From Escherichia coli (GTDB lineage: Bacteria > Pseudomonadota > Gammaproteobacteria > Enterobacterales > Enterobacteriaceae): DNA of 64,000 nucleotides. Shown piece after piece: positions 1 through 64,000 of this stretch. The notes below the pieces were generated by a model. The model did not search any database. It had not been told where the DNA came from and worked only from the letters and a program-made list of their open reading frames with translations. Positions within the stretch are counted from its first letter, which is position 1, and each line of letters starts with the position of its first letter. Location: assembly GCF_003334785.1 (NCBI RefSeq), contig NZ_QOWV01000001.1; one strand, written 5' to 3'. The translations under genes and the position numbers were made by a program.

Positions 1-17347: not shown

Positions 17348-18712
17348 ATGTCTTTCGATTCTTTGGGTTTAAGCCCTGATATCCTGCGCGCCGTTGCCGA
17401 GCAGGGTTACCGTGAACCCACCCCTATTCAGCAGCAGGCGATCCCTGCGGTGCTGGAAGGCCGCGACCTGATGGCTAGCGCCCAGACCGGCACCGGCAAA
17501 ACAGCGGGCTTTACGCTGCCGCTGTTGCAACACCTGATCACTCGCCAGCCGCACGCCAAAGGGCGTCGTCCGGTACGTGCGCTCATTCTTACCCCGACCC
17601 GTGAACTGGCGGCGCAGATTGGCGAAAACGTCCGTGATTACAGCAAATACCTGAACATTCGTTCGCTGGTGGTGTTTGGTGGTGTGAGTATTAACCCGCA
17701 GATGATGAAACTGCGTGGCGGCGTTGATGTGCTGGTGGCAACCCCGGGACGTTTGCTGGACCTGGAACATCAGAATGCAGTGAAGCTGGATCAGGTTGAA
17801 ATCCTCGTCCTCGATGAAGCTGACCGCATGCTCGACATGGGCTTTATCCACGATATCCGTCGCGTGTTAACAAAACTACCTGCGAAGCGCCAGAACCTGT
17901 TATTCTCCGCGACCTTCTCTGACGATATTAAAGCCCTGGCGGAAAAACTGTTGCACAACCCGCTGGAAATCGAAGTGGCACGCCGCAATACCGCGTCTGA
18001 TCAGGTGACCCAGCACGTTCACTTTGTCGATAAGAAACGCAAACGCGAATTGCTGTCGCACATGATTGGGAAAGGGAACTGGCAGCAGGTGCTGGTGTTT
18101 ACCCGTACCAAACACGGCGCTAACCATCTGGCTGAACAGCTCAATAAAGATGGCATCCGTAGTGCGGCGATCCACGGCAATAAATCGCAAGGTGCGCGTA
18201 CTCGTGCGCTGGCTGATTTTAAATCGGGCGATATTCGTGTACTGGTGGCAACTGACATCGCTGCGCGCGGCCTGGATATTGAAGAGCTGCCGCACGTCGT
18301 CAACTATGAACTGCCAAACGTACCTGAAGATTATGTCCACCGTATCGGGCGTACCGGTCGTGCGGCTGCTACCGGTGAAGCGTTGTCGCTGGTGTGTGTT
18401 GATGAACACAAACTGCTGCGTGATATCGAAAAACTGCTGAAAAAAGAGATCCCGCGCATTGCGATTCCGGGCTATGAGCCGGACCCGTCAATCAAAGCCG
18501 AACCGATCCAGAACGGTCGCCAGCAACGTGGCGGCGGCGGTCGTGGGCAAGGTGGTGGTCGCGGTCAACAGCAACCACGCCGTGGGGAAGGTGGCGCAAA
18601 ATCTGCAAGCGCGAAACCTGCAGAAAAACCGTCTCGCCGCCTCGGCGATGCCAAACCGGCAGGCGAACAACAACGTCGCCGCCGTCCGCGTAAACCTGCC
18701 GCTGCGCAGTAA
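17348..18712 (+). CDS. rhlE: RhlE, DEAD-box ATP-dependent RNA helicase (454 aa)
   Basis: Walker [14 protein letters not shown] box [12 protein letters not shown] motif; Arg/Gly-rich basic C-terminal tail. Confidence 0.96.
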
Positions 18713-18764
18713 TCTTTTATGCCGGGCTATGCCCGGCATCAGGCTGATGAACAAACGCAAAACT

Positions 18765-18863
<99 letters not shown>

Positions 18864-18943
18864 TTTCACAACAAGCACTTGTCAGCAATTTGAGAACACG
18901 GGAAAAAATTTATCTGTTTTACCGCCCATAAGCCACCGAGACG

Positions 18944-19426
18944 TTACTTCTCTATAGCCAATTGTTCGCGCAACTCCATTAAAAGGTAGCCCAGTCGATT
19001 CTTGCCCTTACCATGACCACCGTCTCCCCAGTAAGCATCGTTTTCCGTATGCTCAACCAGTTTTGCGGGCGCGGTTGCCAGCAAGAGCGCACGCAGTTCT
19101 GCATGCTGTTCGAATTTAGCGCGAAGTGCTTTTCGCATCACCTGTTCTTTGACCGACTCCCAGTTTTTACGCAGAGGCTTAGAACGATCGCGCCCCATGC
19201 GTGCGGCGACCATAGGGGAAGAAACCCGACGGATCTCTTCGCGGTATTTTTCATCAAGGAATTTTTGTGCCTGAAAATAGTGTTCTGAGGTGGGCCAGGT
19301 TTTCCCGTCAACCTTGATGGGCCAGGCGGCAAAGTTAGAAAAATCACCGTAGTCATCGCTGGTGCTGTAGAAATTTATGATGGTGTCTTGCATGACGTGT
19401 TGGATCCTTTGTGCTCGAACGGGCAT
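18944..19426 (-). CDS. ybiA: YbiA, N-glycosidase acting on riboflavin-biosynthesis intermediates (160 aa)
   Basis: ORF 18944..19426 minus; sequence recognised. Confidence 0.9.
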   Translation of the reverse strand: MPVRAQRIQHVMQDTIINFYSTSDDYGDFSNFAAWPIKVDGKTWPTSEHYFQAQKFLDEKYREEIRRVSSPMVAARMGRDRSKPLRKNWESVKEQVMRKALRAKFEQHAELRALLLATAPAKLVEHTENDAYWGDGGHGKGKNRLGYLLMELREQLAIEK

Positions 19427-19511
19427 TAAACCGCATTATGTTGGTGGTTATTGCGAGCCGCTTTCCAGAAACAGAAAAACCATTACCCCTGAAAACCGAA
19501 AAATGCCACAA

Positions 19512-19531
19512 TATTGGCTGTTTATACAGTA
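19512..19531. promoter_or_regulatory. LexA (SOS) box of dinG, non-canonical left half
   Basis: tattggctgtttatacagta, 15 nt upstream of the dinG ATG; right half ACAGTA canonical, left half TTGG instead of CTGT. Confidence 0.65.
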
Positions 19532-19545
19532 TTTCAGGTTTTCTC

Positions 19546-21696
19546 ATGGCATTAACCGCCGCGCTTAAAGCGCAAATTGCCGCCTGGTATAAGGCGCTTC
19601 AGGAACAGATCCCCGACTTTATTCCCCGTGCGCCGCAGCGGCAGATGATTGCGGACGTCGCCAAAACGCTGGCCGGAGAAGAAGGGCGACATCTGGCGAT
19701 TGAAGCCCCCACCGGCGTTGGGAAAACGCTCTCTTATTTGATTCCCGGCATCGCCATTGCCCGCGAAGAGCAAAAAACGCTGGTGGTGAGTACCGCCAAC
19801 GTGGCATTGCAGGATCAGATTTACAGCAAAGATTTACCGCTGCTGAAAAAGATCATTCCCGATCTTAAATTCACTGCCGCTTTTGGGCGTGGGCGCTACG
19901 TTTGTCCGCGTAATCTGACGGCGCTCGCCAGTACTGAACCCACGCAACAGGATCTGCTGGCGTTTCTTGACGACGAACTGACGCCGAACAATCAGGAAGA
20001 GCAAAAACGTTGTGCGAAGCTGAAGGGCGATCTCGATACTTATAAATGGGATGGTCTGCGCGATCATACTGATATCGCTATAGATGACGATCTCTGGCGT
20101 CGTTTAAGTACCGACAAAGCCAGCTGCCTCAACCGCAATTGTTACTACTATCGTGAATGCCCGTTTTTTGTCGCTCGTCGGGAGATTCAGGAAGCGGAAG
20201 TGGTGGTGGCAAACCATGCGCTGGTGATGGCGGCGATGGAAAGCGAAGCGGTATTGCCTGACCCGAAAAATTTACTGCTGGTGCTGGACGAAGGCCATCA
20301 CCTGCCGGATGTGGCGCGGGATGCGCTTGAGATGAGCGCCGAAATCACCGCGCCGTGGTATCGGCTACAGCTGGACTTGTTCACGAAACTGGTCGCTACC
20401 TGCATGGAGCAGTTTCGCCCGAAGACCATCCCACCGCTGGCGATCCCTGAACGTTTGAATGCGCATTGTGAAGAGTTGTATGAGCTTATCGCCTCGTTAA
20501 ACAACATTCTCAATCTCTACATGCCTGCCGGGCAGGAGGCAGAGCACCGTTTTGCGATGGGCGAACTGCCAGATGAAGTGCTGGAGATCTGCCAGCGGCT
20601 GGCAAAACTCACCGAGATGCTGCGTGGCCTGGCGGAGTTATTTCTTAACGATTTAAGTGAGAAAACCGGCAGCCATGACATTGTACGTCTGCATCGGTTG
20701 ATTTTGCAGATGAACCGCGCGTTGGGGATGTTCGAGGCGCAAAGCAAACTCTGGCGGCTGGCTTCGCTGGCGCAATCTTCCGGTGCACCGGTGACCAAAT
20801 GGGCGACGCGGGAAGAGCGCGAAGGGCAGCTACACCTCTGGTTTCACTGCGTGGGAATACGTGTCAGCGATCAGCTGGAAAGGCTGCTGTGGCGCAGTAT
20901 TCCGCACATTATTGTCACCTCCGCAACCTTGCGTTCGCTGAACAGTTTTTCGCGTTTGCAGGAGATGAGTGGTCTGAAAGAGAAAGCGGGCGACCGTTTT
21001 GTGGCGCTGGATTCCCCCTTTAACCACTGCGAACAGGGCAAAATTGTTATTCCCCGGATGCGCGTTGAGCCTTCCATCGACAACGAAGAGCAGCATATTG
21101 CCGAAATGGCGGCCTTTTTCCGTAAGCAGGTGGAGAGCAAAAAACATCTCGGTATGTTGGTACTGTTTGCCAGCGGACGGGCGATGCAGCGCTTTCTCGA
21201 CTATGTGACGGATTTACGTCTGATGTTGCTGGTTCAGGGCGATCAGCCGCGTTACCGTTTAGTTGAACTGCACCGCAAACGCGTCGCCAACGGTGAGCGC
21301 AGCGTGCTGGTGGGCTTACAGTCATTTGCCGAAGGGCTTGATTTGAAAGGTGATCTGCTCAGCCAGGTGCATATCCACAAAATCGCTTTTCCGCCCATCG
21401 ACAGCCCGGTGGTGATCACCGAAGGGGAATGGCTGAAAAGCCTCAACCGCTATCCGTTTGAGGTGCAAAGCCTGCCGAGCGCCTCGTTTAACCTGATTCA
21501 GCAGGTTGGGCGACTGATTCGAAGCCACGGTTGCTGGGGCGAAGTGGTTATCTACGACAAACGCTTGCTGACCAAAAATTATGGCAAGCGACTACTGGAT
21601 GCATTACCGGTATTTCCGATAGAGCAACCGGAAGTCCCTGAAGGTATAGTTAAAAAGAAAGAAAAAACGAAATCCCCACGCCGTCGGCGGCGTTAA
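19546..21696 (+). CDS. dinG: DinG, ATP-dependent DNA helicase (716 aa)
   Basis: ORF 19411..21696; start at internal ATG 19546 (MALTAALKAQ); Walker A APTGVGKTL; DEGHH motif; Cys cluster consistent with an Fe-S domain. Confidence 0.95.
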   Translation: MALTAALKAQIAAWYKALQEQIPDFIPRAPQRQMIADVAKTLAGEEGRHLAIEAPTGVGKTLSYLIPGIAIAREEQKTLVVSTANVALQDQIYSKDLPLLKKIIPDLKFTAAFGRGRYVCPRNLTALASTEPTQQDLLAFLDDELTPNNQEEQKRCAKLKGDLDTYKWDGLRDHTDIAIDDDLWRRLSTDKASCLNRNCYYYRECPFFVARREIQEAEVVVANHALVMAAMESEAVLPDPKNLLLVLDEGHHLPDVARDALEMSAEITAPWYRLQLDLFTKLVATCMEQFRPKTIPPLAIPERLNAHCEELYELIASLNNILNLYMPAGQEAEHRFAMGELPDEVLEICQRLAKLTEMLRGLAELFLNDLSEKTGSHDIVRLHRLILQMNRALGMFEAQSKLWRLASLAQSSGAPVTKWATREEREGQLHLWFHCVGIRVSDQLERLLWRSIPHIIVTSATLRSLNSFSRLQEMSGLKEKAGDRFVALDSPFNHCEQGKIVIPRMRVEPSIDNEEQHIAEMAAFFRKQVESKKHLGMLVLFASGRAMQRFLDYVTDLRLMLLVQGDQPRYRLVELHRKRVANGERSVLVGLQSFAEGLDLKGDLLSQVHIHKIAFPPIDSPVVITEGEWLKSLNRYPFEVQSLPSASFNLIQQVGRLIRSHGCWGEVVIYDKRLLTKNYGKRLLDALPVFPIEQPEVPEGIVKKKEKTKSPRRRRR

Positions 21697-21723
21697 TGAT
21701 GTGAGTCAGGTAAGGAGTCGTAA

Positions 21724-22686
<963 letters not shown>

Positions 22687-22692
22687 TTCTTT

Positions 22693-22769
<77 letters not shown>

Positions 22770-22814
22770 ACGCCCGGCGTGCAGCATAAAAATACAACAA
22801 ACACATAACATAAA

Positions 22815-23910
<1,096 letters not shown>

Positions 23911-23912
<2 letters not shown>

Positions 23913-23940
23913 AAAAAAGCCCGTCCAGTGGCGGACGGGC
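23911..23940. terminator. Hairpin terminator at hcxB 3' end (A-run, GC stem)
   Basis: aaaaaaaa then gcccgtcc-agtggc-ggacgggc; orientation of the A/T run suits termination of minus-strand transcripts. Confidence 0.5.
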
Positions 23941-24017
23941 AAACAAGGGTAACATAGGATCAATGAGGGTTAGAGCATATGCGTCTGTCGGCAAACAGAC
24001 AGGGAAATACTTGTGCT

Positions 24018-24137
24018 GGACGTAGCGTAAACGCCTGATCCGTCCAACGGTTCGGATTTTGTAGGCCTGATAAGACGCGGTAGCGTCGCATCAGGCATCT
24101 GTTGCCGGATGCGGCGTAAACGCCTTATCCGTCCTAC
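24018..24137. repeat. REP/BIME cluster between hcxB and ybiJ
   Basis: Three REP-like units including gtaggcctgataagacgcggtagcgtcgcatcaggc and gccggatgcggcgtaaacgccttatccgtcctac. Confidence 0.8.
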
Positions 24138-24140
24138 GAA

Positions 24141-24401
24141 TTACTTATAAATTACCGCAGTACCGCTTAATTTATTGTTGTTGGTGGCGGAAGTGATGCT
24201 GTATCCACTGGCACCGGCTGCCGCGGCTTTCTCAGCCAGTTTCGCTTCCAGGGCATCGAGGGTGGATGCGCCATCGGCAGAAACCACGCCGATTTTATTC
24301 ATGTTCTGTGCCTGGGATGCCGTTACCGGTTCCGCCGCGAACACGCCAAATGACAGAGTTGAAAGAGCCATAGCAGCAACAACAGTATTGATAGTTTTCA
24401 T
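24141..24401 (-). CDS. ybiJ: YbiJ, DUF1471 (YhcN-family) secreted small protein (86 aa)
   Basis: ORF 24141..24401 minus; signal peptide; C-terminus GTAVIYK; paralog of mcbA in this window. Confidence 0.9.
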   Translation of the reverse strand: MKTINTVVAAMALSTLSFGVFAAEPVTASQAQNMNKIGVVSADGASTLDALEAKLAEKAAAAGASGYSITSATNNNKLSGTAVIYK

Positions 24402-24665
24402 AATTAATCTCTCGCAGGTGATTTTTGTATAAGTGACGTTGTTTCGTCGATGTGATGAGTATCACGTTTTTTTACGAGAGATAAAATCGAAGAGAATTGA
24501 CCGCCTTGTTCAAATAAATTGATTGATATCTAACCTACTGATAAACCATTTATTTGTTGTACTTATGAACTTGTTTTATACCGCGTGGCAGTCACAGCAG
24601 CGTTAAAGGCACGGAATGACACGCAAAATACAAATTATACTCGCTATGCATCTCGCCAGTTGTAG

Positions 24666-24932
24666 TTAACGTAACTGGCTGTCTTTCGAACCTCTGCGAT
24701 TATATCCTGTATAAGCTGGTTTTTGTAAATCTTTCTCCTGCTGACAATGAATACATAAGCGCACGCCAGGAATGGCTTCCCGACGGGCCTGCGGGATGGG
24801 GGCACCGCACTCTTCACATTCATCCAGGCTTTCGCCGCGCGGAATTTCACCCCGAGCGCGGGCAATCGCATCTTCAATTGTACTGTTGATCTGTTCGTTG
24901 ACGGCGTCATCGTTAGCCCAACCGGATGCCAT
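24666..24932 (-). CDS. ybiI: YbiI, DksA/TraR-family C4-type zinc-finger protein (88 aa)
   Basis: ORF 24666..24932 minus; CEEC...CIHC zinc-finger motif. Confidence 0.88.
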   Translation of the reverse strand: MASGWANDDAVNEQINSTIEDAIARARGEIPRGESLDECEECGAPIPQARREAIPGVRLCIHCQQEKDLQKPAYTGYNRRGSKDSQLR

Positions 24933-25005
24933 ATCGACCTCCCCATATCAATACTTGTACAGTTAAGTGTAGCTAATCCAGGGACGAACTCGGGCAGTTC
25001 AAGCA

Positions 25006-25683
25006 TCAGATCTCCGACCATTCCCGCAGCAGATTATGATAAAGATTAAGCAGCGACAGGATCTCTTCACTTTCGCCGTAGCGGCTTTTCAGCGACTGAA
25101 TATTGTTGTCCAGTTCAAACAGCATGGCGCGCTTTTTATCATCGCGGATCATCGACTGGATCCACATAAATGATGCCACTCGTACGCCGCGGGTTACGGG
25201 TGTCACGCAATGCAGGCTGCTGGAGGGATACAACACGAGATCGCCTGCCGGGAGTTTTACCCGATGTTGTCCGAAGGTGTCATTAACGACCAGTTCGCCG
25301 CCGTCGTAGCTTTGTGGATCGCTTAAAAACAGCGTGGCAGAAAGGTCAGTACGCATCCAGCCGTTTTGTGGATGGCTGCGTACTGCGCCATCCACATGGA
25401 AACCATAGGTTTCATTGTTCTGATAGCGATTAAACAGCGGCGTGGAAAGGGTACGCGGCAAGGCCGCGGCAAAGAATAAAGCATGTTGGTTAACCGCGTT
25501 CAGCACCTCATTTTGCAGGGCGGCGTATAACGTGCTGCGGGTGTCGACCTGTTGATTGTTCTTAACTTGCGCACCTTGTGCGCCGGTGGTGACGCGTCCA
25601 TCCACCCATTCGGCTTGTTCCAGTTGTTCGCGAAAACGAGCGACGTCCTGTGGCGATAACACGCCGGGAATGTGGTACATCAT
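25006..25683 (-). CDS. ybiX: YbiX, PKHD-type Fe(II)/2-oxoglutarate-dependent hydroxylase (225 aa)
   Basis: ORF 25006..25719 minus; start at ATG 25683 (MMYHIPGVL); HVDG iron-binding motif; 41 nt after fiu stop. Confidence 0.9.
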
Positions 25684-25724
25684 ACAATTTCTCCAAAAAG
25701 TGGGGCCTGCGCCCCACATCTGAA

Positions 25725-28007
25725 TCAGAAATGCATATTGGCTGTGAGCAAGAAGGTTCTTGGCTCGCCCGGGTGATAACGGTAGCCGCTCTTGTTGATT
25801 GAGGCGACGTAATCGGTATCAAACAGGTTGTAAACGTTTAGCTGGAAGTCGAGATTGCGATTAACTCGATACCCCAGTTTGGCATCGGCGACCCAGTAAC
25901 CTTCGGTAAACGCTGGCGTTCCCACCGCGCCGTCTGAACCTTTATGCATACTGCCGATATAGCGTGCGCCCGCGCCAACAGAGATATCGTCGGTTGCCTG
26001 ATATTGGCTCCATAAGGTGAAGGCGTGCTCCGGGGTATACGGCAGCGATGAGGAACCATCCTGGGCAACATCTTTGCCGTTTTTGATGGTTGCTTTTTGC
26101 TGGGTATAGCCGCCAATCACCTGCCACGCGGGAGTGATATTCCCGGCCACGGATATCTCATAGCCTTCGACGCGTTTCTTACCGTATTGCGAGTAAGTTC
26201 CGTCATCATTTTGCTCAACTTCATTTTCGATATCAGTGCGGAACAGCGCGGCGGTGAGCAACAGACGTTTATCCAGAACCTGCCATTTGGTGCCAATCTC
26301 GCTGGTGTTGGCTTTTTGCGGTTTAAAATCGGTGCGGTTGGCACTGTTACCGCTGCCAGACTGCGCAAGGGCGAAGTTGTTGCCGCCCGGAGGCTGCTGG
26401 GAAACGGCATAGTTAATATAGACATTGCCGTTTTCCGTCAGGTGATACAGCGCCCCGGCTTTCCAGTTCATCAGATTGCCCGACTTGGCGGTGTCGACGG
26501 TGGTGACCGGAGAACCTTTTGCCACACCAGTTGGGCAGGTGATGGCACCGCGTCCGCTGCCGCCGCAGGCGGTGGCACTGTCATATTCAGTATGATAATT
26601 ATCCAGACGGATCCCGCCGTTCAGCTCAAAATCACGGGTGATTTGCAGCGTATCAAAGGCGTAAATTGCGAAGGTATCCGTCTGACCATTGGCGTTTGCG
26701 CCGTTGCGCGTCAGGCCGCCGGGATGAATGCTGCTGTCAGGATGATAAATATTTACCGCGGGTAACGTCACCGGATTAACGCCGTAGTTAGTCTGCGTTT
26801 CACGGGTAAATTCCACGCCGGTACTGACATCATGACCGATAGAACCGGTATAGAACGTCGAGGTCAGGTTGGTCTGGTTGGTGAGAATTTTATTACTCAC
26901 ATCTTTGGTATTCGCCGTGCGTGACCAGGTCCAGCTATTCACATCGCTGGTGGGCTGAGTAATATTCGACGCCCCGCCCATAATCGCCGTCATCAGGTAA
27001 TCCTGCTTTACGCGCGACCAACGGGTAGTATTGCGAATGGTGGTGTTATCGTTGATGTCGTGCTCAAAACGCATGGTGGCGGTGTCGGTGGTCGAATCGT
27101 CGTAATCGGAATCCGTGCCGTAAAAGTTATGAGTATCAACTTTTCCGGAATGATTCAGGGCCGCCGTTCCCGCAGATGGGGCAGAATAGCCCGGCAAACC
27201 GATGGTCGGAATGCCGCCGTCTGGCGTGTTGTGCTGGGTGACATGCAGATAATTAAGATACAAACGATTCGCTGTACCAAGGCCAAAAGCGACAGAAGGG
27301 GCGACGCCGTAACGCTCATTTTTGACTTTGTCGCGTCCGGCATCGTGCGTTTTTTCGCCCATTACATTCAGGCGCACCGCGGTGGTATCACCAATGACCT
27401 GATTGACGTCCAGCGTGCCGCGGCGGAACCAGGCGCTGCCAATACTGGCGGAGGCGTCAATGCCGGAATCATTGCGCGGCTGCTTGCTGATCATATTGAT
27501 CGAGCCTGTCGGTGCGCTGCGCCCGTAGTCGGTGCCGGACGGCCCTTTAATCACTTCGACCTGCTCGGTATTGAAGGTGTCGCGCGAGACGCTGCCGATA
27601 TCGCGAATGCCATCAATATAAATACTGTTAGAGGTATCGGCACCACGCATATAAATGGCGTCGCCAGTGGTGGAGTTACCGTTCTCACCCGCAAAAAACG
27701 CACCCACGCCGGGGACGTTTTTGAGCGCGTCGGTAAGGTTGGTTGCGCCCTGATCTTTAATCACTTGTTCAGAAATTACCGTCATCGTGCGGGTAGTATC
27801 CGCTACCGGACGCGAGAATTTCGGATCGGCAGATTGTTGTGGCGCATAAAGCGAAGGCGTTGATGCTTCGACAACCAGCGTGTCATCCGCGTTAGTTTGC
27901 CCTTCGGCGGCGAGTGCCTGAGCCACAGGCGTGATGCCAATACAAAGACCGGCAAAGAACGTGAGCGAATGAAATTGTCTGGCAGGGAAATTGCGATTGT
28001 TTTCCAT
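25725..28007 (-). CDS. fiu: Fiu, TonB-dependent catecholate-siderophore outer-membrane receptor (760 aa)
   Basis: ORF 25725..28007 minus; signal peptide; C-terminal aromatic residue (ANMHF). Confidence 0.95.
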
Positions 28008-28100
28008 TTTGCAGGTGACTTTTTCTTATATGTTGAAATTTTCACTGCCACGAGAAAGCCTCTCTGCGGATGCGATGCCACTGTTAATCCCGTGATAGTG

Positions 28101-28128
28101 ATCGTGAAAGTGATAATAATTTTGATAA
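28101..28128. promoter_or_regulatory. Fur box(es) in fiu promoter
   Basis: tgataataattttgataagcattatcac matches the GATAATGATAATCATTATC consensus, about 100 nt upstream of fiu ATG. Confidence 0.65.
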
Positions 28129-28271
28129 GCATTATCACTTGGAGCGATTTTCTATCACCCATTGCGCGAAAAAGAAATACATTTATTTACATTGAGTTCA
28201 TATTTGATGTTTTTTGATTACAAAACAGACGAAAACTGCATCCAGAGGCGAATGCAGTTACGTTGGTGGGG

Positions 28272-28532
28272 TTATTTGTAGATGGTTGCAGTACCGAACA
28301 TCTGGTCATTTCCGCCTGCGGAATTAATGACATAACCTTTCGCGCCTTGTTCGCGCGCTTTTTCTGCCAGTTTATCCTCCAGATCGCTTAGGTTTGATGC
28401 GCCAGTTGCCGAAACGGTACCGGCGGGCCGTAGCTGACCGCTGTCCAGGTTACTCATCGGTTGCGCGGCATAAGCCGTGAGAGAGATTCCGCTCAGGACG
28501 GTGGCAATCAGTAGTGTGAGGCACTTTTTCAT
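28272..28532 (-). CDS. mcbA: McbA (YbiM), DUF1471 secreted small protein linked to colanic acid/biofilm control (86 aa)
   Basis: ORF 28272..28676 minus; start at internal ATG 28532 (MKKCLTLLIA); signal peptide; C-terminus GTATIYK. Confidence 0.88.
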   Translation of the reverse strand: MKKCLTLLIATVLSGISLTAYAAQPMSNLDSGQLRPAGTVSATGASNLSDLEDKLAEKAREQGAKGYVINSAGGNDQMFGTATIYK

Positions 28533-28807
28533 AATGACATCCTCATAAATACAACGGGTAGTGCCTGATAAGTGTAGGTCGCCTGCGCGATGCAAATGAC
28601 GCAAAAAATTGACAGAGATGTGCTTATTTTTTGAACGATATATTTTTACAAAATAAGACAAATCAATGACATGCATAATGCTGATTTTTATGATGAATTG
28701 CCATAAACCATAGCCATGTTAAGGTTTTGGGGAATGATAAACGCAGCCAGATATTTACCCTGTCGCGTTATGCGGGTATCTTACGCCGCTGCTTAAAGGA
28801 GAATGCT

Positions 28808-29734
28808 ATGTCCGCCCAGAAACCGGGGTTGCATCCGCGCAACCGTCATCACAGCCGCTACGATCTCGCCACGCTTTGTCAGGTCAATCCTGAACTCAGG
28901 CAATTCCTCACGCTTACACCCGCCGGGGAGCAAAGCGTAGACTTTGCCAATCCGCTGGCGGTGAAGGCGCTCAATAAGGCGTTGCTGGCCCATTTTTACG
29001 CCGTAGCGAACTGGGATATCCCCGACGGTTTTCTCTGCCCACCAGTACCGGGCCGGGCGGATTATATTCATCACCTTGCCGATTTACTGGCAGAAGCAAG
29101 CGGAACAATTCCAGCGAATGCCAGCATTCTGGATATCGGCGTTGGTGCGAACTGTATTTATCCGCTGATTGGCGTACATGAATATGGCTGGCGTTTTACC
29201 GGTAGTGAAACCAGCAGCCAGGCGTTAAGCAGTGCGCAGGCGATTATCAGTTCTAATCCGGGGCTTAACCGCGCCATTCGTCTGCGTCGGCAAAAAGAGA
29301 GTGGGGCGATTTTTAACGGCATCATCCATAAAAACGAGCAATACGACGCGACCTTGTGTAACCCGCCATTCCACGATTCCGCCGCTGCGGCACGGGCAGG
29401 TAGTGAGCGTAAACGCCGTAACCTGGGGCTGAACAAAGACGATGCACTGAACTTTGGCGGCCAGCAACAGGAGTTGTGGTGTGAAGGCGGTGAAGTCACC
29501 TTTATCAAAAAGATGATTGAAGAGAGCAAAGGCTTCGCGAAGCAGGTGATGTGGTTTACATCACTGGTATCTCGTGGTGAAAACTTACCGCCGTTGTATC
29601 GTGCCCTGACGGACGTGGGCGCGGTGAAGGTGGTTAAAAAAGAGATGGCCCAGGGGCAAAAGCAGAGTCGCTTTATTGCCTGGACCTTTATGAACGACGA
29701 GCAGCGCCGCCGTTTTGTCAATCGCCAGCGTTAA
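28808..29734 (+). CDS. rlmF: RlmF, 23S rRNA m6A1618 methyltransferase (308 aa)
   Basis: ORF 28727..29734; start at ATG 28808 ([10 protein letters not shown]); NPPF methyltransferase motif. Confidence 0.92.
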
Positions 29735-31956
29735 AGCGTTGGTTCCCCCGGCGGTAACGGTTCAGCCGGGGTCGCGCCCGGAGCAGGCAGCACCTGATAA
29801 GTCTGCACTGGCGCGCGAACGCCCGCCAGGTCGAAATGTTTTTTCACCTGGCTGTCGAGGGCAAAGCGTACCGTCCACTGTTTGAGTGGCAGCGTGGTGA
29901 ACGAAACACGCAGTGTAAACGCGGTATTGCTTAAGCCGACAATCCCGGCAAAATTCGGTTCACCAATAATCAGCCCGCGAATTTCTTCGTTTTCCATTAA
30001 TTCCGCTACCGCATCTTTCAGTGCCTGATTGGCTTTATCAGCATCTTCATGGCGATCAACATCATAATTTGCCACCACCGAACCAATGCCGCGGACAAAG
30101 TTAGCAAAGGTGGTTATCGAAGACCACGGAATGATGTGATACGCCCCGGTATCCTGTCGTACGCCCACGGAGCGAATCGACATCCGTTCCACTGTGCCGG
30201 TCAACGGCCCGATAGTCACCAAATCTCCAGTGTTCATGCCGTTTTCAAACTGAATAAATACCCCGGTGATAATATCTTTCACCAGCGTTTGCGAACCAAA
30301 CGAGATAGCCAGACCTAATGCCCCGGCACCTGCCAGCAATGGCGCGATATTGACGCCGATTTCCGACAACACAATCATGATGGTGATGGTACTGATAATC
30401 ACCGCCAGCGCGTTACGAAACAGCGTAAGCAGGGTACGCGTGCGGGCGCTGGGTAGCGGGCGGCCATGAATATCCGAAGCCAGCCGGTTTTCGATCAAAC
30501 TGGCGAGCACCGTCCAGCCAACCGCCGAGAAGAAAAGAATGAGTGCGATACGGATCAGGATATCTACGGTTTTCTGCCCCGCGCCGTTTTGCAGCCAGTT
30601 CCAGAAATCGAACAATCCCCATGCGCTCAACAGCAACATTACCGCCACGCAGACTGTCAGAATACGCGCCGTTTTCAGCGCCGCCGACAGCCAGCCATTC
30701 AACCGTTTTTGCAGCTCCGGATAGTTACGCTGAGTATGTGGCGAGAGAGTGATGGTTTTCGCCAGCCAGCGGGAAAACATACCGGAAACAAACGCTGCGA
30801 TACCAATAATCGCCAGGCTGCGCACCGTTGCACCCATCATAAATTTCAGGCTGTTGCCCGGATCGAACAACGAAAAGAAAAACAGCACGATAAAATAGGC
30901 GCTTGCCAGCCAGTGCCACACCAGCGCAAAGGCGCGGATAAACAGGCTGAAAAAGGCCAGCGAATGCTCCGCGAAGTTGAGCAAATGCTGGGTAATCTCT
31001 TTTTTATTACGAAAGATCAGGTACAACGCCCAGACGGTCATGCACAGCATAATGATGACGTTCGCCAGCGCACCTATCTGTACATTCACCTGATTAGAGA
31101 TAATCGGCACGGCCACAATCAGGCCATAACCTATCAAACTGCTTAACCAGCTCAGGCGACGACTCCAGTAACGGGCGCTCTCGTCCTGAATCGTGAACGG
31201 GCGCAGCTCCGCCACGTTTGGGCAAAAAATCAGGCGTAGTACGGCTTTGAAAAATTCAATGAGGGCAAAGGCGTTGAGAAACAAACTTTGTTGGAAAGCG
31301 ATGGTGCGACTGCCTGCATTCAGGTTGTCGCTTAATACCTGGCCGACAAATAATGTCAGGGCCAGTAACAGCAGGTCGATAATAAACGCCCCGATAATCA
31401 TCGCCGGAAGCTGCAACCAGTTGCTGCGCTCACGATTTTTTTGCCGCGCCCACTGACCCATTTTGCGATACAGCGGCAGTGCGCACAGGCGAATCAGCCA
31501 GTAAAAACCAAACACTAATACCGCTAACATTGAAAAATGGGTCAGCGCATTGCTGAAGGTTTGTGGATTAAACGGCTTATGCGGGGAGCCGGTGATATTG
31601 CGATAAAGTTGCCCGAAGCGGGCGGAAAGGGCTTCACCATAATGGCGGCTGACTTCGGTGACCTTTTGCAGCACGGTTTGCTCTTCGACCAGCGTCGGCG
31701 GCACTATTTTTGGTACCGGTTCAGCAGGGGGCGTAGCGGCAACGGTGCGCAACTGGTCGATCAACTCTTTACGCGAGGTGTCATTATCCAGCACATCCGC
31801 CAGTGCGCCATAGGCCGCTTTTTTTTGTTCGATATCCGGTTCCGGGGCCGGTTCAGTCGTTGAGTCCGTTGCCGTTGTGGTTGTAACGCCGGGTATGGAT
31901 ACCGCGTGGGCAGGTGCGCCCAGCAGGCAGAAGAGGATGAACAGGATCCACCGCAT
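29731..31956 (-). CDS. ybiO: YbiO, MscS-family mechanosensitive channel (741 aa)
   Basis: ORF 29731..32091 minus; start at ATG 31956 (MRWILFILF, signal peptide); multi-TM plus MscS-like C-terminal domain. Confidence 0.9.
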
Positions 31957-32106
31957 GACTCCTCCAGTGAGAAAATAGAGCAAAAAGATAAGTATAGATG
32001 CTGGAGGAGGGGCGATTTTAAATGAGAGGAATCTGGTGTGCCTCCCTTTCGGGTGAAAGGGAGGAAGGGATATTAAGCAGGTTGCTGACAACGTGCGGGC
32101 TTTTTT

Positions 32107-32206
32107 GCCGGATGCGGCGTGAACGCCTTATCCGTCCTACAAGTTCATGCAATTTTAATAAGTTGCCAGATATCCTGTAGGCCTGATAAGCGTAGCGCAT
32201 CAGGCA
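32107..32206. repeat. REP/BIME cluster downstream of glnQ
   Basis: gccggatgcggcgtgaacgccttatccgtcctac and gtaggcctgataagcgtagcgcatcaggc. Confidence 0.85.
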
Positions 32207-32216
32207 ATGTGTCTTA

Positions 32217-32939
32217 TTAAGAGACGTGCTGCAAAAATTCCTGCAAGCGCTGGCTCGGCGGGTTCTTGATCAACACCTGCGGATTGCCATCTTCCGCAAT
32301 CCGGCCTTTGTCGATAAAGATCAGCCGCGAAGCTACTTTCTCGGCAAAACCGATTTCGTGGGTCACGATCACCATCGTCATCCCTTCTTCAGCCAGATCC
32401 TGCATAACCTTCAGCACTTCATGGCGCAGTTCCGGGTCAAGAGCGGAAGTCGGTTCATCAAACAGCATCATTTTCGGCTTCACCGCCAGCGCGCGGGCAA
32501 TCGCCACACGCTGCTGTTGACCACCAGAAAGTTCGGAAGGGTAGTGATGTGCACGTTCTGCCAGACCGACTTTCGCCAGCAGCTCACGTGCCAGTTTTTC
32601 CGCCTCTTCTTTGTTCGCGCCACGCACGCGTAGCGGGCCAAACATGACGTTTTCCAGCGCTGTCAGATGCGGGAAGAGGTAAAACTGCTGGAACACCATA
32701 CCTGCTTCCTGGCGAATCAGGCGCTCGTCAACTTTCGGATCGTTAACCTTCAGGCCATCGACAATCAGATCGCCGGAGGTGATTTCTTCCAGTTTGTTGA
32801 TGCAGCGCAGCAGGGTCGATTTACCGGAACCGGACGGCCCGATAATCACCACGACTTCGCCCTGGGCAATGTTCAAATCGATATTGTGCAGCACCTGGGT
32901 TGGGCCAAAGTGCTTGGAGACGTTTTTAAATTCAATCAC
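32217..32939 (-). CDS. glnQ: GlnQ, glutamine ABC transporter ATP-binding protein (240 aa)
   Basis: Walker [10 protein letters not shown]; signature LSGGQQQR. Confidence 0.96.
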
Positions 32940-33595
32940 AGGATTTTCATCCTTCTTTCCAGACGACGCAGAATAAAGCTCAGCACCAGGGTAATAATCA
33001 GATAGAACACCGCCACGGCGCTCCAGATCTCAAGGGCGCGGAAGTTACCGGCAATAATTTCTTGCCCCTGACGGGTCAGTTCCGCCACGCCGATCACAAT
33101 AAACAGCGAGGTGTCTTTAATGCTGATGATCCACTGGTTACCCAGCGGCGGCAGCATACGACGCAGTGCCAGCGGTAAAATGACGTAGCGAATGGTTTCC
33201 CAACGTGAAAGACCGAGCGCCAGTCCTGCTTCACGAAAACCTTTGTGGATAGACAGCACCGCACCACGCGTGATTTCCGCAATATACGCGCCGGAGTTGA
33301 TCATGATGGTGACCACCGCCGCAGTAAATGGGTCGATGCGTAAGTCGTTAAACGCCATCGGCAGGGCGAAATAAATAAACATCACCTGGACGACGATAGG
33401 TGTGCCGCGGATCACTTCAATAAAGACCAGCGCGACGTGGTTGGCTATCCAACCTCCGAAGGTGCGTGCAAAACCTGCCAGCAATCCGATTACCAGACCG
33501 CCTGCCAGACCGAGGACCGAAATCCACAGGGTCATTTTGGCACCTTCAATCAGAAGCGGAATGGCAGGCCAGATGGCACTCCAGTCAAACTGCAT
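32936..33595 (-). CDS. glnP: GlnP, glutamine ABC transporter permease (219 aa)
   Basis: ORF 32936..33595 minus; overlaps glnQ start by 4 nt. Confidence 0.96.
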
Positions 33596-33645
33596 ATGTT
33601 GTTCCTGTTACCGTGGTGTAAATAATCAAATTCAGGGTAATTAAT

Positions 33646-33702
33646 GGCCCCGGAGCGGGTTTGCGCCCCTCACCCTAATCCTCTCCCCATAGGGGAGAGG
33701 GA
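33646..33702. repeat. Box C-like repetitive element in glnH-glnP intergenic region
   Basis: gcgcccctcaccctaatcctctccccataggggagagg with perfect inverted repeat cctctcccc/ggggagagg; resembles the enterobacterial Box C family (from memory). Confidence 0.6.
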
Positions 33703-33733
33703 ACTGCCAGTGCGTTTTACAGGTGTAGCGTTA

Positions 33734-34495
<762 letters not shown>

Positions 34496-34534
34496 CTATC
34501 CACGGGACGATCCCCTGCGTGACATTCACATATA

Positions 34535-34550
34535 TGAAAAAATCGTGCCA
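34535..34550 (-). promoter_or_regulatory. Sigma-54 promoter glnHp2 (-24/-12 region)
   Basis: Minus strand reads TGGCACGATTTTTTCA; matches my recollection of glnHp2. Confidence 0.6.
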
Positions 34551-34622
34551 GTTTTGCAACTCCTTGATTTTTCGAGATGCGGCAAAAACGTGATGCACGA
34601 TTTATAGGGCAATACCCTGAAG

Positions 34623-34654
34623 ATGCACCATTCTGGGGCACCAATCTGGTGCGC
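34623..34654. promoter_or_regulatory. Tandem overlapping NtrC binding sites upstream of glnHp2
   Basis: tgcaccattctggggcaccaatctggtgcg contains two matches to TGCACCA-N3-TGGTGCA. Confidence 0.65.
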
Positions 34655-34810
34655 TAAAATTGTGCACTCAACACAGTGATTATTTAGCGTAAAACCTGAT
34701 GAAAAAACAATCTTTATGTAACGATTGTGTGATGATGTGGATACAAAAAATTTACTTAATCAGCTGGAGATAGCAGATGGATGCACTAAATAAGTGCGTT
34801 GAGGTGGGCT

Positions 34811-34842
34811 GCAAAACAAAACGGCCTCCTGTCAGGAAGCCG
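34811..34842 (-). terminator. Putative dps terminator
   Basis: Imperfect hairpin cggcctcctg-t-caggaagccg, followed on the minus strand by a T-rich tract. Confidence 0.5.
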
Positions 34843-34883
34843 CTTTTATCGGGTACTAAAGTTCTGCACCATCAGCGATGGAT

Positions 34884-35531
<648 letters not shown>

Positions 35532-35647
35532 TTAGATATATTGATAAGAACAATTCTTATTTATCTGCTCGCCAGGAATTTTCGGAATAAATATGCTTTT
35601 GCATAATTCGATATATAAAGACGGTGTAGAGGAAAAGTAGCGAGAAA

Positions 35648-35677
35648 TTCTGCATGGTTATGCATAACCATGCAGAA
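35648..35677. terminator. 30-bp perfect palindrome just downstream of rhtA stop (probable rhtA terminator hairpin)
   Basis: ttctgcatggttatgcataaccatgcagaa is self-complementary over its whole length. Confidence 0.5.
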
Positions 35678-35685
35678 ATGTAAAT

Positions 35686-36573
35686 TTAATTAATGTCTAA
35701 TTCTTTTATTTTGCTCTCTTTGCGTACTGTCAGCGTAGACCCCATTGAAGCGGCGATGATAGCGCCGAGCGCCAGTAGCTGTATGGGTGTCAGTGTTTCT
35801 CCGAGGAAAATCATCCCGGAAACGGCAGCCAGCGCCGGTTCCATGCTCATCAGCGTACCAAATGTCCGTGTTGGCAAACGGGTGAGGGCAATCATTTCCA
35901 GCGAATAAGGCAGAGCGGTCGAGAGAATAGCGACAGCCAGACCCAATGGAATAACCGACCAGTGCCAGAGTGCTTCACCAGCCTGAAGCGCTCCAATTGG
36001 CACGAAAATTAACGCTGCAATCAACGAACCAATTGCCACCGTCGCAGGGCCATGTTCCGCTCCTGCGCGTTGCCCACTTAAAATGTAAATAGCCCAACAA
36101 GCCCCGGCCCCCAGTGCCAGCGCACAGCCGGTTAAATCGACATGGGAAACGTCTTGCCCCAGCGGTAGCAGGAACCACAGACCAAGAACCGCCAGCACAA
36201 CCCAGACGAAATCTACCGGGCGACGAGAAGAGAACAGCGCCACCGCCAGTGGTCCGGTGAACTCCAGCGCCACCGCAATACCCAGCGGTACTGTCTGAAT
36301 AGAAAGATAAAAAAGATAATTCATCCCACCCAGCGAAACGCCGTAAAACAACAGCGGTAACCGTTGCTCTTTGGCAAAGCGCAGTCGCCATGGCTTAAAG
36401 AACGCGATGAGGATCAGCGTTCCTAATGCCAGACGCAGCGCAGTGACACCCGGTGCGCCCACCAGAGGAAAAAGTGACTTAGCTAACGAGGCTCCACCCT
36501 GAATAGACGCCATGGCAACGAGCAATATGACTATTGGTAACCAGACCGGCATTTTACGTAATGAACCAGGCAT
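35686..36573 (-). CDS. rhtA: RhtA, threonine/homoserine exporter, DMT superfamily (295 aa)
   Basis: ORF 35686..36585 minus; start at ATG 36573 (MPGSLRKMPV); about 10 TM segments. Confidence 0.93.
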   Translation of the reverse strand: MPGSLRKMPVWLPIVILLVAMASIQGGASLAKSLFPLVGAPGVTALRLALGTLILIAFFKPWRLRFAKEQRLPLLFYGVSLGGMNYLFYLSIQTVPLGIAVALEFTGPLAVALFSSRRPVDFVWVVLAVLGLWFLLPLGQDVSHVDLTGCALALGAGACWAIYILSGQRAGAEHGPATVAIGSLIAALIFVPIGALQAGEALWHWSVIPLGLAVAILSTALPYSLEMIALTRLPTRTFGTLMSMEPALAAVSGMIFLGETLTPIQLLALGAIIAASMGSTLTVRKESKIKELDIN

Positions 36574-36925
36574 CCTTTCTCCCACAAATATCTAGACTTA
36601 AGTAAAGCGTGGAGTGTACTGGATATACCCAATGCTGGTTGAGCATTTGTTGAAAAAATTTTCCCCCGTTTTGACTAAAATGCGCCAGGATTGATGGAAT
36701 CATTAGTCTGGTGATTAGGAATAATCTGGATGAATGACAGGGAAAACATGCGTAATACTTACGCAGTTCTCTGAAAAAGTGATTTAAATTTAGATGGATA
36801 GCGGTGTATGGAAACGTTCTGTTACATGAAATGGCCCGTTAGACATCACAAATCGCGAAGAGTTTCCCATTAATTTTTGATATATTTAAAACTTAGGACT
36901 TATTTGAATCACATTTGAGGTGGTT

Positions 36926-37441
36926 ATGAAAAAAATTGCATGTCTTTCAGCACTGGCCGCAGTTCTGGCTTTCACCGCAGGTACTTCCGTAGCTGCGACT
37001 TCTACTGTAACTGGCGGTTACGCACAGAGCGACGCTCAGGGCCAAATGAACAAAATGGGCGGTTTCAACCTGAAATACCGCTATGAAGAAGACAACAGCC
37101 CGCTGGGTGTGATCGGTTCTTTCACTTACACCGAGAAAAGCCGTACTGCAAGCTCTGGTGACTACAACAAAAACCAGTACTACGGCATCACTGCTGGTCC
37201 GGCTTACCGCATTAACGACTGGGCAAGCATCTACGGTGTAGTGGGTGTGGGTTATGGTAAATTCCAGACCACTGAATACCCGACCTACAAACACGACACC
37301 AGCGACTACGGTTTCTCCTACGGTGCGGGTCTGCAGTTCAACCCGATGGAAAACGTTGCTCTGGACTTCTCTTACGAGCAGAGCCGTATTCGTAGCGTTG
37401 ACGTAGGCACCTGGATTGCCGGTGTTGGTTACCGCTTCTAA
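36926..37441 (+). CDS. ompX: OmpX, outer membrane protein X (171 aa)
   Basis: ORF 36920..37441; start MKKIACLSAL; signal peptide; C-terminal GVGYRF. Confidence 0.96.
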   Translation: MKKIACLSALAAVLAFTAGTSVAATSTVTGGYAQSDAQGQMNKMGGFNLKYRYEEDNSPLGVIGSFTYTEKSRTASSGDYNKNQYYGITAGPAYRINDWASIYGVVGVGYGKFQTTEYPTYKHDTSDYGFSYGAGLQFNPMENVALDFSYEQSRIRSVDVGTWIAGVGYRF

Positions 37442-37456
37442 TCACTTTGGTGATAT

Positions 37457-37486
37457 AAAAAATCCGCCTCTCGGGGCGGATTTTTG
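37457..37486. terminator. Bidirectional rho-independent terminator between ompX and opgE
   Basis: aaaaaa-aatccgcc-tctcgg-ggcggatt-tttt: GC hairpin flanked by A-run and T-run. Confidence 0.8.
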
Positions 37487-37489
37487 TTT

Positions 37490-39073
37490 TTAAGGTTTCG
37501 GGTCGAAAATATCGGTTCCGAGATGGTTGTAATCCACCTTCTGTAACTGGAAGTTGGTGATGTATATCGGCCCGGCTTTCTTCTCAGATATAAACGGGTA
37601 TTTGATGTTAATTTCCTTCGCTTTAATCCCCGTCCACTGGGAGAAAAAGCCTAAGAAGTCATTGGCTGAGCGGCGGGCTTTAATCACACGATGCGCTTTA
37701 TCGTCGCTGGAAATGACCATAAAAGGCACCTGGAAATTTTGCTGATATTTATCATCATGGGCAAGGTATTGCACGTCTTTACCGCGCTCTTTAAAGGCCA
37801 GACCGTGGTCAGAAAAGTAAACCAGCGAGAAGCTGCTGCCGCTGTTGCGTAACTGATCGTACAGCTTGCGCAGTAAATCGTCCGTTTGCGTCATGGTATA
37901 GAGATAGCACGACGTTTCTTTCGATTGCACAAAGGTTTCGTATTTTCCTTGTGTCCTGTCGCAGGCCTGCGGATGTGAGCCCATCAGATGTAGAACAATC
38001 AGCTGCGGTTGCGAGTGCTCTTGCGCCAGCACTTGAGCGGTCATATCCAGTAACGCTTCGTCTTTGGTGTTTTTATCTGCTTCAAAATTACCTTCTTTCA
38101 GGAAGTACACTTCATCTGCTCGTTTGGCGATGCTGGCGATAGCGGTATCGTATTCGCCGATTTGACCCTGGTTGGAAAACCACCAGGTCTGGAAGCCCGC
38201 GCGATTTGCCAGGGTGACAAAGTTATCCTGAAACTGTGGTTTGCCATCGACAACGCGATTGAGCGTTAAGCCAAGCGATTTCTGCGTGGAGCCACTGGCG
38301 GCAATGTAGTCAGCAAATATCAAACCGTTAACGCTGCTGGCAAACGGGGTATTGTCCCAGTGACCGCCAAAGGCACCGAGGGCATCGCGACGCGCGCTTT
38401 CACCGATCACCACCACATAGGTCTGATACTTCGGCTTAACGGCAGTGACCGTCCAGGTATCTTTCATTCCGGAAAGTTTTGCCATCCGTTCTTGCTCTTC
38501 AATCACCTCGTTATTATTGACGATGACATCCTTAGCAAAACGAAATACCGGATAGCCAGTATCTTTCAGTTTAAATACGCCACCCCAGGCCAGGTTTTGC
38601 ACGGGAGCAACAAAAAATGTCGCCACACTGAATACCAGACACAGGCTGTCGAAGGTATTCCAGCGCGCTTTTTCATTCTCTTTTTTTCGCCTGATTGCTA
38701 TTACGCCGAGCGCAAAAATAAATAAGCCGACCAGGTAGCTGTACCACGGAAAAATCGTCAGGATTTCGGTCGACTCTTCCATATTGGTGGAGTGCAATGC
38801 CAGCAATGTATTGAAATTAGGCGCGCCGTAGGCCTGAGCAAAAGGGAAATAACAAGCCGCCACCAGCGAACTGACACCGACCAGAACTTTTTGTACGCGA
38901 GGCAATGTTCGCCATAGCAAAAGCAAAATAGCCGTAAACGCAGCGGTGTAGAGCAAACTGAAGGGGTAACCTAAGCCGAGGTTAATTAATAGCGACTGTA
39001 AAAAGTAGAACGCAGTCCACGGGCTAAATACCCGGCTACGGGTAACAAGCGATTCTTTGAGGGTTAAATTCAT
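37490..39073 (-). CDS. opgE: OpgE (YbiP), phosphoethanolamine transferase (527 aa)
   Basis: ORF 37490..39073 minus; N-terminal TM segments plus sulfatase-like domain. Confidence 0.92.
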   Translation of the reverse strand: MNLTLKESLVTRSRVFSPWTAFYFLQSLLINLGLGYPFSLLYTAAFTAILLLLWRTLPRVQKVLVGVSSLVAACYFPFAQAYGAPNFNTLLALHSTNMEESTEILTIFPWYSYLVGLFIFALGVIAIRRKKENEKARWNTFDSLCLVFSVATFFVAPVQNLAWGGVFKLKDTGYPVFRFAKDVIVNNNEVIEEQERMAKLSGMKDTWTVTAVKPKYQTYVVVIGESARRDALGAFGGHWDNTPFASSVNGLIFADYIAASGSTQKSLGLTLNRVVDGKPQFQDNFVTLANRAGFQTWWFSNQGQIGEYDTAIASIAKRADEVYFLKEGNFEADKNTKDEALLDMTAQVLAQEHSQPQLIVLHLMGSHPQACDRTQGKYETFVQSKETSCYLYTMTQTDDLLRKLYDQLRNSGSSFSLVYFSDHGLAFKERGKDVQYLAHDDKYQQNFQVPFMVISSDDKAHRVIKARRSANDFLGFFSQWTGIKAKEINIKYPFISEKKAGPIYITNFQLQKVDYNHLGTDIFDPKP

Positions 39074-39344
39074 ATGCCACTATCGTAACAAACGCCATGT
39101 GCTTACCCTGGCGTCAAGGGTCAATACCTGCAAGAGTGCGTGAAGAGTGGAAAGGGGTCCGCATCCGCGAGCCGCAATATACGCAGGGCTGCAAGAAGAT
39201 AGAGCGAGCCGCCGTTCAGGTCAACTACTGACGAACAAATCTTTTGCGAAGGGGATTGCAAATCCGACAAAAAGTGGGGTTTTTCAGACCAAAACGCGTT
39301 ATGCCTGCATGAAAGCAGGAGTGAAGCGGCGTACCGCGACGCCG

Positions 39345-39473
39345 CTATTTATCGGAAGGTTTATCTTGCTGCGGTTTGTTGTTGACCATATCGCACAACA
39401 TAGAGAGCAGCATTAACCGTACTTTAAAGGGAGAATGACTAAACACGCGCATACACCTCTTGAACTCATTCAT
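39345..39473 (-). CDS. mntS: MntS, 42-aa manganese-homeostasis small protein (within the rybA transcript)
   Basis: Not in the ORF track (under its size cut-off); minus-strand translation gives MNEFKRCMRVFSHSPFKVRLMLLSMLCDMVNNKPQQDKPSDK, TAG stop at 39347-39345. Confidence 0.85.
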   Translation of the reverse strand: MNEFKRCMRVFSHSPFKVRLMLLSMLCDMVNNKPQQDKPSDK

Positions 39474-39529
39474 AAGACCTCCTGACTTGCTAATCCCGTC
39501 GATCCTTGAGGGATGATTGCATTACATAC

Positions 39530-39565
39530 AGATATAGCACAGGCTATATTATATAGCTATTGCTA
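39530..39565. promoter_or_regulatory. Putative MntR operator between divergent mntS and mntR
   Basis: Palindrome atagc-acag-gctat at 39534-39547 with a second atagc half-site nearby; resembles the MntR site ATAGC-N4-GCTAT as I recall it. Confidence 0.55.
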
Positions 39566-39658
39566 AAACGTTAATTTTTTGTACCTTCGCAACTCTGGTT
39601 TACAATGTGCGCACGAAATGAGAACGCTATGTATGCGTCACCATAATGAGGAAGCACA

Positions 39659-40126
39659 ATGAGTCGTCGCGCAGGTACGCCAACAGCAAAAAAAGTGACG
39701 CAGTTAGTGAACGTGGAAGAGCACGTTGAAGGGTTCCGCCAGGTCAGAGAGGCGCATCGGCGCGAGCTTATTGATGATTACGTTGAGCTGATTTCTGACT
39801 TGATCAGGGAAGTGGGGGAAGCTCGTCAGGTGGACATGGCTGCTCGTCTGGGAGTTTCGCAACCGACGGTGGCTAAAATGCTTAAGCGGCTGGCAACCAT
39901 GGGGCTGATTGAAATGATCCCCTGGCGTGGCGTGTTTTTAACGGCAGAAGGAGAGAAGCTGGCGCAGGAAAGCCGCGAGCGACATCAGATAGTCGAAAAT
40001 TTCTTGTTGGTGTTGGGCGTCAGTCCGGAAATCGCCCGTCGCGACGCGGAAGGCATGGAGCACCATGTTAGTGAAGAGACGCTCGACGCTTTTCGTTTGT
40101 TTACCCAGAAACACGGTGCCAAATGA
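39659..40126 (+). CDS. mntR: MntR, manganese-responsive DtxR-family regulator (155 aa)
   Basis: ORF 39659..40126; GAGGAAG RBS. Confidence 0.95.
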
Positions 40127-41241
40127 GCCTGCCTTTTTTACGCACGCTGCAAGGCGATCGTTTTTTTCAGTTATTAATTCTTGTTGGTATCGGATTAAGC
40201 TTTTTCGTGCCCTTTGCACCGAAATCCTGGCCTGCTGCTATCGACTGGCACACCATCATCACCTTAAGCGGCCTGATGCTGCTGACCAAAGGTGTGGAGT
40301 TAAGCGGTTATTTTGATGTGCTGGGGCGCAAAATGGTGCGCCGCTTTGCTACGGAGCGTCGGCTGGCGATGTTTATGGTGCTGGCGGCGGCGCTGCTTTC
40401 TACCTTTCTGACCAACGATGTCGCGCTGTTTATTGTTGTTCCGCTGACTATCACGCTAAAAAGACTGTGTGAGATCCCGGTTAATCGGCTGATTATTTTT
40501 GAGGCGCTGGCAGTCAACGCTGGTTCGCTACTGACGCCAATTGGCAACCCGCAAAATATTCTTATCTGGGGACGTTCTGGTCTTTCGTTTGCCGGATTTA
40601 TTGCCCAAATGGCACCGCTGGCTGGCGCAATGATGCTGACGCTCCTGCTCCTGTGCTGGTGTTGTTTCCCTGGAAAGGCGATGCAATACCATACGGGGGT
40701 GCAAACACCGGAGTGGAAACCGCGGCTGGTGTGGAGTTGTCTGGGGCTGTATATCGTCTTTCTGACGGCGCTGGAGTTCAAACAAGAGCTGTGGGGACTG
40801 GTGATTGTGGCGGCAGGCTTTGCGCTGCTGGCACGTCGCGTGGTGCTCAGTGTGGACTGGACGCTGCTGCTGGTGTTTATGGCGATGTTTATCGACGTCC
40901 ATTTACTGACCCAGCTTCCAGCGTTGCAAGGCGTGTTGGGTAACGTGAGTCATCTATCTGAACCCGGGTTATGGTTAACGGCAATCGGTTTATCGCAGGT
41001 GATCAGTAACGTGCCGAGTACCATATTGTTGCTGAACTATGTGCCGCCGTCTTTATTACTGGTATGGGCGGTAAACGTAGGTGGCTTTGGGTTATTACCC
41101 GGATCGCTGGCAAATTTGATTGCGCTACGTATGGCGAACGATCGCCGCATCTGGTGGCGTTTCCATCTCTATTCAATACCGATGCTGTTGTGGGCGGCGT
41201 TGGTGGGATATGTTTTGTTAGTTATACTCCCGGCCAACTAG
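40123..41241 (+). CDS. ybiR: YbiR, putative transporter of the ArsB/NhaD (ion transporter) superfamily (372 aa)
   Basis: ORF 40123..41241; start overlaps mntR stop (ATGA); multi-TM. Confidence 0.9.
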
Positions 41242-41251
41242 GGTCTGGCAA

Positions 41252-41286
41252 ATAAAAAAGGCGGATTATGAGTCCGCCTTTTGCTT
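41252..41286. terminator. Bidirectional terminator between ybiR and ldtB
   Basis: aaaaaa-ggcgga-ttatgag-tccgcc-ttttgcttt. Confidence 0.8.
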
Positions 41287-41299
41287 TAAGTTTTGAAGA

Positions 41300-42220
41300 T
41301 TAATTCAGACGAACCGGCATCCCGGAGCGGTTTTTAATCGCTTCATCAAGAACAACCTGGTCAACATCTGGCTGACCGGTCACTGTCTGCACGCTCTTCG
41401 TCAGGGTAATTGGCACAATTTCCTGACCTTCAAACTGGGCTTCGGTGGTAGACAGCGGGTTATGGACTTCAATATAACGGCTGCCGTCTGGCTCGGTGGT
41501 CGCTTTTACCGGCTCATCAATAAACTGTACGCGGGTACCGACCGGTACTTTCTCGAACAGGAATTTGATGTCTTCGTTACGCAGACGCACACAACCATGA
41601 CTTACACGCAGGCCGATACCGAAGTTGGCGTTGGTGCCATGGATAGCATACAGGCGACCGATATAGAGTGCATACAGCCCCATCGGGTTATCCGGACCTG
41701 CCGGAACGACAGCCGGAAGCGGTTCGCCCGCAGCGCGGTACTCTGCGTGCATTTTGGCGGTCGGCGTCCAGGTCGGGCCTGCTTTTTTACGCTCAACTTT
41801 GGTGGTCCAGTTGATAGGCGTATCTTTGCCTAACTGACCAATGCCGATCGGCAGCACGATAACGGTGTTGGTCCCTTTCGGATAGTAATAAAGACGCATC
41901 TCAGCACTGTTAATGACGATGCCTTCATGAACGGTATCCGGCAGGATCAGCTGCTGCGGAATGTTCAGTACAGTACCGCCTTTCGGCAGGAAGGTATCCA
42001 CACCCGGGTTCGCTTCCATCATATTGGAAAGCCCCATCTGGTACTCGGCGGCAAAATACTCCAGCGGCTGAGTGTTACCTTCAGGAATGGTGATCACCTG
42101 ATTCTGACCAACCAGGCGACTCCCGTCGGTTGGCAGAGGATAAGTTACCGCAGAGGCGGTACTGCAAAAGCCGACAACAGCGAAGGCCGCTGCGAATAAT
42201 GTTTTCAATTTCATATTCAT
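41300..42220 (-). CDS. ldtB: LdtB (YbiS), L,D-transpeptidase (306 aa)
   Basis: ORF 41300..42220 minus; signal peptide; YkuD catalytic motif SHGCVRL. Confidence 0.95.
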
Positions 42221-42438
42221 GTTAAGCGAGATTTTGTGCCTGGCAGGCCATTGGGTTGAGAATATTAGAGTATTGGAAGCGCATTATAAGTTCATTCCAG
42301 CTCACAGTGAAATCAGATGTGTACGAAATCACATTTTTTGCCTTTGGCTTGAGTGTAGACCTTAAGCGAGGAGCAGGATCTTCTTTCAGACTTATGGCAT
42401 AATGCGCGGTTTGTCATATCTCTTTTCAGGATACGCCT

Positions 42439-44031
42439 GTGTTAGTTTCCAGTAACGTCACCATGCAGTTCGGCAGTAAGCCGTTGTTTGAAAACATTTC
42501 CGTCAAATTTGGCGGCGGCAACCGTTACGGCCTGATTGGCGCGAACGGTAGTGGTAAATCCACCTTTATGAAGATCCTCGGCGGCGACCTTGAGCCGACG
42601 CTGGGTAACGTTTCCCTCGATCCCAACGAGCGCATTGGTAAACTGCGTCAGGATCAGTTTGCCTTTGAAGAGTTCACTGTGCTGGATACGGTGATCATGG
42701 GGCATAAAGAGTTGTGGGAAGTGAAGCAGGAGCGCGACCGCATCTATGCTTTGCCGGAAATGAGTGAAGAAGACGGCTATAAAGTGGCCGATCTGGAAGT
42801 TAAATACGGCGAAATGGACGGTTACTCTGCGGAAGCTCGCGCCGGTGAACTGTTGCTTGGCGTGGGAATTCCAGTGGAACAGCACTACGGCCCGATGAGT
42901 GAAGTTGCTCCTGGCTGGAAGCTGCGTGTGCTTCTGGCGCAGGCGCTGTTTGCTGATCCGGATATTCTCCTGCTCGACGAACCGACCAACAACCTCGACA
43001 TCGACACCATTCGCTGGCTGGAACAGGTGCTGAACGAGCGTGACAGCACCATGATCATCATCTCGCACGACCGTCACTTCCTTAACATGGTCTGTACCCA
43101 CATGGCGGATCTGGATTACGGCGAGCTGCGCGTTTATCCGGGTAACTACGATGAGTACATGACGGCGGCGACCCAGGCGCGTGAACGTCTGCTGGCCGAT
43201 AACGCCAAGAAGAAAGCGCAGATTGCTGAGTTGCAATCTTTCGTTAGCCGCTTTAGCGCCAACGCCTCGAAATCTCGCCAGGCAACTTCGCGCGCGCGCC
43301 AGATTGATAAAATCAAACTGGAAGAGGTGAAAGCCTCCAGCCGTCAGAACCCGTTCATCCGTTTTGAACAGGATAAGAAACTGTTCCGTAACGCGCTGGA
43401 AGTGGAAGGTCTGACCAAAGGGTTTGATAACGGTCCGCTGTTTAAAAATCTCAACCTGCTGCTGGAAGTGGGTGAAAAACTGGCGGTACTGGGTACCAAC
43501 GGCGTCGGTAAATCAACGCTGCTGAAAACGCTGGTGGGCGATCTGCAACCGGACAGCGGCACCGTAAAATGGTCTGAGAACGCGCGCATTGGTTACTATG
43601 CTCAGGACCACGAATATGAGTTTGAAAATGATCTGACCGTGTTCGAATGGATGAGCCAGTGGAAGCAGGAAGGCGATGACGAGCAGGCGGTACGCAGTAT
43701 TCTCGGTCGTTTGCTGTTCAGCCAGGACGACATCAAAAAGCCAGCTAAAGTGCTTTCCGGTGGGGAAAAAGGGCGGATGCTGTTTGGTAAGTTAATGATG
43801 CAGAAGCCGAACATTCTGATCATGGACGAACCGACCAACCACCTGGATATGGAATCCATTGAGTCGCTGAACATGGCACTGGAACTGTATCAGGGCACGC
43901 TGATCTTTGTTTCACACGACCGTGAGTTCGTAAGCTCCCTGGCGACCCGCATTCTGGAAATCACCCCGGAACGCGTGATCGACTTTAGCGGTAATTACGA
44001 AGATTACCTGCGTAGTAAAGGGATCGAGTAA
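42439..44031 (+). CDS. ybiT: YbiT, ABC-F family ATPase (530 aa)
   Basis: Two Walker A motifs ([18 protein letters not shown]), no TM domain; GTG start at 42439. Confidence 0.92.
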
Positions 44032-44038
44032 GTGATTA

Positions 44039-44069
44039 TCCGTCACCCCGATACTGTCGGGGTGACGGC
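44039..44069 (+). terminator. Hairpin after ybiT stop
   Basis: ccgtcacccc-gatactgtc-ggggtgacgg, 8 nt after TAA; no strong T-run. Confidence 0.5.
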
Positions 44070-44091
44070 GGCTGATGACAAATGCAAAATA

Positions 44092-44189
44092 GCCTGATGC
44101 GCTACGCTTATCAGGCCTACGCAGTACCTGCAATATATTGAATCTGCAGGACTTTGTAGGCCGGATAAGGCGTTAACGCCGCATCAGGC
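44092..44189. repeat. REP/BIME cluster between convergent ybiT and ybiU
   Basis: Same two REP units and caatatattgaat linker as at 2061-2158 and 18765-18863. Confidence 0.85.
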
Positions 44190-44271
44190 ATTAACAAAGC
44201 GCATTTGTCAGCAATCTGAGTAACGTCGAATCGATTTTCTTAATCCCACATCAATTCACTTCCATTAATTC

Positions 44272-45537
44272 TCAAACATCCATGCCCAACGCTCGCTTAC
44301 CGTGAATGTTGAGGTCGGCAAGCGTAAAGCGTCCTTCCCAGTTTGTTTCATAGTCCTCGCGCGGGAAGTCGCCCGGCGATGCGCCTTTTTCCAGTGCGGC
44401 CTTCACCTTGTGCGCGTAGGCAAGATTTTTCTCGCACATCGGTGCCGCAGGAATGTACATCACGTTGCCCCAACCTTGTTGATTTTCAACGGGGGCAACG
44501 GAATGGATGACGTCGCAGTGCCACCAGACGGAGTCTCCGGCTTCGAGTTTTGGAATGCTGGTTAACGCCTCAATCAACAGTGGATGCCATTGCTCTGATA
44601 CCGGCAATACTCTTCCGGGCGCTACGCCGCACAGTTCATCCTCCGGCACATCATCAAGCAGCGGACGTAACAGTACGTACGCCATAGCTTCAGGAATGGG
44701 CACGACGTGCAGCAGCCCCTGACCAGGCAGCATATCAGAGAGCGCTGTCCAGCCCTGGAATGTCCGAAACACGGAACATTTGGTGGTGTTGTCCACCGTG
44801 TACTCTTCAACTTCCGTACGATGTGCCGCATGCCAGGGATCATATTGCGCCAGATTGCCATTAAAGACGTTGGCGAAAACGCGCTGATACGCTGGAAGCA
44901 GCCAGCGTTCCAGTGCCCCGGAGTCGGTATGCGCTCCAAGACCTTTGGAGGTCGTTCCGGGCGGACGGCGGCGGATACGGTCAGGGTAGATGACGCTCAC
45001 ATCCGGGTTAAACCATTGCTTTCCATCACTTTCAAATGTCCACAGACGATTGAGAAACGACTGCGCATTCGCCATTTCTTCACTCTGGCGGGCCTGCATT
45101 TGCGCCTGCGACCAGTAGATGGGGTAAATCTCGGGACGTGAAGCGCTGAGCGTCCCGAAGAAATTATCGCCGGGGCCTTTGTAGACCTCGTCAAAGCGGT
45201 TGCGGTCCAGATAGTCCAGCATCGACTGATCCCAGCCTAGCGCTTGTTCGCGGGGGAAATGGCCTTTTATCACCGCACAACCGCGACGTTTAATCTGTTC
45301 GCGCTGCTCTGCAGTAACATGACCTGCTTTGATATCGGCATAAGACAGCACCGGCCAGACGGCATCGCCCTGTGCTTTGAGTGCGTTGATTTCAGCCACT
45401 CGCGTGGCAATGTCATCGCTTAGCTGATTAAAGATCTGCTGGACGTCGCCAAGCTGCGCCCGCAGCGCGTGCTTCATCTGACGGATAGCTGCTTTGTGAT
45501 CGGCAGGCAATGTGTCGCTGGTAAAAGTAGAAGCCAT
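44272..45537 (-). CDS. ybiU: YbiU, DUF1479-family protein (421 aa)
   Basis: ORF 44272..45543 minus; start at ATG 45537 (MASTFTSDTL). Confidence 0.88.
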   Translation of the reverse strand: MASTFTSDTLPADHKAAIRQMKHALRAQLGDVQQIFNQLSDDIATRVAEINALKAQGDAVWPVLSYADIKAGHVTAEQREQIKRRGCAVIKGHFPREQALGWDQSMLDYLDRNRFDEVYKGPGDNFFGTLSASRPEIYPIYWSQAQMQARQSEEMANAQSFLNRLWTFESDGKQWFNPDVSVIYPDRIRRRPPGTTSKGLGAHTDSGALERWLLPAYQRVFANVFNGNLAQYDPWHAAHRTEVEEYTVDNTTKCSVFRTFQGWTALSDMLPGQGLLHVVPIPEAMAYVLLRPLLDDVPEDELCGVAPGRVLPVSEQWHPLLIEALTSIPKLEAGDSVWWHCDVIHSVAPVENQQGWGNVMYIPAAPMCEKNLAYAHKVKAALEKGASPGDFPREDYETNWEGRFTLADLNIHGKRALGMDV

Positions 45538-45660
45538 AACCACCTCTCATTAACTTTCATTCGAAACCATTCTGATTTGCATGTGACAATATAAGTTATA
45601 AATAAGTTAATGCAAGTTTAATGATTTGATGTGATGTACAGGATGTAAAAAGAAGGGAAA

Positions 45661-45681
45661 ACCGGAGCGCACGGCTCCGGT
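45661..45681 (-). terminator. Putative ybiV terminator
   Basis: Hairpin accggagc-gcacg-gctccggt, followed on the minus strand by a T-rich run. Confidence 0.55.
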
Positions 45682-45688
45682 AGAGAGG

Positions 45689-46504
45689 TCAGCTGTTAAA
45701 AGGGGATGTGTTATCCAGCACCGCCTGAATCACATTCAGCGCGCCTTCATGATTATTATCATCGGTAGCGTAACGGGCGATTTGTTTAATGTTTTCCGCA
45801 GCATTGCCCATCGCAAAGGAATAACGCGCCATTTTCAGCATCTCCGCATCGTTACCGCTGTCGCCAATCGCTACCACATTTTGCGGTGACAGATCCCAGC
45901 GTTTCAGTAACCGCGAAATACCGTTTGCTTTATGTAGACCGGGAATAATCAGGTCGATAAAGCCAAAACCACTGGTAACGGGTTTCATAATGCCATCGAG
46001 CGCTACGTGCAGTTTGTCGATCACTAACGGGATTTGTTCATCCGGCAGGTTGAGCGAAAACTTGAACAGTACGTCGTCAATCTCCTGATAATCTTTTACA
46101 GGTTTCAGGCGATGGTAGTGTTTTGCCATCAGTGCGACAAATGCTTCGGGGGCATTTTCGCTGACATATGCACTTTGCAGACCGCAGGCGACAAAATTGA
46201 GTTGCTTATCTTTTAGCAACTCGCCAATAACAATCCGCGATTCATGTCGGGTCAGTTCGCCGTGGAACAACTGCTTGCCATGTTCGTAAACCAGTGCGCC
46301 GTTTTCCGCGACAAAAGAGATCTCATCCTTTAGCTCAGGAAAGAATGAAATAAGCTGGTAATACTGATTACCGCTGGCAACAACGAACTTAATGCCGCGC
46401 TTTTTCAGTTCCTGATATTGCGCCATAAAACGTGGTTGGTTGTACGTTTTGGCGTCGTTAAGAAAAGTACCGTCCATGTCTGTGACGATAACTTTTACGC
46501 TCAT
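45689..46504 (-). CDS. ybiV: YbiV, HAD-superfamily (Cof-type) sugar phosphatase (271 aa)
   Basis: ORF 45689..46504 minus; HAD motif I DMDGTF. Confidence 0.93.
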
Positions 46505-46619
46505 AGGTGTGCTCCTGGCTCGAAAATGAAACCGTAACAGTGTAATAACAATGTGACGCAGAGCACAAATTATATTTCGAATGAAAGTAAGGATGAAATT
46601 GATGATGTGAATGATTTAG

Positions 46620-46640
46620 CCCGGCGACGACGCCGCCGGG
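46620..46640 (-). terminator. Putative ybiW terminator hairpin
   Basis: cccggcg-acgacgc-cgccggg, 10 nt downstream of ybiW stop. Confidence 0.45.
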
Positions 46641-46649
46641 CCGAGGAGA

Positions 46650-49082
46650 TTACAGCATATGTTCAGTACGGGCGATGATATCGTCCTGAGCGTCTGGAGA
46701 GAGCGCGGTGAAGAACGCGGAATAGCCCGCGACACGCACTACCAGATCGCGATACTGATCGGGATGTTTTTTCGCATCCAGCAGCGTTTCGCGGGAAACG
46801 ATGTTGTACTGAATATGCCAGCCTTTATGCACTTCAAAGAAGGTACGCAGCAGGATCATCAGTTTCTGCTTGTCAGATTCGTTCTCCAGCGTTGCCGGAT
46901 TCAGTTTCTGGTTGAGCAACACGCCGCCGAGAATCGCTGCCGTAGGCAGTTTACCCACTGAGCCAATGACCGCAGTAGGGCCAAGATGGTCAGTACCGGA
47001 GGCCGGGCTTGCGCCTTCTGCCAGCGGGGTGTGGGCTTTACGCCCGTCCGGTGTTGCCATAGTCTGCGCGCCAAACGGTACGTTAGCGGAGATTGATGAC
47101 GTACCCGCGTAATAGTTGCCGCCAACCGGACCACGACCGTAGCGCGGATTATGGTACTGTTTCAGTTCGTCGATATAGGTCTGATAAGCGCGAGCCAGCA
47201 GCGTATCGACAGTATCATCGTCGTTGCCGTACTTCGGCGCACCGTTAATCAGCCGCTGACGCAGCTGCTCGTGAGTCAGGCCGTCGAAGTCATCTGCCAG
47301 TGCGGCAGCAAGCTGTTGCTGACCAATCGCACCTTGTTCAAACACCAGTTTCTTCACTGCCGCCAGGCTGTTGCCGAGGTTGGCAATGCCGACCTGCAGG
47401 CCAGAAACCCAGTCATATTTCGCGCCGCCTTGCTTGATACTTTTCGCTCGCTCAATACAGTCATCCACCAGCGCCGAGCAGAGAATATCGTGCACGTTCT
47501 CTTCCAGCATGGTGTCGACGACATATTCGATTTCGATTGATTTGCGGGTGTAGTAACGGATTTGCGTATCCCACGCGTCCATCACTTCATCGAAGTTGTT
47601 GAAGTTACCTGCCGACAACGCTTTTTCTTGTGGCAGGAACACTTTGCCGCTGGTGGCATCATGCCCGCCTTCCAGCGCCGCCAGCATCACGCGGGCGAAG
47701 TTGATAAAGCTCATGCCGGTACAGCGATAGCCCCATTTGCCACCGACGGCGGTTTCTATACAACCAATCGCTGCGTAGTCATAAGCGTCCTGCGGTTCAA
47801 TACCGAGTTTAATAAATTCCGGGATCACGATTTCGTCGTTGTTGAACGCCGGCATCCCGAAGCCGCAACGGATCACCTGTACGCAGGCGTCGAGGAAATC
47901 GTTGCTCATTCCTGCATGGTAACGCACGCTGAGGTTAGGCTGAGTGGAACGCAGGCGACCGCAGGATTCGAGGATCGCGTAAGAGAGTGGATTCACCGCG
48001 TCCATTGGTTGACCATCAACCAGATTTTGCCCGCCAATAGTGACGTTCTGATACAGCGGACTTCCCGCAGAGGCTTTTGAGTGTGAGCCGGAGCGGATCT
48101 TGTTCACTTCCAGCAGTTTCAGCCAGCAGCTATGCAGCATCTCGATGGCGTGTTCGCGATCCAGCGTCTGGTTGAGTTCAACGTCGCGGCGATAGTACGG
48201 GTAGAGATACTGGTCCATACGACCAAACGATACTGAGTGACCGTTAGATTCGATCTGCAAAATCAACTGGATGAAGTAACACAGTTGCAGCGCCTGCCAG
48301 AAAGTCTGCGGCGGCTGGTGGGCGATAAGATCGCAGTTTTCTGCCATCGCCAGCAGTTCATCGCGACGGCTTTCGCGGGTTTCGGTCGCGGCCATTTCAC
48401 GCGCCAGGGCAGCGAAACGTTCAATGTGTTCACTGACTGCCACCAGCACGATATCAATCGCTTTCAGGAATTGCTCACCGTGTAAATCTTCCAGCACCGT
48501 CAGGTTGATGCGCGAGCGACGTTCCGCTACTTTCTCGCGCAGACCATCAAGCCCTTTTTCCAGCAGCAGCGGGAAATTCACCGCCAGGTGCGCATCGCCG
48601 GAGGTCATATTGCCTTCCGCTTTAATGATTCCGGTCGCCAGCAGACCTTTTTGCTCATCGGTAAACATGCCGTAGCAGCGATCCTGTACGGTCTGACCGC
48701 GCCACCACGGGCACACTTCATGCAGAACGCGTTTGTTCTCTTCGCTCACCGCAAAGCCAGCACCGGGACGATCTGCCAGATCATCAATCTCTTTTTCGAT
48801 CCACGAGACAGTATATTCCGGGAAGATCGGCGCGGCGCGAACTTCGCTTGCCTGGTTGCCAATGATCAACTCATCGTGTTTGATCCAGATGGTGCGATTC
48901 GCCAGGTGATGCGCCAGTGCCAGCGCGCGACGTACCGGGATCGGCTTATCGAGATGTTGTTGATACATCTCGGTATAGTGCTGCGCGCGCTCGGTACAGA
49001 CTGGCGGTTTCACAATATGCACCAGCGCATTTTTGTGCGCTTTAATGCGGTCGCTGAGCGTGTCCAGTTTCAGTGTGGTCAT
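46650..49082 (-). CDS. ybiW: YbiW, glycyl radical enzyme (pyruvate formate-lyase-like; 810 aa)
   Basis: ORF 46650..49082 minus; C-terminal glycyl-radical signature RVAGYSAFF. Confidence 0.93.
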   Translation of the reverse strand: MTTLKLDTLSDRIKAHKNALVHIVKPPVCTERAQHYTEMYQQHLDKPIPVRRALALAHHLANRTIWIKHDELIIGNQASEVRAAPIFPEYTVSWIEKEIDDLADRPGAGFAVSEENKRVLHEVCPWWRGQTVQDRCYGMFTDEQKGLLATGIIKAEGNMTSGDAHLAVNFPLLLEKGLDGLREKVAERRSRINLTVLEDLHGEQFLKAIDIVLVAVSEHIERFAALAREMAATETRESRRDELLAMAENCDLIAHQPPQTFWQALQLCYFIQLILQIESNGHSVSFGRMDQYLYPYYRRDVELNQTLDREHAIEMLHSCWLKLLEVNKIRSGSHSKASAGSPLYQNVTIGGQNLVDGQPMDAVNPLSYAILESCGRLRSTQPNLSVRYHAGMSNDFLDACVQVIRCGFGMPAFNNDEIVIPEFIKLGIEPQDAYDYAAIGCIETAVGGKWGYRCTGMSFINFARVMLAALEGGHDATSGKVFLPQEKALSAGNFNNFDEVMDAWDTQIRYYTRKSIEIEYVVDTMLEENVHDILCSALVDDCIERAKSIKQGGAKYDWVSGLQVGIANLGNSLAAVKKLVFEQGAIGQQQLAAALADDFDGLTHEQLRQRLINGAPKYGNDDDTVDTLLARAYQTYIDELKQYHNPRYGRGPVGGNYYAGTSSISANVPFGAQTMATPDGRKAHTPLAEGASPASGTDHLGPTAVIGSVGKLPTAAILGGVLLNQKLNPATLENESDKQKLMILLRTFFEVHKGWHIQYNIVSRETLLDAKKHPDQYRDLVVRVAGYSAFFTALSPDAQDDIIARTEHML

Positions 49083-49087
49083 GGTTG

Positions 49088-49987
49088 TTATCCTCGTAAG
49101 GTCGCGGTTAACCCTTTCTGGCAGGCATACTGCTGGGCAAAGTCGAGCAGTTCTGGCGCATCAAGCGGTTTTTCCGGGGCGTCATAGGGCAGATTAAGTA
49201 AGTGATATTTGTTGATGCCCAGCGTGTGGTAGGGCAGAAAATGAATTTCGCCAACGTGCAGCTCGTCGGCGGCAAAATCGGTAATGGCTTTTACAGAGGT
49301 TTCGTCGGCATTAAAGCCCTGAATCAGCGGCACGCGGATAATGATTTTTTTGCCCGCTGCGGCGAGTTTTTTCAGGTTATCCAGCACTCTGGCGGCGTTA
49401 CCGTCGGTCCACTGTTTAAACGGCGCGTCGGCAACGTGTTTTAAATCGGCAAGAAACAGATCGATATAGGGCAGAGAAGGGGCGATATATTTCCACGGCA
49501 CATGCAGACAGGTTTCTACCGCAGTATGAATGCCTGCCTCGTGGCTGGCTTGCAGTAGCGCCATCGCCATTTCCGGCTGCATAAAGGGCTCACCACCCGA
49601 AAGCGTTAAACCGCCGCCGCTGCGATCGTAAAACGGTTTATCGCGCAGAACGGTCGTCATGATCTCCTCAACGCTTTTCACTTCACCACACACGGTTAAT
49701 GCCTGTGTCGGACAGCAGTCGGTTAACGCCGTCAGATGCTCCGGGGTTAACTTTTCCCGATGAATAAGCAAACCATTCAGCGCGCGCTCAATCACTTCCG
49801 GCGCGGCCTTAGCGCACAGCTCGCAGCCTTCCAGACACAGTCGTGCGTCATACAGCAGATCCTGCGTGCGGGCGCGGCTTTCCGGGTTCTGACACCAGCG
49901 GCAGCCCAGCGAACAGCCTTTAAGAAATACGACCGTGCGGATACCGGGGCCATCATGGGTCGAGTAGCGCTGAATATTGAAAATCAT
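49088..49987 (-). CDS. ybiY: YbiY, glycyl-radical-enzyme activating enzyme (radical SAM)
   Basis: ORF 49088..50014 minus; CSLGCRWC radical-SAM motif and further Cys clusters; start placed at ATG 49987 (GAGAGG RBS), the upstream ATG at 50014 has no RBS. Confidence 0.88.
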
Positions 49988-50117
49988 AGTTGCCTCTCTA
50001 TTTCGTTCAAGCATTAAAATACTTTCGAATGAAAGTTAGATTGATGTGCGTCAACTGTTCAGAGAGTTTTCCCGTGATAGTCTACATTCAGACAAAAAGT
50101 ACATTTTGAGGATGGTT

Positions 50118-50780
50118 ATGGAACTGTATCTGGATACTTCAGACGTTGTTGCGGTGAAGGCGCTGTCACGTATTTTTCCGCTGGCGGGTGTGACCACTAA
50201 CCCAAGCATTATCGCCGCGGGTAAAAAACCGCTGGATGTTGTGCTTCCGCAACTTCATGAAGCGATGGGCGGTCAGGGGCGTCTGTTTGCCCAGGTAATG
50301 GCTACCACTGCCGAAGGGATGGTTAATGACGCGCTTAAGCTGCGTTCTATTATTGCGGATATCGTGGTGAAAGTTCCGGTGACCGCCGAGGGGCTGGCAG
50401 CTATTAAGATGTTAAAAGCGGAAGGGATTCCGACGCTGGGAACCGCGGTATATGGCGCAGCACAAGGGCTGCTGTCGGCGCTGGCAGGTGCGGAATATGT
50501 TGCGCCTTACGTTAATCGTATTGATGCTCAGGGCGGTAGCGGCATTCAGACTGTGACCGACTTACACCAGTTATTGAAAATGCATGCGCCGCAGGCGAAA
50601 GTGCTGGCAGCGAGTTTCAAAACCCCGCGTCAGGCGCTGGACTGCTTACTGGCAGGATGTGAATCAATTACTCTGCCACTGGATGTGGCACAACAGATGA
50701 TTAGCTATCCGGCGGTTGATGCCGCTGTGGCGAAGTTTGAGCAGGACTGGCAGGGAGCGTTTGGCAGAACGTCGATTTAA
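50118..50780 (+). CDS. fsaA: FsaA, fructose-6-phosphate aldolase 1 (220 aa)
   Basis: ORF 50046..50780; start at ATG 50118 ([10 protein letters not shown]); GAGGATGG RBS. Confidence 0.93.
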
Positions 50781-50793
50781 CCGGACGTTCTGC
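50764..50793. terminator. 10-bp perfect-stem hairpin spanning the fsaA stop codon, between convergent fsaA and moeB
   Basis: gcagaacgtc-gatttaaccg-gacgttctgc; no clear T-run on either side. Confidence 0.4.
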
Positions 50794-50855
50794 ATCCTCA
50801 TAAATTGCTGATGACGTGGCGGAGTGCCGCGTCTTATCAGGCCTGGAGGTGGCAA

Positions 50856-51605
50856 TTACTGCCCACACACCTCACACCCCGGATTACGCATCAGTTTCAT
50901 TTCGCGAAACTGACAGGTCATCGCATCGTACATGACGATTTTCCCGCTGGCCGGTTTGCCATAACCTGCCAGCATTTTGATCGCTTCCATTGCCTGCAAC
51001 GAACCAATTACGCCGATCAACGGTGCCATTACGCCTGCTTCCACGCAGGTTAATGCATTTTCACCAAACAAACGGCTAAGGCAGCGATAGCACGGTTCAC
51101 CGTCCTGATAAGTAAAGACGGTGATTTGACCTTCCATACGAATTGCCGCGCCGGAAACCAGCGGTACCTTCGCGGCAAAACAGCCTGCGTTCAGTTGATT
51201 ACGTACCGCAACGTTATCCGTACAGTCGAGCACCAGATCGTGTTCAGCAATCAATGCTGCAAGTTCTGCGTCATCCAGCAGTGCATTGACTGGCGTAATC
51301 GCGATATGTGGGTTGATCCGCGTCAGGGCGTCACGGGCGGATTCCACCTTCGGTTGCCCGACCGTGGCATCACTGTGCAGTGTCTGGCGTTGCAGATTCG
51401 AGAGCGAAACCGTGTCGAAGTCGAGCAGCGTCAGGTTACCGACACCGGCGCTTGCCAGATACTGCGAGGCTGCACAGCCGAGGCCGCCCAGGCCCACTAT
51501 CAGCACGCGAGAATCTTTCAGCGCCTCCTGGCCGTCAAAATCAAAGCCGCGCAGAATGATTTGCCGGTTGTAGCGCAGCATCTCCTGATCGCTGAGTTCC
51601 GCCAT
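50856..51605 (-). CDS. moeB: MoeB, molybdopterin-synthase adenylyltransferase (249 aa)
   Basis: Nucleotide-binding GLGGLG motif; C-terminal CxxC pairs. Confidence 0.95.
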   Translation of the reverse strand: MAELSDQEMLRYNRQIILRGFDFDGQEALKDSRVLIVGLGGLGCAASQYLASAGVGNLTLLDFDTVSLSNLQRQTLHSDATVGQPKVESARDALTRINPHIAITPVNALLDDAELAALIAEHDLVLDCTDNVAVRNQLNAGCFAAKVPLVSGAAIRMEGQITVFTYQDGEPCYRCLSRLFGENALTCVEAGVMAPLIGVIGSLQAMEAIKMLAGYGKPASGKIVMYDAMTCQFREMKLMRNPGCEVCGQ

Positions 51606-52840
51606 TACAGGCCTCCGAACAACGCGTTAAACGGTTCTACTTCCACCCATTCGCCCACTTCCACATTGCCGCGATCGCGTTCCAGCACGATAAAGCAGTT
51701 GCCGAGGCTAAAGGAGCTAAATATATGTGAACCCTGATGTCCGGTGGTCGTCACTTCCAGTTCGCCATCGGCGTTGCGTTGCAGCACGCCGCGCTGGAAA
51801 TCAAGACGTCCTGGCGTTTTTTTCAGGCGGGACGCTGTGCGTACGCGCTGGCGCGCGGGCAGGCCGCTGGCGGTGTTACCGCTTAGTTTTGCCAGCAAAG
51901 GCTGTACCAGTTGATAGAAGGTCAGCGTCGCTGAAACCGGGTTGCCCGGCAGGCCGCAGAACCAGCTATTGCTGAGTTTACCGAACGCGAACGGTTTACC
52001 TGGTTTAATCGCCAGCTTCCAGAAGGCGATCTCCCCCAGCTCTTCAAGAATCGTTTTGGTGTAATCCGCCTCACCCACTGAAACACCGCCGGAACTGATC
52101 ACCACATCCGCCTGGCTGTCGGCTTCAATAAATGCGGCGCGCAGGGCATGGGGATCGTCGCGGATAATCCCTAAGTTAATTACCTCGCATCCCAACTGTT
52201 CTAACATCAGGTGTACGGCGAGACGGTTGGTATCGTAGATTTGGCCGTCGCCCAGCGGCTGACCGGGCAACTGGAGTTCATCACCGGTAGAAAAAAGCGC
52301 TACACGCACTTTACGAATCACCGGAACTTCGGCAATCCCCAGTGAAGCAATTACTGGCAGCTCTGCGGTAGTCAGGCGAGTTCCCGCCGGGAAAACAACC
52401 GCACCTGCAGAGATATCTTCACCGCGACGGCGAATATTTTGCCCGCTACGCACTTCAGCAGTAAAACGCACGCCATTGTCCATTTGTTCAGTCTGCTCCT
52501 GCATCACCACCGCTTCGCAGCCTTCCGGCACCGGCGCACCGGTCATAATACGAATGCAGGTACCCGCAGGCCATTCACCATGGTATGGCTGACCGGCAAA
52601 GGATTTACCGGCAACGGGCAGCGGTTGCCCGGAGGCAATATCGGCTAAACGCACCGCGTAGCCGTCCATTGCGGAGTTATCAAACCCCGGAACATCAAGC
52701 GGCGAAACGACATCGCTCGCCAGAATACGACCAAAACACTGTACCAGTGGCAGCGTTTCCTGGGCGGTCAGTGGGGTGACGCGAGAAAGCATCTCATTAA
52801 GCGCGGTGTCGAGCGACATCAATCCGGTGGTAAATTCCAT
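51605..52840 (-). CDS. moeA: MoeA, molybdopterin molybdotransferase (411 aa)
   Basis: ORF 51605..52840 minus; 1-nt overlap with moeB start. Confidence 0.95.
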
Positions 52841-53043
52841 GAAAACACTCCTGCGGAGGCAAAATCGAATTTGCCTATTATGTCAGAAAAACGCCACAGA
52901 CTGTATGCCACCTCGGGCGTAGCGCTGGGTCCTGCCTTTACATGCCATATCCATCTTTCTATATTCAAAAATTGAATGAGTAATTCATAAAAATTCTGAT
53001 ATTTATAGCAAAAGTGGCGAACCACCCTTAATGGACGAATACT

Positions 53044-64000: not shown

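Follow-up and report, generated by a model that had tools for sequence, protein, structure and literature searches.

Pseudomonas aeruginosa carries two DEAD-box helicases, RhlE1 and RhlE2, in which the same REC core as in Escherichia coli RhlE is followed by a fast-evolving, basic and disordered extension and in which, as in the E. coli protein, there is no folded accessory domain (Hausmann et al. 2021, 2024; PMC8266600, PMC11260450). Without their tails, these proteins bound RNA with 7- to 65-fold lower affinity and had almost no unwinding activity, and their ATPase activity stayed intact (PMC11260450). The isolated RhlE1 and RhlE2 intrinsically disordered regions (IDRs) bound RNA in the nanomolar range; RNA-induced phase separation required them and could be brought about by them alone (PMC11260450). 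The two tails are of different make-up: that of RhlE1 is short and Lys-rich, and that of RhlE2, which includes a Gly/Glu-rich stretch, exceeds all others of the family in length (PMC8266600). The E. coli RhlE tail, at about 64 residues, Gly/Arg/Gln-rich and with a tri-RG box, is unlike the P. aeruginosa tails that have been tested.

For E. coli itself, variable C-terminal extensions of the DEAD-box proteins were described in 2006, with interactions with RNA or with partner proteins as their proposed role (PMC1616957), and Pietras et al. 2013 characterized DEAD-box C-terminal extensions as unstructured and positively charged (PMC3814787). The RhlB extension (residues 398-421, Arg-rich and unstructured) binds RraA and is required for RNA-stimulated ATP turnover; RhlE and RraA also interact, and the mixture of the two precipitates (PMC3814787). 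According to three sources that relay Hondele 2019 (PMC7414142, PMC13106914, bioRxiv 10.64898/2026.03.23.713837), E. coli DeaD, SrmB and RhlE assemble into foci or condensates, and RhlB and DbpA did not qualify; the last of these sources adds that the in vivo foci of those E. coli helicases were seen with overexpressed protein. A 2026 study found that RhlE colocalized with DeaD-marked condensates (PMC12758526). No tail-deletion test of E. coli RhlE was found in the accessible literature, and no paper in the literature searched describes the E. coli RhlE tail as RGG, arginine-rich or disordered. Disordered basic tails are already known for RhlE and for the DEAD-box family at large, and what the present analysis adds is modest: a sharper boundary (at about residue 390), population evidence for purifying selection, and a map of conserved islands versus a repeat-variable spacer.

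The DNA analysed here, referred to as the window, is a 64,000-nucleotide stretch of E. coli contig NZ_QOWV01000001.1. The rhlE coding sequence occupies 17348..18712 on the plus strand, with 454 codons followed by a TAA stop (18710-18712), and encodes the ATP-dependent DEAD-box RNA helicase RhlE. The ORF is identical to K-12 MG1655 b0797 (rhlE) at 1365/1365 nt, and its neighbours are those of the K-12 map, with cecR upstream on the opposite strand and ybiA and then dinG downstream. Of 5426 complete E. coli genomes searched by megablast, 5424 have rhlE, and its annotation there is always "ATP-dependent RNA helicase RhlE". The NCBIfam RhlE equivalog model NF007882 matched the protein with 981.6 bits (cut-off 743), residues 1-454 lying on profile positions 1-456. 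The translation has the D-E-A-D motif and the two RecA-like domains by which membership in the family is defined; Pfam places DEAD (PF00270) at residues 25-196 (nt 17420-17935, E 5e-49) and Helicase_C (PF00271) at residues 232-339 (nt 18041-18364, E 4e-30). The helicase (REC) core as a whole, delimited by Pfam, by AlphaFold2 pLDDT values mostly above 90 and by PDB alignments, covers residues 1-377 (17348..18478, plus strand). A low-complexity domain flanks this core, which is one of the features used to recognize condensate-forming DEAD-box ATPases of the Hondele type.

The original prediction, made from the letters of the sequence, held that RhlE ends in a low-complexity, Gly/Arg-rich basic tail, and composition, charge and a shuffle test all agree with this description; the two peptides it quoted correspond letter for letter to RhlE residues 392-416 and 441-454. 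It began the tail at position 18480, the second base of the codon for P378 (codon start 18479). Residues 378-454 consist of 19.5% G, 16.9% R, 13% A, 13% Q, 11.7% P and 7.8% K, so these six residues (G/R/Q/K/P/A) make up 82% of this segment versus 39% of residues 1-377, and the share of ILVFMWYC is 3.9% versus 32.6% in the core. The net charge of residues 378-454 is +13, and the window entropy falls to 2.9-3.1 bits in the tail, versus 3.4-4.0 in the core. Not one of 5000 shuffles of RhlE reached a G/R/Q/K/P/A share of 0.818 in any 77-aa window (mean 0.572, maximum 0.714), and when the 81 stop-to-stop segments of 150 aa or more from all six frames of the 64-kb window were compared, the second-highest value was 0.58. 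The bias of the RhlE tail is well beyond chance.

The prediction also took the tail to be unstructured, and here the disorder checks (AlphaFold2, charge-hydropathy, Pfam and PDB) all point the same way, with no predicted fold. An AlphaFold2 model of RhlE built on a 115-sequence alignment had a mean pLDDT of 86.6. Its block means are mostly above 90 in the core, 96 for residues 371-380, 84 for 381-390, and only 46-56 across 391-454, a segment in which the model has no helix or strand. In a charge-hydropathy plot, residues 391-454 (H 0.29 versus a boundary of 0.49) fall on the disordered side and the core on the folded side. The Pfam scan gave no domain after residue 339, and the tail alone, used as the query, had no relative among PDB sequences at any E value up to 10. 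DEAD-box cores in the PDB align to RhlE from about residue 1 up to about 365-378; the exceptions are the phmmer alignment with yeast Dbp2 (8ark), which extends beyond the core to RhlE 418, and that with DDX42, which extends to 429.

The point at which disorder begins lies somewhat further into the protein than had been proposed. A C-terminal region of biased composition is indeed present at the predicted length of roughly 75 residues, but the low-complexity part of it is only 64 residues long (391-454), and residues 378-390 are ordered and conserved. This Pro-rich linker (18479..18517, plus strand) is, by pLDDT and conservation, neither low-complexity nor disordered. At most of its positions the residue is kept by 90% or more of 120 enterobacterial homologues, the linker has no amino-acid changes in three other E. 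coli alleles (those used below for pN/pS) or in strain 58-3, and linker-like motifs, for example PDPSIPPEPIPNGR and VDPSIKREPIRQRS, occur in some distant homologues. Because residues 378-390 are conserved and confidently modelled and pLDDT drops after them, the start of the disordered part is set at about 391; the ordered part of RhlE presumably ends at about 390, leaving a predicted disordered polycationic tail of 64 residues rather than 75-77 (residues 391-454; 18518..18709, plus strand). A parallel comes from P. aeruginosa, where RhlE1(1-379) was poorly soluble and less stable and RhlE1(1-392) was stable (PMC11260450); the numbering of the two proteins is nearly identical in the NCBIfam RhlE1 alignment, and this boundary behaviour resembles that expected from an ordered E. 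coli 378-390 segment.

Three parts can be told apart within residues 391-454, which together hold 13 R, 5 K, 1 D, 3 E and no aromatic residue, for a net charge per residue of +0.22. The first is a Gly/Arg box at residues 394-406 (18527..18565, plus strand). A regular expression for the tri-RG pattern, RG(X0-4)RG(X0-4)RG, matched exactly there, and that for the di-/tri-RGG pattern, RGG(X0-4)RGG, had no match in the RhlE tail, where the only RGG triplet is at residue 394; the motif definitions behind both searches are reportedly those of Thandapani et al. 2013. The second part is a variable middle rich in Ala, Lys, Pro, Ser and Glu (residues 413-442; 18584..18673, plus strand), built from loose AKPA..RR repeat units. 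The third is a terminal basic patch, RRRRPRKP (residues 443-450; 18674..18697, plus strand), which is conserved in Enterobacteriaceae with a per-position identity of mostly 80-90% or more among the 120 homologues. The idea that the Gly/Arg box is a clean tandem repeat at the DNA level was rejected, as Tandem Repeats Finder gave only one weak repeat in the tail DNA, with a period of 15 nt and 1.9 copies, at 18594-18622. The RGG/RG tails of eukaryotic DEAD-box ATPases and condensate regulators of the Dbp2, Ded1/DDX3 and LAF-1/DDX3 type are likewise Gly/Arg-rich low-complexity regions flanking a DEAD-box core, but the RhlE tail differs from them in having no aromatics and only the one strict RGG triplet. 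Arginine methylation of RGG motifs is typical in eukaryotes and is not expected in E. coli.

Comparison with the E. coli paralogues bears out the further claim that the tail is of a kind known from other DEAD-box helicases. The extensions of DeaD, SrmB, RhlB and DbpA, taken from the K-12 record, were counted starting where each protein aligns with RhlE residue 371. Counted in this way, the RhlE extension has 84 aa and a net charge of +12, with 79% G/R/Q/K/P/A and 7% hydrophobic residues. The SrmB extension (71 aa, net +17) is Lys-rich and has no RGG, and that of RhlB (41 aa, net +9) is Arg-rich. DeaD has by far the largest extension (259 aa, net +8), partly more hydrophobic and with RGG-like GGERRGGGRGFGGERREGGR repeats at its terminus. 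The paralogue extensions, 41 to 259 aa long, are like the RhlE tail in being basic, hydrophobic-poor and non-conserved, although that of RhlB is half the length of the RhlE tail and that of DeaD also has folded parts. DbpA is the exception: its extension (91 aa, net +7) is 30% hydrophobic and contains a known folded RNA-binding domain. Among the five paralogues the RhlE tail has the strongest Gly/Arg bias, and RhlE fits the general pattern.

The DbpA case bears on one alternative account of the RhlE tail, in which it would be a ribosome-assembly tether. Like the basic extensions that ribosomal proteins carry, it would take on order when bound to rRNA and would bring RhlE to pre-ribosomal particles. 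The composition of the tail, with its Arg, Lys, Gly and Pro, resembles that of ribosomal-protein tails and counts in favour of such a role. The C-terminal domain of the DbpA/YxiN type has an RRM-like fold that recognises hairpin 92 of 23S rRNA. In DbpA this folded and specific RNA-binding domain follows the core (PMC1616957), but a domain of that kind is lacking in RhlE, where AlphaFold2 predicts no secondary structure after residue 370. Along with SrmB and CsdA, RhlE has been tied to ribosome biogenesis (PMC3814787; PMC8266600, citing Jain 2008), and 16S and 23S rRNA stimulate its ATPase activity (PMC3814787). A short synthetic 24-mer RNA also activates RhlE, however, and the enzyme is regarded as non-specific (PMC1616957, PMC3814787). 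A dedicated rRNA tether seems distinctly unlikely.

Across related species, the tail diverges much faster than the core. The 120 enterobacterial homologues have a mean identity to E. coli RhlE of 94% in the core and 65% in the tail, and their alignment has 255 insertion columns in the tail versus 66 in the core. Most of the tail insertions are in the middle, where sequences of the Kosakonia, Cronobacter and Franconibacter type carry extra AKPAGE..PRR units. Every one of the 120 tails is net positive (median +13), and every one has RGG or GGR. Two islands, KPAG and RRRPRKP, are conserved within this otherwise fast-evolving region, and their conservation suggests that they answer to more than a generic requirement for charge. 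A more distant set consisted of 143 cluster representatives with about 47-71% identity, whose alignments reach the end of the core; alignment columns beyond about residue 391 were judged unreliable in this set and were left out of all claims about motifs. Tail length in these 143 sequences ranges from 0 to 456 residues (median 149), and the tail sequences are not alignable to each other. A tail of 30 residues or more is present in 141 of them; of these 141 tails, 137 carry a net positive charge and 69 contain RGG or GGR. Judged from these sequences, what is conserved is a physical property, namely a basic, hydrophobic-poor, flexible tail, whose sequence and length diverge, and this is typical of functional disordered regions.

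Variation within E. coli was examined at the level of both codons and length. Relative to three divergent E. coli alleles, the tail codons have 11-13 synonymous differences and 0, 4 and 0 nonsynonymous ones, which corresponds to a pS of 0.22-0.26, a pN of 0-0.03 and a pN/pS of about 0-0.13. Tail length was surveyed as a 273-nt segment in 60 genomes evenly spaced through the match ranking. The K-12 length of 273 nt was found in 43 of the 60; 13 had 270 nt, with one Gly less (these include an ST131 strain), 3 had 276 nt, with one Gly more (O157:H7), and a single genome, that of strain 58-3, had 231 nt. The observed variants (+3, -3 and -42 nt) are thus all in frame. The single-Gly differences between E. 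coli lineages map to the RG box. The strain 58-3 allele (NZ_CP050036.1) has lost 14 codons in frame, equivalent to one AKPA..RR unit, from the stretch that separates the RR at 430-431 from the terminal R run, and it retains both the RG box and the terminal basic patch. The tail region was matched at a coverage of at least 80% in all 5424 genomes with rhlE. The scarcity of nonsynonymous differences and the in-frame nature of the length variants are evidence that purifying selection acts on the RhlE tail in E. coli despite its low complexity.

These data also bear on the view that the tail is neutral low-complexity sequence, generated by slippage at codon repeats and without any selected function. 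Gly-codon indels and the gain and loss of repeat units in the tail are what such a process would leave behind, a natural isolate (strain 58-3) does without 14 tail codons, and deletion of rhlE in E. coli gives no noticeable growth phenotype (PMC1616957), for which last reason the physiological importance of the E. coli RhlE tail is unproven. Neutral slippage is nevertheless contradicted by the low pN/pS, by indels that are without exception in frame, and by the positive charge kept in 120/120 close and 137/141 distant homologues. The NCBIfam RhlE model furthermore matches the tail alone with 73 bits, and the orthologous P. aeruginosa tails are functionally required (PMC11260450). A neutral origin is accordingly very improbable.

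The reading favoured here is that RhlE 391-454 is a disordered polycationic auxiliary region attached to a generic DEAD-box core, with roles in RNA tethering, unwinding and condensation as set out below; we give this a probability of roughly 80%. The suggestion in the original prediction that the tail binds RNA or promotes condensates draws support from the P. aeruginosa RhlE1 and RhlE2 tails and from the reported foci of E. coli RhlE, and for the E. coli tail itself we infer RNA binding, stimulation of unwinding and condensation by analogy. Mechanistically, we propose that the Arg/Gly box, together with the Arg/Lys patch at the terminus, would bind the RNA backbone electrostatically, with no sequence specificity and no need for ATP. 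This contact would tether the non-specific helicase core to its substrate, and the tethering would raise the affinity for RNA and let each hydrolysed ATP yield more productive unwinding. Since the tail would make multivalent contacts, these would also promote the RNA-dependent clustering of RhlE into condensates. Condensation would be driven by heterotypic contacts between tail and RNA (complex coacervation) and not by contacts between tails; an RNA-dependent process is to be expected since the tail has no aromatic residues. The quantitative behaviour of the P. aeruginosa tails may not carry over to E. coli, as their compositions (Lys-rich in RhlE1, Gly/Glu-rich in RhlE2) differ from the Gly/Arg-rich one found here.

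The conserved islands could alternatively indicate that the tail is mainly a protein-docking module, in which KPAG and RRRRPRKP recruit RNase E, RraA or poly(A) polymerase and RNA binding is secondary. Conservation of these islands within a fast-evolving tail would fit such a function, and both RNase E and poly(A) polymerase are in vitro binding partners of RhlE (PMC1616957). The RraA-binding segment of RhlB described above, together with the interaction of RraA with RhlE (PMC3814787), points in the same direction, the RhlB tail being similar in composition to the terminal patch of RhlE. In P. aeruginosa, the RhlE2 tail suffices for interaction with RNase E (PMC11260450), but this interaction needs RNA (PMC8266600). 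The islands are rich in Arg, Lys and Pro and are equally consistent with RNA binding. Docking as the main function is rather unlikely; it is compatible with the polycationic RNA-tethering tail favoured above and does not exclude it.

A more elaborate version of the argument would treat the tail as a modular array of short linear motifs specific to enterobacteria, made up of the 378-390 segment, the RG box, QPRR, KPAG and RRRRPRKP. The Arg patch would dock a specific partner; RraA would be a candidate, on the model of the RhlB 398-421 peptide, or else an acidic part of RNase E. The number of AKPA..RR units, which differs from genus to genus and even among strains of E. coli through in-frame gain and loss of repeats, would tune the reach of the tail or the strength of the condensate. 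Such an array is unlikely. The map of islands and spacer could guide the choice of constructs for a tail-deletion experiment on E. coli RhlE.

A few observations concern the DNA around the tail rather than the protein. An Rfam scan of 17000-19500 (E<=1) found no RNA element in the tail-coding DNA, its matches lying only 3' of the stop codon, and a consensus scan found no intrinsic terminator 3' of rhlE. Two further ORFs overlap the tail, at 18459..18770 on the plus strand and 18488..18760 on the minus strand, and both were rejected as genes. RefSeq annotates only rhlE in this region, a GC-rich repetitive coding stretch would be expected to yield ORFs of this kind, and the synonymous-only pattern of substitution agrees with the rhlE frame.

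The coding DNA for the RhlE tail varies in length among E. coli strains. In the Gly/Arg box (window 18527-18565), single Gly-codon gains or losses distinguish E. coli lineages (compared here through the rhlE loci L001, L002 and L003), with one additional Gly codon in O157:H7 and one fewer in ST131-type and other strains. When lengths were measured on a spread sample of 60 E. coli genomes, the 273-nt segment was found at 273 nt in 43 genomes, at 276 nt in 3 of the 60 and at 270 nt in 13. A larger change is seen in the rhlE allele of E. coli strain 58-3 (NZ_CP050036.1), which, as assembled, is missing 14 codons in frame within the tail. The deletion corresponds to approximately window 18635-18676 and removes 14 residues, in this or an equivalent register, with the Gly/Arg box and the terminal RRRPRKP both present. 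Judging from the sequence, it looks like the loss of one AKPA..RR repeat unit in the allele as assembled.

Unusual architectures were encountered among the representatives of distant RhlE-homologue clusters that were recovered by the protein search. One of these, P0124 (535 aa), has an RhlE-like core with 71% identity to E. coli RhlE, and in place of a basic tail it has a GGQ-containing C-terminal domain that Pfam identifies as RF-1 / peptidyl-tRNA hydrolase (PF00472, residues 404-530, E 3.4e-23). This protein could be a genuine fusion of a helicase with an ArfB-like protein, or else a gene-call fusion. The highest-scoring representative, P0121 (1780 aa), has three stretches matched to RhlE, the best of which aligns positions 1332-1690 with RhlE residues 2-349; identity across the matched stretches is 41%. 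Either a fusion of several helicases or a concatenated gene call may account for P0121. In a further representative, P0170, the C-terminal piece is ABC-ATPase-like.

Two mechanically called open reading frames overlap the tail-coding region, one of 103 aa on the plus strand in a frame other than that of rhlE (18459-18770), and one of 90 aa on the minus strand (18488-18760). Both were rejected as genes, because the RefSeq annotation there consists of rhlE only and the substitution pattern agrees with the rhlE frame; they are probably shadows of GC-rich repetitive codons.

The region between rhlE and ybiA contains REP/BIME-like palindromes (18716-18867), 3' of the rhlE stop codon. A hairpin (tgccgggctatgcccggca, about 18719-18737) lies directly 3' of that codon, and an inverted repeat has its arms at 18780-18793 and 18829-18842. 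A consensus scan found no canonical intrinsic terminator after rhlE. An Rfam scan of 17000-19500 returned a match to ES036 (CssrF) at 18786-18828 on the minus strand, at 43.3 bits, above its gathering score (37.6). A second match, to naRNA4 at 18832-18867, fell below threshold.

The neighboring DNA helicase, DinG, also has a short and strongly basic C-terminal end (…KKKEKTKSPRRRRR, window about 21650-21696). The mechanical dinG frame, with its GTG start codon at 19411, overlaps ybiA; the annotated K-12 start corresponds to window position 19546, approximately. On the other side of rhlE, the mechanical cecR frame (16448-17131, minus strand) encodes 227 aa from an upstream ATG, compared to 223 aa for the annotated K-12 CDS of 672 nt, which is a trivial start-codon difference.

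Follow-up and report, generated by a model that had tools for sequence, protein, structure and literature searches.

Organization of the dinG–ybiB locus

The window, the whole stretch of E. coli DNA that was analysed (64,000 nucleotides), contains dinG and, on the same strand, ybiB as the second gene of a putative operon, with ybiA divergently oriented upstream (Table 1). Positions 18900–22800 match many E. coli chromosomes with 100% identity, and the genes annotated there are ybiA, dinG, and ybiB; in MG1655 they are b0798–b0800 at 832468–836210. A first-pass annotation of the sequence had given the length of the intergenic region (19427–19545) as 119 bp, which agrees with a ybiA start codon at 19426–19424 on the minus strand and a dinG ATG at 19546. 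A search of positions 18600–22900 against Rfam found nothing in this spacer. The same search detected REP-type elements at 18786–18883, in the gap towards which rhlE and ybiA converge; of these, ES036/CssrF scored above the gathering score and naRNA4 below it.

Table 1. Coordinates, strand, and basis of assignment for features at the dinG–ybiB locus, as positions in the 64-kb window
Feature	Position	Strand	Basis and remarks
ybiA (NADAR-family N-glycosidase / guanine de-ADP-ribosylase), divergent accessory neighbour	18944–19426	−	annotation
Candidate ybiA −10 element, CATAAT	19435–19440	−	5/6 match, no usable −35; low confidence
Ancestral Escherichia spacer upstream of dinG	19446–19545	+	alignment of L003, L004, L006, and L083 with the window
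Weak −35-like hexamer, TTACCC	19483–19488	+	3/6 match, 18 nt upstream of CACAAT; low confidence
Predicted extended −10 element of dinG	TG 19504–19505, variable base, CACAAT 19507–19512	+	conservation, lenient promoter scan
LexA operator (SOS box) of dinG, asymmetric, TA-TTGG-CTGTTTAT-ACAG-TA	19512–19531		sequence, score, literature, conservation
Predicted dinG transcription start	19519–19520	+	7–8 nt after the −10 hexamer, inside the LexA box
Alternative leftward extended −10 element, TGaAATACT	19528–19536	−	lenient scan, overlaps the right end of the box; speculative
Likely dinG Shine–Dalgarno remnant, CAGG	19535–19538	+	7 nt before the ATG
dinG, ATP-dependent DNA helicase, 716 aa	19546–21696	+	ORF and RefSeq annotation
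ybiB ribosome binding site (RBS), AAGGAG	21712–21717	+	6 nt upstream of the ybiB ATG (21724)
ybiB (TrpD2-family DNA-binding protein), second operon gene	21724–22686	+	annotation, ORF
Terminator-like hairpin after ybiB	22697–22725	+	10-bp stem, 6-nt loop, short U run

The dinG reading frame ends in tandem in-frame stop codons (TAA TGA, 21694–21699). The earlier annotation had placed ybiB 27 nt after dinG with its own RBS and a terminator behind it, and had proposed a dinG–ybiB operon on these grounds. The 27-nt gap and the RBS were both present as described, and no terminator-like site was found within the gap. The terminator stood in part: a G+C-rich hairpin at 22697–22722 is stable (−18.3 kcal/mol, z = −4.56), but it is followed by only a short U tract (UUUA), and for this reason it was missed by a strict terminator scan. 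The operon itself is supported by the shared strand, the short gap, the co-regulation described in the literature, and a conserved adjacency, as ybiB comes directly after dinG in 62 of the 79 loci that could be assessed, mostly with gaps of 25–31 nt, and also in Erwiniaceae. The gene is missing after dinG in Enterobacter and some Citrobacter. In a UV tiling-array study "ybiB, dinG" was reported as a single UV-induced transcript with the dinG box upstream (PMC3009722), and dinG–ybiB has elsewhere been treated as a LexA-regulated operon (PMC10123104).

Sequence and score of the LexA box

The 20-mer TATTGGCTGTTTATACAGTA occupies the plus strand at the position of the operator in Table 1. It had been described as a LexA box about 15 nt upstream of the dinG ATG with a canonical right half (ACAG) and TTGG in place of CTGT on the left; reading of the sequence confirmed both halves, and the distance was right to within one base, as 14 nt separate the box from the ATG (19546–19548). 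For scoring, a symmetric LexA matrix was built in leave-one-out fashion: the dinG box was set aside, and the remaining 17 SOS boxes of PMC3009722 (Table 4) were used. When both strands of the 64-kb window were scored with this matrix, the dinG box reached 14.8 bits and ranked first among approximately 128,000 positions. No better site was present in the intergenic region (19427–19545), where no other 20-mer exceeded the −5.5 bits of the runner-up, and the first-pass identification thus withstood the matrix check. The chance rate was estimated from 200 dinucleotide-preserving shuffles of the window: a score of at least 14.8 bits was found 0.11 times per shuffled 64-kb window, corresponding to 1.7e-6 per position and approximately 2e-4 per 119-bp spacer.

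The score is unevenly distributed over the box, with 14.2 bits coming from the right half and 0.4 bits from the left. Six left-half positions match the consensus (T1, A2, T4, G5, T8, and T10), and penalties arise at T3, where the consensus is C, and at C7, where it is A. The invariant CTG-N10-CAG pattern is accordingly incomplete, with dinG having TTG-N10-CAG and five of the six invariant bases, so its membership among LexA operators rests on functional grounds instead. The score lies near those of accepted weak boxes in the same matrix (polB, 13.9 bits; dinB, 16.8 bits). The heterology index (HI) computed here was 11.4–12.8 for dinG and 8–12 for polB, and the dinG box is thus within the range of validated LexA operators.

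A palindrome inside the box, CTGT-TTAT-ACAG (19518–19529), was considered as a LexA site with 4-nt spacing and rejected, because the shifted frames score −9 to −10 bits and LexA sites require 8 nt between CTGT and ACAG. The second-best match in the window, TACTGGATGCATTACCGGTA at 21593–21612 (13.0 bits), lies within dinG approximately 110 nt before ybiB. As an operator it was likewise rejected, since synonymous changes destroy it outside Escherichia; the median best score of this site across loci was −1.9, with at least 12 bits in 3 of 80 loci. Judged by this comparison, the match is a coincidence of coding sequence. Another match, GCCTGTGTTAGTTTCCAGTA at 42435–42454 (12.2 bits), retains CTG-N10-CAG and overlaps the GTG with which a 530-aa ORF begins (42439–44031, plus strand; probably ybiT, judging by its N-terminus); matches of about 12.2 bits to this matrix are not rare by chance. 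The fourth-best match, AACCAGATAGTTATACAGCA at 9391–9410 (11.05 bits), is inside a 413-aa minus-strand ORF (8974–10215) and probably arose by chance.

The dinG site in the literature

The dinG site is a long-published asymmetric LexA operator and, as such, an ordinary and already described one. Lewis & Mount 1992 (J Bacteriol 174:5110) names an asymmetric dinG operator in its title, and both this paper and Lewis, Jenkins & Mount 1992 (J Bacteriol 174:3377) are cited in PMC8378479. The published operator of E. coli K-12 is at the same locus and consists of the same 20 bp, with no sequence difference from the window. The MEME SOS-box tables of motifs upstream of UV-induced genes also give the identical sequence for dinG (PMC3009722); dinG is named in reviews among the genes with a known SOS box, and the literature describes LexA as the repressor of the dinG promoter.

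That dinG is SOS-inducible, which the first-pass annotation had taken as established, agrees with induction data for AZT, UV, ciprofloxacin, and bleomycin, and for nalidixic acid in Salmonella. In the AZT study, the HI of dinG was 8.6, its induction 3.2-fold, and its lexA dependence (cleavable LexA versus lexA3) 1.7-fold (PMC11228462). A ciprofloxacin time course gave an HI of 8.65 and induction of up to log2 1.7 (PMC11002266), and bleomycin induced dinG 1.7-fold and ybiB 2.0-fold, with no SOS induction in recA (PMC3305319, Table 1). The dinG gene of Salmonella, with a single box 14 nt from its start and an HI of 10.08, was induced 10.6-fold by nalidixic acid (PMC8072944). The published HI of dinG in E. 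coli is below the usual cut-off of 15.

Compared with canonical gammaproteobacterial boxes (recA, sulA, umuDC, sbmC: TACTGTATATATATACAGTA), the dinG box has the same 20-bp frame, the same right half, the TG at positions 4–5, and an AT-rich spacer, and like them it would overlap the promoter or transcription start of a gene induced by DNA damage. They differ at position 3, which is an otherwise invariant C in the canonical boxes and T in dinG, and position 7 of the dinG box is C. Strong boxes score 20–29 bits with an HI of 2–5, whereas dinG scores 14.8 bits with a published HI of approximately 8.6. Other weak or atypical sites in E. coli are the operators of polB (HI ~12.6) and yoaA (HI 13), which are low-affinity sites at modestly induced repair helicase or polymerase genes (PMC11228462). 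Both of these retain CTG as well as CAG, and the yoaA box has been validated by mutagenesis of CTG and CAG; dinG, in contrast, is weak specifically through one broken invariant triplet.

Conservation of the box in Enterobacteriaceae and Erwiniaceae

Sampling one genome per species resulted in 80 Enterobacteriaceae dinG loci, and 81 sequences entered the column statistics. A first protein search had returned relatives all of at least 87% identity and added no taxa. The LexA box is kept upstream of dinG in all 80 Enterobacteriaceae loci and in Shimwellia, Cedecea, and Buttiauxella, at 11–16 nt from the dinG ATG overall and at 13–16 nt in the 80 loci; these last three genera, which are basal Enterobacteriaceae, have the same asymmetric box. 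Among the 81 sequences, the mean major-allele frequency was 0.987 over the box, compared with 0.56 (0.558) over the upstream flank and 0.74 (0.739) at third codon positions of dinG. The six consensus-matching left-half positions are conserved in 80–81 of the 81 sequences. Position 3 is the sole freely varying position of the left half, with G in 76 sequences, T in four (all Escherichia), and A in E. whittamii. Counting the window, 84 Enterobacteriaceae sequences were sampled, and none has the canonical C at this position. Of 5,422 complete E. coli genomes, 5,394 share an identical 74-nt segment at 19487–19560.

Conservation extends leftward from the box into a promoter-like element. A 29-nt block consisting of TG-n-CACAAT and the box is approximately 97–99% invariant in the 81 sequences, while the flanks diverge. 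The last T of the CACAAT hexamer is box position 1 (19512), so that the box adjoins the conserved TGnCACAAT and covers the predicted dinG start. The 81 sequences carry the signature of an extended −10 (TGn) element: TG is present in all 81, the next base is free (C in 64, T in 11, G in four, and A in two), and A2, A4, A5, and T6 of the hexamer are found in all 81. A strict promoter scan returned nothing in the spacer (19427–19545); in the lenient scan that was then used, TGcCACAAT was the best plus-strand candidate. No conserved −35 element was found upstream of the TG in the 81 sequences. The weak −35-like TTACCC in the window is not conserved between genera, nor is it retained in strain SF-088, in which homology to the window starts at 19487 beside a prophage. 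From the position of the extended −10 element we infer a dinG start at approximately 19519–19520; a literature search yielded no useful mapped dinG promoter or start. The CAGG/CGG motif at the likely ribosome binding site of dinG is kept in most of the 73 distinct upstream sequences.

Outside the family, dinG loci of Erwiniaceae (Pantoea ananatis, Erwinia amylovora, and a Rosenbergiella-like contig) resemble those of Enterobacteriaceae in having a LexA box directly upstream of the orthologous dinG–ybiB pair. The Erwiniaceae boxes are, however, canonical (CTGT-N8-ACAG), of the form TACTGTGTAAAAATACAG(G/C)C, and score 19–21 bits. Boxes of this form (TACTGTGTAAAAATACAGG/CC) lie 23–25 nt from the ATG, compared with the 11–16 nt of Enterobacteriaceae. 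The asymmetry is thus common to all sampled Enterobacteriaceae, and canonical boxes are found in more distant relatives. In a relative whose DinG shows 53% identity, TGgCAAAAT precedes TACTGGCTAAAAACACAGCT, with TACTGGCT... at the place of the box. DinG homologues at 36–40% identity had no LexA box within 300 nt and are silent on the origin of the asymmetry.

In three Erwiniaceae loci (L086, L095, and L096), the sequence just after the canonical box, ATACAGGCTGTTT, matches the Enterobacteriaceae sequence ATAGTGGCTGTTT at 11 of 13 positions in a comparison with 19507–19523 of the window, and the Erwiniaceae box lies approximately 10–14 nt further from the ATG than the Enterobacteriaceae box. 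Because of this likeness and the greater distance, the Enterobacteriaceae operator may have arisen by a shift of the box by about 14 nt rather than by a simple C-to-G change at position 3.

Two loci depart from the general arrangement. In one assembly (GCA_000711175.1, contig BAYU01000002.1; 67% identity over the DinG N-terminus), dinG is split into two ORFs, probably by a frameshift, and a TGcGACAAT-like element is kept upstream with no LexA box (best score −0.3). In the E. coli blood-culture isolate AHB21 (NZ_OZ547226.1), an ISL3-like element with an ISKox3 transposase is inserted inside the dinG operator and promoter at approximately 19517/19518 in window coordinates, with homology resuming at 19518, so that the extended −10 element is split from the start region; ybiA in this isolate has an internal stop codon.

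ybiA as an accessory neighbour

The first-pass annotation had regarded the spacer as a divergent ybiA/dinG control region. This description was not borne out, as the arrangement is not a conserved unit: among the loci compared, the divergent layout is specific to Escherichia, and it is polymorphic within E. coli. In none of the 76 loci sampled from other genera does ybiA precede dinG; there rhlE, on the same strand as dinG, usually ends 100–150 nt before dinG. Of 5,422 complete E. coli genomes, 3,429 contain at least 80% of a query consisting of ybiA plus the spacer, and approximately 37% fall below 80%. No ybiA match was found upstream of dinG in E. whittamii or in E. coli E69, the latter having rhlE directly upstream of dinG, and in E. 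albertii the gene is degraded. In K-12-type strains ybiA is intact, and in others its place is taken by a truncated NADAR pseudogene, by espX2, which encodes a type III effector (O157), or by the end of a prophage (SF-088). Comparison with seven further loci (L003–L006 and L083–L085) marks positions 18944–19445 of the window as a variable spot in Escherichia.

In strains lacking an intact ybiA, homology to the window begins at 19432, 19451, or 19487, and the spacer at 19446–19545 is common also to Escherichia genomes without ybiA. Where a prophage or espX2 lies upstream, only 59–95 nt are left before the dinG ATG. From these truncated strains it follows that the conserved dinG control unit comprises at most the last ~59 nt and that ybiA is a later neighbour; the region is therefore better described as a dinG control region that ybiA has come to adjoin.

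A consensus ybiA promoter was not found in 19427–19545 by either the strict or the lenient scan, which gave weak candidates only. The candidate −10 element CATAAT lies in a spacer segment specific to ybiA-bearing strains, with 8 nt (19427–19434) between it and the ATG annotated for ybiA, and its position suggests a leaderless or near-leaderless ybiA mRNA. The annotated ATG (19426) has no recognisable Shine–Dalgarno sequence (19424–19445). An in-frame ATG 11 codons downstream (19393) is preceded by AAGGA (19391–19412, minus strand). The annotated ybiA start may thus be questionable, with the ATG at 19393 as a candidate alternative.

A question of wider interest is whether YbiA is damage-inducible through the dinG box. 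The operator could be bidirectional, with the dinG LexA site also repressing leftward transcription of ybiA and making the NADAR enzyme an SOS member in ybiA-bearing E. coli. The leftward promoter would then be TGaAATACT (19536–19528), facing the dinG promoter across the box with a start inside it; its minus-strand TGn and AATACT overlap box positions 17–20. What speaks for such an arrangement is a bleomycin experiment in which ybiA was induced 2.7-fold in the wild type in LB, more than either ybiB or dinG, with no SOS induction reported in recA (PMC3305319, Table 1), and TGaAATACT is the only geometry found that could explain this induction. The paper on the NADAR enzyme also describes a K-12-type ybiA in a LexA-controlled locus, although its "operon" wording is loose, ybiA being on the opposite strand. 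The expression evidence is, however, a single microarray. ybiA is absent from the main texts of the UV tiling-array (PMC3009722), AZT (PMC11228462), and ciprofloxacin (PMC11002266) papers and from the supplements of the first and last of these, whereas the ciprofloxacin supplement contains ybiB and dinG. Nor was ybiA found on standard SOS gene lists in the literature examined. TGaAATACT is a weak consensus match and is only partly retained in genera without ybiA. The centre of the box is approximately 95 bp from the ybiA ATG, and the best ybiA −10-like element, CATAAT (19440–19435), is too far from the box for repression. The gene is moreover absent from this position outside Escherichia and from a third of E. 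coli genomes, so that the operator did not evolve for ybiA. On balance, LexA control of ybiA is conceivable and rather doubtful. If it were true, SOS control would extend to YbiA, an enzyme shown in vitro to take ADP-ribose off guanine in DNA.

A LexA operator proposed to overlap the dinG promoter

The sequence of the site, its score, its uniqueness, its conservation, and the operon layout were all observed directly, and LexA binding and LexA dependence are taken from the literature. Together they make it highly probable that positions 19512–19531 are the LexA operator of the dinG–ybiB operon and that this operator would occlude a predicted extended −10 promoter, the promoter, the start, and the occlusion being deduced from conservation. 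A LexA dimer would be bound on 19512–19531 through a consensus right half (TATACAGTA) and a degenerate left half. As the operator begins at the last base of TGcCACAAT (19504–19512) and spans the predicted start, overlapping both, bound LexA would block RNA polymerase. Upon DNA damage, RecA-stimulated self-cleavage of LexA would free the promoter, and dinG and ybiB would be co-transcribed up to the hairpin at 22697–22722. Because one half-site is weak, the operator should be middling to weak, and a published HI of approximately 8.6 fits the small reported induction ratios.

Several observations count against this account, namely that the site departs from the otherwise invariant CTG...CAG pattern at one of six positions, that the left half is nearly silent in the matrix score, that the strict promoter scan returned nothing in the spacer, and that the reported lexA dependence of dinG is small, at 1.7-fold (PMC11228462). 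It could be asked whether LexA reads the right half alone, with repression via one specific and one non-specific monomer contact, the left half being conserved as the discriminator and start region of the promoter. Such a reading would account for the 0.4 bits of the left half against 14.2 bits of the right, for the inclusion of the non-consensus C7 and G9 among the conserved left-half bases, and for the contiguity of the conserved block with the −10 element. The near-total conservation of left-half positions 6–10 (GCTGT, two of them non-consensus) may indeed reflect promoter or start constraints rather than LexA contacts. Against a reading by the right half alone, T1, A2, T4, G5, T8, and T10 match the consensus and are conserved in nearly every sequence, and in the relative with 53% DinG identity the TACTGGCT... 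beside TGgCAAAAT makes the left half look like a true half-site minus one base. By its title, Lewis & Mount 1992 moreover regards the site in its entirety as a single asymmetric operator. We thus consider it unlikely that the right half acts alone and favour a single asymmetric operator bound by a LexA dimer. An accidental resemblance to a LexA box, with dinG induction caused otherwise, is effectively refuted by conservation and the literature and has a negligible probability, for although a score of at least 14.8 bits occurs somewhere in about 10% of shuffled 64-kb windows, only about 2e-4 such sites are expected in the 119-bp spacer, over 80 species share the site, invariant and at a constant spacing from dinG, an even better box is present at Erwiniaceae dinG, and the site is the subject of a dedicated binding paper and is backed by several expression studies made independently.

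Implications

The finding confirms textbook SOS biology, and the comparative results are small refinements to it. What is novel here is the comparative view only, that is, the family-wide conservation, the extended −10 signature, the canonical Erwiniaceae box, and the accessory nature of ybiA. ybiA emerges as a dispensable gene that came to adjoin dinG recently and did not co-evolve with it as a divergent partner. The 29-nt unit of operator and extended −10 element is frozen across Enterobacteriaceae, and the asymmetry is a family-wide property rather than a peculiarity of E. coli. Its maintenance throughout the family, compared with the canonical box in three Erwiniaceae loci, would suggest selection for weak repression of dinG. 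The site illustrates that a LexA operator can lose one "invariant" base and still regulate, resulting in a weakly repressed and modestly induced repair helicase.

What the first reader, a model, noticed from the sequence alone, without database searches (positions are those of the whole stretch)
24141..28532. Paralogous DUF1471 secreted proteins (ybiJ and mcbA) bracket the Fur-regulated fiu-ybiX unit
Seen in sequence: YbiJ and McbA are both 86 aa with signal peptides and clearly related mature parts, including the shared LAEKA motif and C-termini GTAVIYK and GTATIYK. They lie on the same strand on either side of ybiI-ybiX-fiu. Inference: either a local duplication left the iron-uptake genes between the copies, or fiu-ybiX inserted between pre-existing paralogs. 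Either way, envelope-stress and biofilm-associated small proteins are physically linked to an iron-uptake locus.
Basis: partly seen in the sequence, partly recalled or inferred. Interest (0 to 1): 0.4.

Follow-up and report, generated by a model that had tools for sequence, protein, structure and literature searches.

The report
Two DUF1471 genes flanking fiu
Two small, related periplasmic stress proteins of E. coli (YbiJ and McbA) really do sit on either side of the iron-regulated fiu-ybiX genes, but this is an already annotated neighbourhood of separately controlled genes assembled by history, not a functional unit.

Summary
The window is K-12-like E. coli (5 mismatches in 20 kb against MG1655). 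ybiJ (24141-24401) and mcbA (28272-28532) are 86-aa PF07338/DUF1471 proteins, 47% identical without gaps, on the minus strand around ybiI-ybiX-fiu. All five genes and the paralogy are already annotated and published.

YbiJ and McbA are no closer to each other than to the unlinked paralog BhsA. This is seen in pairwise bits, HMM cross-scores and an unresolved neighbour-joining tree. Their flanking DNA is unrelated.

In 80 species anchored on rlmF, the backbone is ybiB-ybiJ-ybiI-[ybiX-fiu]-[mcbA]-rlmF. ybiX-fiu behaves as a separable cassette:
- It carries its own Fur box (29 of 29 fiu+ loci; essentially none of 51 fiu- loci).
- It co-diverges with the flanks (r = 0.90-0.95).
- It was lost repeatedly, with a scar in E. 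albertii.

ybiI belongs to the backbone, not to the cassette. Atlantibacter and Cedecea have ybiJ and mcbA directly adjacent.

The best reading is ancient neighbouring paralogs with a Fur-controlled cassette placed between them, and no shared regulation. A side find: the 3'UTR sRNAs of ybiJ (ZbiJ) and bhsA (BhsB) share a conserved CCCUCA-containing motif.

The parts
23911..24007 (-). ZbiJ (= asYbiE), an Hfq-associated sRNA from the ybiJ 3'UTR. It ends in the bidirectional terminator hairpin 23919-23940, shared with convergent hcxB.
   Evidence: K-12 feature b4814 maps here and the sequence is identical. Terminator found. The fold has z = -5.25 with the CCCUCA motif unpaired. The region is conserved in 65 of 80 species. 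Literature: PMC8175672, PMC8545128.
23979..24038 (+). ybiE, an annotated 19-aa small ORF antisense to ZbiJ.
   Evidence: K-12 b4769; translates to MRLSANRQGNTCAGRSVNA.
24064..24134 (-). REP/BIME element between the ybiJ stop codon and ZbiJ. It is present in the Escherichia loci printed (L007, E. albertii L011) and absent from the non-Escherichia loci printed, where the ZbiJ core follows within roughly 25-65 nt of the stop codon.
   Evidence: Rfam naRNA4 (RF02564), 78.4 bits against a gathering score of 59.5. Comparison of ybiJ 3' regions across genera.
24141..24401 (-). ybiJ, an 86-aa secreted DUF1471 protein, reported as induced specifically by acid.
   Evidence: PMC10746267; bioRxiv 10.1101/2025.02.11.637708.
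24666..24932 (-). ybiI, an 88-aa DksA/TraR-type C4 zinc-finger protein. It is a backbone gene that in E. coli lies downstream of ybiX in the Fur-controlled transcript.
   Evidence: NCBIfam NF008243, 160.5 bits. Next to ybiJ in 40 species without fiu. Operon and iModulon membership from PMC12004943 and PMC10164565.
25006..25683 (-). ybiX, an Fe(II)/2-oxoglutarate (PKHD-type) hydroxylase; part of the cassette.
   Evidence: NCBIfam NF003972, 519.8 bits.
25700..25717 (-). GC-rich hairpin followed by a T-run in the 41-nt fiu-ybiX spacer. It may be an intra-operon attenuator. In some strains this spacer is the site of an IS421 insertion.
25725..28007 (-). fiu, the TonB-dependent catecholate siderophore receptor; part of the cassette.
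   Evidence: NCBIfam NF007349, 1507.6 bits.
28106..28158 (-). fiu promoter region. It holds a cluster of overlapping Fur-box matches in 6-nt phase (28106-28142, 13-15 of 19 positions) and a sigma-70-like site (28158-28131).
   Evidence: The same cluster lies upstream of fiu in 29 of 29 fiu+ species.
28221..28259 (-). mcbA terminator: an 8-bp hairpin AACTGCAT...ATGCAGTT followed by a T-rich tail. It insulates mcbA from the fiu promoter.
   Evidence: Read from the sequence. The hairpin is kept, with changed stem sequences, in many of the mcbA orthologs printed, from Escherichia, Citrobacter, Enterobacter, Leclercia and Trabulsiella. The scanner missed it because the loop is 10 nt.
28272..28532 (-). 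mcbA (ybiM), an 86-aa secreted DUF1471 protein, reported to be repressed by McbR/YncC.
   Evidence: The McbR link comes from Zhang et al. 2008, cited through PMC4092069 and PMC13343897.

Best explanation
This is an ordinary, already annotated stretch of the E. coli chromosome holding three transcription units that work independently:
1. ybiJ, with its 3'UTR sRNA ZbiJ.
2. The Fur-repressed fiu-ybiX operon, whose transcript runs on into ybiI.
3. mcbA, with its own promoter and terminator.

ybiJ and mcbA are old members of the YbiJ/McbA/BhsA branch of the DUF1471 family. They were already neighbours between ybiB and rlmF, probably through an ancient local duplication, which is the family's usual way of expanding. 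The two-gene module of a TonB-dependent receptor plus a 2-oxoglutarate oxygenase (fiu-ybiX) came to lie between ybiI and mcbA once, early in the Enterobacteriaceae, bringing its own Fur-box promoter. It has since been inherited vertically and deleted many times.

One side effect is that the backbone gene ybiI came under Fur control in fiu-carrying species through read-through. The flanking position of the two DUF1471 genes is a historical by-product and does not couple envelope-stress proteins to iron uptake.

Shown here: gene identities, similarity values, the synteny states, Fur-box distribution, co-divergence and the E. albertii scar. Inferred: the order of events (paralogs first, cassette second), the local duplication itself, and the absence of functional coupling.
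For: Identity and paralogy.

Cassette behaviour in 80 rlmF-anchored species. J, I, X, F and M stand for ybiJ, ybiI, ybiX, fiu and mcbA; a dash marks absence.
- JIXFM 22, JI--- 20, JI--M 19, J---M 5, and ybiX-fiu without mcbA 5.
- ybiX and fiu are always gained or lost together and always sit at the same place in the same orientation.

The Fur box belongs to the cassette. A phased 14-17/19 cluster lies upstream of fiu in 29 of 29 fiu+ loci. Only two stray single hits appear in 51 fiu- loci, and none lies upstream of ybiJ, ybiI or mcbA.

Vertical descent: pairwise Fiu distances correlate with the flanking RlmF and YbiB distances at r = 0.90 and 0.95. This is as tight as the flanks correlate with each other (0.92), and no pair is anomalously similar.

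Losses:
- E. albertii keeps the ybiX stop codon and about 17 nt of its 3' end next to ybiI.
- C. werkmanii lacks the cassette inside an otherwise fiu+ clade.
- fiu+ taxa are never monophyletic (0/200 bootstraps).

Paralogs first:
- In a tree rooted on Pantoea and Glaciecola, the earliest-branching group (Siccibacter, Atlantibacter, Cedecea) lacks the cassette.
- Atlantibacter and Cedecea have ybiJ and mcbA about 400 bp apart, with no trace of ybiI, ybiX or fiu.

The module is independent of DUF1471. The receptor plus oxygenase pair occurs in Caulobacter, Pseudomonas and Acinetobacter (PMC12004943), whereas DUF1471 is confined to Enterobacterales (PMC4092069).

Separate regulation:
- The Fur-1 iModulon lists fiu, ybiX and ybiI only.
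- ybiJ is reported as specifically acid-induced.
- mcbA is reported as McbR-repressed.
- A terminator separates mcbA from the fiu promoter.

Family members cluster more than chance allows in K-12 (P = 0.0036), and tandem DUF1471 pairs are reported in Salmonella.
Against: - The order of events depends on weak rooting. The basal split has 87/200 bootstraps on one 309-aa protein, and no Yersiniaceae, Hafniaceae or other Erwiniaceae loci were recovered.
- The adjacent ybiJ-mcbA state could be derived, by deletion of ybiI-ybiX-fiu, rather than ancestral. No scar would survive at that divergence.
- A local origin of the ybiJ/mcbA pair is not demonstrated by sequence. The pair is unresolved relative to BhsA, and ybiJ shares 3'UTR motifs with bhsA but not with mcbA.
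- mcbA presence is mildly associated with cassette presence (odds ratio 3.9, P = 0.015, not corrected for phylogeny).
- No expression data were analysed here. Independence of regulation rests on sequence features and on published lists.
Confidence: 0.7

Rival explanations
1. A segmental duplication produced the arrangement. An ancestral block ybiJ-ybiI-ybiX-fiu (or a single DUF1471 gene next to fiu) was duplicated in tandem and the redundant copies were lost. This left one DUF1471 copy on each side of a single fiu set, so fiu was there first and mcbA is a local copy of ybiJ.
For: - Same strand, identical length and a gap-free 47% alignment.
- The DUF1471 family clusters non-randomly in K-12.
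- The point-estimate neighbour-joining tree joins YbiJ and McbA.
Against: - That clade has only 31/200 bootstrap support, equal to McbA+BhsA.
- Both proteins score higher to the BhsA profile than to each other's profile.
- There is no similarity outside the coding sequences.
- The ybiJ 3'UTR is related to that of bhsA, not mcbA.
- Early-branching genera have ybiJ and mcbA adjacent with no cassette.
Confidence: 0.15
2. The linkage is functional. Selection keeps periplasmic DUF1471 proteins next to the catecholate receptor because they act together, for example in envelope or biofilm responses tied to iron limitation.
For: - Raw co-occurrence of mcbA with ybiX-fiu: odds ratio 3.9, P = 0.015.
- In Klebsiella and Lelliottia the unlinked paralog bhsA also lies near a TonB-dependent receptor, and in Buttiauxella near a siderophore-interacting-protein gene.
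Against: - The association is driven by 11 Citrobacter and 4 Escherichia species and was not corrected for phylogeny.
- 28 species keep mcbA without fiu, 5 keep fiu without mcbA, and 40 keep ybiJ-ybiI without fiu.
- No Fur box lies upstream of ybiJ or mcbA in any species.
- The published Fur-1 iModulon list omits both genes.
- ybiJ is reported as acid-specific.
Confidence: 0.07
3. The ybiB-rlmF interval is a recombination hot spot, and fiu-ybiX has entered it repeatedly by horizontal transfer (homologous recombination through the conserved flanks). This would replace a single ancient acquisition.
For: - The phyletic pattern is very patchy.
- The same interval also gains and loses hcxB, mcbA and a flavin-reductase-like gene.
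Against: - Fiu distances track the flank distances (r = 0.90-0.95). The lowest Fiu/flank distance ratio is 0.55 against a median of 0.75, so no pair looks recently exchanged.
- Junction, orientation and Fur box are identical everywhere.
- A deletion scar is visible in E. albertii.
Confidence: 0.08

Closest known systems
YhcN / DUF1471 (PF07338, BhsA/McbA) family of Enterobacterales, including known linked pairs (yjfN-bsmA in E. coli; yhcN with a ycfR-like gene in Salmonella)
   Same: YbiJ and McbA are canonical members: about 86 aa, a Sec signal and a C-terminal PF07338 domain. Physical clustering of paralogs is a family trait (PMC4092069). The YbiJ-McbA paralogy is stated in print.
   Different: Here the two paralogs are 3.9 kb apart with unrelated genes between them, not directly tandem. 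They are no closer to each other than to unlinked BhsA.
TonB-dependent receptor plus Fe(II)/2-oxoglutarate oxygenase modules (Fiu-YbiX; PiuA-PiuC of Pseudomonas and Acinetobacter; CciT-CciO of Caulobacter)
   Same: The two genes are adjacent and co-oriented under Fur control. The receptor is a Fiu equivalog and the oxygenase a YbiX equivalog. A Fur box lies upstream. Conservation of the pair is described in PMC12004943.
   Different: In E. coli the transcript also covers ybiI. The synteny here shows ybiI to be a resident neighbour of ybiJ rather than a part of the module.
3'UTR-derived Hfq sRNAs and sibling sRNA pairs (for example CpxQ; OmrA/OmrB), recalled from general knowledge
   Same: ZbiJ and BhsB are both made from the 3' ends of DUF1471 mRNAs (PMC8175672). 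They share a conserved motif that both predicted folds leave unpaired.
   Different: The two sRNAs come from unlinked paralogous protein genes rather than from a tandem sRNA duplication. The similarity is limited to short motifs and the terminators differ. Shared targets have not been shown.

Membership tests
DUF1471 / YhcN family (PF07338) | Match to the PF07338 YdgH/BhsA/McbA-like domain | tested here: met
   YbiJ residues 34-86, E = 1.2e-17; McbA residues 34-86, E = 3e-19.
DUF1471 / YhcN family (PF07338) | Small (about 90 aa) single-domain protein with an N-terminal Sec signal peptide | tested here: met
   Both are 86 aa. The n-, h- and c-regions with VFA|AE and AYA|AQ are seen by inspecting the sequences. 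No signal-peptide predictor was available.
DUF1471 / YhcN family (PF07338) | Assignment to the named subfamilies YbiJ and McbA | tested here: met
   NF007611 (YbiJ) 173.1 bits and NF040473 (McbA) 174.5 bits, both with a cutoff of 110. The proteins are identical to K-12 b0802 and b0806.
DUF1471 / YhcN family (PF07338) | Mixed alpha+beta DUF1471 fold (similar to RcsF) | not tested
   Only sequence matches to solved DUF1471 chains 2noc_A and 2ma4_A were obtained (E = 9e-5 and 4e-4). The fold similarity of YbiJ to RcsF is reported in bioRxiv 10.1101/2025.02.11.637708.
Recent local (tandem or segmental) duplicates | Each is the other's closest paralog in the genome | tested here: not met
   YbiJ-BhsA 73.6 bits against YbiJ-McbA 72.0; McbA-BhsA 69.7. 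HMM cross-scores favour BhsA for both. Clade support is 31/200 against 31/200 against 10/200.
Recent local (tandem or segmental) duplicates | Similarity extends into the flanking non-coding DNA | tested here: not met
   The only match is 67 nt at 73% inside the coding sequences; nothing in 500-nt flanks. mcbA 3'UTRs show no significant match to bhsA-type 3'UTRs, and the exact ybiJ motif is absent from all 52 of them.
Recent local (tandem or segmental) duplicates | Directly adjacent copies in at least some genomes | tested here: met
   In Atlantibacter (L070, L073, L074, L076) and Cedecea (L072), ybiJ and mcbA are about 400 bp apart on the same strand.
Fur-regulated receptor-oxygenase module (Fiu-YbiX / PiuA-PiuC type) | TonB-dependent receptor and PKHD/2-oxoglutarate oxygenase adjacent and co-oriented | tested here: met
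   NF007349 1507.6 bits and NF003972 519.8 bits; 41-nt spacer. The two genes are gained and lost together in 80 species.
Fur-regulated receptor-oxygenase module (Fiu-YbiX / PiuA-PiuC type) | Fur operator at the promoter | tested here: met
   Phased Fur-box matches at 28106-28142 overlap a sigma-70-like site and are conserved in 29 of 29 fiu+ species. Binding itself was not tested here; Fur dependence is published.
Single regulatory unit linking ybiJ and mcbA to fiu | Shared operator or co-transcription | tested here: not met
   No Fur box lies upstream of ybiJ or mcbA in any species. There is a terminator hairpin after mcbA and a 264-nt spacer before ybiJ. The Fur-1 iModulon list lacks both genes. 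No transcript data were analysed here.

The most novel reading that the evidence does not exclude
The DUF1471 genes of the YbiJ/BhsA branch may have duplicated together with a regulatory RNA embedded in their 3'UTR. On this reading ZbiJ (from ybiJ, a published repressor of rpoS translation) and BhsB (from bhsA) are sibling sRNAs sharing an exposed CCCUCA-type seed, and so possibly sharing targets. mcbA, the physically linked paralog, would have lost or never had this module. Separately, the cassette insertion would have brought the backbone gene ybiI into the Fur regulon only in fiu-carrying species.
Probability: 0.45. Interest if true: 0.35.

Novelty: already known. Interest (0 to 1): 0.15.

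Why it matters
For the finding as written, very little. The genes, their paralogy, the Fur control of fiu-ybiX-ybiI and the absence of McbA from Salmonella are all published. The adjacency does not point to a new mechanism.

The comparative analysis adds three modest points:
- The ybiB-rlmF interval is a well-behaved example of a conserved backbone with optional cassettes: hcxB, ybiX-fiu, mcbA and a flavin-reductase-like gene.
- ybiI's Fur dependence in E. coli looks like operon capture rather than an intrinsic property. This predicts that ybiI is not iron-regulated in Salmonella or E. albertii.
- The 3'UTR sRNAs of two unlinked DUF1471 paralogs appear related. If confirmed, this would link ybiJ and bhsA, both among the top acid-induced genes in PMC10746267, through a common post-transcriptional output.

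Tried and rejected
- **Flanking-DNA similarity between ybiJ and mcbA** (blastn, word size 7): nothing beyond a 67-nt match inside the coding sequences.
- **Resolving the YbiJ/McbA/BhsA branching**: a neighbour-joining tree on 64 mature-protein columns with 200 bootstraps left it unresolved. No maximum-likelihood tool was available.
- **Remnants of ybiI, ybiX, fiu or hcxB** in the short ybiJ-mcbA spacers of Atlantibacter and Cedecea, and in Salmonella, Klebsiella and Kosakonia spacers: none found (tblastn, E up to 10).
- **Remnants of the cassette in Citrobacter species that lack it**: homology stops just upstream of ybiI, with no recognisable scar.
- **Rfam scan of 22000-30000**: only a REP-derived naRNA4 hit and a chance-level anti-hemB hit.
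- **Co-occurrence of mcbA with the cassette**: nominally significant, but dominated by two genera, so not used as evidence.
- **Literature search for 'ZbiJ' with word-start matching**: returned only unrelated papers and was repeated as whole-word.
- **NCBIfam on the 204-aa optional gene**: no hit; Pfam identified it.
- **Covariance model of ZbiJ to test BhsB**: not built, because the shared part is only short motifs and the terminators differ. A BLAST test against shuffles was used instead.
- **Loci from Yersiniaceae, Hafniaceae or Erwiniaceae other than one Pantoea**: not obtained, because the single genome-collection scan returned only close RlmF relatives.

Full report
**What is there**

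The window is an E. coli chromosome almost identical to K-12 MG1655: 5 mismatches and no gaps over 20 kb. The finding's interval corresponds to b0802-b0806. All genes below are on the minus strand:
- ybiJ 24141-24401
- ybiI 24666-24932
- ybiX 25006-25683
- fiu 25725-28007
- mcbA 28272-28532

The flanks are hcxB (ybiC) upstream and the divergent rlmF downstream. The stretch is present in 5418 of 5426 complete E. coli genomes.

YbiJ and McbA are each 86 aa and align end to end without gaps at 47% identity, E = 1e-22. LAEKA and the GTAVIYK / GTATIYK C-termini are as described. Both match PF07338 and their own NCBIfam models above cutoff. They are the only DUF1471 ORFs in the 64-kb window.

The proximity also exceeds chance. 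Random placement of the ten K-12 DUF1471 genes gives two or more pairs within 5 kb in only 0.36% of trials; two pairs are observed.

**Are the two each other's closest relatives?**

I fetched all ten K-12 paralogs: yahO, rclB, ybiJ, mcbA, bhsA, ydgH, yhcN, yjfN, bsmA and yjfY. All were compared pairwise.
- YbiJ scores 73.6 bits to BhsA, 72.0 to McbA and 64.7 to YhcN.
- McbA scores 72.0 to YbiJ and 69.7 to BhsA.
- Against curated profiles, YbiJ scores 116 bits to the BhsA model but 80.6 to the McbA model. McbA scores 101.5 to the BhsA model but 74.3 to the YbiJ model.

I then built a neighbour-joining tree of 94 non-redundant sequences: YbiJ and McbA orthologs from 80 species plus BhsA and YhcN orthologs from the protein search. 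McbA (151/200), BhsA (187/200) and YhcN (189/200) are recovered as groups with moderate to good support; YbiJ is a clade in the point-estimate tree but in only 49 of 200 bootstraps. The order among the groups is unresolved: YbiJ+McbA 31/200 bootstraps, McbA+BhsA 31/200, YbiJ+BhsA 10/200. Mean identities are 44.9%, 42.6% and 46.3% respectively.

DNA similarity between the two loci is confined to 67 nt inside the coding sequences.

This does not exclude an old local duplication, because BhsA evolves slowly and McbA fast (within-group distances 0.154 and 0.433). It does mean the sequences give no positive support for one.

**Synteny**

I anchored on the housekeeping neighbour RlmF, so that loci would be recovered whether or not fiu is present. 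This gave 80 species-representative loci with 10-kb flanks, which I mapped by tblastn.

The backbone is ybiB-[hcxB]-ybiJ-ybiI-[ybiX-fiu]-[mcbA]-rlmF-ybiO. State counts follow, with J, I, X, F and M standing for ybiJ, ybiI, ybiX, fiu and mcbA, and a dash marking absence:

| State | Species | Examples |
|---|---|---|
| JIXFM | 22 | Escherichia, C. freundii complex, Leclercia, Silvania, Pseudocitrobacter vendiensis, two 'Enterobacter' |
| JI--M | 19 | E. albertii, C. amalonaticus, C. sedlakii, C. werkmanii, Enterobacter, Trabulsiella, Yokenella, Pseudescherichia |
| JI--- | 20 | Salmonella, Kosakonia, Phytobacter, Superficieibacter, Siccibacter |
| J---M | 5 | Atlantibacter, Cedecea |
| ybiX-fiu without mcbA | 5 | Klebsiella oxytoca complex, two Kluyvera |

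Three conclusions follow:
- ybiX and fiu always come and go together, at one position and in one orientation.
- ybiI stays with ybiJ in 40 species that lack the cassette. It is missing from four Kluyvera loci that have the cassette. It is therefore a backbone gene, not part of the iron module.
- Linkage of the DUF1471 genes to fiu is conserved in some genera but is far from general. Salmonella lacks both fiu and mcbA here, in agreement with PMC4092069.

**The cassette carries its own control**

In the window, overlapping matches to the 19-bp Fur consensus in 6-nt phase (13-15 of 19) lie at 28106-28142. They overlap a sigma-70-like site about 100-135 nt upstream of the fiu start.
- Across species the same cluster lies upstream of fiu in 29 of 29 fiu+ loci.
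- The ybiJ-to-rlmF interval of the 51 fiu- loci has only two isolated 14/19 hits, both in unrelated inserted DNA.
- No locus has a Fur box upstream of ybiJ, ybiI or mcbA.

mcbA ends in a hairpin (28234-28259) with a T-rich tail. The hairpin is conserved, with changed stem sequences, in other genera. So mcbA transcription is insulated from the fiu promoter.

Published data agree:
- fiu, ybiX and ybiI form an operon and belong to the Fur-1 iModulon, whose list contains neither ybiJ nor mcbA (PMC12004943, PMC10164565, PMC4145685).
- ybiJ is reported as one of the few strictly acid-specific genes (PMC10746267).
- mcbA is known as the target of McbR/YncC (Zhang et al. 2008).

**History of the cassette**

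Pairwise Fiu distances among 27 fiu+ loci correlate with RlmF and YbiB distances at r = 0.90 and 0.95. The two flanks correlate with each other at 0.92. No pair is unusually similar in Fiu. This indicates vertical descent from a common ancestor of these genera, not repeated import.

Absences are then mostly losses:
- E. albertii retains the ybiX stop codon and about 17 nt of its 3' end beside ybiI. It resumes homology 43 nt downstream of mcbA.
- C. werkmanii lacks the cassette within an otherwise fiu+ clade.
- fiu+ taxa are never monophyletic (0/200).

In an RlmF tree rooted with Pantoea and Glaciecola, the first-branching group (Siccibacter, Atlantibacter, Cedecea) lacks the cassette, although support for that split is weak (87/200). 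Atlantibacter and Cedecea have ybiJ and mcbA about 400 bp apart with no trace of ybiI, ybiX or fiu.

The receptor plus oxygenase pair exists well outside the range of DUF1471, in Caulobacter, Pseudomonas and Acinetobacter (PMC12004943). DUF1471 itself is confined to Enterobacterales.

Taken together, this favours 'neighbouring paralogs first, cassette placed between them once, then many deletions'. I hold the order of events at moderate confidence only, because of the weak rooting and the lack of outgroup families.

**Consequence for ybiI**

ybiI has no Fur box of its own in any fiu-less species. In E. coli it lies 73 nt downstream of ybiX, and the scan predicts no terminator between them. Its published Fur dependence in E. 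coli is therefore best explained by read-through from the cassette promoter (inference). The testable prediction is that ybiI is not iron-regulated in Salmonella or E. albertii.

**Rivals**

- **Segmental duplication around a pre-existing fiu.** Not excluded, but it has no positive support: no flank similarity, an unresolved tree, and adjacent copies in early-branching genera.
- **Functional coupling of DUF1471 proteins to iron uptake.** Supported only by a raw co-occurrence (odds ratio 3.9, P = 0.015) that is dominated by Citrobacter and Escherichia. The independent losses and separate regulation speak against it.
- **Repeated horizontal insertion into a hot spot.** Contradicted by the co-divergence.

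**A by-product that bears on the paralog question**

K-12 annotates the sRNA ZbiJ in the ybiJ 3'UTR (window 23911-24007) and BhsB in the bhsA 3'UTR (PMC8175672). ZbiJ is the same RNA as asYbiE, reported to repress rpoS translation (PMC8545128).
- The two RNAs share an exact 11-mer, TAACCCTCATT, at the same relative position (E = 0.004).
- CCCTCA occurs within 60 nt of the ybiJ stop codon in 54 of 74 species, against 0.9% of random windows.
- TTAACCCTCAT is kept just after the bhsA stop codon in E. coli, Salmonella and Lelliottia, while the rest of that 3'UTR differs.
- The best matches between bhsA 3'UTRs and the ybiJ 3'UTR set are exact runs of 16 and 18 nt (32.2 and 36.2 bits). The maximum in 40 shuffles was 24.3 bits. 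bhsA against mcbA 3'UTRs gives nothing above background.
- In both predicted folds the CCCUCA core is unpaired.
- The paper that named both sRNAs does not use the words paralog or homolog.

So ybiJ shares a non-coding feature with the unlinked bhsA and not with the linked mcbA. Ten of 52 mcbA 3'UTRs do carry CCCTCA, which is a weak hint of an older common motif.

**Comparison with what is known, and verdict**

Everything in the finding as written is already annotated or published:
- The family and its paralogous subfamilies (PMC4092069).
- The statement that YbiJ is a paralog of McbA (bioRxiv 10.1101/2025.02.11.637708).
- The Fur-controlled fiu-ybiX-ybiI operon.
- The lack of McbA in Salmonella.

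The arrangement is real and non-random. It is best read as historical residue in a variable chromosomal interval, not as a system. Interest is low. The most novel things not excluded by the evidence are the sibling relationship of ZbiJ and BhsB, and the capture of ybiI into the Fur regulon.

Noticed in passing
window 23911-24007 (-); L003 5304-5403 (+); bhsA loci L089-L096: The 3'UTR sRNAs ZbiJ (from ybiJ) and BhsB (from the unlinked paralog bhsA) share a conserved TAACCCTCATT / CCCTCA motif that both predicted folds leave unpaired. Cross-species matches between bhsA and ybiJ 3'UTRs (16-18 nt exact) exceed all shuffles. mcbA 3'UTRs lack the motif in most species. The paper that named both sRNAs does not appear to note the relationship.
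   Followed up: partly
window 24666-24932 (ybiI), compared with L026, L029 and L011: ybiI is a backbone gene that stays with ybiJ in 40 fiu-less species and has no Fur box of its own. Its Fur dependence in E. coli looks like operon capture by the inserted fiu-ybiX cassette.
   Followed up: partly
L088 2429-3541 (E. coli O157:H16 98-3133); corresponds to window 25684-25724: Some E. coli strains carry an IS421 (IS4-like) insertion in the 41-nt fiu-ybiX spacer. This should uncouple ybiX-ybiI from the fiu promoter. Its frequency among strains was not counted.
   Followed up: no
window 25700-25717 (-): A 7-bp GC-rich hairpin followed by TTTTT lies between the fiu stop codon and the ybiX ribosome-binding site. 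It may be an intra-operon attenuator that lowers ybiX-ybiI expression relative to fiu.
   Followed up: no
window 24010-24134: REP/BIME elements (Rfam naRNA4, 78 bits) lie between the ybiJ stop codon and ZbiJ in the Escherichia loci inspected. In the other genera inspected the sRNA core follows the stop codon within roughly 25-65 nt, so the REPs pushed it about 130 nt downstream.
   Followed up: partly
L038 9294-9908 (-); also L027, L049, L072: A further optional gene of the interval: a 204-208-aa protein with a Flavin_Reduct domain (PF01613, E = 1e-19) sits immediately upstream of rlmF in Klebsiella, Kluyvera, Kosakonia and Cedecea. The ybiB-rlmF interval thus has at least four independently variable inserts.
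   Followed up: partly
L031 about 4087-4340 and L083 about 8958-9210 (-): The McbA-position gene in Kluyvera georgiana and Kluyvera genomosp. 3 is a diverged DUF1471 protein (53% identity; 66.5 bits to the McbA model, below its cutoff). Its signal peptide ends in a lipobox-like ...TSTTGC, so it may be a lipoprotein variant.
   Followed up: no
window 28533-28676 (-): The mechanical ORF containing mcbA extends 48 codons upstream (134 aa), and many database entries use that longer form (for example clusters of 134 aa). The 86-aa start has a GAGGA ribosome-binding site and places the signal peptide at the N-terminus, so the long form is probably a mis-annotation.
   Followed up: partly
L091, L092, L095, L096 (positions 1-420) and L093, L094 (positions 1-566): In Klebsiella and Lelliottia the comR-bhsA pair lies next to a 729-732-aa TonB-dependent receptor (the size of FhuE). 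In Buttiauxella it lies next to a siderophore-interacting-protein gene. This is a second case of a DUF1471 gene near iron-uptake genes, probably coincidental.
   Followed up: no
window 58561-58591, 59758-59785, 45745-45769: Other clusters of 13-15/19 matches to the Fur-box consensus occur elsewhere in the window. They were not examined and may only reflect AT-rich sequence.
   Followed up: no

Follow-up and report, generated by a model that had tools for sequence, protein, structure and literature searches.

A probable leaky intrinsic terminator separates the catecholate receptor gene fiu from the oxygenase gene ybiX in an iron-repressed Escherichia coli operon

Bacterial receptor genes paired with oxygenase genes have been described in several species. 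In the CciT-CciO pair of Caulobacter crescentus (PMC12004947, PMC12004943), a gene for a PKHD-type Fe(II)/2OG oxygenase comes after, and shares the strand of, the gene for a Fur-regulated TonB-dependent receptor, and both papers, published in 2025, name Fiu-YbiX as the E. coli counterpart and describe the co-conservation of Fiu-YbiX, PiuA-PiuC and CciT-CciO. The published figure for receptor-oxygenase adjacency is 87.7%. CciT function depends on CciO, CciT protein is still made when CciO is absent, and the catalytic histidines are required, as CciO variants H98A and H161A fail to complement. Both systems have an RNA element between receptor gene and oxygenase gene, an annotated sRNA (CCNA_R0097) in Caulobacter and a terminator hairpin in fiu-ybiX. 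Unlike Fiu, CciT does not import cefiderocol, Caulobacter has no known siderophore, and the E. coli locus adds a third gene, ybiI; our literature search found no ybiX growth phenotype comparable to that of cciO. In the PiuA/PiuD-PiuC system of Pseudomonas aeruginosa, a Sel1-repeat gene stands after piuC where a zinc-finger gene stands after ybiX, and the effect of piuC is visible in a single mutant whereas that of ybiX is masked by CirA.

We analyzed a 64,000-nucleotide stretch of E. coli chromosomal DNA (the window) containing the well-known iron-repressed fiu-ybiX(-ybiI) operon, whose layout and regulation have been annotated and published previously. Our additions to published work are a conserved and probably leaky terminator between fiu and ybiX, the targeting of this element by IS421, and an FMN alpha-hydroxy-acid dehydrogenase as third gene outside Enterobacterales. 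All three proteins match NCBIfam equivalogs: Fiu, which imports monomeric and dimeric catecholates in a TonB-dependent manner, matches NF007349 over residues 1-760 of 760 (1507.6 bits, where 686 would suffice), YbiX matches NF003972 (520 bits against 399) and YbiI matches NF008243 (160.5 bits against 96). The 41 nt that a preliminary description of this DNA had counted between the fiu stop codon and the ybiX ATG are exact (25724..25684), with all genes on the minus strand, and its assignment of the downstream gene ybiI to the DksA/TraR-type zinc finger proteins agrees with the profile score; ybiI begins 73 nt past ybiX (Table 1). A longer ybiX reading frame begins at 25719, upstream of the annotated start. 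The fiu-ybiX-ybiI region is carried by 5422 of 5426 complete E. coli genomes.

Table 1. Coordinates of genes and regulatory features at the fiu-ybiX-ybiI locus, numbered along the window.
Feature	Position	Strand	Details
Fur box	28111-28138	+	tgataataattttgataagcattatcac, as read on the plus strand, 104-131 nt upstream of the fiu ATG; the box serving minus-strand fiu is 28111-28137, 104-130 nt upstream
Predicted fiu sigma-70 promoter	28131..28158	-	-35 GTGATA (28158-28153), 16-nt spacer, -10 GATAAT (28136-28131)
fiu	28007..25725	-	760 aa; stop TGA at 25727-25725; TonB-dependent outer-membrane catecholate receptor
Leaky intrinsic terminator	25695..25717	-	Stem GTGGGGC (25717-25711), loop GCAG, stem GCCCCAC (25706-25700), UUUUU (25699-25695)
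ybiX (as annotated)	25683..25006	-	225 aa; N-terminus MMYHIPG
Possible second Fur-like site (weak)	25032..25050	+	GATTATGATAAAGATTAAG; 14/19; inside the coding 3' end of ybiX
ybiI	24932..24666	-	88 aa; 73 nt past ybiX
ybiI transcript 3' end	24643..24679	-	Hairpin 24679-24655 spanning the ybiI stop codon; RNA 3' end at 24643

A Fur-box-like sequence had been proposed about 100 nt upstream of fiu, and motif scans recovered it at the expected distance. The box contains two overlapping 7-1-7 motifs with 2 and 1 mismatches; across the entire 64 kb, the 7-1-7 scan returned 5 matches where 0.25 were expected. Against the 19-mer consensus it matches at 15 of 19 positions, placing it within the best 2 of 246 window tiles in a ranked mismatch scan. 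A strict search for the 19-mer with at most 3 mismatches gave no match anywhere in the window, the fiu box having 4. At all enterobacterial loci, a comparable match (2-5 mismatches) precedes the receptor gene, mostly about 120-135 nt ahead of the start of the receptor reading frame. The box overlaps the -10 hexamer of the predicted fiu promoter, a call made from consensus match only (9 of 12 hexamer positions), and this arrangement would fit repression through promoter occlusion.

Published data place Fur on this box and show its effect on all three genes. ChIP-exo peaks coincide with it under the names 'fiu-ybiX' in MG1655 and 'fiu,ybiX,ybiI' in W3110 and W (PMC10164565), and peak P24 'fiu-ybiX' from the supplement of that study converts to window positions 28122-28146. 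Deletion of fur raised fiu about 44-fold, ybiX about 37-fold and ybiI about 8-fold (log2 5.47, 5.21 and 3.04) and left the upstream gene mcbA unaltered (PMC10164565). In TPM, the unit given in the Methods of the same paper, wild-type and deletion replicates read 40/36 and 1862/1665 for fiu (means 38 and 1763), 9.8/10.0 and 387/374 for ybiX, and 20/24 and 191/179 for ybiI (PMC10164565). The three genes also share the Fur-1 iModulon. Co-transcription of fiu and ybiX under iron repression, as first suggested from gene spacing and the Fur box, is thus supported by the ChIP-exo peaks, the derepression of ybiX, the constant fiu:ybiX ratio of about 4:1 and the shared iModulon.

The third gene, ybiI, encodes a DksA/TraR-type C4 zinc finger (C39, C42, C60 and C63, spaced CxxC-N17-CxxC) and is the third member of the Fur-controlled unit, probably with an additional promoter of its own. 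In W3110 and W it has been placed in one transcription unit with fiu and ybiX (PMC10164565), and a sigma-S SELEX peak is located in the ybiX-ybiI spacer. The possible second Fur-like site lies 100-118 nt upstream of the ybiI ATG and differs from the 19-mer at 5 positions, a score that no more than 6 of 246 window tiles equal or better. At the far end, a Term-seq 3' end at K-12 position 838167, entered twice in the supplement, corresponds to the end of the ybiI transcript, and our plus-strand scan detected an inverted repeat there. ybiI occurs only in part of Enterobacteriaceae, being missing from Kluyvera, Pantoea, Serratia, Rouxiella, Tatumella and all distant loci.

Leaky intrinsic terminators inside operons are an established means of setting gene ratios in E. 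coli. The 41-nt spacer between fiu and ybiX is most probably such an intrinsic terminator rather than a neutral linker, and read-through would give ybiX about a fifth of the expression that fiu reaches. A terminator scan identified a stem of 7 bp (6 of them GC) that is closed by a 4-nt loop and runs into UUUUU, and the hairpin folds at -19.3 kcal/mol (z -3.95, 0 of 200 shuffles). A published Term-seq 3' end assigned as primary for fiu (K-12 839219) corresponds to window position 25695, the last U of the tract, and TPM falls 4-6-fold across the hairpin (PMC10164565), observations that fit termination, exonucleolytic trimming or differential decay alike. The fiu:ybiX ratio is equal in repressed and derepressed cells, which argues for read-through and not for a second promoter, and we found no iron-independent promoter for ybiX. 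As in other leaky intra-operon terminators, a GC-rich hairpin and U-tract lie between co-regulated genes, a 3' end maps to the element, and expression drops across it by a constant factor. The fiu-ybiX element differs in that its U-tract directly abuts the ybiX Shine-Dalgarno sequence (GGAG, 25694-25691), in being found order-wide with a changing stem, and in that its termination efficiency is estimated indirectly.

In every one of the 43 enterobacterial junctions, per-sequence calls gave a hairpin 14-22 nt ahead of the ATG; its stem is lineage-specific and takes at least 8 different sequences. RNAalifold on a MAFFT alignment of the spacers recovered only 4 pairs, with lineages out of register, so that this conservation is stated as counts of calls and carries no covariation statistic; no Rfam family covers the hairpin. 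The element could instead be a 3'-exonuclease barrier or processing site that stabilizes the fiu portion of a full-length fiu-ybiX-ybiI RNA, making the step-down post-transcriptional. Term-seq reads the same whether a transcript terminates or is trimmed as far as a hairpin, the 8 nt past the stem hold only 1-3 T in many loci of Citrobacter and Leclercia, and Pseudocitrobacter carries REP-type hairpins in place of the terminator. We nevertheless consider a barrier of this kind unlikely, as the stem, tetraloop, five U and 3' end on the last U make the E. coli element a canonical intrinsic terminator, and GC hairpins with a T-run behind them stand at the same position in distant loci, about 10 of which have a hairpin before the ATG. 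Separately, the bases just 3' of the fiu stop codon pair with the ybiX Shine-Dalgarno sequence in E. coli. An anti-Shine-Dalgarno helix mediating translational coupling was considered and rejected: the pairing probability is 0.69 in E. coli, but the mean across 38 relatives is 0.28 compared to 0.33 for shuffled flanks.

The terminator is also a landing site for mobile elements: 29 complete E. coli genomes, among them those of strains O157:H16 98-3133 and LAU-OXA, carry IS421 inside the hairpin. Insertion of an IS between the two genes has been reported to give the phenotype of a ybiX defect, which further supports co-transcription of the two genes. That the terminator fills the 41-nt spacer explains why insertions there are ybiX-null in phenotype.

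YbiX belongs to the PiuC/CciO family of Fe(II)/2OG hydroxylases and is cytoplasmic. The HVDG motif noted in the preliminary description reads H96-V97-D98-G99, and H158 and R168 complete the 2OG-oxygenase signature: H96, D98 and H158 form the facial triad and R168 binds the 2OG C5 carboxylate. Each of the four residues is invariant or at least 90% conserved across 88 diverse members. Family profile scores and a double-stranded beta-helix fold both place the protein here, with Pfam domains PF13640 and PF18331 (the latter a C-terminal two-helix PKHD_C), an AF2 model at pLDDT 97.4, and structural counterparts in PDB 3DKQ and the PiuC entries 9GHL and 9QN0-4. No signal peptide was seen on inspection of the N-terminus. 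Family members P0086, P0149, P0110 and P0142 look like fusion proteins but were set aside, their extensions being low-complexity or frameshift-like and not true domains. PiuC has been crystallized with 2OG and Fe, and the deposited complexes contain only malate, 2,4-PDCA or 2OG.

Loss of the oxygenase has a phenotype, and the genetic requirement extends to three species. In PAO1, deletion of piuC increased the MIC of cefiderocol from 0.125 to 2 mg/L across three independent constructs and left other beta-lactams unaltered. One preprint reports a shift of the same kind in E. coli lacking both cirA and ybiX; the single ybiX deletion leaves the MIC unchanged, the effect needing the absence of cirA. 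A mutant with a nonsense codon in ybiX resists a catechol-PNA conjugate. On the only contig found, which starts at piuC, that gene appears to be transcribed away from piuA, so a piuC deletion should be non-polar on piuA; a claim that piuC affects piuA expression reaches us second-hand, through a citing paper.

What YbiX acts on was first proposed from its neighbor: an oxygenase in the transcript of a catecholate importer might modify the imported cargo. Cytoplasmic YbiX would then hydroxylate or degrade Fiu-imported catecholate for iron release, detoxification or maintenance of an import gradient, a model discussed in both Caulobacter papers (PMC12004947, PMC12004943). The older proposal for PiuC was the same. 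The shared iron-repressed transcript and tight co-conservation speak for it, as does the catechol-PNA resistance, the target of that conjugate being cytoplasmic. The phenotypes fit it poorly. Cefiderocol acts in the periplasm and needs the outer-membrane step alone, yet its MIC goes up as far upon loss of piuC or ybiX as upon loss of the receptor; catechol beta-lactams never reach the cytoplasm, which leaves processing of imported cargo by YbiX poorly supported. The Caulobacter pair works in defined medium with FeCl3 and no added siderophore, catechol supplementation did not fit the model, and CciT is made without CciO. At 22 of the 33 distant loci that are informative, the gene immediately after that for the oxygenase encodes an FMN alpha-hydroxy-acid dehydrogenase, the usual third gene outside Enterobacterales; it suggests a short small-molecule pathway and would fit cytoplasmic catabolism of an imported compound. 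Against this, many partner clusters contain PepSY and cytochrome b-type genes, which imply periplasmic iron release, and the oxygenase is far better conserved than the receptor, which would be odd for an enzyme tracking a variable cargo. We therefore regard an imported catecholate as the less likely substrate and cargo processing as doubtful. (A Zoogloea reading frame that seemed to fuse the oxygenase to the FMN dehydrogenase proved to be in a different frame, an ORF-calling artefact.)

The pairing itself is robust. A same-strand receptor gene lies upstream of the oxygenase gene within 1.4 kb at 79 of 80 loci, with a gap of at most 100 nt at 75, and the arrangement persists even at loci where receptor identity to Fiu is as low as 22-30% and the oxygenase is about 50% identical. 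Some distant members of the oxygenase family have a gene context lacking a receptor gene.

Dependence between the partners could also run the other way: the main role of Fiu-type receptors would be to provide iron for the metalation of YbiX, and the shared phenotypes would come from some unrelated activity of the enzyme. This is model B of the Caulobacter copper paper. Receptor and oxygenase mutants are both copper-sensitive, and one Caulobacter study found CciO dispensable for cellular Fe and Cu content, at odds with the other. Such a scheme fails to explain why piuC or ybiX mutants resist drugs that use a still-present receptor, and E. coli has many other iron routes able to metalate a cytoplasmic enzyme; we judge it very improbable.

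We favor, as probable, an account in which a Fur-repressed operon with a leaky spacer terminator supplies YbiX, which is needed for the Fiu uptake pathway. When iron is present, Fe(II)-Fur occupies the box overlapping the predicted fiu -10; when iron is absent, fiu is transcribed. Most transcripts would end at the spacer terminator, about a fifth to a quarter would continue into ybiX and about half of those would extend into ybiI, giving a Fiu:YbiX:YbiI ratio of about 5:1:0.5. YbiX catalysis would then be needed for the cognate receptor pathway at or before the outer-membrane step, and from this we infer that the enzyme most likely acts on a substrate made by the cell. Candidates would be a metabolite (the receptor ligand or a compound that blocks it) or a protein. 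Gene order, Fur binding and derepression, the mapped 3' end with its step-down, the fold with its catalytic residues and the genetic requirement are established by data; which partner depends on the other, and that the substrate is endogenous, are inferences.

For the protein alternative, a more specific idea, to which we give little credence, is that YbiX/PiuC/CciO hydroxylates a receptor precursor or a TonB-ExbBD component in the cytoplasm and so licenses it before export. If true, this would account for the need for a cytoplasmic enzyme when drugs that act in the periplasm enter, for a phenotype that pooled screens show to be cell-autonomous, for a receptor that is present yet inactive when the oxygenase is absent, for the place of the enzyme gene right after the receptor gene, for the closeness of the fold to protein prolyl hydroxylases, and for the additional Sel1/TPR-type partner in Pseudomonas. 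In a fold search, the nearest characterized folds to YbiX are protein prolyl hydroxylases, including P. putida PPHD (which acts on EF-Tu), animal PHD2, Dictyostelium PhyA, OGFOD1/Tpa1, and viral and algal P4H. The N-terminal regions of 38 partnered receptors, compared without an outgroup, contain no invariant proline. With neither such a proline nor a defined substrate, we do not class YbiX as a prolyl hydroxylase. K63 is invariant in all 38; we take this and most other invariant receptor residues to be generic for TonB-dependent or siderophore receptors, and in a comparison lacking an outgroup such residues do not separate a modification site from a ligand site.

Cefiderocol and other catechol 'Trojan horse' antibiotics enter through Fiu and its relatives PiuA and PiuD. 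In P. aeruginosa, loss of the neighboring oxygenase is a recurrent clinical route to resistance; in E. coli, the same route has now been seen experimentally. The role of the oxygenase was posed as an explicit question by several groups in 2025-26, with structures deposited without substrate, and the FMN alpha-hydroxy-acid dehydrogenase partner offers a concrete lead toward the substrate of the YbiX family. The conserved leaky terminator offers a mechanism for setting the dosage of ybiX, and in the 29 E. coli strains that carry IS421 in it, the Fiu pathway is predicted to be weakened.

Aligned to K-12 (NC_000913.3 coordinate minus 813524 gives the window coordinate), the fiu-ybiX region follows the gene order ybiJ-ybiI-ybiX-fiu-mcbA, and the 4.4 kb around the pair has a match in 5422 of the 5426 complete E. 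coli genomes, with 100% identity in many of them. NCBIfam equivalog models back the identities of fiu, ybiX and ybiI with scores well over the cut-offs. We measured the same 41 nt from the fiu stop to the ybiX ATG as the preliminary description had given; a longer ybiX ORF from 25719 is present, differing from the annotated start, and ybiX and ybiI are 73 nt apart. The operon is flanked on the same strand by ybiJ and mcbA, paralogous genes for 86-aa DUF1471 periplasmic proteins. The fiu-ybiX(-ybiI) observation is correct, well above chance, and concerns a textbook Fur operon that was already known and whose receptor-oxygenase partnership was published in 2025.

Coordinates of features in the window and in related loci compared with it (L-numbers)
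Feature	Position	Strand	Remark
mcbA	28272-28532	minus
Fur ChIP-exo peak, MG1655	28122-28146		converted coordinate
Fur box upstream of fiu	28111-28138	plus
fiu	28007..25725	minus
Internal 3' end in fiu	27930		K-12 841454; 77 nt into ORF
Spacer terminator	25717..25695	minus
Hairpin insertions	25700-25717; L087:1485-2874; L003 and L004 spacers
Primary 3' end of fiu	25695	minus	K-12 839219(-)
ybiX	25683..25006	minus	annotated start MMYHIPG
Internal 3' end in ybiX	25339		K-12 838863; adjoins imperfect inverted repeat
Fur-consensus match, 14/19	25032-25050		within ybiX 3' end
RpoS-holoenzyme site	24933-25005		ybiX-ybiI spacer
ybiI	24932..24666	minus
ybiJ	24141-24401	minus
naRNA4 element	24064-24134		REP-derived; Rfam RF02564, 78 bits; downstream of ybiJ
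sRNA ZbiJ	23911-24007		annotated in K-12; equivalent position
FMN dehydrogenase/oxidase gene	L050:6693-7793; L053:6685-7785		and 20 other loci among L048-L081

The Fur-box-like sequence previously noted upstream of fiu consists of two overlapping 7-1-7 Fur motifs, a motif with five matches at two or fewer mismatches in the 64-kb window versus 0.25 expected. It agrees with the classical 19-mer at 15 of 19 positions, among the best 2 of 246 window tiles, and overlaps the -10 hexamer of the sole promoter-like site predicted upstream of fiu on the same strand. All enterobacterial relatives carry a Fur match with 2-5 mismatches upstream of the receptor gene, mostly about 120-135 nt ahead of where the ORF starts. 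Published ChIP-exo data (PMC10164565) attribute Fur peaks to 'fiu-ybiX' in MG1655 and, for W3110 and W, to 'fiu, ybiX, ybiI'; we converted the MG1655 peak with a genome-version offset of +777, verified against an independent coordinate. In the same source, whose Methods give expression in TPM, fur deletion raised fiu from 40/36 to 1862/1665, ybiX from 9.8/10.0 to 387/374 and ybiI from 20/24 to 191/179, and expression of mcbA, upstream of fiu, was the same in both strains. A 2.4-fold rise of ybiJ (29/33 to 82/69) possibly reflects read-through past ybiI. Members of the Fur-1 iModulon include fiu, ybiX and ybiI. The published peaks, TPM values and iModulon therefore run counter to an iron-independent ybiX promoter, and iron regulation of fiu-ybiX is settled by these data. 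The proposed co-transcription under iron repression holds as to regulation and needs one qualification, namely that a probable leaky terminator separates fiu from ybiX.

A terminator scan found GTGGGGC-GCAG-GCCCCAC followed by TTTTT in this spacer, with the T-run abutting the ybiX Shine-Dalgarno GGAG. The predicted RNA fold has -19.3 kcal/mol (z -3.95), and none of 200 shuffles was equally stable. The last U of the tract coincides with the Term-seq end classed as primary for fiu by Adams et al. (eLife 2021, supplement), whose printed flanking sequence matches the window exactly; from where this entry stands in the file, we infer that it comes from the third data set, M63 glucose. In the PMC10164565 data, the drop in TPM from fiu to ybiX is 3.9-fold in wild-type MG1655, 4.6-fold in its fur deletion and 5.9-fold in W3110 lacking fur. 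Trimming combined with differential decay could produce the same 3' end and TPM drop in place of termination, and the Term-seq and TPM data are compatible with it; we read the 41-nt spacer as a leaky terminator. Because the fiu:ybiX ratio is constant over a 40-fold expression range, the data argue for ybiX expression by read-through from the fiu promoter rather than from a separate one. Two further Term-seq 3' ends, listed as 'internal', lie within fiu and ybiX and could represent premature termination, sRNA-linked regulation or decay intermediates.

Additional signals surround ybiI. A Fur-consensus match lies 100-118 nt upstream of its ATG, published genomic SELEX places an RpoS-holoenzyme site before it, and a strong Term-seq 3' end is given for it in two listings of the Adams et al. 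supplement. Together these make it probable that ybiI has its own promoter besides read-through.

We then scanned conservation with one genome per species, covering 80 loci (46 Enterobacterales, 34 other Proteobacteria plus one Aliarcobacter) through E. coli peptide patterns, which biases the distant sample towards Betaproteobacteria. In 79 of 80 loci the oxygenase gene has a TonB-dependent receptor gene upstream of it on the same strand, in 75 of them within 100 nt, and the pairing persists where the receptor is 22-30% identical to Fiu and the oxygenase near 50%. This agrees with the published 87.7% of CciO-type genes adjoining a CciT-type gene. Exceptions to the pairing are Tatumella sp. JGM91, which retains ybiX with no receptor gene upstream, and Citrobacter sp. 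Awk 4, in which fiu is a 42-codon remnant and ybiX is disrupted. Among the 80 loci, ybiI is limited to part of the Enterobacteriaceae.

All 43 enterobacterial junctions of 40-80 nt contain a GC-rich hairpin with its base 14-22 nt before the ybiX ATG. Its stem is GTGGGGC in Escherichia, Citrobacter and Kluyvera, GCGGGGCG in Klebsiella and Raoultella, and CGTGGGGC in Serratia and Rouxiella; Tatumella has three unrelated stems and Pseudocitrobacter REP-type hairpins. A GC hairpin with a T-run stands at the same place in about ten distant loci; the remaining distant loci have 6-25 nt gaps and lack a hairpin. The corresponding place in Caulobacter holds an annotated sRNA gene, whose deletion is without phenotype.

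The best full-length matches to the region held an extra 1.35 kb. In O157:H16 98-3133 this is IS421 (IS4 family), inserted within the hairpin with a 12-bp duplication, GGGCGCAGGCCC; 29 of the 5426 complete E. coli genomes share the exact junction. The intact 241-nt junction is absent from 99 genomes, some with an insertion of ~174 nt, and in two other Escherichia species the hairpin loop is interrupted by a REP-like insertion of 171 nt. Taken with a laboratory insertion of ISKpn8, these natural cases show the hairpin to be a repeated target of insertions, which uncouple ybiX from the fiu promoter. We predict that strains with such insertions under-express ybiX.

YbiX contains the Pfam domains 2OG-FeII_Oxy_3 (residues 84-176) and PKHD_C (182-224), and the HVDG motif reported earlier is H96-V97-D98-G99. 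At E <= 1e-30 the family is large and uniform, with 500 clusters (50% identity) of proteins that are almost all about 225 aa long. Across 88 diverse members the triad H96, D98 and H158 and the 2OG-binding R168 are invariant or at least 90% conserved, as are K41, N43, R111, D113, T117, Y126, W174, S177, R185 and R220. Structures have been solved for the relatives Shewanella Sbal_3634 (3DKQ) and P. aeruginosa PiuC (9GHL, 9QN0-9QN4); the PiuC entries, released August 2025 to April 2026, contain malate, 2,4-PDCA/Mn or 2OG/Fe and no prime substrate. Protein prolyl hydroxylases come next among the matches: Trichoplax PHD (16.7), P. putida PPHD with EF-Tu (16.4), Dictyostelium PhyA (15.9), OGFOD1 (15.0), PHD2 (14.6) and Tpa1 (14.4). 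The fold thus somewhat favours protein hydroxylases, without deciding the question.

In loci from outside Enterobacterales, the cluster typically reads [TonB-ExbB-ExbD]-receptor-oxygenase, with tonB-exbB-exbD often before the receptor gene. Directly 3' of the oxygenase gene, 22 of 33 informative loci encode a member of the FMN-dependent alpha-hydroxy-acid dehydrogenase/oxidase family; its gene starts no more than about 20 nt from the oxygenase stop and is often followed by PepSY and cytochrome b-type genes. The enzyme resembles LldD, lactate oxidase and MftD, scoring under their equivalog cut-offs. Published neighbourhood analyses name PepSY-TM and Sel1 partners, and neither these analyses nor the two papers of 2025 describing the pair (PMC12004947, PMC12004943) mention the FMN enzyme. 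One distant family member (37% identity) has no receptor gene close by; its neighbours are other 2OG oxygenases, a tryptophan halogenase and glycosyl- and methyltransferases.

By inspection, the YbiX N-terminus has no signal peptide; the protein is therefore cytoplasmic, matching the description of CciO. Cefiderocol selection in E. coli yielded an IS insertion in the fiu-ybiX spacer, the delta-cirA delta-ybiX strain has a higher MIC than delta-cirA alone, and a ybiX nonsense mutation gave resistance to a catechol-PNA conjugate. On a P. aeruginosa contig beginning at piuC, a Sel1 gene follows on the same strand; piuC is therefore transcribed away from piuA, and its loss is not polar on piuA. 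In one Caulobacter study CciT function depended strictly on CciO, CciT protein was still made without it, and the pair worked in defined medium; another found that the CciO catalytic histidines are needed and that CciO has no role in Fe or Cu content. Outer-membrane transport suffices for cefiderocol, so a cytoplasmic enzyme acting solely on imported cargo should not matter for this drug. Modification of imported catecholate by YbiX, as first suggested, is the least supported of current models. With moderate confidence, we place the oxygenase upstream of, or at, the receptor step, acting on a cell-made substrate, either a metabolite or a protein. The fiu-ybiX observation does not itself advance the answer to what YbiX acts on, a question that is real and clinically relevant.

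Follow-up and report, generated by a model that had tools for sequence, protein, structure and literature searches.

When two convergent genes end in the same four bases, the junction raises the questions of where each transcript can stop and of whether such an arrangement is a device by which one gene controls the other or an ordinary product of compaction. The case considered here lies in a stretch of 64,000 nucleotides of Escherichia coli DNA (hereafter the window), in which rlmF, read on the plus strand, runs tail to tail into ybiO, read on the minus strand. A sequence-only reading of this DNA had named both genes, placed their stop codons in one TTAA with no intergenic space, and reasoned that the two transcripts must overlap, with mutual antisense interference as a possible consequence. 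The explanation favored here, at a probability of roughly 80%, is that two unrelated genes meet here in a tail-to-tail overlap of minimal length, ordinary in kind and stable in evolution, and the overlap is best read as a neutral-to-mildly-constrained compaction feature.

The shared stop tetramer and its class

Direct reading of the sequence places the tetramer where both coding sequences end (Table 1): window positions 29730-29739 read gttaaagcgt, and a scripted re-reading of the TTAA, together with translation of each coding sequence, reached a terminal stop for rlmF and for ybiO. The first base of the tetramer doubles as the third base of RlmF Arg308 (CGT), and the fourth base doubles as the third base of YbiO Leu741 (CTT). 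In the RefSeq annotation of K-12 MG1655, rlmF (b0807) occupies 842332..843258 (+) and ybiO (b0808) occupies 843255..845480 (-), with 843255-843258 common to both; the annotation of strain VE-F10, which is 100% identical over 3.5 kb, likewise places the end of rlmF 4 nt inside ybiO. The stop overlap proposed in the sequence-only reading is thus borne out by the sequence, by the ends of the open reading frames (ORFs), and by RefSeq in both K-12 and VE-F10. Its gene names are right per the RefSeq annotation, and the 4-nt overlap of the coding sequences confirms that no intergenic DNA separates the two genes.

Longer ORFs can be called mechanically at the other end of each gene. One for rlmF opens at a TTG at 28727 and adds 27 codons ahead of the annotated ATG (28808); one for ybiO (786 aa) opens at a TTG at 32091 and adds 45 codons ahead of its annotated ATG (31956), so that window positions 31957-32091 are an ORF extension of ybiO. 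The annotated start of the 741-aa YbiO looks signal-peptide-like. The true starts of the coding sequences are the annotated ATGs rather than those of the longer mechanical ORFs.

Table 1. Positions of the two genes, their shared stop codons, and the candidate RNA elements near the junction (window coordinates).
Feature	Position	Strand	Remarks
rlmF CDS, 23S rRNA m6A1618 methyltransferase, 308 aa	28808..29734	+	stop TAA 29732-29734; RefSeq agrees
ybiO CDS, MscS-family mechanosensitive channel, 741 aa	29731..31956	-	stop TAA = complement of 29731-29733; RefSeq agrees
Tetramer TTAA, both stop codons	29731..29734	both strands	sequence reading
Imperfect palindrome over the shared stops	29724..29743	+	GCCAGCGU-UAAA-GCGUUGGU; 8 pairs, 3 G.U
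Candidate ybiO 3' hairpin	29647..29686	-	antisense to rlmF codons 280-293; starts 44 nt past the ybiO stop
U-rich tail AUCUCUUUUUUAA	29634..29646	-	U6 = 29641 to 29636; MG1655 843160-843165
Weak candidate rlmF terminator	29802..29844	+	ybiO codons 705-719; hairpin 29802-29834, U6 29839-29844

The stop codons TAA, TAG, and TGA themselves make convergent stop overlaps of 1-3 nt impossible, and 4 nt is the minimum. Because TAA and TAG read as TTA and CTA on the opposite strand, one frame on each strand can end in a single YTAR tetramer. The permitted tetramers are CTAA, TTAA, CTAG, and TTAG, and the distribution of overlap lengths jumps at 4 (Lillo & Krakauer 2007, PMC2174442). Convergent overlapping pairs in E. 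coli have been counted as 58 (PMC2174442) and as 75 (Huvet & Stumpf 2014, PMC4161906). The annotation across the window holds 11 convergent pairs, two of which overlap: rlmF/ybiO, sharing 4 nt, and ybhQ/ybhR, sharing 39 nt. In the VE-F10 annotation, ybhQ (+, about 11106-11516) and ybhR (-, about 11478-12584) share positions 11478-11516. Like rlmF/ybiO, this second pair is a convergent overlap of coding sequences in the same 64 kb and a member of the E. coli excludome, as it too appears in the ExcludonFinder list (PMC12288877); it differs in the greater length of its overlap, in which 13 codons of each gene are doubly coding.

The rlmF/ybiO junction shares with the 4-nt convergent overlaps (PMC2174442, PMC4161906) its opposite-strand coding sequences, the nesting of both stops in one YTAR, the modal length, an origin by stop-codon movement or extension into the neighbor, and the forcing of terminators into coding sequence. 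There is no essential difference from that class, to which the present analysis adds a series of lineages and a moving RlmF tail. With two real genes on opposite strands, nested YTAR stops, and conserved frames, rlmF/ybiO is a minimal (4-nt) convergent overlap. As such it was already known: RefSeq annotates it, and it falls into two classes described before, the 4-nt convergent overlaps and the convergent excludons. Its conservation far exceeds what chance would give, yet as a class it is common rather than exceptional.

Conservation of the junction in the Enterobacteriaceae

Of 5426 complete E. coli genomes, 5420 contain the 86-nt junction and 5422 carry most of the 3.5-kb region around it; even in two of the most divergent junction copies (93% identity), the annotation retains the 4-nt overlap. 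A broader comparison drew on 80 species-level loci of RlmF relatives and two E. coli reference loci, with both stops at each locus located by script; a convergent ybiO was found at 73. The 4-nt overlap occurs at 34 of these 73 loci (CTAA 17, TTAA 10, CTAG 5, TTAG 2), in Escherichia, Citrobacter, Salmonella, Pseudocitrobacter, Trabulsiella, Yokenella, Superficieibacter, and others. Longer overlaps measure 6 nt (three loci, TTATAA/TTATAG, in the Klebsiella michiganensis group), 11 nt (12 loci, TTAAAGCGTAG, in Kosakonia, Pseudescherichia, and others), 26 nt (one locus), and 38 nt (two loci). The stops abut exactly at seven loci (TAATTA/TGATTA; Atlantibacter, Cedecea, and Siccibacter) and are separated by 2-8 nt at five; at the remaining nine, in Enterobacter, Leclercia, and Silvania, a gap of 34-58 nt holds a GC-rich REP-like palindrome. 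Judged by its sequence, this spacer looks like a REP insertion between stops that once abutted. REP-like spacers were seen at loci L036, L042, L054, L058, L061 (about 5913-5976), L043, L059, and L073 (e.g., GGCCGGGTAAGGCGAAGCCGCCACCCGGC and CCCCGGTGGCGCTACGCTTACCGGGG).

Within the 4-nt class, positions 2-3 of the tetramer (TA) are invariant, position 1 is only T or C, and position 4 is only A or G. The tolerated changes are synonymous in the partner gene (RlmF Arg CGT/CGC, YbiO Leu CTT/CTC). Across the aligned loci, this variation is the pattern expected under double constraint, and the overlap would persist through that constraint, which tolerates only T<->C exchanges at the first base and A<->G exchanges at the fourth.

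The two proteins differ in how firmly their ends are held. The last four residues of YbiO (E738/P739/T740/L741) are conserved as residues (0.68-0.97) while their synonymous variation is high, and the ten residues before them are variable. The RlmF tail past Arg302 varies in both sequence and length. Because the YbiO EPTL is conserved and the RlmF tail is variable, the end of ybiO is the fixed point of the junction, and the drifting RlmF tail sets the length of the overlap. In the mechanism proposed here, the conserved C-terminal E-P-T-L motif would fix the ybiO stop, and the variable basic tail of RlmF would run on to its first in-frame stop, which in Escherichia, Citrobacter, and Salmonella would be the one nested in the ybiO stop. 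The RlmF frame of Kosakonia reads past the TAA that lies within TTAA and ends 7 nt later, at a TAG. The EPTL sequence itself (29734-29745; residues 738-741) may be a short functional motif; the roughly 10 residues that precede it are proline/alanine-rich.

The same comparison bears on whether the overlap is an artefact of annotation or ORF calling, such that one of the proteins ends upstream and its last codons are untranslated or non-functional. The poor conservation of YbiO residues 725-737 and of the RlmF tail past Arg302 is in keeping with such an error. The stops are unambiguous once the frame is known, however, and both frames are open and homologous over their full length in 70+ genomes. 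Moreover, EPTL is conserved in the presence of free synonymous change, which is a protein-level signature, and the tetramer changes only in ways that keep both stops. An artefact is thereby largely refuted and is hardly credible as an account of this junction.

Two groups in the comparison have lost ybiO altogether. The Kluyvera loci (L023, L024, L027, and L079) lack the gene and have a canonical hairpin, AACGCCGTTTAT...ATAAACGGCGTT, a few nucleotides past the rlmF stop. In Escherichia albertii (L007, 5928-6020), ybiO is deleted, leaving between rlmF and glnQ, glnP a stretch of about 93 nt that looks like what is left of the 3' end of the gene.

The imperfect palindrome over the shared stops (Table 1) folds on rlmF-sense RNA only; it is seen there in the centroid structure of a 131-nt region that as a whole is not significantly structured (z = -1.17). 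The palindrome reads CCAGCGTTAAAGCGTTGG in the window and AACGCTAAAGCGTT in Citrobacter, and the last codons of both proteins read its arms. It might descend from a hairpin that once lay between the genes and was taken into both ORFs, or be a coincidence. Among 66 ybiO orthologues, the lowest synonymous entropy falls at codons 334-342 and 509-513 (about 30900-30955 and 30365-30430, respectively), not at the 3' end.

Candidate transcript ends inside the partner genes

Past its stop, the ybiO strand folds significantly (z = -3.15). The candidate hairpin in this region, read from 29686 to 29647, consists of an outer stem (GGUCCAGG/CCUGGGCC), an inner stem (AAAGCG/UGCUUU), and the loop ACUC, and it is followed by the U-rich tail. 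Its folding energy is -19.3 to -21.0 kcal/mol on the minus strand, as against -15.3 kcal/mol on the plus strand; the minus-strand advantage of 5.7 kcal/mol comes from two G.U pairs whose plus-strand counterparts are A.C mismatches. When the RlmF peptide is recoded synonymously, the minus-strand hairpin is more stable than 99.2% of the recodings (-21.0 vs -10.9 +/- 3.9 kcal/mol), and 3.6% of recodings equal the plus-strand fold. Among the 54 runs of T6 or longer on both strands of the whole window, the ybiO-strand candidate has the most stable single upstream hairpin. The tail has 8 U in its first 11 nt, and its U6 starts 5 nt past the stem, which is suboptimal for intrinsic termination.

The rlmF codons that carry this element vary little. 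Across 76 rlmF coding sequences, synonymous-codon entropy is lower at codons 275-293 than anywhere else in the gene, and an amino-acid-corrected permutation for the pre-specified codons 276-293 gives p = 0.0004. The unusually fixed codons are those that pair or form the U-run, namely Ala291 GCC (71/72), Lys285 AAG (72/75), Arg288 CGC (71/75), Lys278 AAA (70/72), and Glu279 GAG (71/75); Lys277 AAA is strongly conserved too. Covariation for the minus-strand hairpin is essentially nil (0.036 vs 0.031 in shuffles, with similar values in slid controls and 91.7% of cells paired), and the candidate stem is either invariant or broken among orthologues.

All eight pairs of the stem are intact at 40 of 50 overlapping loci, at two of eight loci with REP-like separation, at two of six without ybiO, and at none of the seven abutting loci. 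This association of stem integrity with junction type is suggestive at the level of sequence, is confounded by phylogeny, and has exceptions, and no significance is claimed for it. The stem is broken in the overlapping lineages Kosakonia, Phytobacter, and Yokenella as well as in all seven abutting lineages, and it is intact in two lineages that bear an intergenic hairpin. In Kluyvera the antisense stem in rlmF is down to 4-5 of 8 pairs. Synonymous changes that break the stem and are found in nature, in Enterobacter and Kluyvera, are Ala281 GCC>GCG and Thr293 ACC>ACG. The hairpin embedded in rlmF of E. albertii is intact despite the loss of ybiO, a state that fits a loss of recent date.

A simple promoter and terminator scan over 28000-32600 found no terminator-like site past either stop; it missed the ybiO-strand hairpin because the loop is branched. 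Rfam returned no match at the junction, either at gathering thresholds over the whole window or at E<=1 over 29300-30200, where the only hit was a chance snoRNA (E = 0.46). Elsewhere in the window, gathering-level Rfam matches are a Moco riboswitch upstream of moaA at 3388-3532, naRNA4 (a REP-derived RNA) at 24064-24134, and three REP-type elements of the ES036/CssrF type (2082-2123, 18786-18828, and 44113-44155). The Term-seq supplements of Adams 2021 (PMC7815308) have no entry for the names rlmF and ybiO or for coordinates 84313x-84318x, and a name search of the TERMITe supplements found no rlmF/ybiO entry.

At steady state, Rho-terminated mRNAs too have 3' ends marked by stable stem-loops (PMC6061677), so the ybiO element could be a 3' stabilizer and not a terminator proper. 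It is plausible, on the folding and codon data, that the hairpin and U6 in rlmF codons 276-293 are an embedded terminator or 3' stabilizer of ybiO. The U-rich tail is the predicted 3' end of the ybiO mRNA, which would end at the embedded hairpin and U-tract with a 3' untranslated region of about 95 nt. That the mRNA does end at this element, or is trimmed back to it, is given about an even chance.

A competing account, somewhat less probable than that even chance yet to be taken seriously, holds that the hairpin in codons 276-293 is unrelated to ybiO and reflects constraint on rlmF, and that ybiO ends diffusely by Rho deeper in rlmF. The constraint meant is rlmF mRNA structure or codon preference in a conserved peptide rich in Lys, Gln, and Glu. 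The absence of covariation is in keeping with this account, as are the high conservation of the encoded RlmF peptide, the broken stems in some lineages whose genes still overlap, and the want of a 3' end in the Term-seq tables searched. The plus strand also has a stem of its own, although a weaker one (-15.3 kcal/mol, with 3.6% of recodings as stable). Against a purely rlmF-based constraint, the minus-strand fold is better by 5.7 kcal/mol through its two G.U pairs, the unusual codons AAG (Lys285, 72/75) and GCC (Ala291, 71/72) are exactly those that are paired, and the U-run is conserved. The stem also decays in Kluyvera, which lacks ybiO, and in most Enterobacter, which have an intergenic hairpin, and a role at the ybiO 3' end needs no intrinsic termination (PMC6061677).

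For rlmF, the weak plus-strand candidate inside ybiO (Table 1) consists of a hairpin of about -15 kcal/mol, a 4-nt spacer, and U6. As a conserved rlmF terminator, 29802-29844 was rejected: ybiO has no synonymous constraint there, and the scan found no plus-strand site. Also set aside was a GC hairpin (CCCCGGC...GCCGGGG, ~29746-29771) in the unconserved YbiO tail, which has no U-tract and lies in the region with z = -1.17. It is inferred, more weakly than for ybiO, that rlmF is without a conserved intrinsic terminator and would end by Rho-dependent or leaky termination inside ybiO. If both candidate ends are used, about 210 nt (29634-29844) of the rlmF and ybiO mRNAs would be able to pair with each other.

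The pair resembles systems of bidirectional terminators and head-on RNA polymerase collision (SEnd-seq; bioRxiv 10.1101/2022.10.23.513370) in being convergent without separate unidirectional terminators, and polymerases on rlmF and ybiO would meet within ~200 nt. Bidirectional terminators differ in having a single palindrome flanked by A- and U-tracts between the genes; here there is none, and the signals are two separate candidates ~200 nt apart, of which only the one on the ybiO strand is conserved. The sole new detail of the present analysis, a modest one, is this candidate coding-embedded ybiO 3' element with its local dip in rlmF synonymous variation.

Transcript overlap and antisense regulation

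Given that no intergenic DNA is present and that each complete mRNA needs its own stop, the rlmF and ybiO transcripts overlap. The earlier argument that this is unavoidable is sound on the same ground, and it agrees with the listing of rlmF-ybiO, from RNA-seq, among 165 convergent excludons present in at least 50% of 58 MG1655 transcriptomes (ExcludonFinder 2025, PMC12288877). Each transcript must end inside the partner gene, so that the 3' ends of the two mRNAs are of necessity complementary. Terminators embedded in the unit of the neighbor are the rule for convergent excludons (146/165; PMC12288877). The rlmF-ybiO pair is like that class in being listed in it, in its short (here negative) intergenic distance, and in having terminators in the neighboring unit; it differs in that the overlap extends beyond the untranslated regions to both coding sequences. 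The hallmark of an excludon is mutually exclusive expression with RNase III processing, whereas rlmF/ybiO is classed by transcript overlap alone, and such a listing is nearly automatic for coding sequences that already overlap.

A literature search with the former and the current gene names turned up only the excludon list, a table of SELEX results for sigma factors, and a genome announcement, and no pair-specific data on double-stranded RNA, RNase III dependence, or reciprocal expression were found. The SELEX table (Shimada et al. 2017, PMC5493296) reports genomic SELEX peaks of two minor sigma factors that are intragenic (type D) in ybiO, at MG1655 844530. Lying inside ybiO and away from the junction, these peaks may mark an internal or antisense promoter. 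Induction of ybiO is condition-specific, by NaCl through RpoS, and the channel activity of YbiO has been published. Both genes are weakly expressed, and the YbiO protein is below detection.

Mutual antisense interference between rlmF and ybiO is therefore best kept as a possibility, as it was first put forward. In its strong form, the overlap would be a selected regulatory device, a true excludon in which convergent transcription, RNase III cleavage, or both make expression of the two genes mutually exclusive; RlmF would, for example, be lowered when RpoS and NaCl induce ybiO. Several observations speak for such a device: the place of the pair in the E. coli excludome, the spacing of 0 nt or less between the genes at 59 of 73 enterobacterial loci, the condition-specific induction of ybiO, and the higher synteny of excludon pairs as a class. 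The first of these loses force through the near-automatic inclusion of overlapping coding sequences in the list, and the literature on the pair yielded no double-stranded RNA, RNase III, or anticorrelation data. The functions of RlmF and YbiO are unrelated, no conserved element of the rlmF sense strand lies inside ybiO, and the low expression of both genes, with YbiO protein below detection, also tells against a switch. On sequence comparison, the record across lineages argues against a required regulatory coupling, in that REP-like spacers separate the genes in Enterobacter, Leclercia, and Silvania, and ybiO has been lost with rlmF kept, unchanged, in Kluyvera and E. albertii. A selected excludon is accordingly an unlikely explanation.

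A more specific version is very unlikely. It supposes that a selected ybiO 3' element, encoded at synonymous sites of rlmF codons 276-293, together with a duplex of ~100-200 nt, couples the induction of ybiO by RpoS and NaCl to less RlmF and less m6A1618 in 23S rRNA. If this were true, the embedded element and the duplex would form a stress-linked ribosome-modification switch arising from a 4-nt gene overlap. Under the preferred explanation of an ordinary overlap, any regulatory interference between the genes is probably a minor side effect that would be likeliest to matter under NaCl/RpoS induction of ybiO.

The rlmF/ybiO junction is a clean worked example of how a stop tetramer evolves under double constraint: all four legal variants occur, and the series runs from genes separated by a REP-like palindrome to genes overlapping by 38 nt. 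It also illustrates how a gene that has no intergenic DNA downstream may encode the signal for its 3' end at synonymous sites of the adjoining gene. If confirmed, the embedded ybiO element would be a documented dual constraint, coding and regulatory, and would explain the synonymous dip at the 3' end of rlmF.

Follow-up and report, generated by a model that had tools for sequence, protein, structure and literature searches.

A stem-loop without a U-tract as the probable 3′ end of the glnHPQ message in Escherichia coli

INTRODUCTION

REP/BIME stem-loops, of which those of malE-malF are an example, can block 3′ exonucleases and thereby stabilize mRNA. The hairpin analyzed here, which lies between glnQ and ybiO, resembles them in being a stem-loop within the intergenic or 3′ region of an ABC-transporter operon, and in K-12 a REP block adjoins it. 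It differs from them in being single-copy and unrelated in sequence to REP, and in that the mapped RNA 3′ end at this locus lies at the hairpin and not at the REPs.

Dar and Sorek (2018) describe Rho-dependent transcripts that end precisely just past stable stem-loops lacking U's, with a mild enrichment of C over G following and with the structures protecting against PNPase and RNase II. With this class, the glnQ hairpin shares the U-less stem-loop, a precise adjacent 3′ end, the downstream excess of C over G, and a bicyclomycin-sensitive read-through; protection against the two exonucleases is a feature of the class that would extend to the glnQ hairpin by analogy. The remaining comparison is provided by the glnHPQ terminators of Citrobacter, Enterobacter, Kosakonia, and other Enterobacterales, which occupy the same place a few nucleotides past the glnQ stop codon. 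These carry 4 to 7 U's past the stem, whereas E. coli has CACA where UUUUUCA stands.

Here, we describe the structure, distribution, and orthology of the E. coli hairpin together with published transcript data for the locus. We consider it likely, with a probability of roughly 0.75, that the hairpin is the 3′-terminal stem-loop of the glnHPQ message, derived from a former terminator now lacking its U-tract, with Rho terminating transcription downstream and exonucleases trimming the RNA back to the stem, such that the glnQ message is protected.

RESULTS

A stable hairpin between glnQ and ybiO

The window, a stretch of E. coli DNA of 64,000 nucleotides, is colinear with E. coli K-12 MG1655 (3 mismatches in 12,001 bases), with window position + 813,524 giving the MG1655 coordinate. 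The genes at the locus, glnQ and ybiO among them, all lie on the minus strand. Three features define the region downstream of glnQ:

32217 to 32219, minus strand: glnQ stop codon TAA, from the open reading frame list and the MG1655 RefSeq annotation
32073 to 32216, minus strand: strain-variable REP/BIME block of 144 bp separating the glnQ stop codon from the hairpin and, in K-12-type strains, belonging to the glnQ 3′ UTR
32041 to 32064, minus strand: assigned glnHPQ mRNA 3′-terminal stem-loop, from its fold, its invariant stem, and a Citrobacter orthologue with a U-tract

On the plus strand, the hairpin reads cctcccttt-cgggtg-aaagggagg. The original prediction had placed a 9-bp stem at exactly this position, but the closing C-G pair also forms, and the minus-strand RNA, CCUCCCUUUC-ACCC-GAAAGGGAGG, thus has a perfect 10-bp stem and a 4-nt loop rather than a stem of 9 bp and a loop of 6 nt. 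Its folding energy as minus-strand RNA is −17.1 kcal/mol (z −5.5; mean of dinucleotide shuffles, −6.7), a stability reached by none of 200 shuffles. According to first-order Markov simulations of the window, 0.46 stems per 64 kb would be perfect over at least 10 bp and enclose a loop of 3 to 8 nt, every stem/loop setting being counted separately.

The surroundings of the hairpin agree with those described earlier. It lies between the REP cluster and ybiO, the end of its stem is 84 nt (about 85 nt had been given) upstream of the ybiO ATG (window 31956, minus strand), and a flanking T-run is missing in either orientation: on the minus strand, where the tail reads CACACCAGAUU, the 8 nt past the stem contain no T, and the plus strand has no T-run. 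The locus presents one half of an intrinsic terminator, a GC-rich stem-loop just 3′ of the last gene, while the other half, a U-tract with the 3′ end inside it, is absent from the E. coli hairpin, whose 3′ end falls in CACA.

A scan for consensus promoters and terminators made no call at the hairpin site. An Rfam scan of positions 31000 to 33000 at E ≤ 10 returned only sub-threshold noise over the hairpin (best score 22.6 bits against a gathering threshold of 100), and a sub-threshold match to the REP-derived naRNA4 at 32076 to 32137 belongs to the REP block. Two small open reading frames spanning the hairpin (plus strand, 32022 to 32180; minus strand, 32018 to 32200) were rejected because both extend into the strain-variable REP block.

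A published 3′ end and Rho signal just past the stem

Transcript data and base composition add two features immediately downstream of the stem:

32037, minus strand: published steady-state RNA 3′ end (MG1655 845561), from Term-seq in Adams et al. 2021, Supplementary file 1, sheet M63 0.4
31963 to 32040, minus strand: C-rich, G-poor untranslated stretch, a candidate Rho utilization region, overlapping the ybiO promoter

Mapping of 3′ ends had been proposed as a check in the original prediction, and the curated Term-seq data of Adams et al. 2021 (eLife 10:e62438) contain a single 3′ end between glnQ and ybiO, 845561(−). From its flanking sequence, ...GAAAGGGAGGCAC[A]CCAGATTCCT, the end falls at window 32037, which lies 4 nt beyond the stem. 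The end appears in M63 glucose and is absent from the LB OD 0.4 and OD 2.0 sheets, that is, it exceeds the authors' threshold in one of three conditions only. Its "orphan" label stems only from the REP block, which moves it to a distance of over 50 nt from the glnQ stop codon.

Supplementary file 2 of Adams et al. 2021, based on their DirectRNA-seq in the presence or absence of bicyclomycin, gives a Rho termination region with its most significant position at 845551(−) (window 32027), 10 nt downstream of the 845561 end; its Rho score of 4.04 (p 5.6e-9) was calculated over 800-nt windows with low read counts. Upstream and downstream reads were 83 and 58 without bicyclomycin, and 45 and 127 with it. 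Part of this signal could stem from the ybiO promoter being induced by bicyclomycin, and not from read-through. Over the 78 nt that follow the hairpin, the excess of C over G is 0.256, a value at the 99.93rd percentile when every 78-nt window of either strand of the 64-kb window is considered, making this stretch a candidate rut-like segment on compositional grounds.

The locus displays four traits of the U-less class. A stable stem-loop stands directly before a precise 3′ end (845561(−)), no U-rich tract follows the stem, and C exceeds G downstream; the rise in read-through with bicyclomycin comes from the published data, at 845551(−), and is to be read with the 800-nt windows, the low counts, and the possible ybiO promoter induction in mind. 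The hairpin is probably a U-less 3′-end protective stem-loop of a Rho-terminated operon, an ordinary feature of a described class. A search of the literature returned no small RNA from the glnQ 3′ UTR.

A second hairpin of similar build is found within the same operon, between glnH and glnP (window 33680 to 33700, minus strand; CCUCUCCCC-UAU-GGGGAGAGG), with a perfect 9-bp stem and no U-tract. Its Term-seq 3′ end, MG1655 847200(−), likewise lies 4 nt past the stem and is seen in all three growth conditions (Adams et al. 2021). Both hairpins have a pyrimidine-rich 5′ arm and a purine-rich 3′ arm. The glnH-glnP hairpin differs in being operon-internal and in being seen in three conditions, against M63 only for the glnQ hairpin; its role is presumably not to end the operon but to set the level by which glnH mRNA exceeds glnPQ.

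Two observations concern the sequence further upstream. A Term-seq 3′ end in LB OD 2.0 maps to window 34533 (MG1655 848057, minus strand), 53 nt before the glnH start codon in the glnH 5′ UTR, and could represent premature termination or processing in the glnHPQ leader. A perfect 13-bp palindrome, TTCTGCATGGTTA-TGCA-TAACCATGCAGAA, occupies positions 35648 to 35677, upstream of dps and immediately behind the rhtA stop codon; on the minus strand it has a U-rich tail, UUUCUCGCUACUUUU, and it is probably the rhtA terminator.

The Citrobacter orthologue of the hairpin carries a U-tract

The comparison across Enterobacterales covered 80 glnQ loci, one per species. A stable stem-loop is found within about 30 nt past the glnQ stop in nearly every one of them, and the first 70 nt past glnQ fold with a median z of −2.97 against shuffles, z being below −2 in 79% of the 80 species. 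The stem sequence differs by genus (GCCGGGC in Enterobacter, CCCCUCC in Kosakonia, GGCUCCCC in Raoultella), and the stem-loop is kept despite this turnover, as is, in most species, the run of U's after it. That arm sequences turn over while pairing and U-run persist argues for an RNA terminator rather than a sequence-specific DNA site. In 31 of the 46 loci adjacent to ybiO, at least 3 T's occur in the first 6 nt past the stem, compared to none in 8 nt in E. coli. Loci in which glnQ is followed by a neighbor other than ybiO (Kluyvera, Serratia, and Pectobacterium) have the hairpin too; it tracks glnQ, not ybiO.

The Citrobacter hairpin, CCTCCCTTC-GCCC-GAAGGGAGG followed by TTTT(T)CACCAGAATCCTCTCATTTC, is colinear with its E. 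coli counterpart, CCTCCCTTTC-ACCC-GAAAGGGAGG-CACACCAGATTCCTCTCATTT (...GGGAGG-CACACCAGATTCCTCTCATTT). Its stem is one T:A pair shorter (CCCTTC/GAAGGG against CCCTTTC/GAAAGGG in E. coli), a two-sided indel that preserves pairing, and the tail of Citrobacter sp. MGH106, TTCTACACCAG, is intermediate. With its UUUU(U), the Citrobacter hairpin has the makeup of a canonical intrinsic terminator. Because this colinear orthologue has a U-tract and E. coli has no U in the first 8 nt past the stem, we conclude that E. coli inherited an intrinsic glnHPQ terminator and lost its U-tract. The earlier verdict that the hairpin is not a typical terminator accordingly holds for the present E. coli sequence, which lacks the U-tract, but not for its descent. 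Salmonella and E. fergusonii are not among the 80 loci, which place the loss only broadly, in the lineage leading to E. coli.

In Escherichia albertii NBRC 107761 (locus L010, 2221 to 2560), neither a hairpin nor ybiO follows glnQ within 1.5 kb. The sequence downstream of glnQ in this strain resembles the post-terminator segment of Kluyvera and of some Serratia and Buttiauxella loci, and visual inspection suggests the terminus of a convergent gene.

The hairpin is single-copy and older than the adjacent REP block

Of 5,426 complete E. coli genomes, 5,421 carry the 116-nt segment that runs from the hairpin to ybiO, at a median of one place per genome, compared to a median of 38 places per genome for a query that contains the REPs. 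As a single-copy segment, the hairpin is not a REP/BIME repeat, for which multiple copies and the REP consensus would be expected. The full-length intergenic region including the REP cluster occurs in 2,230 of the 5,426 genomes. Three genomes with a shorter match were fetched to stand for the shorter-match majority (more than half of the 5,426), and all three are without the 144-bp block, with the hairpin starting 8 nt past the glnQ TAA. These alleles form two extra pairs, which gives a 12-bp stem of −22.3 kcal/mol (z −6.0). Because REP-less genomes have the hairpin in this position, the REP block is a later arrival, inserted between the glnQ stop codon and a glnQ-proximal hairpin that was already there.

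Among 10 E. coli alleles picked across 94 to 100% identity, all 20 stem positions are invariant and the loop varies (ACCC, CCCC, CCCU, and CCC). An invariant stem with a variable loop is suggestive but not significant, since only about 13 of the 116 columns vary.

The REP block itself has CTTAA at both of its junctions. On its plus strand, positions 32077 to 32106 read GCAGGTTG-CTGA-CAACGTGC, followed by GGGC and TTTTTT, resembling a terminator that points into glnQ antisense; this element varies among strains and did not come up in the terminator scan.

The predicted ybiO promoter lies downstream of the hairpin

Between the hairpin and ybiO, two elements are conserved:

31991 to 31997, minus strand: predicted sigmaS-type −10 element CTATACT of the ybiO promoter, from motif conservation
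32023 to 32036, minus strand: conserved motif CCAGATTCCTCTCA with a GA-N4-TC core, from sequences anchored on the −10 element

The expression of ybiO is RpoS-dependent (Edwards et al. 2012). At window 31997 to 31991 on the minus strand, an extended −10 element of sigmaS type, TCTATACTTA, is seen, and such an element (CTATACTT; [CT]TATACTT) is kept in 45 of the 46 ybiO-adjacent Enterobacterales species, usually 36 to 48 nt before the ybiO start codon. Its distance from the hairpin, downstream of which it lies, is 42 to 56 nt in most of these species and 44 nt in the window. Because this conserved −10 is downstream of the hairpin, the hairpin is predicted to fall outside the ybiO 5′ UTR, spanning roughly −57 to −80 relative to the predicted start.

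A sigma54 promoter upstream of ybiO has been predicted as well (RegulonDB, via Edwards et al. 2012). A sigma54 candidate overlapping the 3′ arm, AGGCAC-N5-ATTCC, was rejected, as it has no −12 GC and its −24/−12 elements are unconserved, and the RpoN gSELEX paper lists only the glnH-dps spacer, with no peak at the ybiO upstream region.

The motif CCAGATTCCTCTCA follows the consensus CCAGAWTnnTCYCA with an invariant GA-N4-TC core, abuts the hairpin, and is fixed 39 nt upstream of the −10 element, a spacing held in Escherichia, Citrobacter, Enterobacter, Kosakonia, Klebsiella, and others (loci L006 to L076). It is a probable upstream element of the ybiO promoter and is similar to an RcsB-type box located immediately 5′ of the −35 position. 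An inhibitor of LolCDE, which triggers envelope stress, induces ybiO 7- to 12-fold, and the motif is possibly an unrecognized activator site for ybiO.

DISCUSSION

In the reading that we prefer, that of a U-less terminal stem-loop behind which Rho acts, RNA polymerase is probably not released at the hairpin because the E. coli U-tract has been lost. Rho would load on the C-rich, G-poor untranslated RNA just past the hairpin and terminate transcription in or near the start of ybiO, and PNPase and RNase II would trim the RNA in the 3′-to-5′ direction until the stable stem stops them. Such trimming would leave the precise end 4 nt past the stem and keep the glnQ message protected. Of the two roles put forward in the original prediction, stabilization of the glnQ 3′ end gains support from the position of the hairpin 8 nt past the stop codon in REP-less genomes, from the Citrobacter orthology, and from the 3′ end 4 nt away. 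The other, a 5′ UTR structure controlling ybiO, is disfavored by the predicted −10 element downstream of the hairpin, by a 3′ end seen in minimal medium and not in stationary phase, when ybiO is induced, and by an unconserved Shine-Dalgarno pairing.

One alternative is that the hairpin still acts as a weak Rho-independent terminator despite the missing U-tract, perhaps aided by NusA or NusG. A strong GC-rich stem of direct descent from an intrinsic terminator and a precise 3′ end close to that stem would fit such activity; nevertheless, we regard it as unlikely, given the absence of U's in the 8 nt past the stem, an end that lies 4 nt past the stem instead of the usual 7 to 9 nt inside a U-tract, and the significant bicyclomycin effect peaking 10 nt downstream of that end. 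A Term-seq end alone cannot separate processing from termination, and cleavage by RNase III or RNase E could in principle generate the same end by splitting a glnHPQ-ybiO co-transcript. Read-through into ybiO is plausible without a U-tract, and a perfect stem of 10 to 12 bp could be nicked by a double-strand-specific nuclease. However, for RNase III a stem of 10 bp is short, the end is not in the stem but in single-stranded RNA, where a stalling exonuclease would leave it, and the published data indicate Rho dependence. Cleavage as the origin of the end is very unlikely, and even then the hairpin would remain a 3′ protective structure.

Equally remote is the proposal that the hairpin controls ybiO from its 5′ UTR, as a thermometer, an attenuator, or an anti-anti-Shine-Dalgarno element. 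The hairpin does lie only 84 nt upstream of the ybiO ATG, transcripts reading through from glnHPQ would carry it upstream of ybiO, and in the window allele the segment CUCCUCCAG (32003 to 32011) can pair with the ybiO Shine-Dalgarno region CUGGAGGAG, with the GGGAGG arm of the hairpin in principle able to compete for this C-rich segment. This competition model was rejected, as the pairing is broken by mutation of the segment in the other nine E. coli alleles (CUCCCCCAG) and the segment is absent in other genera, Citrobacter and Enterobacter among them; a second pairing with the Shine-Dalgarno region, by AUUCCUCUC, was likewise set aside as not conserved in Enterobacter. The conserved −10 element (CTATACTT) puts the hairpin upstream of the predicted transcription start, the equivalent hairpin of other genera is an ordinary terminator of unrelated sequence, no Rfam match was found, and the 3′ end is present in M63 and not in LB OD 2.0, where sigmaS is active. 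A role at the level of DNA, as a palindromic protein-binding site or a cruciform upstream of the ybiO promoter, would draw on the perfect palindrome at about −57 to −80 and on its abutting the conserved promoter-upstream motif. It is extremely improbable, given that the arms turn over completely between genera while pairing and U-tract persist, fitting an RNA terminator, and that the hairpin follows the glnQ stop even without ybiO as a neighbor, as in Kluyvera, Serratia, and Pectobacterium.

The value of the U-less terminal stem-loop is mostly one of annotation: it indicates where the E. coli glnHPQ message ends, and it places the predicted ybiO promoter downstream of the hairpin. The missing T-run is explained as the mark of a relic whose U-tract was lost and whose function Rho apparently took over. 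Hairpins of this kind are already catalogued, and the mild interest of the present one lies in the evolutionary loss of the U-tract, with termination apparently passed to Rho.

A wider consequence, which we consider unlikely, would be that the E. coli lineage switched its glnHPQ terminator from intrinsic to Rho-dependent by deletion of the U-tract, and that read-through into ybiO from glnHPQ promoters under nitrogen control became conditional on Rho. If this were true, read-through into ybiO, which encodes a mechanosensitive channel, would depend on Rho, and hence on translation and metabolic state, and ybiO expression would be coupled to nitrogen status, a coupling that sister genera with an intact terminator would lack. 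As an orthologue-anchored case of an intrinsic terminator decaying to a U-less protective hairpin, the locus may serve as a test case for terminator evolution.

Follow-up and report, generated by a model that had tools for sequence, protein, structure and literature searches.

A BoxC repeat between glnH and glnP of Escherichia coli forms a hairpin beside an in vivo RNA 3' end: a candidate REP-like stabiliser of glnH mRNA

REP/BIME sequences are said to act as stabilisers of mRNA at the malE–malF and hisJ–hisQ junctions, reportedly in work by Newbury et al. from 1987 and Stern et al. from 1984. In another operon of this general kind, gltIJKL, the spacer between gltI and gltJ gives rise to the SroC sRNA. 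The BoxC family of intergenic repeats, also known as PIT or TMECO, was reportedly described by Bachellier et al. in the 1990s and by Hoyne & Maher in 2000 and 2002. To our knowledge, BoxC has been known for some 30 years without an assigned function, and published attention has gone to DNA triplexes and genome instability.

For Holder et al. (2015, PMC4666352), BoxC, the PIT elements of Hoyne & Maher and their own motif, TMECO, are one and the same; their list has 23 strict copies in MG1655, the copy between glnH and glnP not among them, and they found the loci to be unassociated with gene function, distance or operon arrangement. No general role of the family in gene expression was found in that study, nor by Hoyne & Maher as cited there; the elements are reported to lack promoter and terminator activity and to have no effect on RNA polymerase, and mRNA stabilisation is not among the activities that the summary there names as tested. 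From a different direction, Dar & Sorek (2018, PMC6061677) described steady-state termini that lie immediately past stable stem-loops devoid of uridines as trimmed ends protected from exonucleases. Here we describe a BoxC copy inside the glnHPQ operon whose hairpin sits directly before such a terminus.

The window (the whole 64,000-nt stretch of DNA analysed, in whose positions all coordinates are given unless K-12 is named) matches E. coli K-12 at this locus, a 73-nt query for the element being 100% identical to MG1655, and a K-12 coordinate (NC_000913.3) equals the window position plus an offset of 813,524. The operon runs on the minus strand, with glnH (periplasmic glutamine-binding protein, 33734-34480) as the upstream cistron, glnP (permease, 32936-33595) downstream of it and glnQ (ATPase, 32217-32939) last. 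Between glnH and glnP lies a spacer of 138 bp (NC_000913.3 847,120-847,257). Its glnP-proximal part is a single-copy, highly conserved leader (33596-33654, minus strand), at least 99% identical in 5,305 of 5,421 records, which carries the Shine-Dalgarno sequence AGGA of glnP at 33603-33606 (minus strand); the 69 nt of spacer beside the BoxC occur at one place per genome. Canonical REPs stand at the far end of glnHPQ and a BoxC between its cistrons. The REPs, two in inverted orientation that form a BIME, follow directly after the glnQ stop codon (GCCTGATGCGCTACGCTTATCAGGCCTAC at 32177-32205 and GTAGGACGGATAAGGCGTTCACGCCGCATCCGGC at 32107-32140, minus strand), and a sub-threshold Rfam match to naRNA4 (32076-32137, E = 5e-4) overlaps the second of them.

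The repeat belongs to the BoxC family. An HMM of ten other K-12 copies, all solo type-A copies taken with their flanks (the same input served for the alignment, and the glnH–glnP copy was excluded from the HMM), was run with nhmmer and gave a single match in the window, 33713..33655 on the minus strand, at E = 7.3e-12. An earlier note on this DNA, made from its letters, had called the element "Box C-like", and this label is correct. The unit is a slightly decayed type-A element of 59 nt (33655-33713, minus strand; GCACTGGCAGTT CCCTCTCCCC TAT GGGGAGAGGA TTA GGGTGAGGGG CGCAAACCCGC), the only BoxC within the 64 kb and intergenic; 42 of 52 positions agree with the K-12 type-A consensus, and the roughly 14 nt that precede the core in the family consensus are present as well. 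The limits first proposed for the repeat, 33646-33702, do cover the hairpin (the string quoted with them is 33663-33700 of the plus strand), but the true unit, at about 33655-33713, reaches 11 nt beyond them on the glnH side, and some 9 nt at their left end (33646-33654) belong to the single-copy spacer and not to the repeat. That other copies should exist elsewhere in the genome, on which the same note had made its reading depend, is borne out: every one of the 5,426 complete E. coli genomes gives matches to the 73-nt query, at a median of 13 places each (range 1-26).

The copy shares with the family the order C-block, loop, G-block, TTA, G-block, the 5' flank of about 14 nt, a unit length of about 56-59 nt, an intergenic position and dispersal in many copies, and it differs in several respects. 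A regular-expression search for the strict TMECO pattern, CCCTCNCCC-N3-6-GGGNGAGGG-N3-GGGNGAGGG, found no match anywhere in the window, whereas relaxing one base, the last of block 2, yields a match at 33667-33701 (minus strand), where the copy reads CCCTCTCCC-CTATG-GGGAGAGGA-TTA-GGGTGAGGG; block 2 is thus GGGAGAGGA and not GGGNGAGGG, one base off. The base responsible is the A at 33679, where a G-to-A change has cost the copy both the strict pattern and one base pair of its stem, now 9 instead of 10 bp. Since the second loop is TTA, the copy is of type A (type B has CCG). Its C-block is the perfectly pairing CCCTCTCCCC instead of the commoner, mismatched CCCTCGCCCC, its locus is very stable where the family has been described as unstable, and a role at RNA 3' ends lies outside the published description of the family. 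The third block, GGGTGAGGGG (33666-33675, minus strand), is needed by the DNA-triplex model only.

Two other BoxC-like copies at which RNA 3' ends map (632,098+ and 4,231,270-) are also missing from the published list of 23, which indicates that the strict pattern undercounts the family. Canonical copies also occur between pstA and pstB, genes of another ABC transporter (NC_000913.3 3,908,495-3,908,530, antisense to the pst mRNA), and inside an operon between yihS and yihR (4,070,452-4,070,487); at these operon-internal pst and yih copies no Term-seq end was seen in the conditions sampled.

The perfect 9-bp inverted repeat noticed earlier between glnH and glnP stands as described, with arms at 33680-33688 and 33692-33700 that are 100% complementary and enclose a loop of 3 nt. 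On the mRNA strand the hairpin reads CCUCUCCCC-UAU-GGGGAGAGG: its 5' arm CCUCUCCCC (33692-33700, minus strand) lies in the BoxC C-block, its 3' arm GGGGAGAGG (33680-33688, minus strand) in the first G-block, and the loop between them (33689-33691, minus strand) is UAU in K-12 and UCU or GCC in other E. coli. This hairpin is the main feature of the structure predicted for the spacer (MFE -45.2 kcal/mol), a structure that is only moderately unusual for its composition as a whole (z = -2.5) and in its variable part (z = -1.9); the local hairpin segment is predicted at about -20 kcal/mol. A second helix, in which UUAGGGUGA pairs with UUACCCUGA, is also predicted, and neither of its sides varies. 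An Rfam search of the spacer returned no match. A perfect inverted repeat of 9 bp is not rare by itself: 16 matches, at about 9 loci, occur in the window, where Markov-1 random sequence gives 1.9 ± 1.7. It is membership in the family that exceeds chance.

In MG1655, Term-seq places an RNA 3' end at K-12 847,200 on the minus strand (Adams et al. 2021 eLife, PMC7815308, Supplementary file 1), with 30,332 reads in LB at OD 0.4, 130,459 in LB at OD 2.0 and 42,295 in M63. The end corresponds to 33676 (minus strand): the stem ends 4 nt and glnH 58 nt before it, glnP begins 80 nt after it, and the third BoxC block lies downstream of it. The label "orphan" that it bears in PMC7815308 reflects only its distance from the stop codon, which exceeds 50 nt. 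Its published sequence context is ...CCCTCTCCCCTATGGGGAGAGGATT[A]GGGTGAGGGG, where the register of the 61-nt string (3' end at position 51) was verified with the thrL row. No U-tract follows the stem, the tail being AUUAGGGUGAGGGG / AUUAGGGUG, and a scan of the minus strand of the spacer for intrinsic terminators found none. No Rho-termination region is listed at 846.7-847.2 kb in Supplementary file 2 of PMC7815308, a thresholded list in which absence is weak evidence, and the TERMITe supplements hold no entry for the site.

At the other end of the operon, downstream of the BIME, a hairpin CCUCCCUUU-CACCCG-AAAGGGAGG (its stem also given as CCTCCCTTT-CACCCG-AAAGGGAGG; 32041-32064, minus strand) is followed by an RNA 3' end at 32037 (K-12 845,561, minus strand; 29,295 reads in M63, PMC7815308), again 4 nt past the stem and with no U-tract. 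Since this distal end is listed too, glnH-only and full-length transcripts coexist. Upstream of the operon, a further Term-seq end lies at 34533 (K-12 848,057, minus strand; 47,250 reads in the LB OD 2.0 sheet), 53 nt before the glnH start and immediately after TGGCACGATTTTTTCAT, which resembles the -24/-12 element of a sigma-54 promoter; it may mark an upstream transcript halting at promoter-bound polymerase. The dps terminator has a Term-seq end at 34816 (K-12 848,340), and the weak Rfam match to ctRNA_p42d that falls on it (34811-34846, minus strand; E = 0.007, below threshold) is almost certainly spurious.

The glnH–glnP copy is not the only one at which a 3' end maps. At least six coincidences of a BoxC with a Term-seq 3' end are observed, where 0.2-1.1 would be expected by chance given 3,110 ends in total (P 2e-7 to 8e-4). 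The primary end of lldD at 3,781,065 (+) lies 4 nt past the stem of a BoxC in antisense orientation, and the end at 3,959,467 (-) lies 4 nt past that of a type-B copy in sense orientation, both U-less; the end at 4,231,270 (-) is 3-4 nt past the stem of a degenerate copy, and those at 632,098 (+) and 624,567 (-) are about 10 nt past theirs. Because ends occur at BoxC in both orientations, we take the hairpin, and not the third block, to be the active module at the RNA level.

The arrangement resembles REP/BIME at malE–malF and hisJ–hisQ, as it too is an intercistronic, GC-rich repeat hairpin past the periplasmic binding-protein gene of an ABC-transporter operon, with a 3' end at the base of the stem; most other Enterobacteriaceae, moreover, hold a REP-like hairpin at this very position. 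It differs in having neither the REP consensus nor the CTAC/GTAG tail. With the protective stem-loops of Rho-dependent transcripts (Dar & Sorek 2018, PMC6061677) it shares a terminus immediately past a stable stem-loop without uridines, but the BoxC is inside an operon and not at its end, no Rho region is listed there and the downstream sequence is G-rich. As in gltIJKL, an RNA 3' end and a stable RNA species fall between the binding-protein and permease genes of an amino-acid ABC operon; unlike SroC, the glnH 3' UTR fragment has no U-tail, no Rfam match and no sign of being an Hfq-binding sRNA.

We consider it reasonably probable that the hairpin blocks 3'-exonucleases and so defines a stable glnH-only mRNA, in the manner of a REP-type stabiliser. 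The lack of a U-tract, the reported lack of terminator activity in PIT elements, the lack of a listed Rho region and the termini described by Dar & Sorek together make an exonuclease barrier of the REP kind the most likely interpretation. In such a scheme, the C-block and first G-block of the BoxC would fold on the glnHPQ mRNA into the 9-bp GC-rich hairpin with no U-tract after it, which would hinder enzymes that degrade in the 3'-to-5' direction. Transcripts that are cleaved beyond this point, or whose synthesis stops there, be it in the leader of glnP or within glnPQ, would be trimmed back to the hairpin, and the product, ending 4 nt past the stem, would survive as a stable message for glnH alone. 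The 847,200 end would then be caused by the hairpin, and arise by trimming rather than by termination; the abundance of glnH mRNA would be uncoupled from that of glnPQ, and the ratio of GlnH to GlnPQ protein may shift with it. The suggestion in the earlier note that the hairpin stabilises the upstream glnH message fits the published data in this respect, the end 4 nt past the stem being reproducible across three conditions.

The element has a well-defined history within the species. Its locus is intact in 5,401 of 5,426 E. coli genomes (judged with a 381-bp query across the spacer, of which 80% or more is matched, at 95% identity or more in all but one), and BoxC at glnH–glnP is fixed in E. 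coli. The roughly 25 genomes without an intact locus include FORC_042 (NZ_CP025318.1), in which an IS26 transposase gene begins about 10 bp after glnH and the spacer and glnP no longer follow. No REP-type spacer allele was found in any complete E. coli genome, and the idea that presence of BoxC is polymorphic within E. coli was rejected on that ground. Eight E. coli alleles were compared, a small sample in which relatedness inflates the apparent invariance of the stem: both stem arms are unchanged in all eight, and variation falls in the loop, in the 5' flank and in the third block, the last of these being mutated in B2 strains (GGGTGAAGGG) and 1 nt shorter in O157:H7. The G-to-A change at 33679 is common to all sampled E. 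coli alleles. The locus L015, from "E. coli" E69, has a BoxC at the same site that matches strict TMECO, has a 10-bp stem and agrees with the consensus at 49 of 52 positions; judged by its nucleotide identity of about 94%, E69 represents a sister lineage of E. coli. Because this orthologue matches the strict pattern, the miss in the window goes back to a single later substitution.

Orthologous loci from 80 other species were collected with GlnP as query, at 3.6 kb per locus. BoxC is absent from 78 of 78 extracted glnH–glnP spacers of relatives, and one further locus, L015, has it; among the spacers examined, the repeat is confined at this position to E. coli and one sister lineage. A hairpin is nevertheless always there: all 79 enterobacterial spacers, the window included, contain a strong simple hairpin (predicted best dG -14.9 kcal/mol or lower, median -21.1), and the variable parts of the spacers are much more stable than their dinucleotide shuffles (median MFE z = -3.5; in 74 of 78, at most 5 of 100 shuffles do as well). 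These hairpins fall into at least six unrelated sequence families, namely REP-like, CAGGGGCG...CGCCCCUG, a long Klebsiella stem, a Serratia type, a Cedecea type and BoxC. The REP-like form, GCCCGGyrG...CCGGGC, is found in E. albertii, E. whittamii, the divergent Escherichia L012 (91-94% identity), Citrobacter, Salmonella arizonae and Enterobacter, with CTAC directly after the hairpin in 20 spacers; in other genera the name "REP-like" is given from the form and the CTAC tail. Across genera, conservation of sequence is limited to the last 35 nt or so before the glnP start, a block that is the validated target of the sRNA GlnZ. Spacer length is 75-168 nt, apart from 466 nt in Intestinirhabdus alba and 232 nt in Serratia sp. 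H1w. A hairpin whose position is kept while its sequence is replaced from species to species offers a clear-cut case of selection that acts on structure and not on sequence.

As relatives carry a REP-like hairpin at this position and no complete E. coli genome has one there, the most likely course in the E. coli stem lineage is that BoxC took over from an older hairpin: a type-A copy entered the glnH–glnP spacer in the ancestor, displaced the REP-like hairpin and then decayed slightly. The sequence GCTCCGGGGCC, 3' of the BoxC, was considered as a remnant of the 3' arm of the old REP (GCTGACCGGGCC in L012) and set aside, the resemblance being weak.

The best-surviving alternative, which we think unlikely but not negligible, is that the element is a neutral passenger: a dispersed repeat in a permissive spacer that does nothing useful for glnHPQ, its 3' end being an inconsequential decay intermediate. 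Term-seq ends can indeed be inert intermediates of decay, and BoxC copies in general show no link to gene function, distance or operon arrangement and have no reported promoter or terminator activity. The copy is also decaying, being one base off the strict pattern and mutated in its third block in B2 and O157, and polymorphism is greater in the BoxC part (at least 99% identity in 2,337 of 5,442 records) than in the leader next to it (the 5,305 of 5,421 given above). However, this decay spares both arms of the stem; the element is fixed in a locus that is intact in nearly every genome, with a REP-type allele in none; a strong hairpin recurs at the same position in all 79 spacers despite the changing sequence family; and the 3' end is abundant in three conditions.

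We regard as improbable, and as weaker than a passenger, an attenuator of transcription, in which the hairpin, alone or with Rho, would terminate a fraction of polymerases and so lower transcription of glnPQ. The end does come right after a GC-rich hairpin, a U-rich, terminator-like tail follows the hairpin in 14 of the 79 spacers, and BIME/REP are cited by Dar & Sorek (2018, PMC6061677, their reference 32) as sometimes attenuating through Rho. Yet in E. coli the tail after the stem is the one given above and the scan found no terminator on the minus strand; PIT/BoxC elements are reported in Holder et al. to have neither terminator activity nor an effect on RNA polymerase; no Rho-termination region is listed at the site, and the sequence downstream is G-rich rather than C-rich, which makes for a poor rut site; and the end lies at +4, as against the 7-9 nt typical of intrinsic terminators. 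The other half of the earlier proposal, that the hairpin attenuates read-through, is for these reasons disfavoured.

An explanation at the level of DNA is very improbable. It holds that, while the DNA is replicated or transcribed, the three blocks fold as an intrastrand purine-motif triplex and make the genome locally unstable, with no role in RNA; the family does form triplexes in vitro, its loci are reported to be more variable than controls (Holder et al. 2015, PMC4666352), and the HMM match places the glnH–glnP copy in it. Against this, the strict triplex pattern fails in block 2, and block 3 is damaged further in B2 and O157, variants that would, from the sequence, weaken triplex formation; the locus is extremely stable, with the 5,401 genomes collinear; in vivo DMS footprinting gave no support for a stable triplex (Holder et al. 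2015, PMC4666352); and a triplex would leave the RNA 3' ends in both orientations unexplained.

The spacer does contain a regulatory site of another kind. Nucleotides 6-15 of the sRNA GlnZ, GUUGCCGUGG, are complementary to CCACGGUAAC at 33607-33616 (minus strand), just 5' of the Shine-Dalgarno sequence; this is the longest complementarity to GlnZ, and it lies outside the BoxC, 60 nt downstream of the 3' end. Repression of glnP by GlnZ has been validated. That the repeat itself forms part of the GlnZ target, or of an Hfq-dependent site controlling glnP, is the least credible reading and already largely refuted, for although repression of glnP by GlnZ does go through the spacer, and RIL-seq and MAPS give signals over glnH–glnP, the best complementarity is outside the BoxC, both GlnZ papers put the site next to the RBS/SD and the target block is conserved in species without BoxC. 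Control by GlnZ is, given where the complementarity lies, a separate feature that does not involve BoxC, and part of the glnP-specific control is already explained by its site. As a side observation, K-12 GlnZ (429-622 of our locus L100, minus strand) has a REP within it (GCCGGAUGCGACGCAAAUGCGUCUUAUCCGGCCUAC), which is probably among the strain-specific "insertions" of the GlnZ papers.

Returning to the hairpin as an exonuclease barrier, glnH would be shielded by it from decay begun downstream, for instance by GlnZ pairing at the ribosome-binding site of glnP. In Salmonella, a pulse of GlnZ lowers glnP and glnQ more than 4-fold, and glnH is not named among the reduced genes, in keeping with a hairpin at this position that insulates glnH.

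More tentatively, and with somewhat less confidence than we have in the stabiliser at glnH itself, we can envision that the BoxC family in general works chiefly through RNA, its hairpin defining and protecting 3' ends in either orientation and the third block being dispensable, and that the glnH–glnP spacer is a selected "hairpin slot" refilled in the course of enterobacterial evolution by one repeat family after another (REP-like, terminator-like, BoxC). What is new here is modest: BoxC hairpins can be linked to RNA 3' ends, and hairpins of one family have given way to those of another at a fixed position. Nothing in it overturns current understanding, and the biology is ordinary. BoxC copies coincide with 3' ends at glnH and in at least five other places; were the hairpin the cause, the family could be given a simple, REP-like role at the level of RNA. 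In glnHPQ, the hairpin would then preserve glnH mRNA while GlnZ represses glnPQ from a site 60 nt downstream, which would round off the account of uneven expression inside this operon. And should the spacer indeed be such a slot, dispersed repeats would be recruited interchangeably as intercistronic stabilisers of mRNA.

Follow-up and report, generated by a model that had tools for sequence, protein, structure and literature searches.

Rho-dependent gene ends, as described by Dar and Sorek (2018; PMC6061677), carry a stable stem-loop without a U-tract or a 5′ A-tract and are followed by a sequence with more C than G; they propose that exonucleases shorten the RNA up to a protective hairpin, and they note that such ends can be transition states. 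The rhtA end of E. coli, which we analyzed within a 64-kb stretch of genomic DNA (64,000 nucleotides, hereafter the window), is similar to these ends in that a stable stem-loop is closely followed by a precise steady-state 3′ end, and in that it is U-poor, has no 5′ A-tract, and is followed by C in excess over G. It differs from them in the K-12 tail, which starts with UUU, and may be an intermediate or a weak intrinsic case; it also differs in that the action of Rho and of trimming on rhtA is something we infer, and Adams et al. (2021) list no Rho region for it.

The other close relatives are intrinsic terminators and REP elements. The terminator of the neighboring dps gene (∼34810-34845, about 800 bp away) has a hairpin of similar energy, which likewise stands directly after a stop codon, and the RNA end 7 nt past the stem of rhtA is that of canonical intrinsic terminators. 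Unlike the dps terminator, rhtA has only a short U-tract (UUUCUCGC), which is absent at most of the orthologous loci, and unlike a canonical terminator the base of its stem is A/U-rich (UU…AA) with no pairing of an A-tract with a U-tract. REP elements are, like the rhtA palindrome, intergenic, and both kinds of element can stabilize the upstream mRNA; the rhtA palindrome, however, is single-copy, is of unrelated sequence, and has no match to REP-derived families in Rfam.

The palindrome between rhtA and dps

The window covers the glnH-dps-rhtA-ompX region of E. coli, in which rhtA and dps are both on the minus strand (gene identities were taken from the RefSeq annotation of the identical K-12 record). 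The 30-bp perfect palindrome reported in the earlier note is real, as TTCTGCATGGTTATGCATAACCATGCAGAA at positions 35648-35677 is perfectly self-complementary with 15-nt arms and a spacer of 0. Its genome coordinates are 849172-849201, using the offset window = genome − 813524 obtained from the published rhtA CDS (849210-850097). The palindrome lies past the end of the rhtA CDS (threonine/homoserine exporter; 35686..36573, minus strand), as had been described, although the gap between the TAA stop codon (35686..35688, minus strand) and the 5′ arm is 8 nt (35678-35685) and not 9 nt. The described distance of ∼260 bp to the start of dps agrees with our count of 261 nt from the near edge to the ATG at 35387 (dps CDS 34884-35387, minus strand). 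With the dps TSS at ∼35426 (848950 on the minus strand in the SMRT-Cappable-seq table, b0812), the center of the palindrome is at about −237, and the rhtA 3′ end comes ∼215-250 nt ahead of that TSS.

This is the sole perfect palindrome of at least 14 bp in the window. In 100 dinucleotide-preserving shuffles of the window, the longest palindrome was 24 bp, usually 14-16 bp, and none reached 30 bp. Across the whole window, spacer-less perfect palindromes are rarer than in dinucleotide shuffles, with 201 observed vs. 302 ± 18 of at least 8 bp, 7 vs. 19.8 ± 4.8 of at least 12 bp, and 1 vs. 5.1 of at least 14 bp. Palindrome avoidance is known in E. coli, and the depletion in the window is consistent with it.

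The locus is single per genome in 5421 of the 5426 complete E. coli genomes (the ‘two places’ found per genome are both strands of one palindrome), and no further copy was found in the window with up to 3 mismatches allowed. Identity with REP or another repeated element was rejected on the grounds of this single locus per genome (5421 genomes) and of the missing second copy. The exact K-12 60-mer is present in ∼75% of complete E. coli genomes. A T-to-A variant at 35648, linked to an A-to-T change at 35692 within rhtA, occurs in 1167 of the 5421 complete genomes (21.5%); it removes the outermost pair, shrinking the perfect palindrome to 28 bp, and changes the RNA tail to UUUUCUCG, in which the U run is lengthened to UUUU.

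In Rfam, the palindrome itself matched no family at threshold, its sub-threshold matches to miRNA models being attributable to chance, and the whole-window scan at the gathering threshold gave no match at the palindrome. Elsewhere in the window, the same scan recovered a Moco riboswitch and the REP-derived naRNA4 and ES036 elements [3388-3532 (+); 24064-24134 (−); 2082-2123, 18786-18828, and 44113-44155 (−)]. A 9-codon ORF (ATGGTTATGCATAACCATGCAGAAATGTAA; plus strand, 35654-35683) in the palindrome was dismissed, as the stem is not conserved as a coding sequence in other genera. The literature on rhtA/ybiF yielded only the divergent rhtA-ompX promoter (e.g., sigma-E, RamA, and RpoD SELEX), which is irrelevant to the palindrome site.

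Conservation and strand of the stem-loop

In the rhtA-sense RNA, the palindrome (35648..35677, minus strand) forms a stem-loop in the rhtA 3′ UTR, with a 13-bp stem (UUCUGCAUGGUUA/UAACCAUGCAGAA), a 4-nt loop UGCA, and a folding energy of −18.7 kcal/mol (z = −4.85); it was recognized from the palindrome search, from RNA and DNA folding, and from covariation. We compared 80 rhtA loci, taken from one genome per species ranging from Escherichia to Pantoea, which together with the K-12 record makes 81 loci. In 79 of the 81, dps is downstream of rhtA with an intergenic gap of ∼265-410 nt (mostly ∼300 nt), and in most of these 79 syntenic loci the hairpin starts 8-16 nt past the rhtA stop codon. A hairpin at the same position after rhtA is present in about 70 species of Enterobacteriaceae with differing stem sequences (e.g., CUGCAUGG, CAGCAUGAG, UACCGUGG, and UUGCCGG). 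The stem is UUCUGCAUGG in Escherichia, Citrobacter, Salmonella, and Enterobacter, UUCAGCAUGAG in Kosakonia, UUUACCGUGG in Buttiauxella, and UUUUGCCGG in Leclercia, while other genera carry further versions.

The pairing is kept through these differences. Compensatory changes were found at 14 of the 15 pairs of the hairpin over about 70 species, and RNAalifold predicted 11 pairs from 73 sequences, every one of them (11/11) with compensatory double substitutions. For the 15-pair helix, 87% of the cells are paired vs. 31-45% after a shift of the 3′ partner by 1-3 columns, and the covariation score is 0.517 vs. at most 0.118 for the shifted partner; none of the 500 shuffles reached the observed values of pairing or covariation. 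The length of the loop is not conserved, ranging from 0 to 8 nt across species. Perfect symmetry without a spacer is found only in Escherichia, and the Citrobacter form is one base away from it (GGTTATGCATAACC vs. GGTT-TGCATAACC): the Escherichia-specific base turns the 5-nt loop of Citrobacter into an extra A-U pair and the self-complementary loop UGCA. The symmetry is therefore an incidental feature of the lineage and not a conserved property.

These observations weigh on the suggestion of the earlier note that the palindrome is the site of a dimeric protein, i.e., a DNA operator at which a symmetric dimer acts on dps or rhtA. The two-fold symmetry is perfect over 30 bp, is invariant within E. 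coli, and stands upstream of a heavily regulated promoter, all of which speak for an operator. The arms, however, change between genera with their complementarity kept, so that no half-site is conserved beyond close genera, the variable loop implies a variable spacing, the symmetry is confined to Escherichia and hangs on the one base that separates it from Citrobacter, and the substitutions are biased by strand toward G·U. Moreover, a center ∼237 bp upstream of the dps TSS is beyond what we take to be the region of the known OxyR, IHF, Fis, and MntR sites. We consider an operator very unlikely, and the suggestion of a dimeric protein site is not supported by the comparison, given the covarying arms, the unconserved half-site and spacing, and the symmetry specific to Escherichia. 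A full-text literature search for the palindrome sequence returned no paper.

The strand on which the pairing is selected can be approached through wobble pairs, as selection on RNA tolerates G·U on its own strand, which is A·C on the other, and a DNA palindrome predicts no such bias. Over the core stem (columns 20-29 of the alignment, without two misaligned sequences), the rhtA-sense strand has 38 G·U/U·G cells vs. 7 A·C/C·A cells. Counting near-identical sequences once per genus, with a lineage grouping that is rough and made by eye, the bias is ∼20 vs. 7 (one-sided binomial ∼0.01). Folding energies of the whole 70 nt, compared between sense and antisense, point in the same direction (47 vs. 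28, Wilcoxon p = 0.055); they are too noisy for a strand call, and the count of wobble types in the stem was used for that reason. The bias toward the rhtA-sense RNA, as read from the alignment, is supportive rather than decisive.

In E. coli, the palindrome folds identically on both strands, and an earlier report places a weak, promoter-like distal site (‘P3’) in the rhtA-dps spacer, which together leave room for a hairpin acting on the plus strand to stop or stabilize an antisense transcript that comes from the region upstream of dps and enters rhtA. We regard such a role as extremely improbable: the wobble pairs favor the rhtA-sense strand, the plus-strand tail AUGUAAAUUUAAUU enters the rhtA coding sequence, and the tables of Adams et al. 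(2021) and Bar et al. (2023) that were searched hold no plus-strand 3′ end here.

The same symmetry could also extrude as a cruciform bound by nucleoid proteins (Dps, HU) and so shape the region upstream of dps, as each strand of the palindrome folds as single-stranded DNA (−13.3 kcal/mol, z = −6.9). A length of 30 bp is short for cruciform extrusion in vivo, and, since both strands of a cruciform must pair, no bias of G·U over A·C would be expected from it. The Ozoline group reports a preference of Dps for branched DNA and its binding to the region upstream of dps (PMC4433220, PMC5553809), which is in favor of a cruciform; in the work of the same group, however, the palindrome is cut in two by the primer dps_F2, with better Dps binding by the half that lacks it, and the Dps-protected bands lie beside the palindrome (∼35617-35641 and ∼35703). 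A bound cruciform, too, is extremely unlikely in our estimate.

Several other features were noticed in the spacer on the dps side. A minus-strand block, GCATATTTATTCC (35584-35595), located ∼160-170 nt upstream of the dps TSS, shows a strong conservation across genera that does not extend to its surroundings, and is abutted by a small inverted repeat, TATGC-N4-GCATA (35593-35606), which has TTATGCA in common with the center of the palindrome; the block at 35584-35606 may be a candidate upstream regulatory site of dps. Nearly invariant in ∼70 enterobacterial species are a CTAT-N7-ATAG block resembling an OxyR site (35474-35490) and the core promoter and 5′ UTR of dps (35388-35460). One E. coli genome (NZ_AP027759.1, locus 3223-3920; ∼35556 in the window) has an IS1 insertion in the spacer, which sits between the hairpin and the dps promoter such that the hairpin remains with rhtA.

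Beyond the stem, the 3′ flank A-A-U-A (columns 53-57 of alignment A2) is nearly invariant, being present in 64-70 of the 73 species, and it is kept even where its 5′ pairing partner is not. Conceivably, the hairpin and the AAUA flank could form a family-wide 3′-UTR module read by a specific factor (an RNase, ProQ, Hfq, or a termination factor), setting the lifetime of the rhtA mRNA or insulating the dps promoter, which we consider unlikely. In Mangrovibacter, a canonical terminator at ∼45 and 31 nt past the rhtA stop codon (L067 and L070, respectively) replaces the U-poor hairpin, its GC-rich stem leading into a T-run (AGCCCGTTCAAACGGGCTTTTCTTC; AAATAACCCGTTCACCCGGGTTATTTTTT); the type of terminator thus seems to have switched within the family.

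The mapped 3′ end and the mode of termination

A 3′ end of rhtA at the hairpin is found in published data. In the LB RNAtag-seq sheet of their Supplementary Data 3, Bar et al. (2023; PMC10687069) give rhtA a ‘Primary’ 3′ terminus with a peak at 849163-849170 (35639..35646 in the window, minus strand) and a dominant position at 849165, which is 35641 in the window and 7 nt beyond the final paired base; the entry displays the identical hairpin fold (the register of its sequence columns was fixed against the dps and thrL entries). The adjusted p values in the three LB libraries are 0, 0.19, and 0.003, i.e., significant in two of the three, and the read density of rhtA in the table is low. The curated Term-seq set of Adams et al. 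(2021) has no 3′ end at 8489xx-8492xx, and its Supplementary file 2 has no bicyclomycin-sensitive Rho region in the same interval; this absence is weak evidence because rhtA is weakly expressed. The TERMITe supplements contain no rhtA entry. By SMRT-Cappable-seq, rhtA (b0813) is a single-gene unit with its TSS at 850130, and dps (b0812) has its own TSS at 848950.

The earlier note had read the palindrome most simply as a hairpin closing the rhtA transcript, to be checked by RNA 3′-end mapping. The reading is borne out by the covariation of the stem, the G·U bias to the rhtA-sense strand, and the terminus 7 nt downstream; the mapping is split, with the end at 35641 present in Bar et al. (2023) and none at the locus in Adams et al. 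(2021). The palindrome is thus the DNA image of an ordinary rhtA 3′-UTR stem-loop and not a special protein site on DNA. That an RNA hairpin defines the 3′ end of rhtA, be it by protection and Rho or by an intrinsic route, is highly probable.

The choice between the two routes turns on the tail (35588..35647, minus strand; UUUCUCGCUACUUUUCCUCUACACCGUC…), which was examined by tail score and base composition. The K-12 tail UUUCUCGC (longer, UUUCUCGCUACUUUUCC) has 4 U in its first 8 nt and a T-score of 2.99 vs. 4.31 for the dps terminator. Over 71 orthologous loci the means are 3.4 U in 8 nt and a T-score of 1.77, and in other genera UAUUCC or UAUC usually stands after the conserved hairpin. The 60 nt past the hairpin have 23% C and 8% G in K-12, which is rut-like, and means of 22% C and 11% G across genera. 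A hairpin conserved without a U-tract in most genera is indicative that selection across genera has preserved the hairpin and not the U-tract.

Features of both classes of gene end are present. In line with intrinsic terminators, a stable stem-loop containing G+C follows the gene immediately, 8 nt past the stop codon, and the RNA end falls 7 nt past the stem in the one dataset that has it, within the 7-9 nt expected of this class. Measured against the U-rich stretch of 7-8 nt that intrinsic terminators carry directly 3′ of the stem, the K-12 tail is borderline. In line with the Rho class, the stem-loop precedes the 3′ end without a U-tract or an A-tract, most clearly outside Escherichia (K-12 is borderline due to its proximal UUU), and the downstream sequence is C-rich and G-poor.

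On balance, our preferred mechanism, to which we give about an even chance, is a protective hairpin with Rho-dependent termination downstream. It is favored because the family has conserved the hairpin and not the U-tract, and because here, as in most other genera, the tail is low in U and G and rich in C, which makes the U-poor kind of gene end the preferred one. In this mechanism, the ribosome would leave the stop codon 8 nt upstream, after which the transcript would fold the 13-bp hairpin; RNA polymerase would mostly run slightly past the hairpin into the spacer and be stopped there by Rho; in E. coli, the hairpin might add a minor share of termination at the UUUCU tail. Subsequently, 3′-5′ exonucleases would trim the RNA back to the hairpin, which would protect the rhtA message, with the net result that rhtA would have a defined 3′ end and that few transcripts would read through into the dps promoter, which is regulated separately.

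Several observations hold against this mechanism. An intrinsic terminator would just as readily yield an end 7 nt beyond a stem whose tail begins with UUU, the sole positive call of the 3′ end comes from one dataset in which two of three libraries are significant, Adams et al. (2021) record no 3′ end and no Rho region here, and the count of strand bias depends on a by-eye grouping of related sequences. Next in our ranking, and a serious if tentative possibility, is that the E. coli hairpin is a self-sufficient, weak intrinsic terminator, in which the hairpin and UUUCU release the polymerase 7-8 nt past the stem without Rho. The stability of the hairpin (−18.7 kcal/mol), the three stem-proximal U positions of the tail, a mapped end at the classic release distance, the 21.5% of E. 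coli genomes that extend the run to UUUU, the lack of a listed Rho region in Adams et al. (2021), and the status of rhtA as a single-gene unit all fit such a terminator. It is countered by the low U content (4 in 8 nt) and T-score relative to the dps terminator and by the absence of a 5′ A-tract. A consensus promoter/terminator scan, which requires 5 T in 8 nt, did not list the rhtA hairpin, and most other genera have UAUUCC or UAUC after an equally conserved hairpin, with a mean T-score of 1.77.

The stem-loop in the biology of rhtA and dps

The earlier proposal of a barrier insulating the dps promoter from rhtA read-through would, as we infer, be the same function viewed from the side of dps, and it fits the separate transcription units of the two genes. 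The terminus and fold of rhtA are already in a published table and are thus known at the catalogue level; our literature search found no study dissecting the rhtA hairpin and nothing on rhtA, dps, and the palindrome together. The element behaves like the 3′ stem-loops that end most E. coli genes, which is ordinary biology, and what is gained is a defined 3′ end of rhtA, together with a conserved RNA hairpin that probably keeps its transcription unit apart from that of dps, and little beyond annotation. In practical terms, constructs for over-expression of rhtA (e.g., for threonine production) or fragments of the dps promoter should keep or remove the palindrome whole, a caution that applies to the published dps primer dps_F2, by which the palindrome is halved.

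For the family, the rhtA hairpin adds a well-documented case in which covariation shows a 3′ stem-loop lacking a U-tract to be conserved across Enterobacteriaceae. This agrees with the idea that selection keeps hairpins of this kind mainly to protect the 3′ end, and with the idea that gene ends can drift between the Rho-dependent and the intrinsic types.

Follow-up and report, generated by a model that had tools for sequence, protein, structure and literature searches.

mntS and its predicted two-box MntR operator upstream of mntR in a 64-kb Escherichia coli sequence

The region between opgE and mntR, in a 64,000-nucleotide stretch of Escherichia coli DNA (called here the window), raises the question of which strand carries a gene and what controls its expression. 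The longest open reading frame (ORF) at this locus in the window runs on the plus strand and encodes 89 aa. The minus strand carries an ORF of 42 codons, and a palindrome lies between this short ORF and the divergent gene mntR. The initial annotation, made from the raw sequence, had read the short ORF as MntS, encoded in the rybA transcript and repressed by MntR, and had considered the 89-aa ORF most likely spurious. The two reading frames and their immediate surroundings are defined by the following features:

39345..39473, minus strand: mntS coding sequence, 42 codons plus TAG, identified through K-12 b4705, NF033226 and conservation
39478..39483, minus strand: Shine-Dalgarno sequence AGGAGG, perfect, 4 nt 5' of the ATG, recognised by sequence
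39147..39416, plus strand: spurious 89-aa ORF, running antisense to mntS and to the region 3' of it
39659..40126, plus strand: mntR, Mn-dependent regulator, a 155-aa ORF scoring 269 bits against NF008273 (cut-off 153), K-12 b0817

Translation of the minus strand from 39473 to 39345 yielded MNEFKRCMRVFSHSPFKVRLMLLSMLCDMVNNKPQQDKPSDK followed by TAG, which confirmed the predicted 42-codon ORF. Its absence from the original ORF list fits the length cut-off that had been blamed for it: the ORF finder used here has a default of 60 aa, and it lists this ORF when the minimum is lowered to 20 aa. Over 621 bases (window 39080-39700), the sequence was 100% identical to that of E. coli K-12 MG1655, whose annotation at the matching positions (mapped onto the window with an offset of 813524) comprises mntS (b4705), the ncRNA rybA (b4416), mntR (b0817), opgE, and ybiR. 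We found no difference between the two strains here: the protein is the same, mntS (39473..39345, minus strand) and mntR (39659..40126, plus strand) are likewise divergent, and opgE and ybiR flank them as in K-12. Of 5426 complete E. coli genomes, 5422 matched a 601-base query and, among the matches listed, all E. coli RefSeq records annotate a 'manganase accumulation protein MntS'. The protein also scored 96 bits on the NCBIfam equivalog small_MntS (NF033226), whose cut-off is 36, with E = 6.3e-28 and an alignment that covers positions 1-40 of the 41 in the profile. In a collection of 5.8 billion proteins we retrieved 136 relatives, nearly all the named ones as MntS, from Escherichia, Citrobacter, Salmonella, Klebsiella, Enterobacter, Kosakonia, Kluyvera, and related genera. 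A Pfam scan of the 42-aa protein matched no family, whereas PF26599 was precomputed for every one of the 136 homologues; the releases probably differ, the library used for the scan being presumably older than this family. A PDB sequence search returned no solved structure for MntS. The ORF at 39473..39345 is E. coli mntS, an already known, annotated and mechanistically studied gene, and the proposed identity holds, since b4705 lies within b4416 and the NF033226 score is well above its cut-off.

The conservation of the locus was examined in the best 80 of 527 mntR matches, with one genome per species and Enterobacteriaceae as the only family sampled. As these loci were anchored on mntR and not on mntS, gene calling cannot bias the coding test. 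A tblastn comparison had been proposed as a check for conservation in the 42-aa frame only; in 77 of the 80 loci it located MntS on the upstream side of mntR, in divergent orientation, and two of the three others have almost no upstream flank. Together with the window, the 77 loci provided 78 sequences for alignment. All of them contain an intact ORF of 41-44 aa (42 aa in the window) with an ATG start, which is preceded by GGAGG in 77 sequences and by AGGAGT in the single exception. Across codons 1-34, the variable columns at codon positions 1, 2, and 3 numbered 17, 11, and 31 (of 34), respectively. Compared with the window sequence, the mntS frame showed a median pS of 0.54 and a median pN of 0.10, that is, a pN/pS of 0.18, as against 0.43-3.2 in the five other frames. 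The 42-aa frame, and that frame alone, is under purifying selection across Enterobacteriaceae, as the proposed check had anticipated. In the 67 distinct MntS sequences, whose N-terminal two-thirds are conserved, 16 residues are invariant (M1 N2 E3 R6 C7 V10 F11 H13 S14 P15 F16 V18 R19 L20 L22 K33), among them C7, H13, and the P15-F16 motif.

The control region upstream of mntS combines a promoter with two palindromic boxes:

39201..39540, minus strand: rybA/mntS transcript, 340 nt with a 67-nt 5'UTR, after K-12 b4416 (852725..853064)
39548..39553, minus strand: -10 hexamer TATAAT, between the boxes, with the annotated 5' end (39540) 7 nt downstream of it
39569..39574, minus strand: weak -35-like hexamer TTAACG, from the sequence and PMC3946193
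39532..39549, no strand: predicted MntR box 1, perfect 7+4+7 palindrome ATATAGC-ACAG-GCTATAT, from sequence, conservation and the core shared with mntH and mntP
39553..39566, no strand: predicted MntR box 2, ATAGC-TATT-GCTAA (ATAGCTATTGCTAA), at a distance of 19 bp from box 1 and matching 9 of the 10 half-site positions

The promoter is also listed by Shimada 2014, as TTAACG-16-TATAAT (PMC3946193), with a spacer of 16 nt where we count 15. The 5' end of rybA at 39540, for which the RefSeq annotation is the basis, falls inside the spacer of box 1, and the RybA label used here likewise rests on the K-12 annotation. According to PMC4361602, mntS lies in the RybA RNA, which occurs as species of 205 to about 400 nt that have the same 5' end and each carry the ORF. 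The initial annotation was correct in placing a palindrome between mntS and mntR (ATAGCACAGGCTAT at 39534..39547), but this is larger than described, with arms of 7 bp around a 4-bp spacer (39532..39549). Similarly, a second ATAGC does occur at 39553..39557, but it is not a half-site: it begins a near-complete second box. Box 1 was present in all 78 sequences, with the ATAGC and GCTAT halves invariant and all changes falling in the 4-bp spacer or the outermost flank. Box 2 was found in 76 of the 78 at a fixed 19-bp offset, in 13 of them as a perfect ATAGC-N4-GCTAT. Conservation is at least 95% in both boxes, which belong to the best-conserved intergenic block (39519..39580), in which most columns are at least 95% identical. 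The mntS operator is made up of two adjacent full MntR-type boxes, which we predict to be MntR sites, and their placement over the -10 region and the annotated start is compatible with repression.

The motif comparison with the mntH promoter suggested in the initial annotation revealed the same ATAGC-N4-GCTAT core there, and also at mntP. The mntH operator (AAACATAGC-AAAG-GCTATGTTT, just 5' of the ATG) has the same ATAGC-N4-GCTAT core as mntS box 1, here as ATAGC-AAAG-GCTAT, and is likewise placed close to the gene that it regulates. The two differ in architecture, since at mntS a pair of boxes 19 bp apart surrounds the -10 hexamer whereas mntH has one full box and an upstream CATAGC half-site, and in their outer flanks (ATAT at mntS, AAAC at mntH). 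Upstream of mntP, a gene annotated in K-12 MG1655 (b1821) that encodes the exporter and falls outside the 64-kb window, the core occurs twice, as ATAGC-TTAG-GCTAT and TTAGC-CAAA-GCTAT. These two sites, 40 bp apart and some 370-420 nt 5' of the ATG, mediate activation according to the literature. Within the window, the dps promoter has a box with the shared core, ATAGC-ACCG-GCTAT (35437..35450), in this case a single one over the -10. Apart from mntS box 1, this is the window's sole exact match to ATAGC-N4-GCTAT. It is located 50 nt 5' of the start codon of dps (35387, minus strand) and shares bases with a -10-like hexamer of the minus strand, TATACT. To judge by the title of Yamamoto 2011, cited in PMC5553809, dps is a reported MntR target.

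Three other explanations of the locus deserve attention. The 89-aa plus-strand ORF could be the true gene and the minus-strand ORF its antisense shadow. It does exist at 39147..39416 and overlap the locus, as the initial annotation stated, and it has in its favour that no ORF at the locus is longer within the window; nevertheless, we regard the probability of this reading as negligible. Its frame had a pN/pS of 0.96 in the overlap with mntS and is disrupted, by stops or by shifts, within Escherichia (another E. coli lineage, two Escherichia sp., and E. albertii) as well as in Citrobacter, Salmonella, Enterobacter, and Klebsiella. Over the 78 sequences the longest ORF in this frame varies from 5 to 118 aa without pattern. 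A comparison with NCBIfam matched no family, the ORF is absent from the annotation of both RefSeq records consulted (K-12 MG1655 and strain Ec-050), and most of its length falls on the region 3' of mntS and on the opgE promoter. Given the pN/pS value, a frame that is not kept even within Escherichia, and the missing family match, we rejected it as a gene, and the stops that interrupt it in other Escherichia agree with its earlier dismissal as spurious. A different objection would be that the minus-strand transcript acts solely as the non-coding sRNA RybA and that the 42-codon ORF is incidental. This accords with the K-12 label of the region as ncRNA rybA, with the repression of aroF and aroL by RybA under peroxide stress (Gerstle 2012, as cited in PMC11878033), and with PMC4361602, which leaves an sRNA role in other contexts possible. 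However, purifying selection on the 42-aa frame is strong (pN/pS 0.18, third-position wobble in 31 of 34 columns), the ATG is kept in 78 of 78 sequences and GGAGG in all but one, the MntS protein has been seen by mass spectrometry and is lost in a deletion strain (PMC12529367), and the overproduction phenotypes are ascribed to the protein and are Hfq-independent (PMC4361602). For its part, the 340-nt RybA RNA folded no better than shuffled sequences (z = 0.00), and an Rfam scan of 38500..40500 at E <= 1 detected no RNA family. Coding selection and the proteomic evidence exclude an exclusively non-coding RybA, a reading that we hold to be very improbable; a dual function, as protein and RNA, is possible.

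The remaining alternative concerns the operator of mntS, as its palindromes might be chance sequence of an AT-rich promoter, or might bind a regulator different from MntR. It draws on the fact that the motif is not rare once one mismatch is allowed (3 matches in the window against 1.66 expected). By contrast, the 64-kb window contains two exact copies of ATAGC-N4-GCTAT where shuffling predicts 0.02, and none of 100 shuffles reached 2. Both exact matches stand in promoters of genes named in the literature as MntR targets, mntS and (by the title of Yamamoto 2011) dps. The palindromes are not a chance feature. In addition, the half-sites are invariant over the 78 sequences whereas the spacers vary, the same core recurs at mntH and mntP, and MntR is encoded by the adjacent gene. 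We consider this alternative, too, to have very little chance of being right.

The initial interpretation as a whole is supported, its sole correction being that the operator contains two full boxes instead of a box and a half-site. We are almost certain that the locus is mntS with an MntR operator, and we found no evidence against this. The proposed mechanism would start at a sigma-70 promoter (-10 TATAAT, 39553..39548, minus strand), from which the rybA/mntS mRNA would begin at about 39540 with a 67-nt leader whose strong AGGAGG would direct translation of the 42-codon ORF; the message would end at a GC-rich hairpin over the stop codon, a termination likely leaky in Escherichia. The two MntR-type boxes flank the -10 hexamer, box 1 also lying over the start site. 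From this anatomy we infer promoter occlusion, with two MntR dimers sitting over the -10 hexamer and the start site: bound to the boxes, Mn(II)-loaded MntR would exclude RNA polymerase and switch mntS off. When manganese is scarce, the boxes would be free and MntS would be made; by binding and inhibiting MntP, it would let the cell retain manganese. The contributions computed here are the identity with K-12, the coding selection on the 42 aa, the anatomy and conservation of the boxes, and their likeness to the mntH, mntP, and dps sites; MntR:Mn repression, protein detection, and MntP inhibition come from the literature. That mntS is repressed by MntR:Mn, as had been claimed for this locus, is stated in PMC4361602. 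Other published data show that the signal of a PmntS-egfp reporter falls with Mn (PMC9806134) and that mntS mRNA serves as a calibrated read-out of MntR occupancy (PMC11742986). At the protein level, the tryptic peptide VFSHSPFKVR (residues 10-19 of the ORF) was detected in Mn-starved cells only, the mntS deletion strain lacked three of the four transitions with the remaining one ascribed to matrix interference, and MntS was estimated at about 6000 copies per cell (PMC12529367). The exporter MntP is bound and inhibited by MntS (bioRxiv 10.1101/2023.06.02.543501).

The same preprint (bioRxiv 10.1101/2023.06.02.543501) proposes the signal peptide of an mntR-linked SitA clade as the ancestor of MntS. 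By its account, the signal peptides of this SitA subset have in common with MntS a length of 40-45 residues, a PF motif, a kink at Pro15, and an association with mntR. In our alignment P15 and F16 of MntS are invariant, matching the PF motif of the SitA peptides. Compared with SitA as described, MntS is without the mature SitA domain, has lost the AXA cleavage motif, and has a polar C-terminus (NNKPQQDKPSDK).

Two hairpins of the mntS message and two candidate promoters of mntR complete the picture of the intergenic region and the mntS 3' end:

39326..39345, minus strand: GC-rich, terminator-like hairpin GCGGCGU-CGCGGU-ACGCCGC overlapping the mntS stop codon, in 74 of 78 sequences
39495..39513, minus strand: small 5'UTR hairpin UCCCUC-AAGGAUC-GACGGG, 6 bp, from covariation and folds
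39521..39550, plus strand: candidate mntR promoter ATTACA-18-TATATT, also predicted by Shimada 2014 (PMC3946193), overlapping box 1
39579..39606, plus strand: alternative candidate mntR promoter TTGTAC-16-TACAAT, downstream of the boxes

After the hairpin at the stop codon, most genera have UUCAUUUUU and Escherichia has UUCACUCCU (through 39317, minus strand). With the former tail it forms a canonical intrinsic terminator in most Enterobacteriaceae, whereas the U-tract is degraded in Escherichia; in Kluyvera, the stem shows a compensatory change. Because of this degraded U-tract after the conserved hairpin, a consensus terminator scan at the mntS 3' end of the window gave no site. A U-tract weakened in this way could explain why RybA shows a ladder of read-through species in E. 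coli. Further downstream, a promoter-like sequence, TTGACC-17-TATCTT, is found upstream of opgE (39196..39224, minus strand) within conserved blocks. As rybA is annotated to end within this site, at 39201, read-through mntS transcripts enter the opgE promoter.

The 5'UTR hairpin was spotted by eye and then tested by pair counts and single-sequence folds. Its cells were paired in 87% of cases against 38-60% in slid controls, four of its six pairs showed compensatory changes, and none of 500 shuffles reached its covariation score. The hairpin was part of the minimum free energy fold in six of six species, where it leaves the ribosome-binding site free; RNAalifold alone did not predict it. Both candidate mntR promoters fall within conserved blocks, and box 1 covers the spacer and -10 region of the predicted ATTACA-18-TATATT. 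As a consequence of this overlap MntR might autoregulate. Judging from the arrangement of these elements, we tentatively entertain the possibility, which we think unlikely, that the boxes autoregulate the mntR-ybiR operon and that, separately, the 5'UTR hairpin and the loss of the U-tract add post-transcriptional control or read-through towards opgE. A limited literature search found no description of mntR autoregulation or of control by the hairpin or the U-tract.

The mntS gene, its control by MntR, and its action on MntP are already published and present in the reference annotation, and the locus adds nothing new to the understanding of manganese homeostasis. Beyond this there are minor details: the possible autoregulation of mntR, the covarying 5'UTR hairpin, and the weakened U-tract of the terminator. 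The value of the analysis is that of a quality check, in which a reading of the raw sequence recovered a 42-codon gene hidden by a length cut-off and also rightly flagged a longer overlapping ORF as spurious.

The third of the mntR-anchored loci without MntS belongs to Citrobacter sp. R56 (locus L015). There, an insertion of AT-rich, foreign-looking DNA (2840..2920) takes the place of mntS and of box 1's left half; the breakpoint falls within box 1, leaving both box 2 and mntR intact. This arrangement looks like a natural loss of mntS.

Follow-up and report, generated by a model that had tools for sequence, protein, structure and literature searches.

Of 5426 complete E. coli genomes, all 5426 match the region from 44000 to 51000 of the window (the whole 64-kb stretch of E. 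coli DNA analyzed here). That region carries the RefSeq genes ybiU, ybiV, ybiW, ybiY, and fsa (Table 1). An earlier sequence-only reading had placed the limits of the locus at 44272 and 50780, which correspond exactly to the stop codons of ybiU and fsaA. Its genes and motifs hold; the starts of ybiY, ybiU, and fsaA are corrected here to the ATGs given by RefSeq. In that annotation ybiY begins at 49987 and encodes 299 residues rather than the 308 of the open reading frame from 50014, ybiU begins at 45537, and fsaA begins at 50118 and encodes 220 residues rather than 244. The end of ybiY and the start of ybiW are separated by 5 nt on the same strand, fsaA is divergent from ybiY, and no transporter, PTS, or gldA is encoded at the E. 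coli ybi locus.

Table 1. Genes and putative regulatory elements of the ybi locus (positions in the window).
Feature	Position	Strand	Description
ybiU	44272-45537	-	DUF1479/Gig2-like, Fe(II)/2-oxoglutarate-dioxygenase fold
ybiV	45689-46504	-	Cof-type HAD-IIB sugar-phosphate phosphatase (DMDGTF)
ybiW	46650-49082	-	glycyl radical enzyme, published 1,5-anhydroglucitol-6-phosphate ring-opening C-O lyase
ybiY	49088-49987	-	radical-SAM activase of YbiW, with extra Cys-rich insert
fsaA	50118-50780	+	fructose-6-phosphate aldolase 1
Operator copy 1, perfect palindrome ACTTTCATTCGAAAGT	50021-50036		fsaA-ybiY intergenic; putative YciT site
Operator copy 2, ACTTTCATTCGAAATA	46588-46573	-	ybiV promoter; abuts perfect TATAAT (46574-46569)
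ybiV promoter region (operator copy 2 and TATAAT)	46569-46588	-	read from sequence
Operator copy 3, core TTTCGAATGAAA	45553-45568	-	just upstream of ybiU ribosome-binding site
FNR-like box TTGAC-GCAC-ATCAA	50041-50054		1 mismatch to TTGAT-N4-ATCAA
-10-like hexamer TTTAAT, inferred ybiY promoter	50013-50018	-	read from sequence
Intrinsic-terminator-like hairpin and T tract	45661-45681	-	directly after ybiV stop; terminator scan, sequence
Promoter-like site	45649-45621	-	follows hairpin after ybiV; sequence
GC-rich hairpin, no T tail	46619-46641	-	after ybiW stop; read from sequence

YbiW and YbiY form a complete glycyl radical enzyme and activase pair, as the earlier reading had proposed from motifs and gene adjacency, which are now joined by family scores. 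The glycyl radical signature of YbiW, RVAGYSAFF, occupies residues 783–791 with the codon of Gly786 at 46725–46727, and its thiyl loop GCIE spans residues 440–443, with Cys441 encoded at 47760–47762 and the glutamate next but one. YbiY carries the radical-SAM CxxxCxxC motif (CSLGCRWC, 49892–49915) together with the extra cysteine clusters already noticed, CLEGCELC plus a CC pair. Against curated NCBIfam models, YbiW scores 1410.9 bits with TIGR01774 (cut-off 678.2) and YbiY 370 bits with TIGR02494 (cut-off 174); Pfam Gly_radical is on record for YbiW orthologues, and YbiW falls below cut-off in every equivalog model for other glycyl radical eliminases. The YbiW chains of PDB entries 8ID7 and 8YJN match residues 1–810 at 1862.9 bits, and, judged by this full-length match and the common locus, the window protein is the characterized E. 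coli YbiW. A structure of PflD is deposited as 8YJO, and the closest characterized structure outside the YbiW/PflD group is 1R8W, the B12-independent glycerol dehydratase (1e-163).

Older annotations ('putative pyruvate formate lyase', 'formate C-acetyltransferase') would make YbiW a pyruvate or 2-ketoacid formate-lyase, an assignment favored by its PFL-like fold and by the PFL label still attached to relatives in some PDB and K-12 names. We regard this assignment as extremely improbable, given that YbiW reaches 165 bits against the PFL equivalog TIGR01255 (cut-off 994) and 579 bits against the PFL equivalog NF007437 (cut-off 1109), and that PFL itself is a distant match (3e-44). Moreover, the adjacent Cys-Cys pair is absent from the whole YbiW sequence, which contains no CC dipeptide and presents a single cysteine followed by glutamate (GCIE), as in the eliminase and dehydratase glycyl radical enzymes.

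The sequence-only reading described this system as lacking an assigned substrate and as the least understood in the window, a description that is outdated. According to the summary of Ma et al. (JACS 2024;146:26187) in the review PMC12441222, YbiW converts 1,5-anhydroglucitol-6-phosphate (AG6P) to 1-deoxyfructose-6-phosphate (DF6P), PflD forms the same product from the mannitol epimer 1,5-AM6P, both substrates arise by PTS phosphorylation before cleavage, and 1,5-anhydroglucitol (AG, 1-deoxyglucose) supports growth of E. coli via the AG6P pathway. The assignment is taken here from this review summary and the deposited structures. The anhydroglycolysis pathway of 2024 gives physiological roles to YbiW, PflD, FsaA, FsaB, and GldA; the substrate and pathway of YbiW are already known. 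Generic names persist in RefSeq products, NCBIfam (release June 2026), and PDB molecules, YbiW still being 'Probable dehydratase YbiW' in the PDB and a member of the 'PFL2/glycerol dehydratase family' in NCBIfam, with the result that sequence-only readers keep flagging the ybi locus as unknown.

In the published scheme, a PTS imports AG and converts it to AG6P, whose ring YbiW then opens to yield DF6P. By analogy with glycyl radical eliminases such as the B12-independent glycerol dehydratase, YbiY would place a radical on Gly786 of YbiW, from which it would pass to Cys441 within GCIE. As a thiyl radical, Cys441 would then abstract the C2 hydrogen of AG6P, the ketyl radical would expel the ring oxygen from C1 with breakage of the C1–O5 bond, and return of a hydrogen atom would furnish DF6P. 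In the pathway FsaA cleaves DF6P to glyceraldehyde-3-phosphate, which enters glycolysis, and hydroxyacetone, which is reduced to 1,2-propanediol by GldA, encoded elsewhere in E. coli. Of the route suggested by the earlier reading, the sugar phosphate and the triose products stand, but not the feed into fructose-6-phosphate, whose 1-deoxy analogue takes its place.

This putative mechanism is of a type shared with the glycyl radical eliminases (B12-independent glycerol dehydratase, propanediol dehydratase, HypD, CutC), in which radical formation at a carbon bearing a hydroxyl leads to loss of the beta leaving group. These enzymes have the fold, the glycine, and the Cys-x-Glu of YbiW, and likewise depend on an activase type with extra Fe-S clusters. 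Whereas they lose water or an amine, YbiW would have a cyclic ether's ring oxygen as leaving group, so that the ring opens.

Orthologue neighborhoods, whose comparison the sequence-only reading had proposed, were examined in 80 Enterobacterales species with one ybiYW locus each. In 80 of 80 loci ybiY lies immediately 5′ of ybiW. The aldolase gene fsaA (product scores of 451.5 bits with NF009296, cut-off 306, and 279.1 bits with TIGR00875, cut-off 245.95) co-travels with ybiYW even when the locus is relocated: in 15 loci outside the E. coli context it is still next to ybiY in divergent orientation. The Rouxiella cluster (L061) comprises a YciT-like gene, ybiU, fsaA, ybiY, ybiW, and a ROK kinase gene, together with gldA, a second YciT-like gene, a GluP-type MFS transporter gene, and ptsG. 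About a dozen Enterobacteriaceae loci, including those of Salmonella diarizonae and Klebsiella michiganensis, keep ybiYW but lack fsaA. It is also absent beside ybiYW in Yersinia, where the pair is flanked by sgrR and a SetA/B-type efflux gene, in the glucose-phosphate-stress locus. Loci without fsaA would have to rely on an aldolase encoded elsewhere or send the product to another fate. YbiW relatives at 43–46% identity occur in other sugar contexts with no FSA, and in one locus (L083) a 54% identical YbiW orthologue adjoins a Cof-type HAD gene, with YbiW-like and PflD-like enzymes side by side and one activase.

The species that lack fsaA, the Yersinia context, which suggests detoxification rather than catabolism, and the generic names that persist for YbiW could be taken to mean that the true physiological substrate of this sugar-phosphate or diol eliminase is a compound other than AG6P. 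We consider this very unlikely. The kinase or PTS, FSA, GldA, and DeoR sugar-phosphate regulator fit a 1-deoxy-hexose-6-phosphate exactly, because hydroxyacetone is both a substrate of GldA and a known FSA donor. FSAA accepts hydroxyacetone as donor (PMC7767278), and growth of E. coli on AG through the pathway is itself reported in the summary cited above (PMC12441222). The comparative gene context thus fits the AG6P assignment of YbiW.

A 16-bp palindrome, ACTTTC-N4-GAAAGT, lies separately before ybiY, ybiV, and ybiU. Over the 64 kb of the window there are exactly three copies of the 12-mer TTTCGAATGAAA, with each of the three intergenic regions holding one, a count reached in 0 of 100 shuffles. 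This operator precedes ybiY in 71 of the 80 loci and, at a fixed distance from the start codon, it also precedes ybiV in 51 of 54 species (79–83 nt before the ATG) and ybiU in 50 of 51; elsewhere, 30 sites occur in 1.57 Mb. It forms a conserved block in an alignment of 62 fsaA-ybiY intergenic regions, and before ybiV and ybiU its conservation takes in flanking positions that the search left unconstrained.

A ChIP-exo peak of YciT falls at ybiUVWY/fsaA, in the fsaA-ybiY intergenic region, and fsaA, ybiY, and ybiV are differentially expressed in the same study (Gao et al. 2021). In 14 relocated loci the module has YciT or close YciT-like genes next to it. With NF040887 (cut-off 450), the gene of L069 scores 496.6 bits and those of L061 and L080 score 364–396 bits, below that cut-off; in the other loci the call rests on clustering. 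In Buttiauxella and Serratia the module occupies the native yciT-yciH-pyrF locus. We infer that the palindrome is a putative YciT binding site, through which the unlinked DeoR-type YciT would govern expression of ybiY/fsaA, ybiV, and ybiU.

The ybiY promoter carries in addition an FNR-like box centered 19 bp from the center of operator copy 1. Among 62 species, 50 have this box with at most one mismatch; it is perfect in 11 and at fixed operator spacing in 47, and the hexamer TTTAAT stands at the -10 position predicted from it in 38 of the 50. Our literature search found no experimental report of FNR control at ybiY; a class II FNR site at this position would restrict the ybiYW promoter to anaerobiosis. 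The box is limited to the ybiY promoter, those of ybiU and ybiV bearing the operator only. We interpret the ybi locus, with a probability of roughly 0.88, as the gene set by which E. coli degrades AG anaerobically under the governance of YciT.

Since the palindrome is kept before ybiY, ybiV, and ybiU separately, ybiV and ybiU are probably co-regulated with ybiYW in Enterobacteriaceae rather than chance neighbors. Alternatively, both genes could be unrelated to the YbiW pathway and adjacent only through shared Enterobacteriaceae synteny: ybiV is absent from every locus in which ybiYW-fsaA left the ybiT...moeAB context, ybiU is absent from all loci outside that context except Rouxiella, ybiU forms its own transcription unit set off by a terminator, and a second DUF1479 clade resides at the unrelated locus alaC-ypdAB. 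We find this alternative unlikely, because each gene has its own operator copy at a fixed start-codon distance, ChIP-exo together with RNA-seq identified ybiV as directly targeted by YciT (Gao et al. 2021), ybiU adjoins fsaA in Rouxiella, where the cluster is otherwise rearranged, and a Cof-type HAD gene accompanies the YbiW orthologue of L083. The chance adjacency that the sequence-only reading had allowed for is thus not borne out, fsaA co-traveling with ybiYW and both ybiV and ybiU sharing one conserved operator. The hairpin after ybiW was not flagged by the terminator scan and is not a canonical terminator.

E. coli K-12 contains a paralogous cluster, gldA-fsaB-ptsA divergent from frwCB-pflDC-frwD, which likewise joins a glycyl radical enzyme and activase to an aldolase of the FSA type, the product again being DF6P. 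YbiW and PflD are 38% identical and share RVAGYSAFF, with GCIE in YbiW aligned to GCVE in PflD; FsaA and FsaB are 70% identical. The substrates are epimers, of glucitol (YbiW) or mannitol (PflD) configuration at C2. Unlike the ybi cluster, the pflD cluster has its own PTS (ptsA, frwCBD), gldA, and an AraC-type regulator gene, yijO, and it contains no ACTTTC-N4-GAAAGT site, whereas unlinked YciT control, ybiV, and ybiU are peculiar to the ybi cluster.

YbiV contains the HAD motif DMDGTF at residues 9–14, as first read, scores 221.3 bits with TIGR00099 (Cof-type HAD-IIB, cut-off 137), and is identical to PDB 1RLM/2HF2. It has been employed as an M6P/G6P phosphatase (PMC12801476), and such a hexose-6-phosphate phosphatase would dephosphorylate AG6P and ease its build-up. 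The ybi system, the SgrR/SgrS-YigL-SetA response, and human G6PC3 all handle a non-metabolizable glucose-6-phosphate analogue; YigL and YbiV are both members of the Cof-type HAD-IIB subfamily, and the Yersinia ybiYW pair lies inside the sgrR-setA locus of the glucose-phosphate stress response. In the review's summary, human G6PC3 dephosphorylates 1,5-AG6P (PMC12441222), of which a putative YbiV AG6P phosphatase would be the bacterial analogue. Rather than dephosphorylation and export alone, the ybi system consumes AG6P for carbon and energy.

YbiU matches Pfam PF07350 (Gig2-like/DUF1479) at 2.4e-154 and has the double-stranded beta-helix fold common to PhyH-like Fe(II)/2-oxoglutarate-dependent dioxygenases. 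A putative metal triad, H203-T-D205 with H340/H345, shows no variation among 33 sequences drawn from two clades, and the HxD...H residues are also present in Candida Gig2. In these 33 sequences no conserved Arg/Lys, as would bind 2-oxoglutarate beyond the distal His, follows H345 within ~15 residues, and the invariant arginines lie elsewhere (R187, R189–R191, R258). We raise as a doubtful, speculative proposal that YbiU is an Fe(II)/2OG oxygenase and the aerobic partner of the oxygen-sensitive YbiW, hydroxylating AG(6P) at C1 to the hemiacetal glucose(-6-phosphate), and that YbiV serves as a safety valve for AG6P. The promoter layout, with the operator but not the FNR box at ybiU and ybiV and both elements at ybiYW, fits the aerobic role.

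The residual interest of the locus lies in YbiV and YbiU, which appear to be members of the co-regulon, the latter with an oxygenase fold. The neutropenia seen in GSD1b and in G6PC3 deficiency is caused by 1,5-AG6P as the toxic metabolite. According to PMC12441222, no aerobic AG-degrading enzyme is known, and one would be of therapeutic interest for this neutropenia. If YbiU acts on anhydroglucitol with oxygen, it would fill this gap named in the clinical literature, and Enterobacteriaceae could exploit AG, or render it harmless, under aerobic conditions, with YciT again in control.

The enzyme-activase pair that the sequence-only reading described is real and complete, and its description is correct. 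YbiW carries the glycyl-radical signature RVAGYSAFF (Gly786), YbiY the radical-SAM motif CSLGCRWC together with a second cysteine cluster, and YbiV the HAD motif DMDGTF, and curated family models agree with the motif-based assignments of the cluster proteins. The thiyl loop of YbiW reads GCIE (Cys441-x-Glu443), as is usual for glycyl radical enzymes of the eliminase type, and a Cys-Cys pair is absent from its sequence. In the RefSeq annotation, ybiU, ybiV, ybiW and ybiY are minus-strand genes and fsa is a plus-strand gene, and the ybiU and fsaA stop codons mark the exact limits of positions 44272-50780; start codons were corrected to 49987 (ybiY), 45537 (ybiU) and 50118 (fsaA). PADLOC assigned none of the five cluster proteins to a defence system.

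The region 44000-51000 has a chromosomal match in 5426 of 5426 complete E. coli genomes. This 7-kb query finds, at the median, 17 matching sites in an E. coli genome because the intergenic region between the convergent ybiT and ybiU carries palindromic elements. There, a perfect 12-bp-stem hairpin follows ybiT, and REP/BIME-type palindromes of the form GCCTGATGCG...CTTATCAGGCCTAC and GCCGGATAAGGCG...CGCCGCATCAGGC are present. In some E. coli strains (matches H2-H4) the 7-kb region is longer by approximately 1.3 kb and contains an IS110-like IS621 transposase.

YbiW had been regarded as an enzyme of unassigned substrate, a view that the same reading would give up on a published substrate; such a substrate, 1,5-anhydroglucitol-6-phosphate (AG6P), is on record. 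As summarized in a passage of a review (PMC12441222), Ma et al. describe a route in which a PTS first phosphorylates the polyol, YbiW cleaves AG6P and PflD cleaves the mannitol epimer 1,5-AM6P, both reactions yield 1-deoxyfructose-6-phosphate (DF6P), and E. coli is thereby enabled to grow on 1,5-anhydroglucitol (AG). PDB entries exist for YbiW (8ID7, 8YJN) and PflD (8YJO), and the YbiW of the window matches the PDB YbiW chains across all 810 residues. Ma et al. reportedly also have FsaA/FsaB split DF6P into glyceraldehyde-3-P and hydroxyacetone, the latter being converted, it is said, to 1,2-propanediol by GldA. FSAA takes hydroxyacetone as a donor, and its in vivo role was termed enigmatic as late as 2020 (PMC7767278). 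Both this use of hydroxyacetone and the paralogous K-12 cluster, in which gldA-fsaB-ptsA lies divergent from frwCB-pflDC-frwD, fit the FsaA/FsaB-GldA steps. The function of the cluster is already published, and it is the generic names kept by RefSeq, NCBIfam (June 2026) and the PDB that make the locus seem unassigned when only sequence is considered. The AG6P assignment was not carried over to YbiW representatives at 43-46% identity, which lie in other sugar contexts without FSA.

To this published function the present analysis adds that fsaA and yciT travel together with ybiYW, that the locus contains three copies of one operator, that an FNR-like box sits on the ybiYW promoter alone, and that YbiU has a predicted dioxygenase fold. 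Gene neighbourhoods were compared across 80 loci from a genome scan whose listed matches, all in Enterobacterales, have YbiW identities of at least 85%. In all 80, ybiY lies immediately 5' of ybiW. The sequence-only reading had treated ybiU, ybiV and fsaA alike as neighbours, with chance adjacency as the alternative. fsaA travels with ybiYW and stands divergent beside ybiY in most of the loci, including 15 with the module positioned away from the ybiT...moeAB context; ybiV and ybiU are confined to that context apart from one exception, the ybiU of Rouxiella aceris. About a dozen Enterobacteriaceae loci, and Yersinia, lack fsaA. Several loci (L011, L012, L021, L027, L029, L030, L034, L039, L055, L065, L066) keep ybiY-ybiW-ybiV-ybiU and have lost fsaA between ybiY and moeB; the fsaA-less loci include those of Salmonella enterica subsp. 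diarizonae and Klebsiella michiganensis.

A gene of approximately 250 aa that recurs beside ybiW or fsaA in the relocated loci encodes the DeoR-family regulator YciT. The Buttiauxella copy scores 496.6 bits against the YciT model cut-off of 450, a threshold that the more distant copies, at 364-396 bits, do not reach. The module of Buttiauxella and Serratia resides at the native yciT-yciH-pyrF locus; the E. coli module is now separated from its regulator. This synteny leads to the same regulator independently of Gao et al. 2021, whose ChIP-exo data placed a YciT peak between "operon ybiUVWY" and fsaA, and who gave fsaA, ybiY and ybiV as direct YciT targets.

Alignment of 62 fsaA-ybiY intergenic regions reveals two conserved palindromes. 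The core 12-mer of the first has exactly three copies in the 64-kb window, a number reached in 0 of 100 shuffles; the corresponding operators span window 50021-50036, 46573-46588 and 45553-45568. Its TTTC-N4-GAAA pattern precedes ybiY in 71/80 loci, ybiV in 51/54 and ybiU in 50/51, with only 30 other sites in 1.57 Mb, and flanking positions that the search left unconstrained are conserved too. The palindrome is the probable YciT binding site. The pflD cluster differs from the ybi cluster in having no YciT-type operator, and none was found near the yciT promoter.

The second palindrome departs from the FNR consensus by one mismatch in E. coli and by none in 11 species. It is present in 50 of the 62 regions, and in 47 its spacing to the first palindrome is a constant 19 bp; in 38 of the 50 a TTTAAT occupies the -10 position expected of a class II FNR promoter. 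The ybiY promoter is therefore a candidate class II FNR promoter, with a predicted start site near window position 50006; our literature search found no report linking ybiY to FNR. One operator type is common to ybiYW, ybiV, ybiU and fsaA, and the FNR-like box is limited to ybiYW. Given the terminator-like hairpin and T tract after ybiV and an operator copy per unit, ybiYW, ybiV and ybiU appear to form three separate transcription units, with fsaA divergent from them. A separate block that closely precedes the fsaA ribosome-binding site is conserved in most species and degenerate in E. coli (AAATGTAC); it may represent either a CRP half-site or an element of the 5' UTR.

Positions and settings of features in the window and in related loci
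Feature	Sequence or gene content	Position	Setting
Palindrome 1	ACTTTCATTCGAAAGT	window 50021-50036	62-region alignment
Palindrome 2, FNR-like	TTGAC-N4-ATCAA	window 50041-50054	62-region alignment
Core copy	TTTCGAATGAAA		fsaA/ybiY intergenic region
Core copy	TTTCGAATGAAA		ybiW-ybiV gap, abuts perfect TATAAT
Core copy	TTTCGAATGAAA		ybiV-ybiU gap, just before ybiU ribosome-binding site
Conserved block	AAATGTGA	window 50100-50117 and aligned positions	
ybiT/ybiU intergenic region		window 44032-44271	
Hairpin		window 44040-44068	
Longer E. coli region		e.g. NZ_CP115370.1 3210617-3218896	
Rouxiella aceris locus (L061)	YciT-like, ybiU, fsaA, ybiY, ybiW, ROK sugar kinase, gldA, second YciT-like, GluP-type MFS transporter, ptsG	5074-19056	
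ybiU-fsaA interval, L061		7238-8294	
Yersinia loci (L076, L078, L079, L081)	ybiY-ybiW	e.g. L079 7310-13870	between sgrR and SetA/B-type sugar efflux gene
SgrS-like match, L079		12481-12557	directly after ybiW stop
Non-enterobacterial locus (L083, GCA_002841395.1)	YbiW relative, 54% identity, best outside Enterobacterales	4110-15652	flanked by ROK kinase and YciT-like DeoR regulator
4RGK-type DUF1479 gene (L090-L092; Buttiauxella, Yersinia, Erwinia)		7001-8248	between AlaC-like aminotransferase (+/- GNAT acetyltransferase) and LytS/LytTR two-component system, glk nearby

A single Rouxiella aceris locus covers the published route in full, from uptake and phosphorylation to the last step. A TTTCATATGAAA site lies upstream of its GluP-type MFS transporter gene, and the approximately 1 kb from ybiU to fsaA contains a single 75-aa ORF and no other ORF of at least 70 aa. 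Near the Yersinia ybiYW genes, fsaA, yciT and an ACTTTC-N4-GAAAGT site are absent, and the SgrS-like match (RF00534) scores 28.8 bits, below the Rfam gathering score of 37. The Yersinia arrangement suggests recruitment of the radical enzyme into a glucose-phosphate stress locus, and the sgrR/SetA-B setting fits AG6P as a non-metabolisable glucose-6-P analogue. The non-enterobacterial locus, with a Cof-type HAD, a PflD-like enzyme (44% to PflD), one activase and an AraC regulator nearby, may be a merged anhydro-sugar locus. Its YbiW-like and PflD-like glycyl radical enzymes adjoin, with a single activase, and it also encodes a D-lyxose/D-mannose isomerase-family cupin and a lactonase-family protein.

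YbiV is a Cof-type HAD-IIB phosphatase of solved structure, and published work uses it to dephosphorylate M6P/G6P. It would act as a safety valve that dephosphorylates AG6P, or possibly DF6P, paralleling YigL in the SgrS response and human G6PC3.

YbiU is a DUF1479/Gig2-like protein, for which Pfam gives Gig2-like only, with no cross-family match. The homologues listed by our search were all at least 85% identical and added no diversity; a first AF2 model built on 16 close homologues (pLDDT 38.7) was discarded, and a second, from 33 sequences in two clades, reached a pLDDT of 81.9. H203-x-D205 and H340/H345 are invariant and also occur in Candida Gig2; YbiU shows no clear counterpart of the canonical 2OG-binding arginine that follows the distal His. 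Enterobacteria also encode a second DUF1479 paralogue of the PDB 4RGK type, 45-50% identical to YbiU, whose conserved alaC-ypdAB-glk locus proved uninformative as a clue to AG.

The residual question concerns an aerobic or detoxifying anhydroglucitol branch through YbiU and YbiV, and we consider the aerobic branch improbable. Taken with the common operator, the predicted fold of YbiU indicates that the cluster combines a radical enzyme sensitive to oxygen and a protein of an oxygen-using fold.
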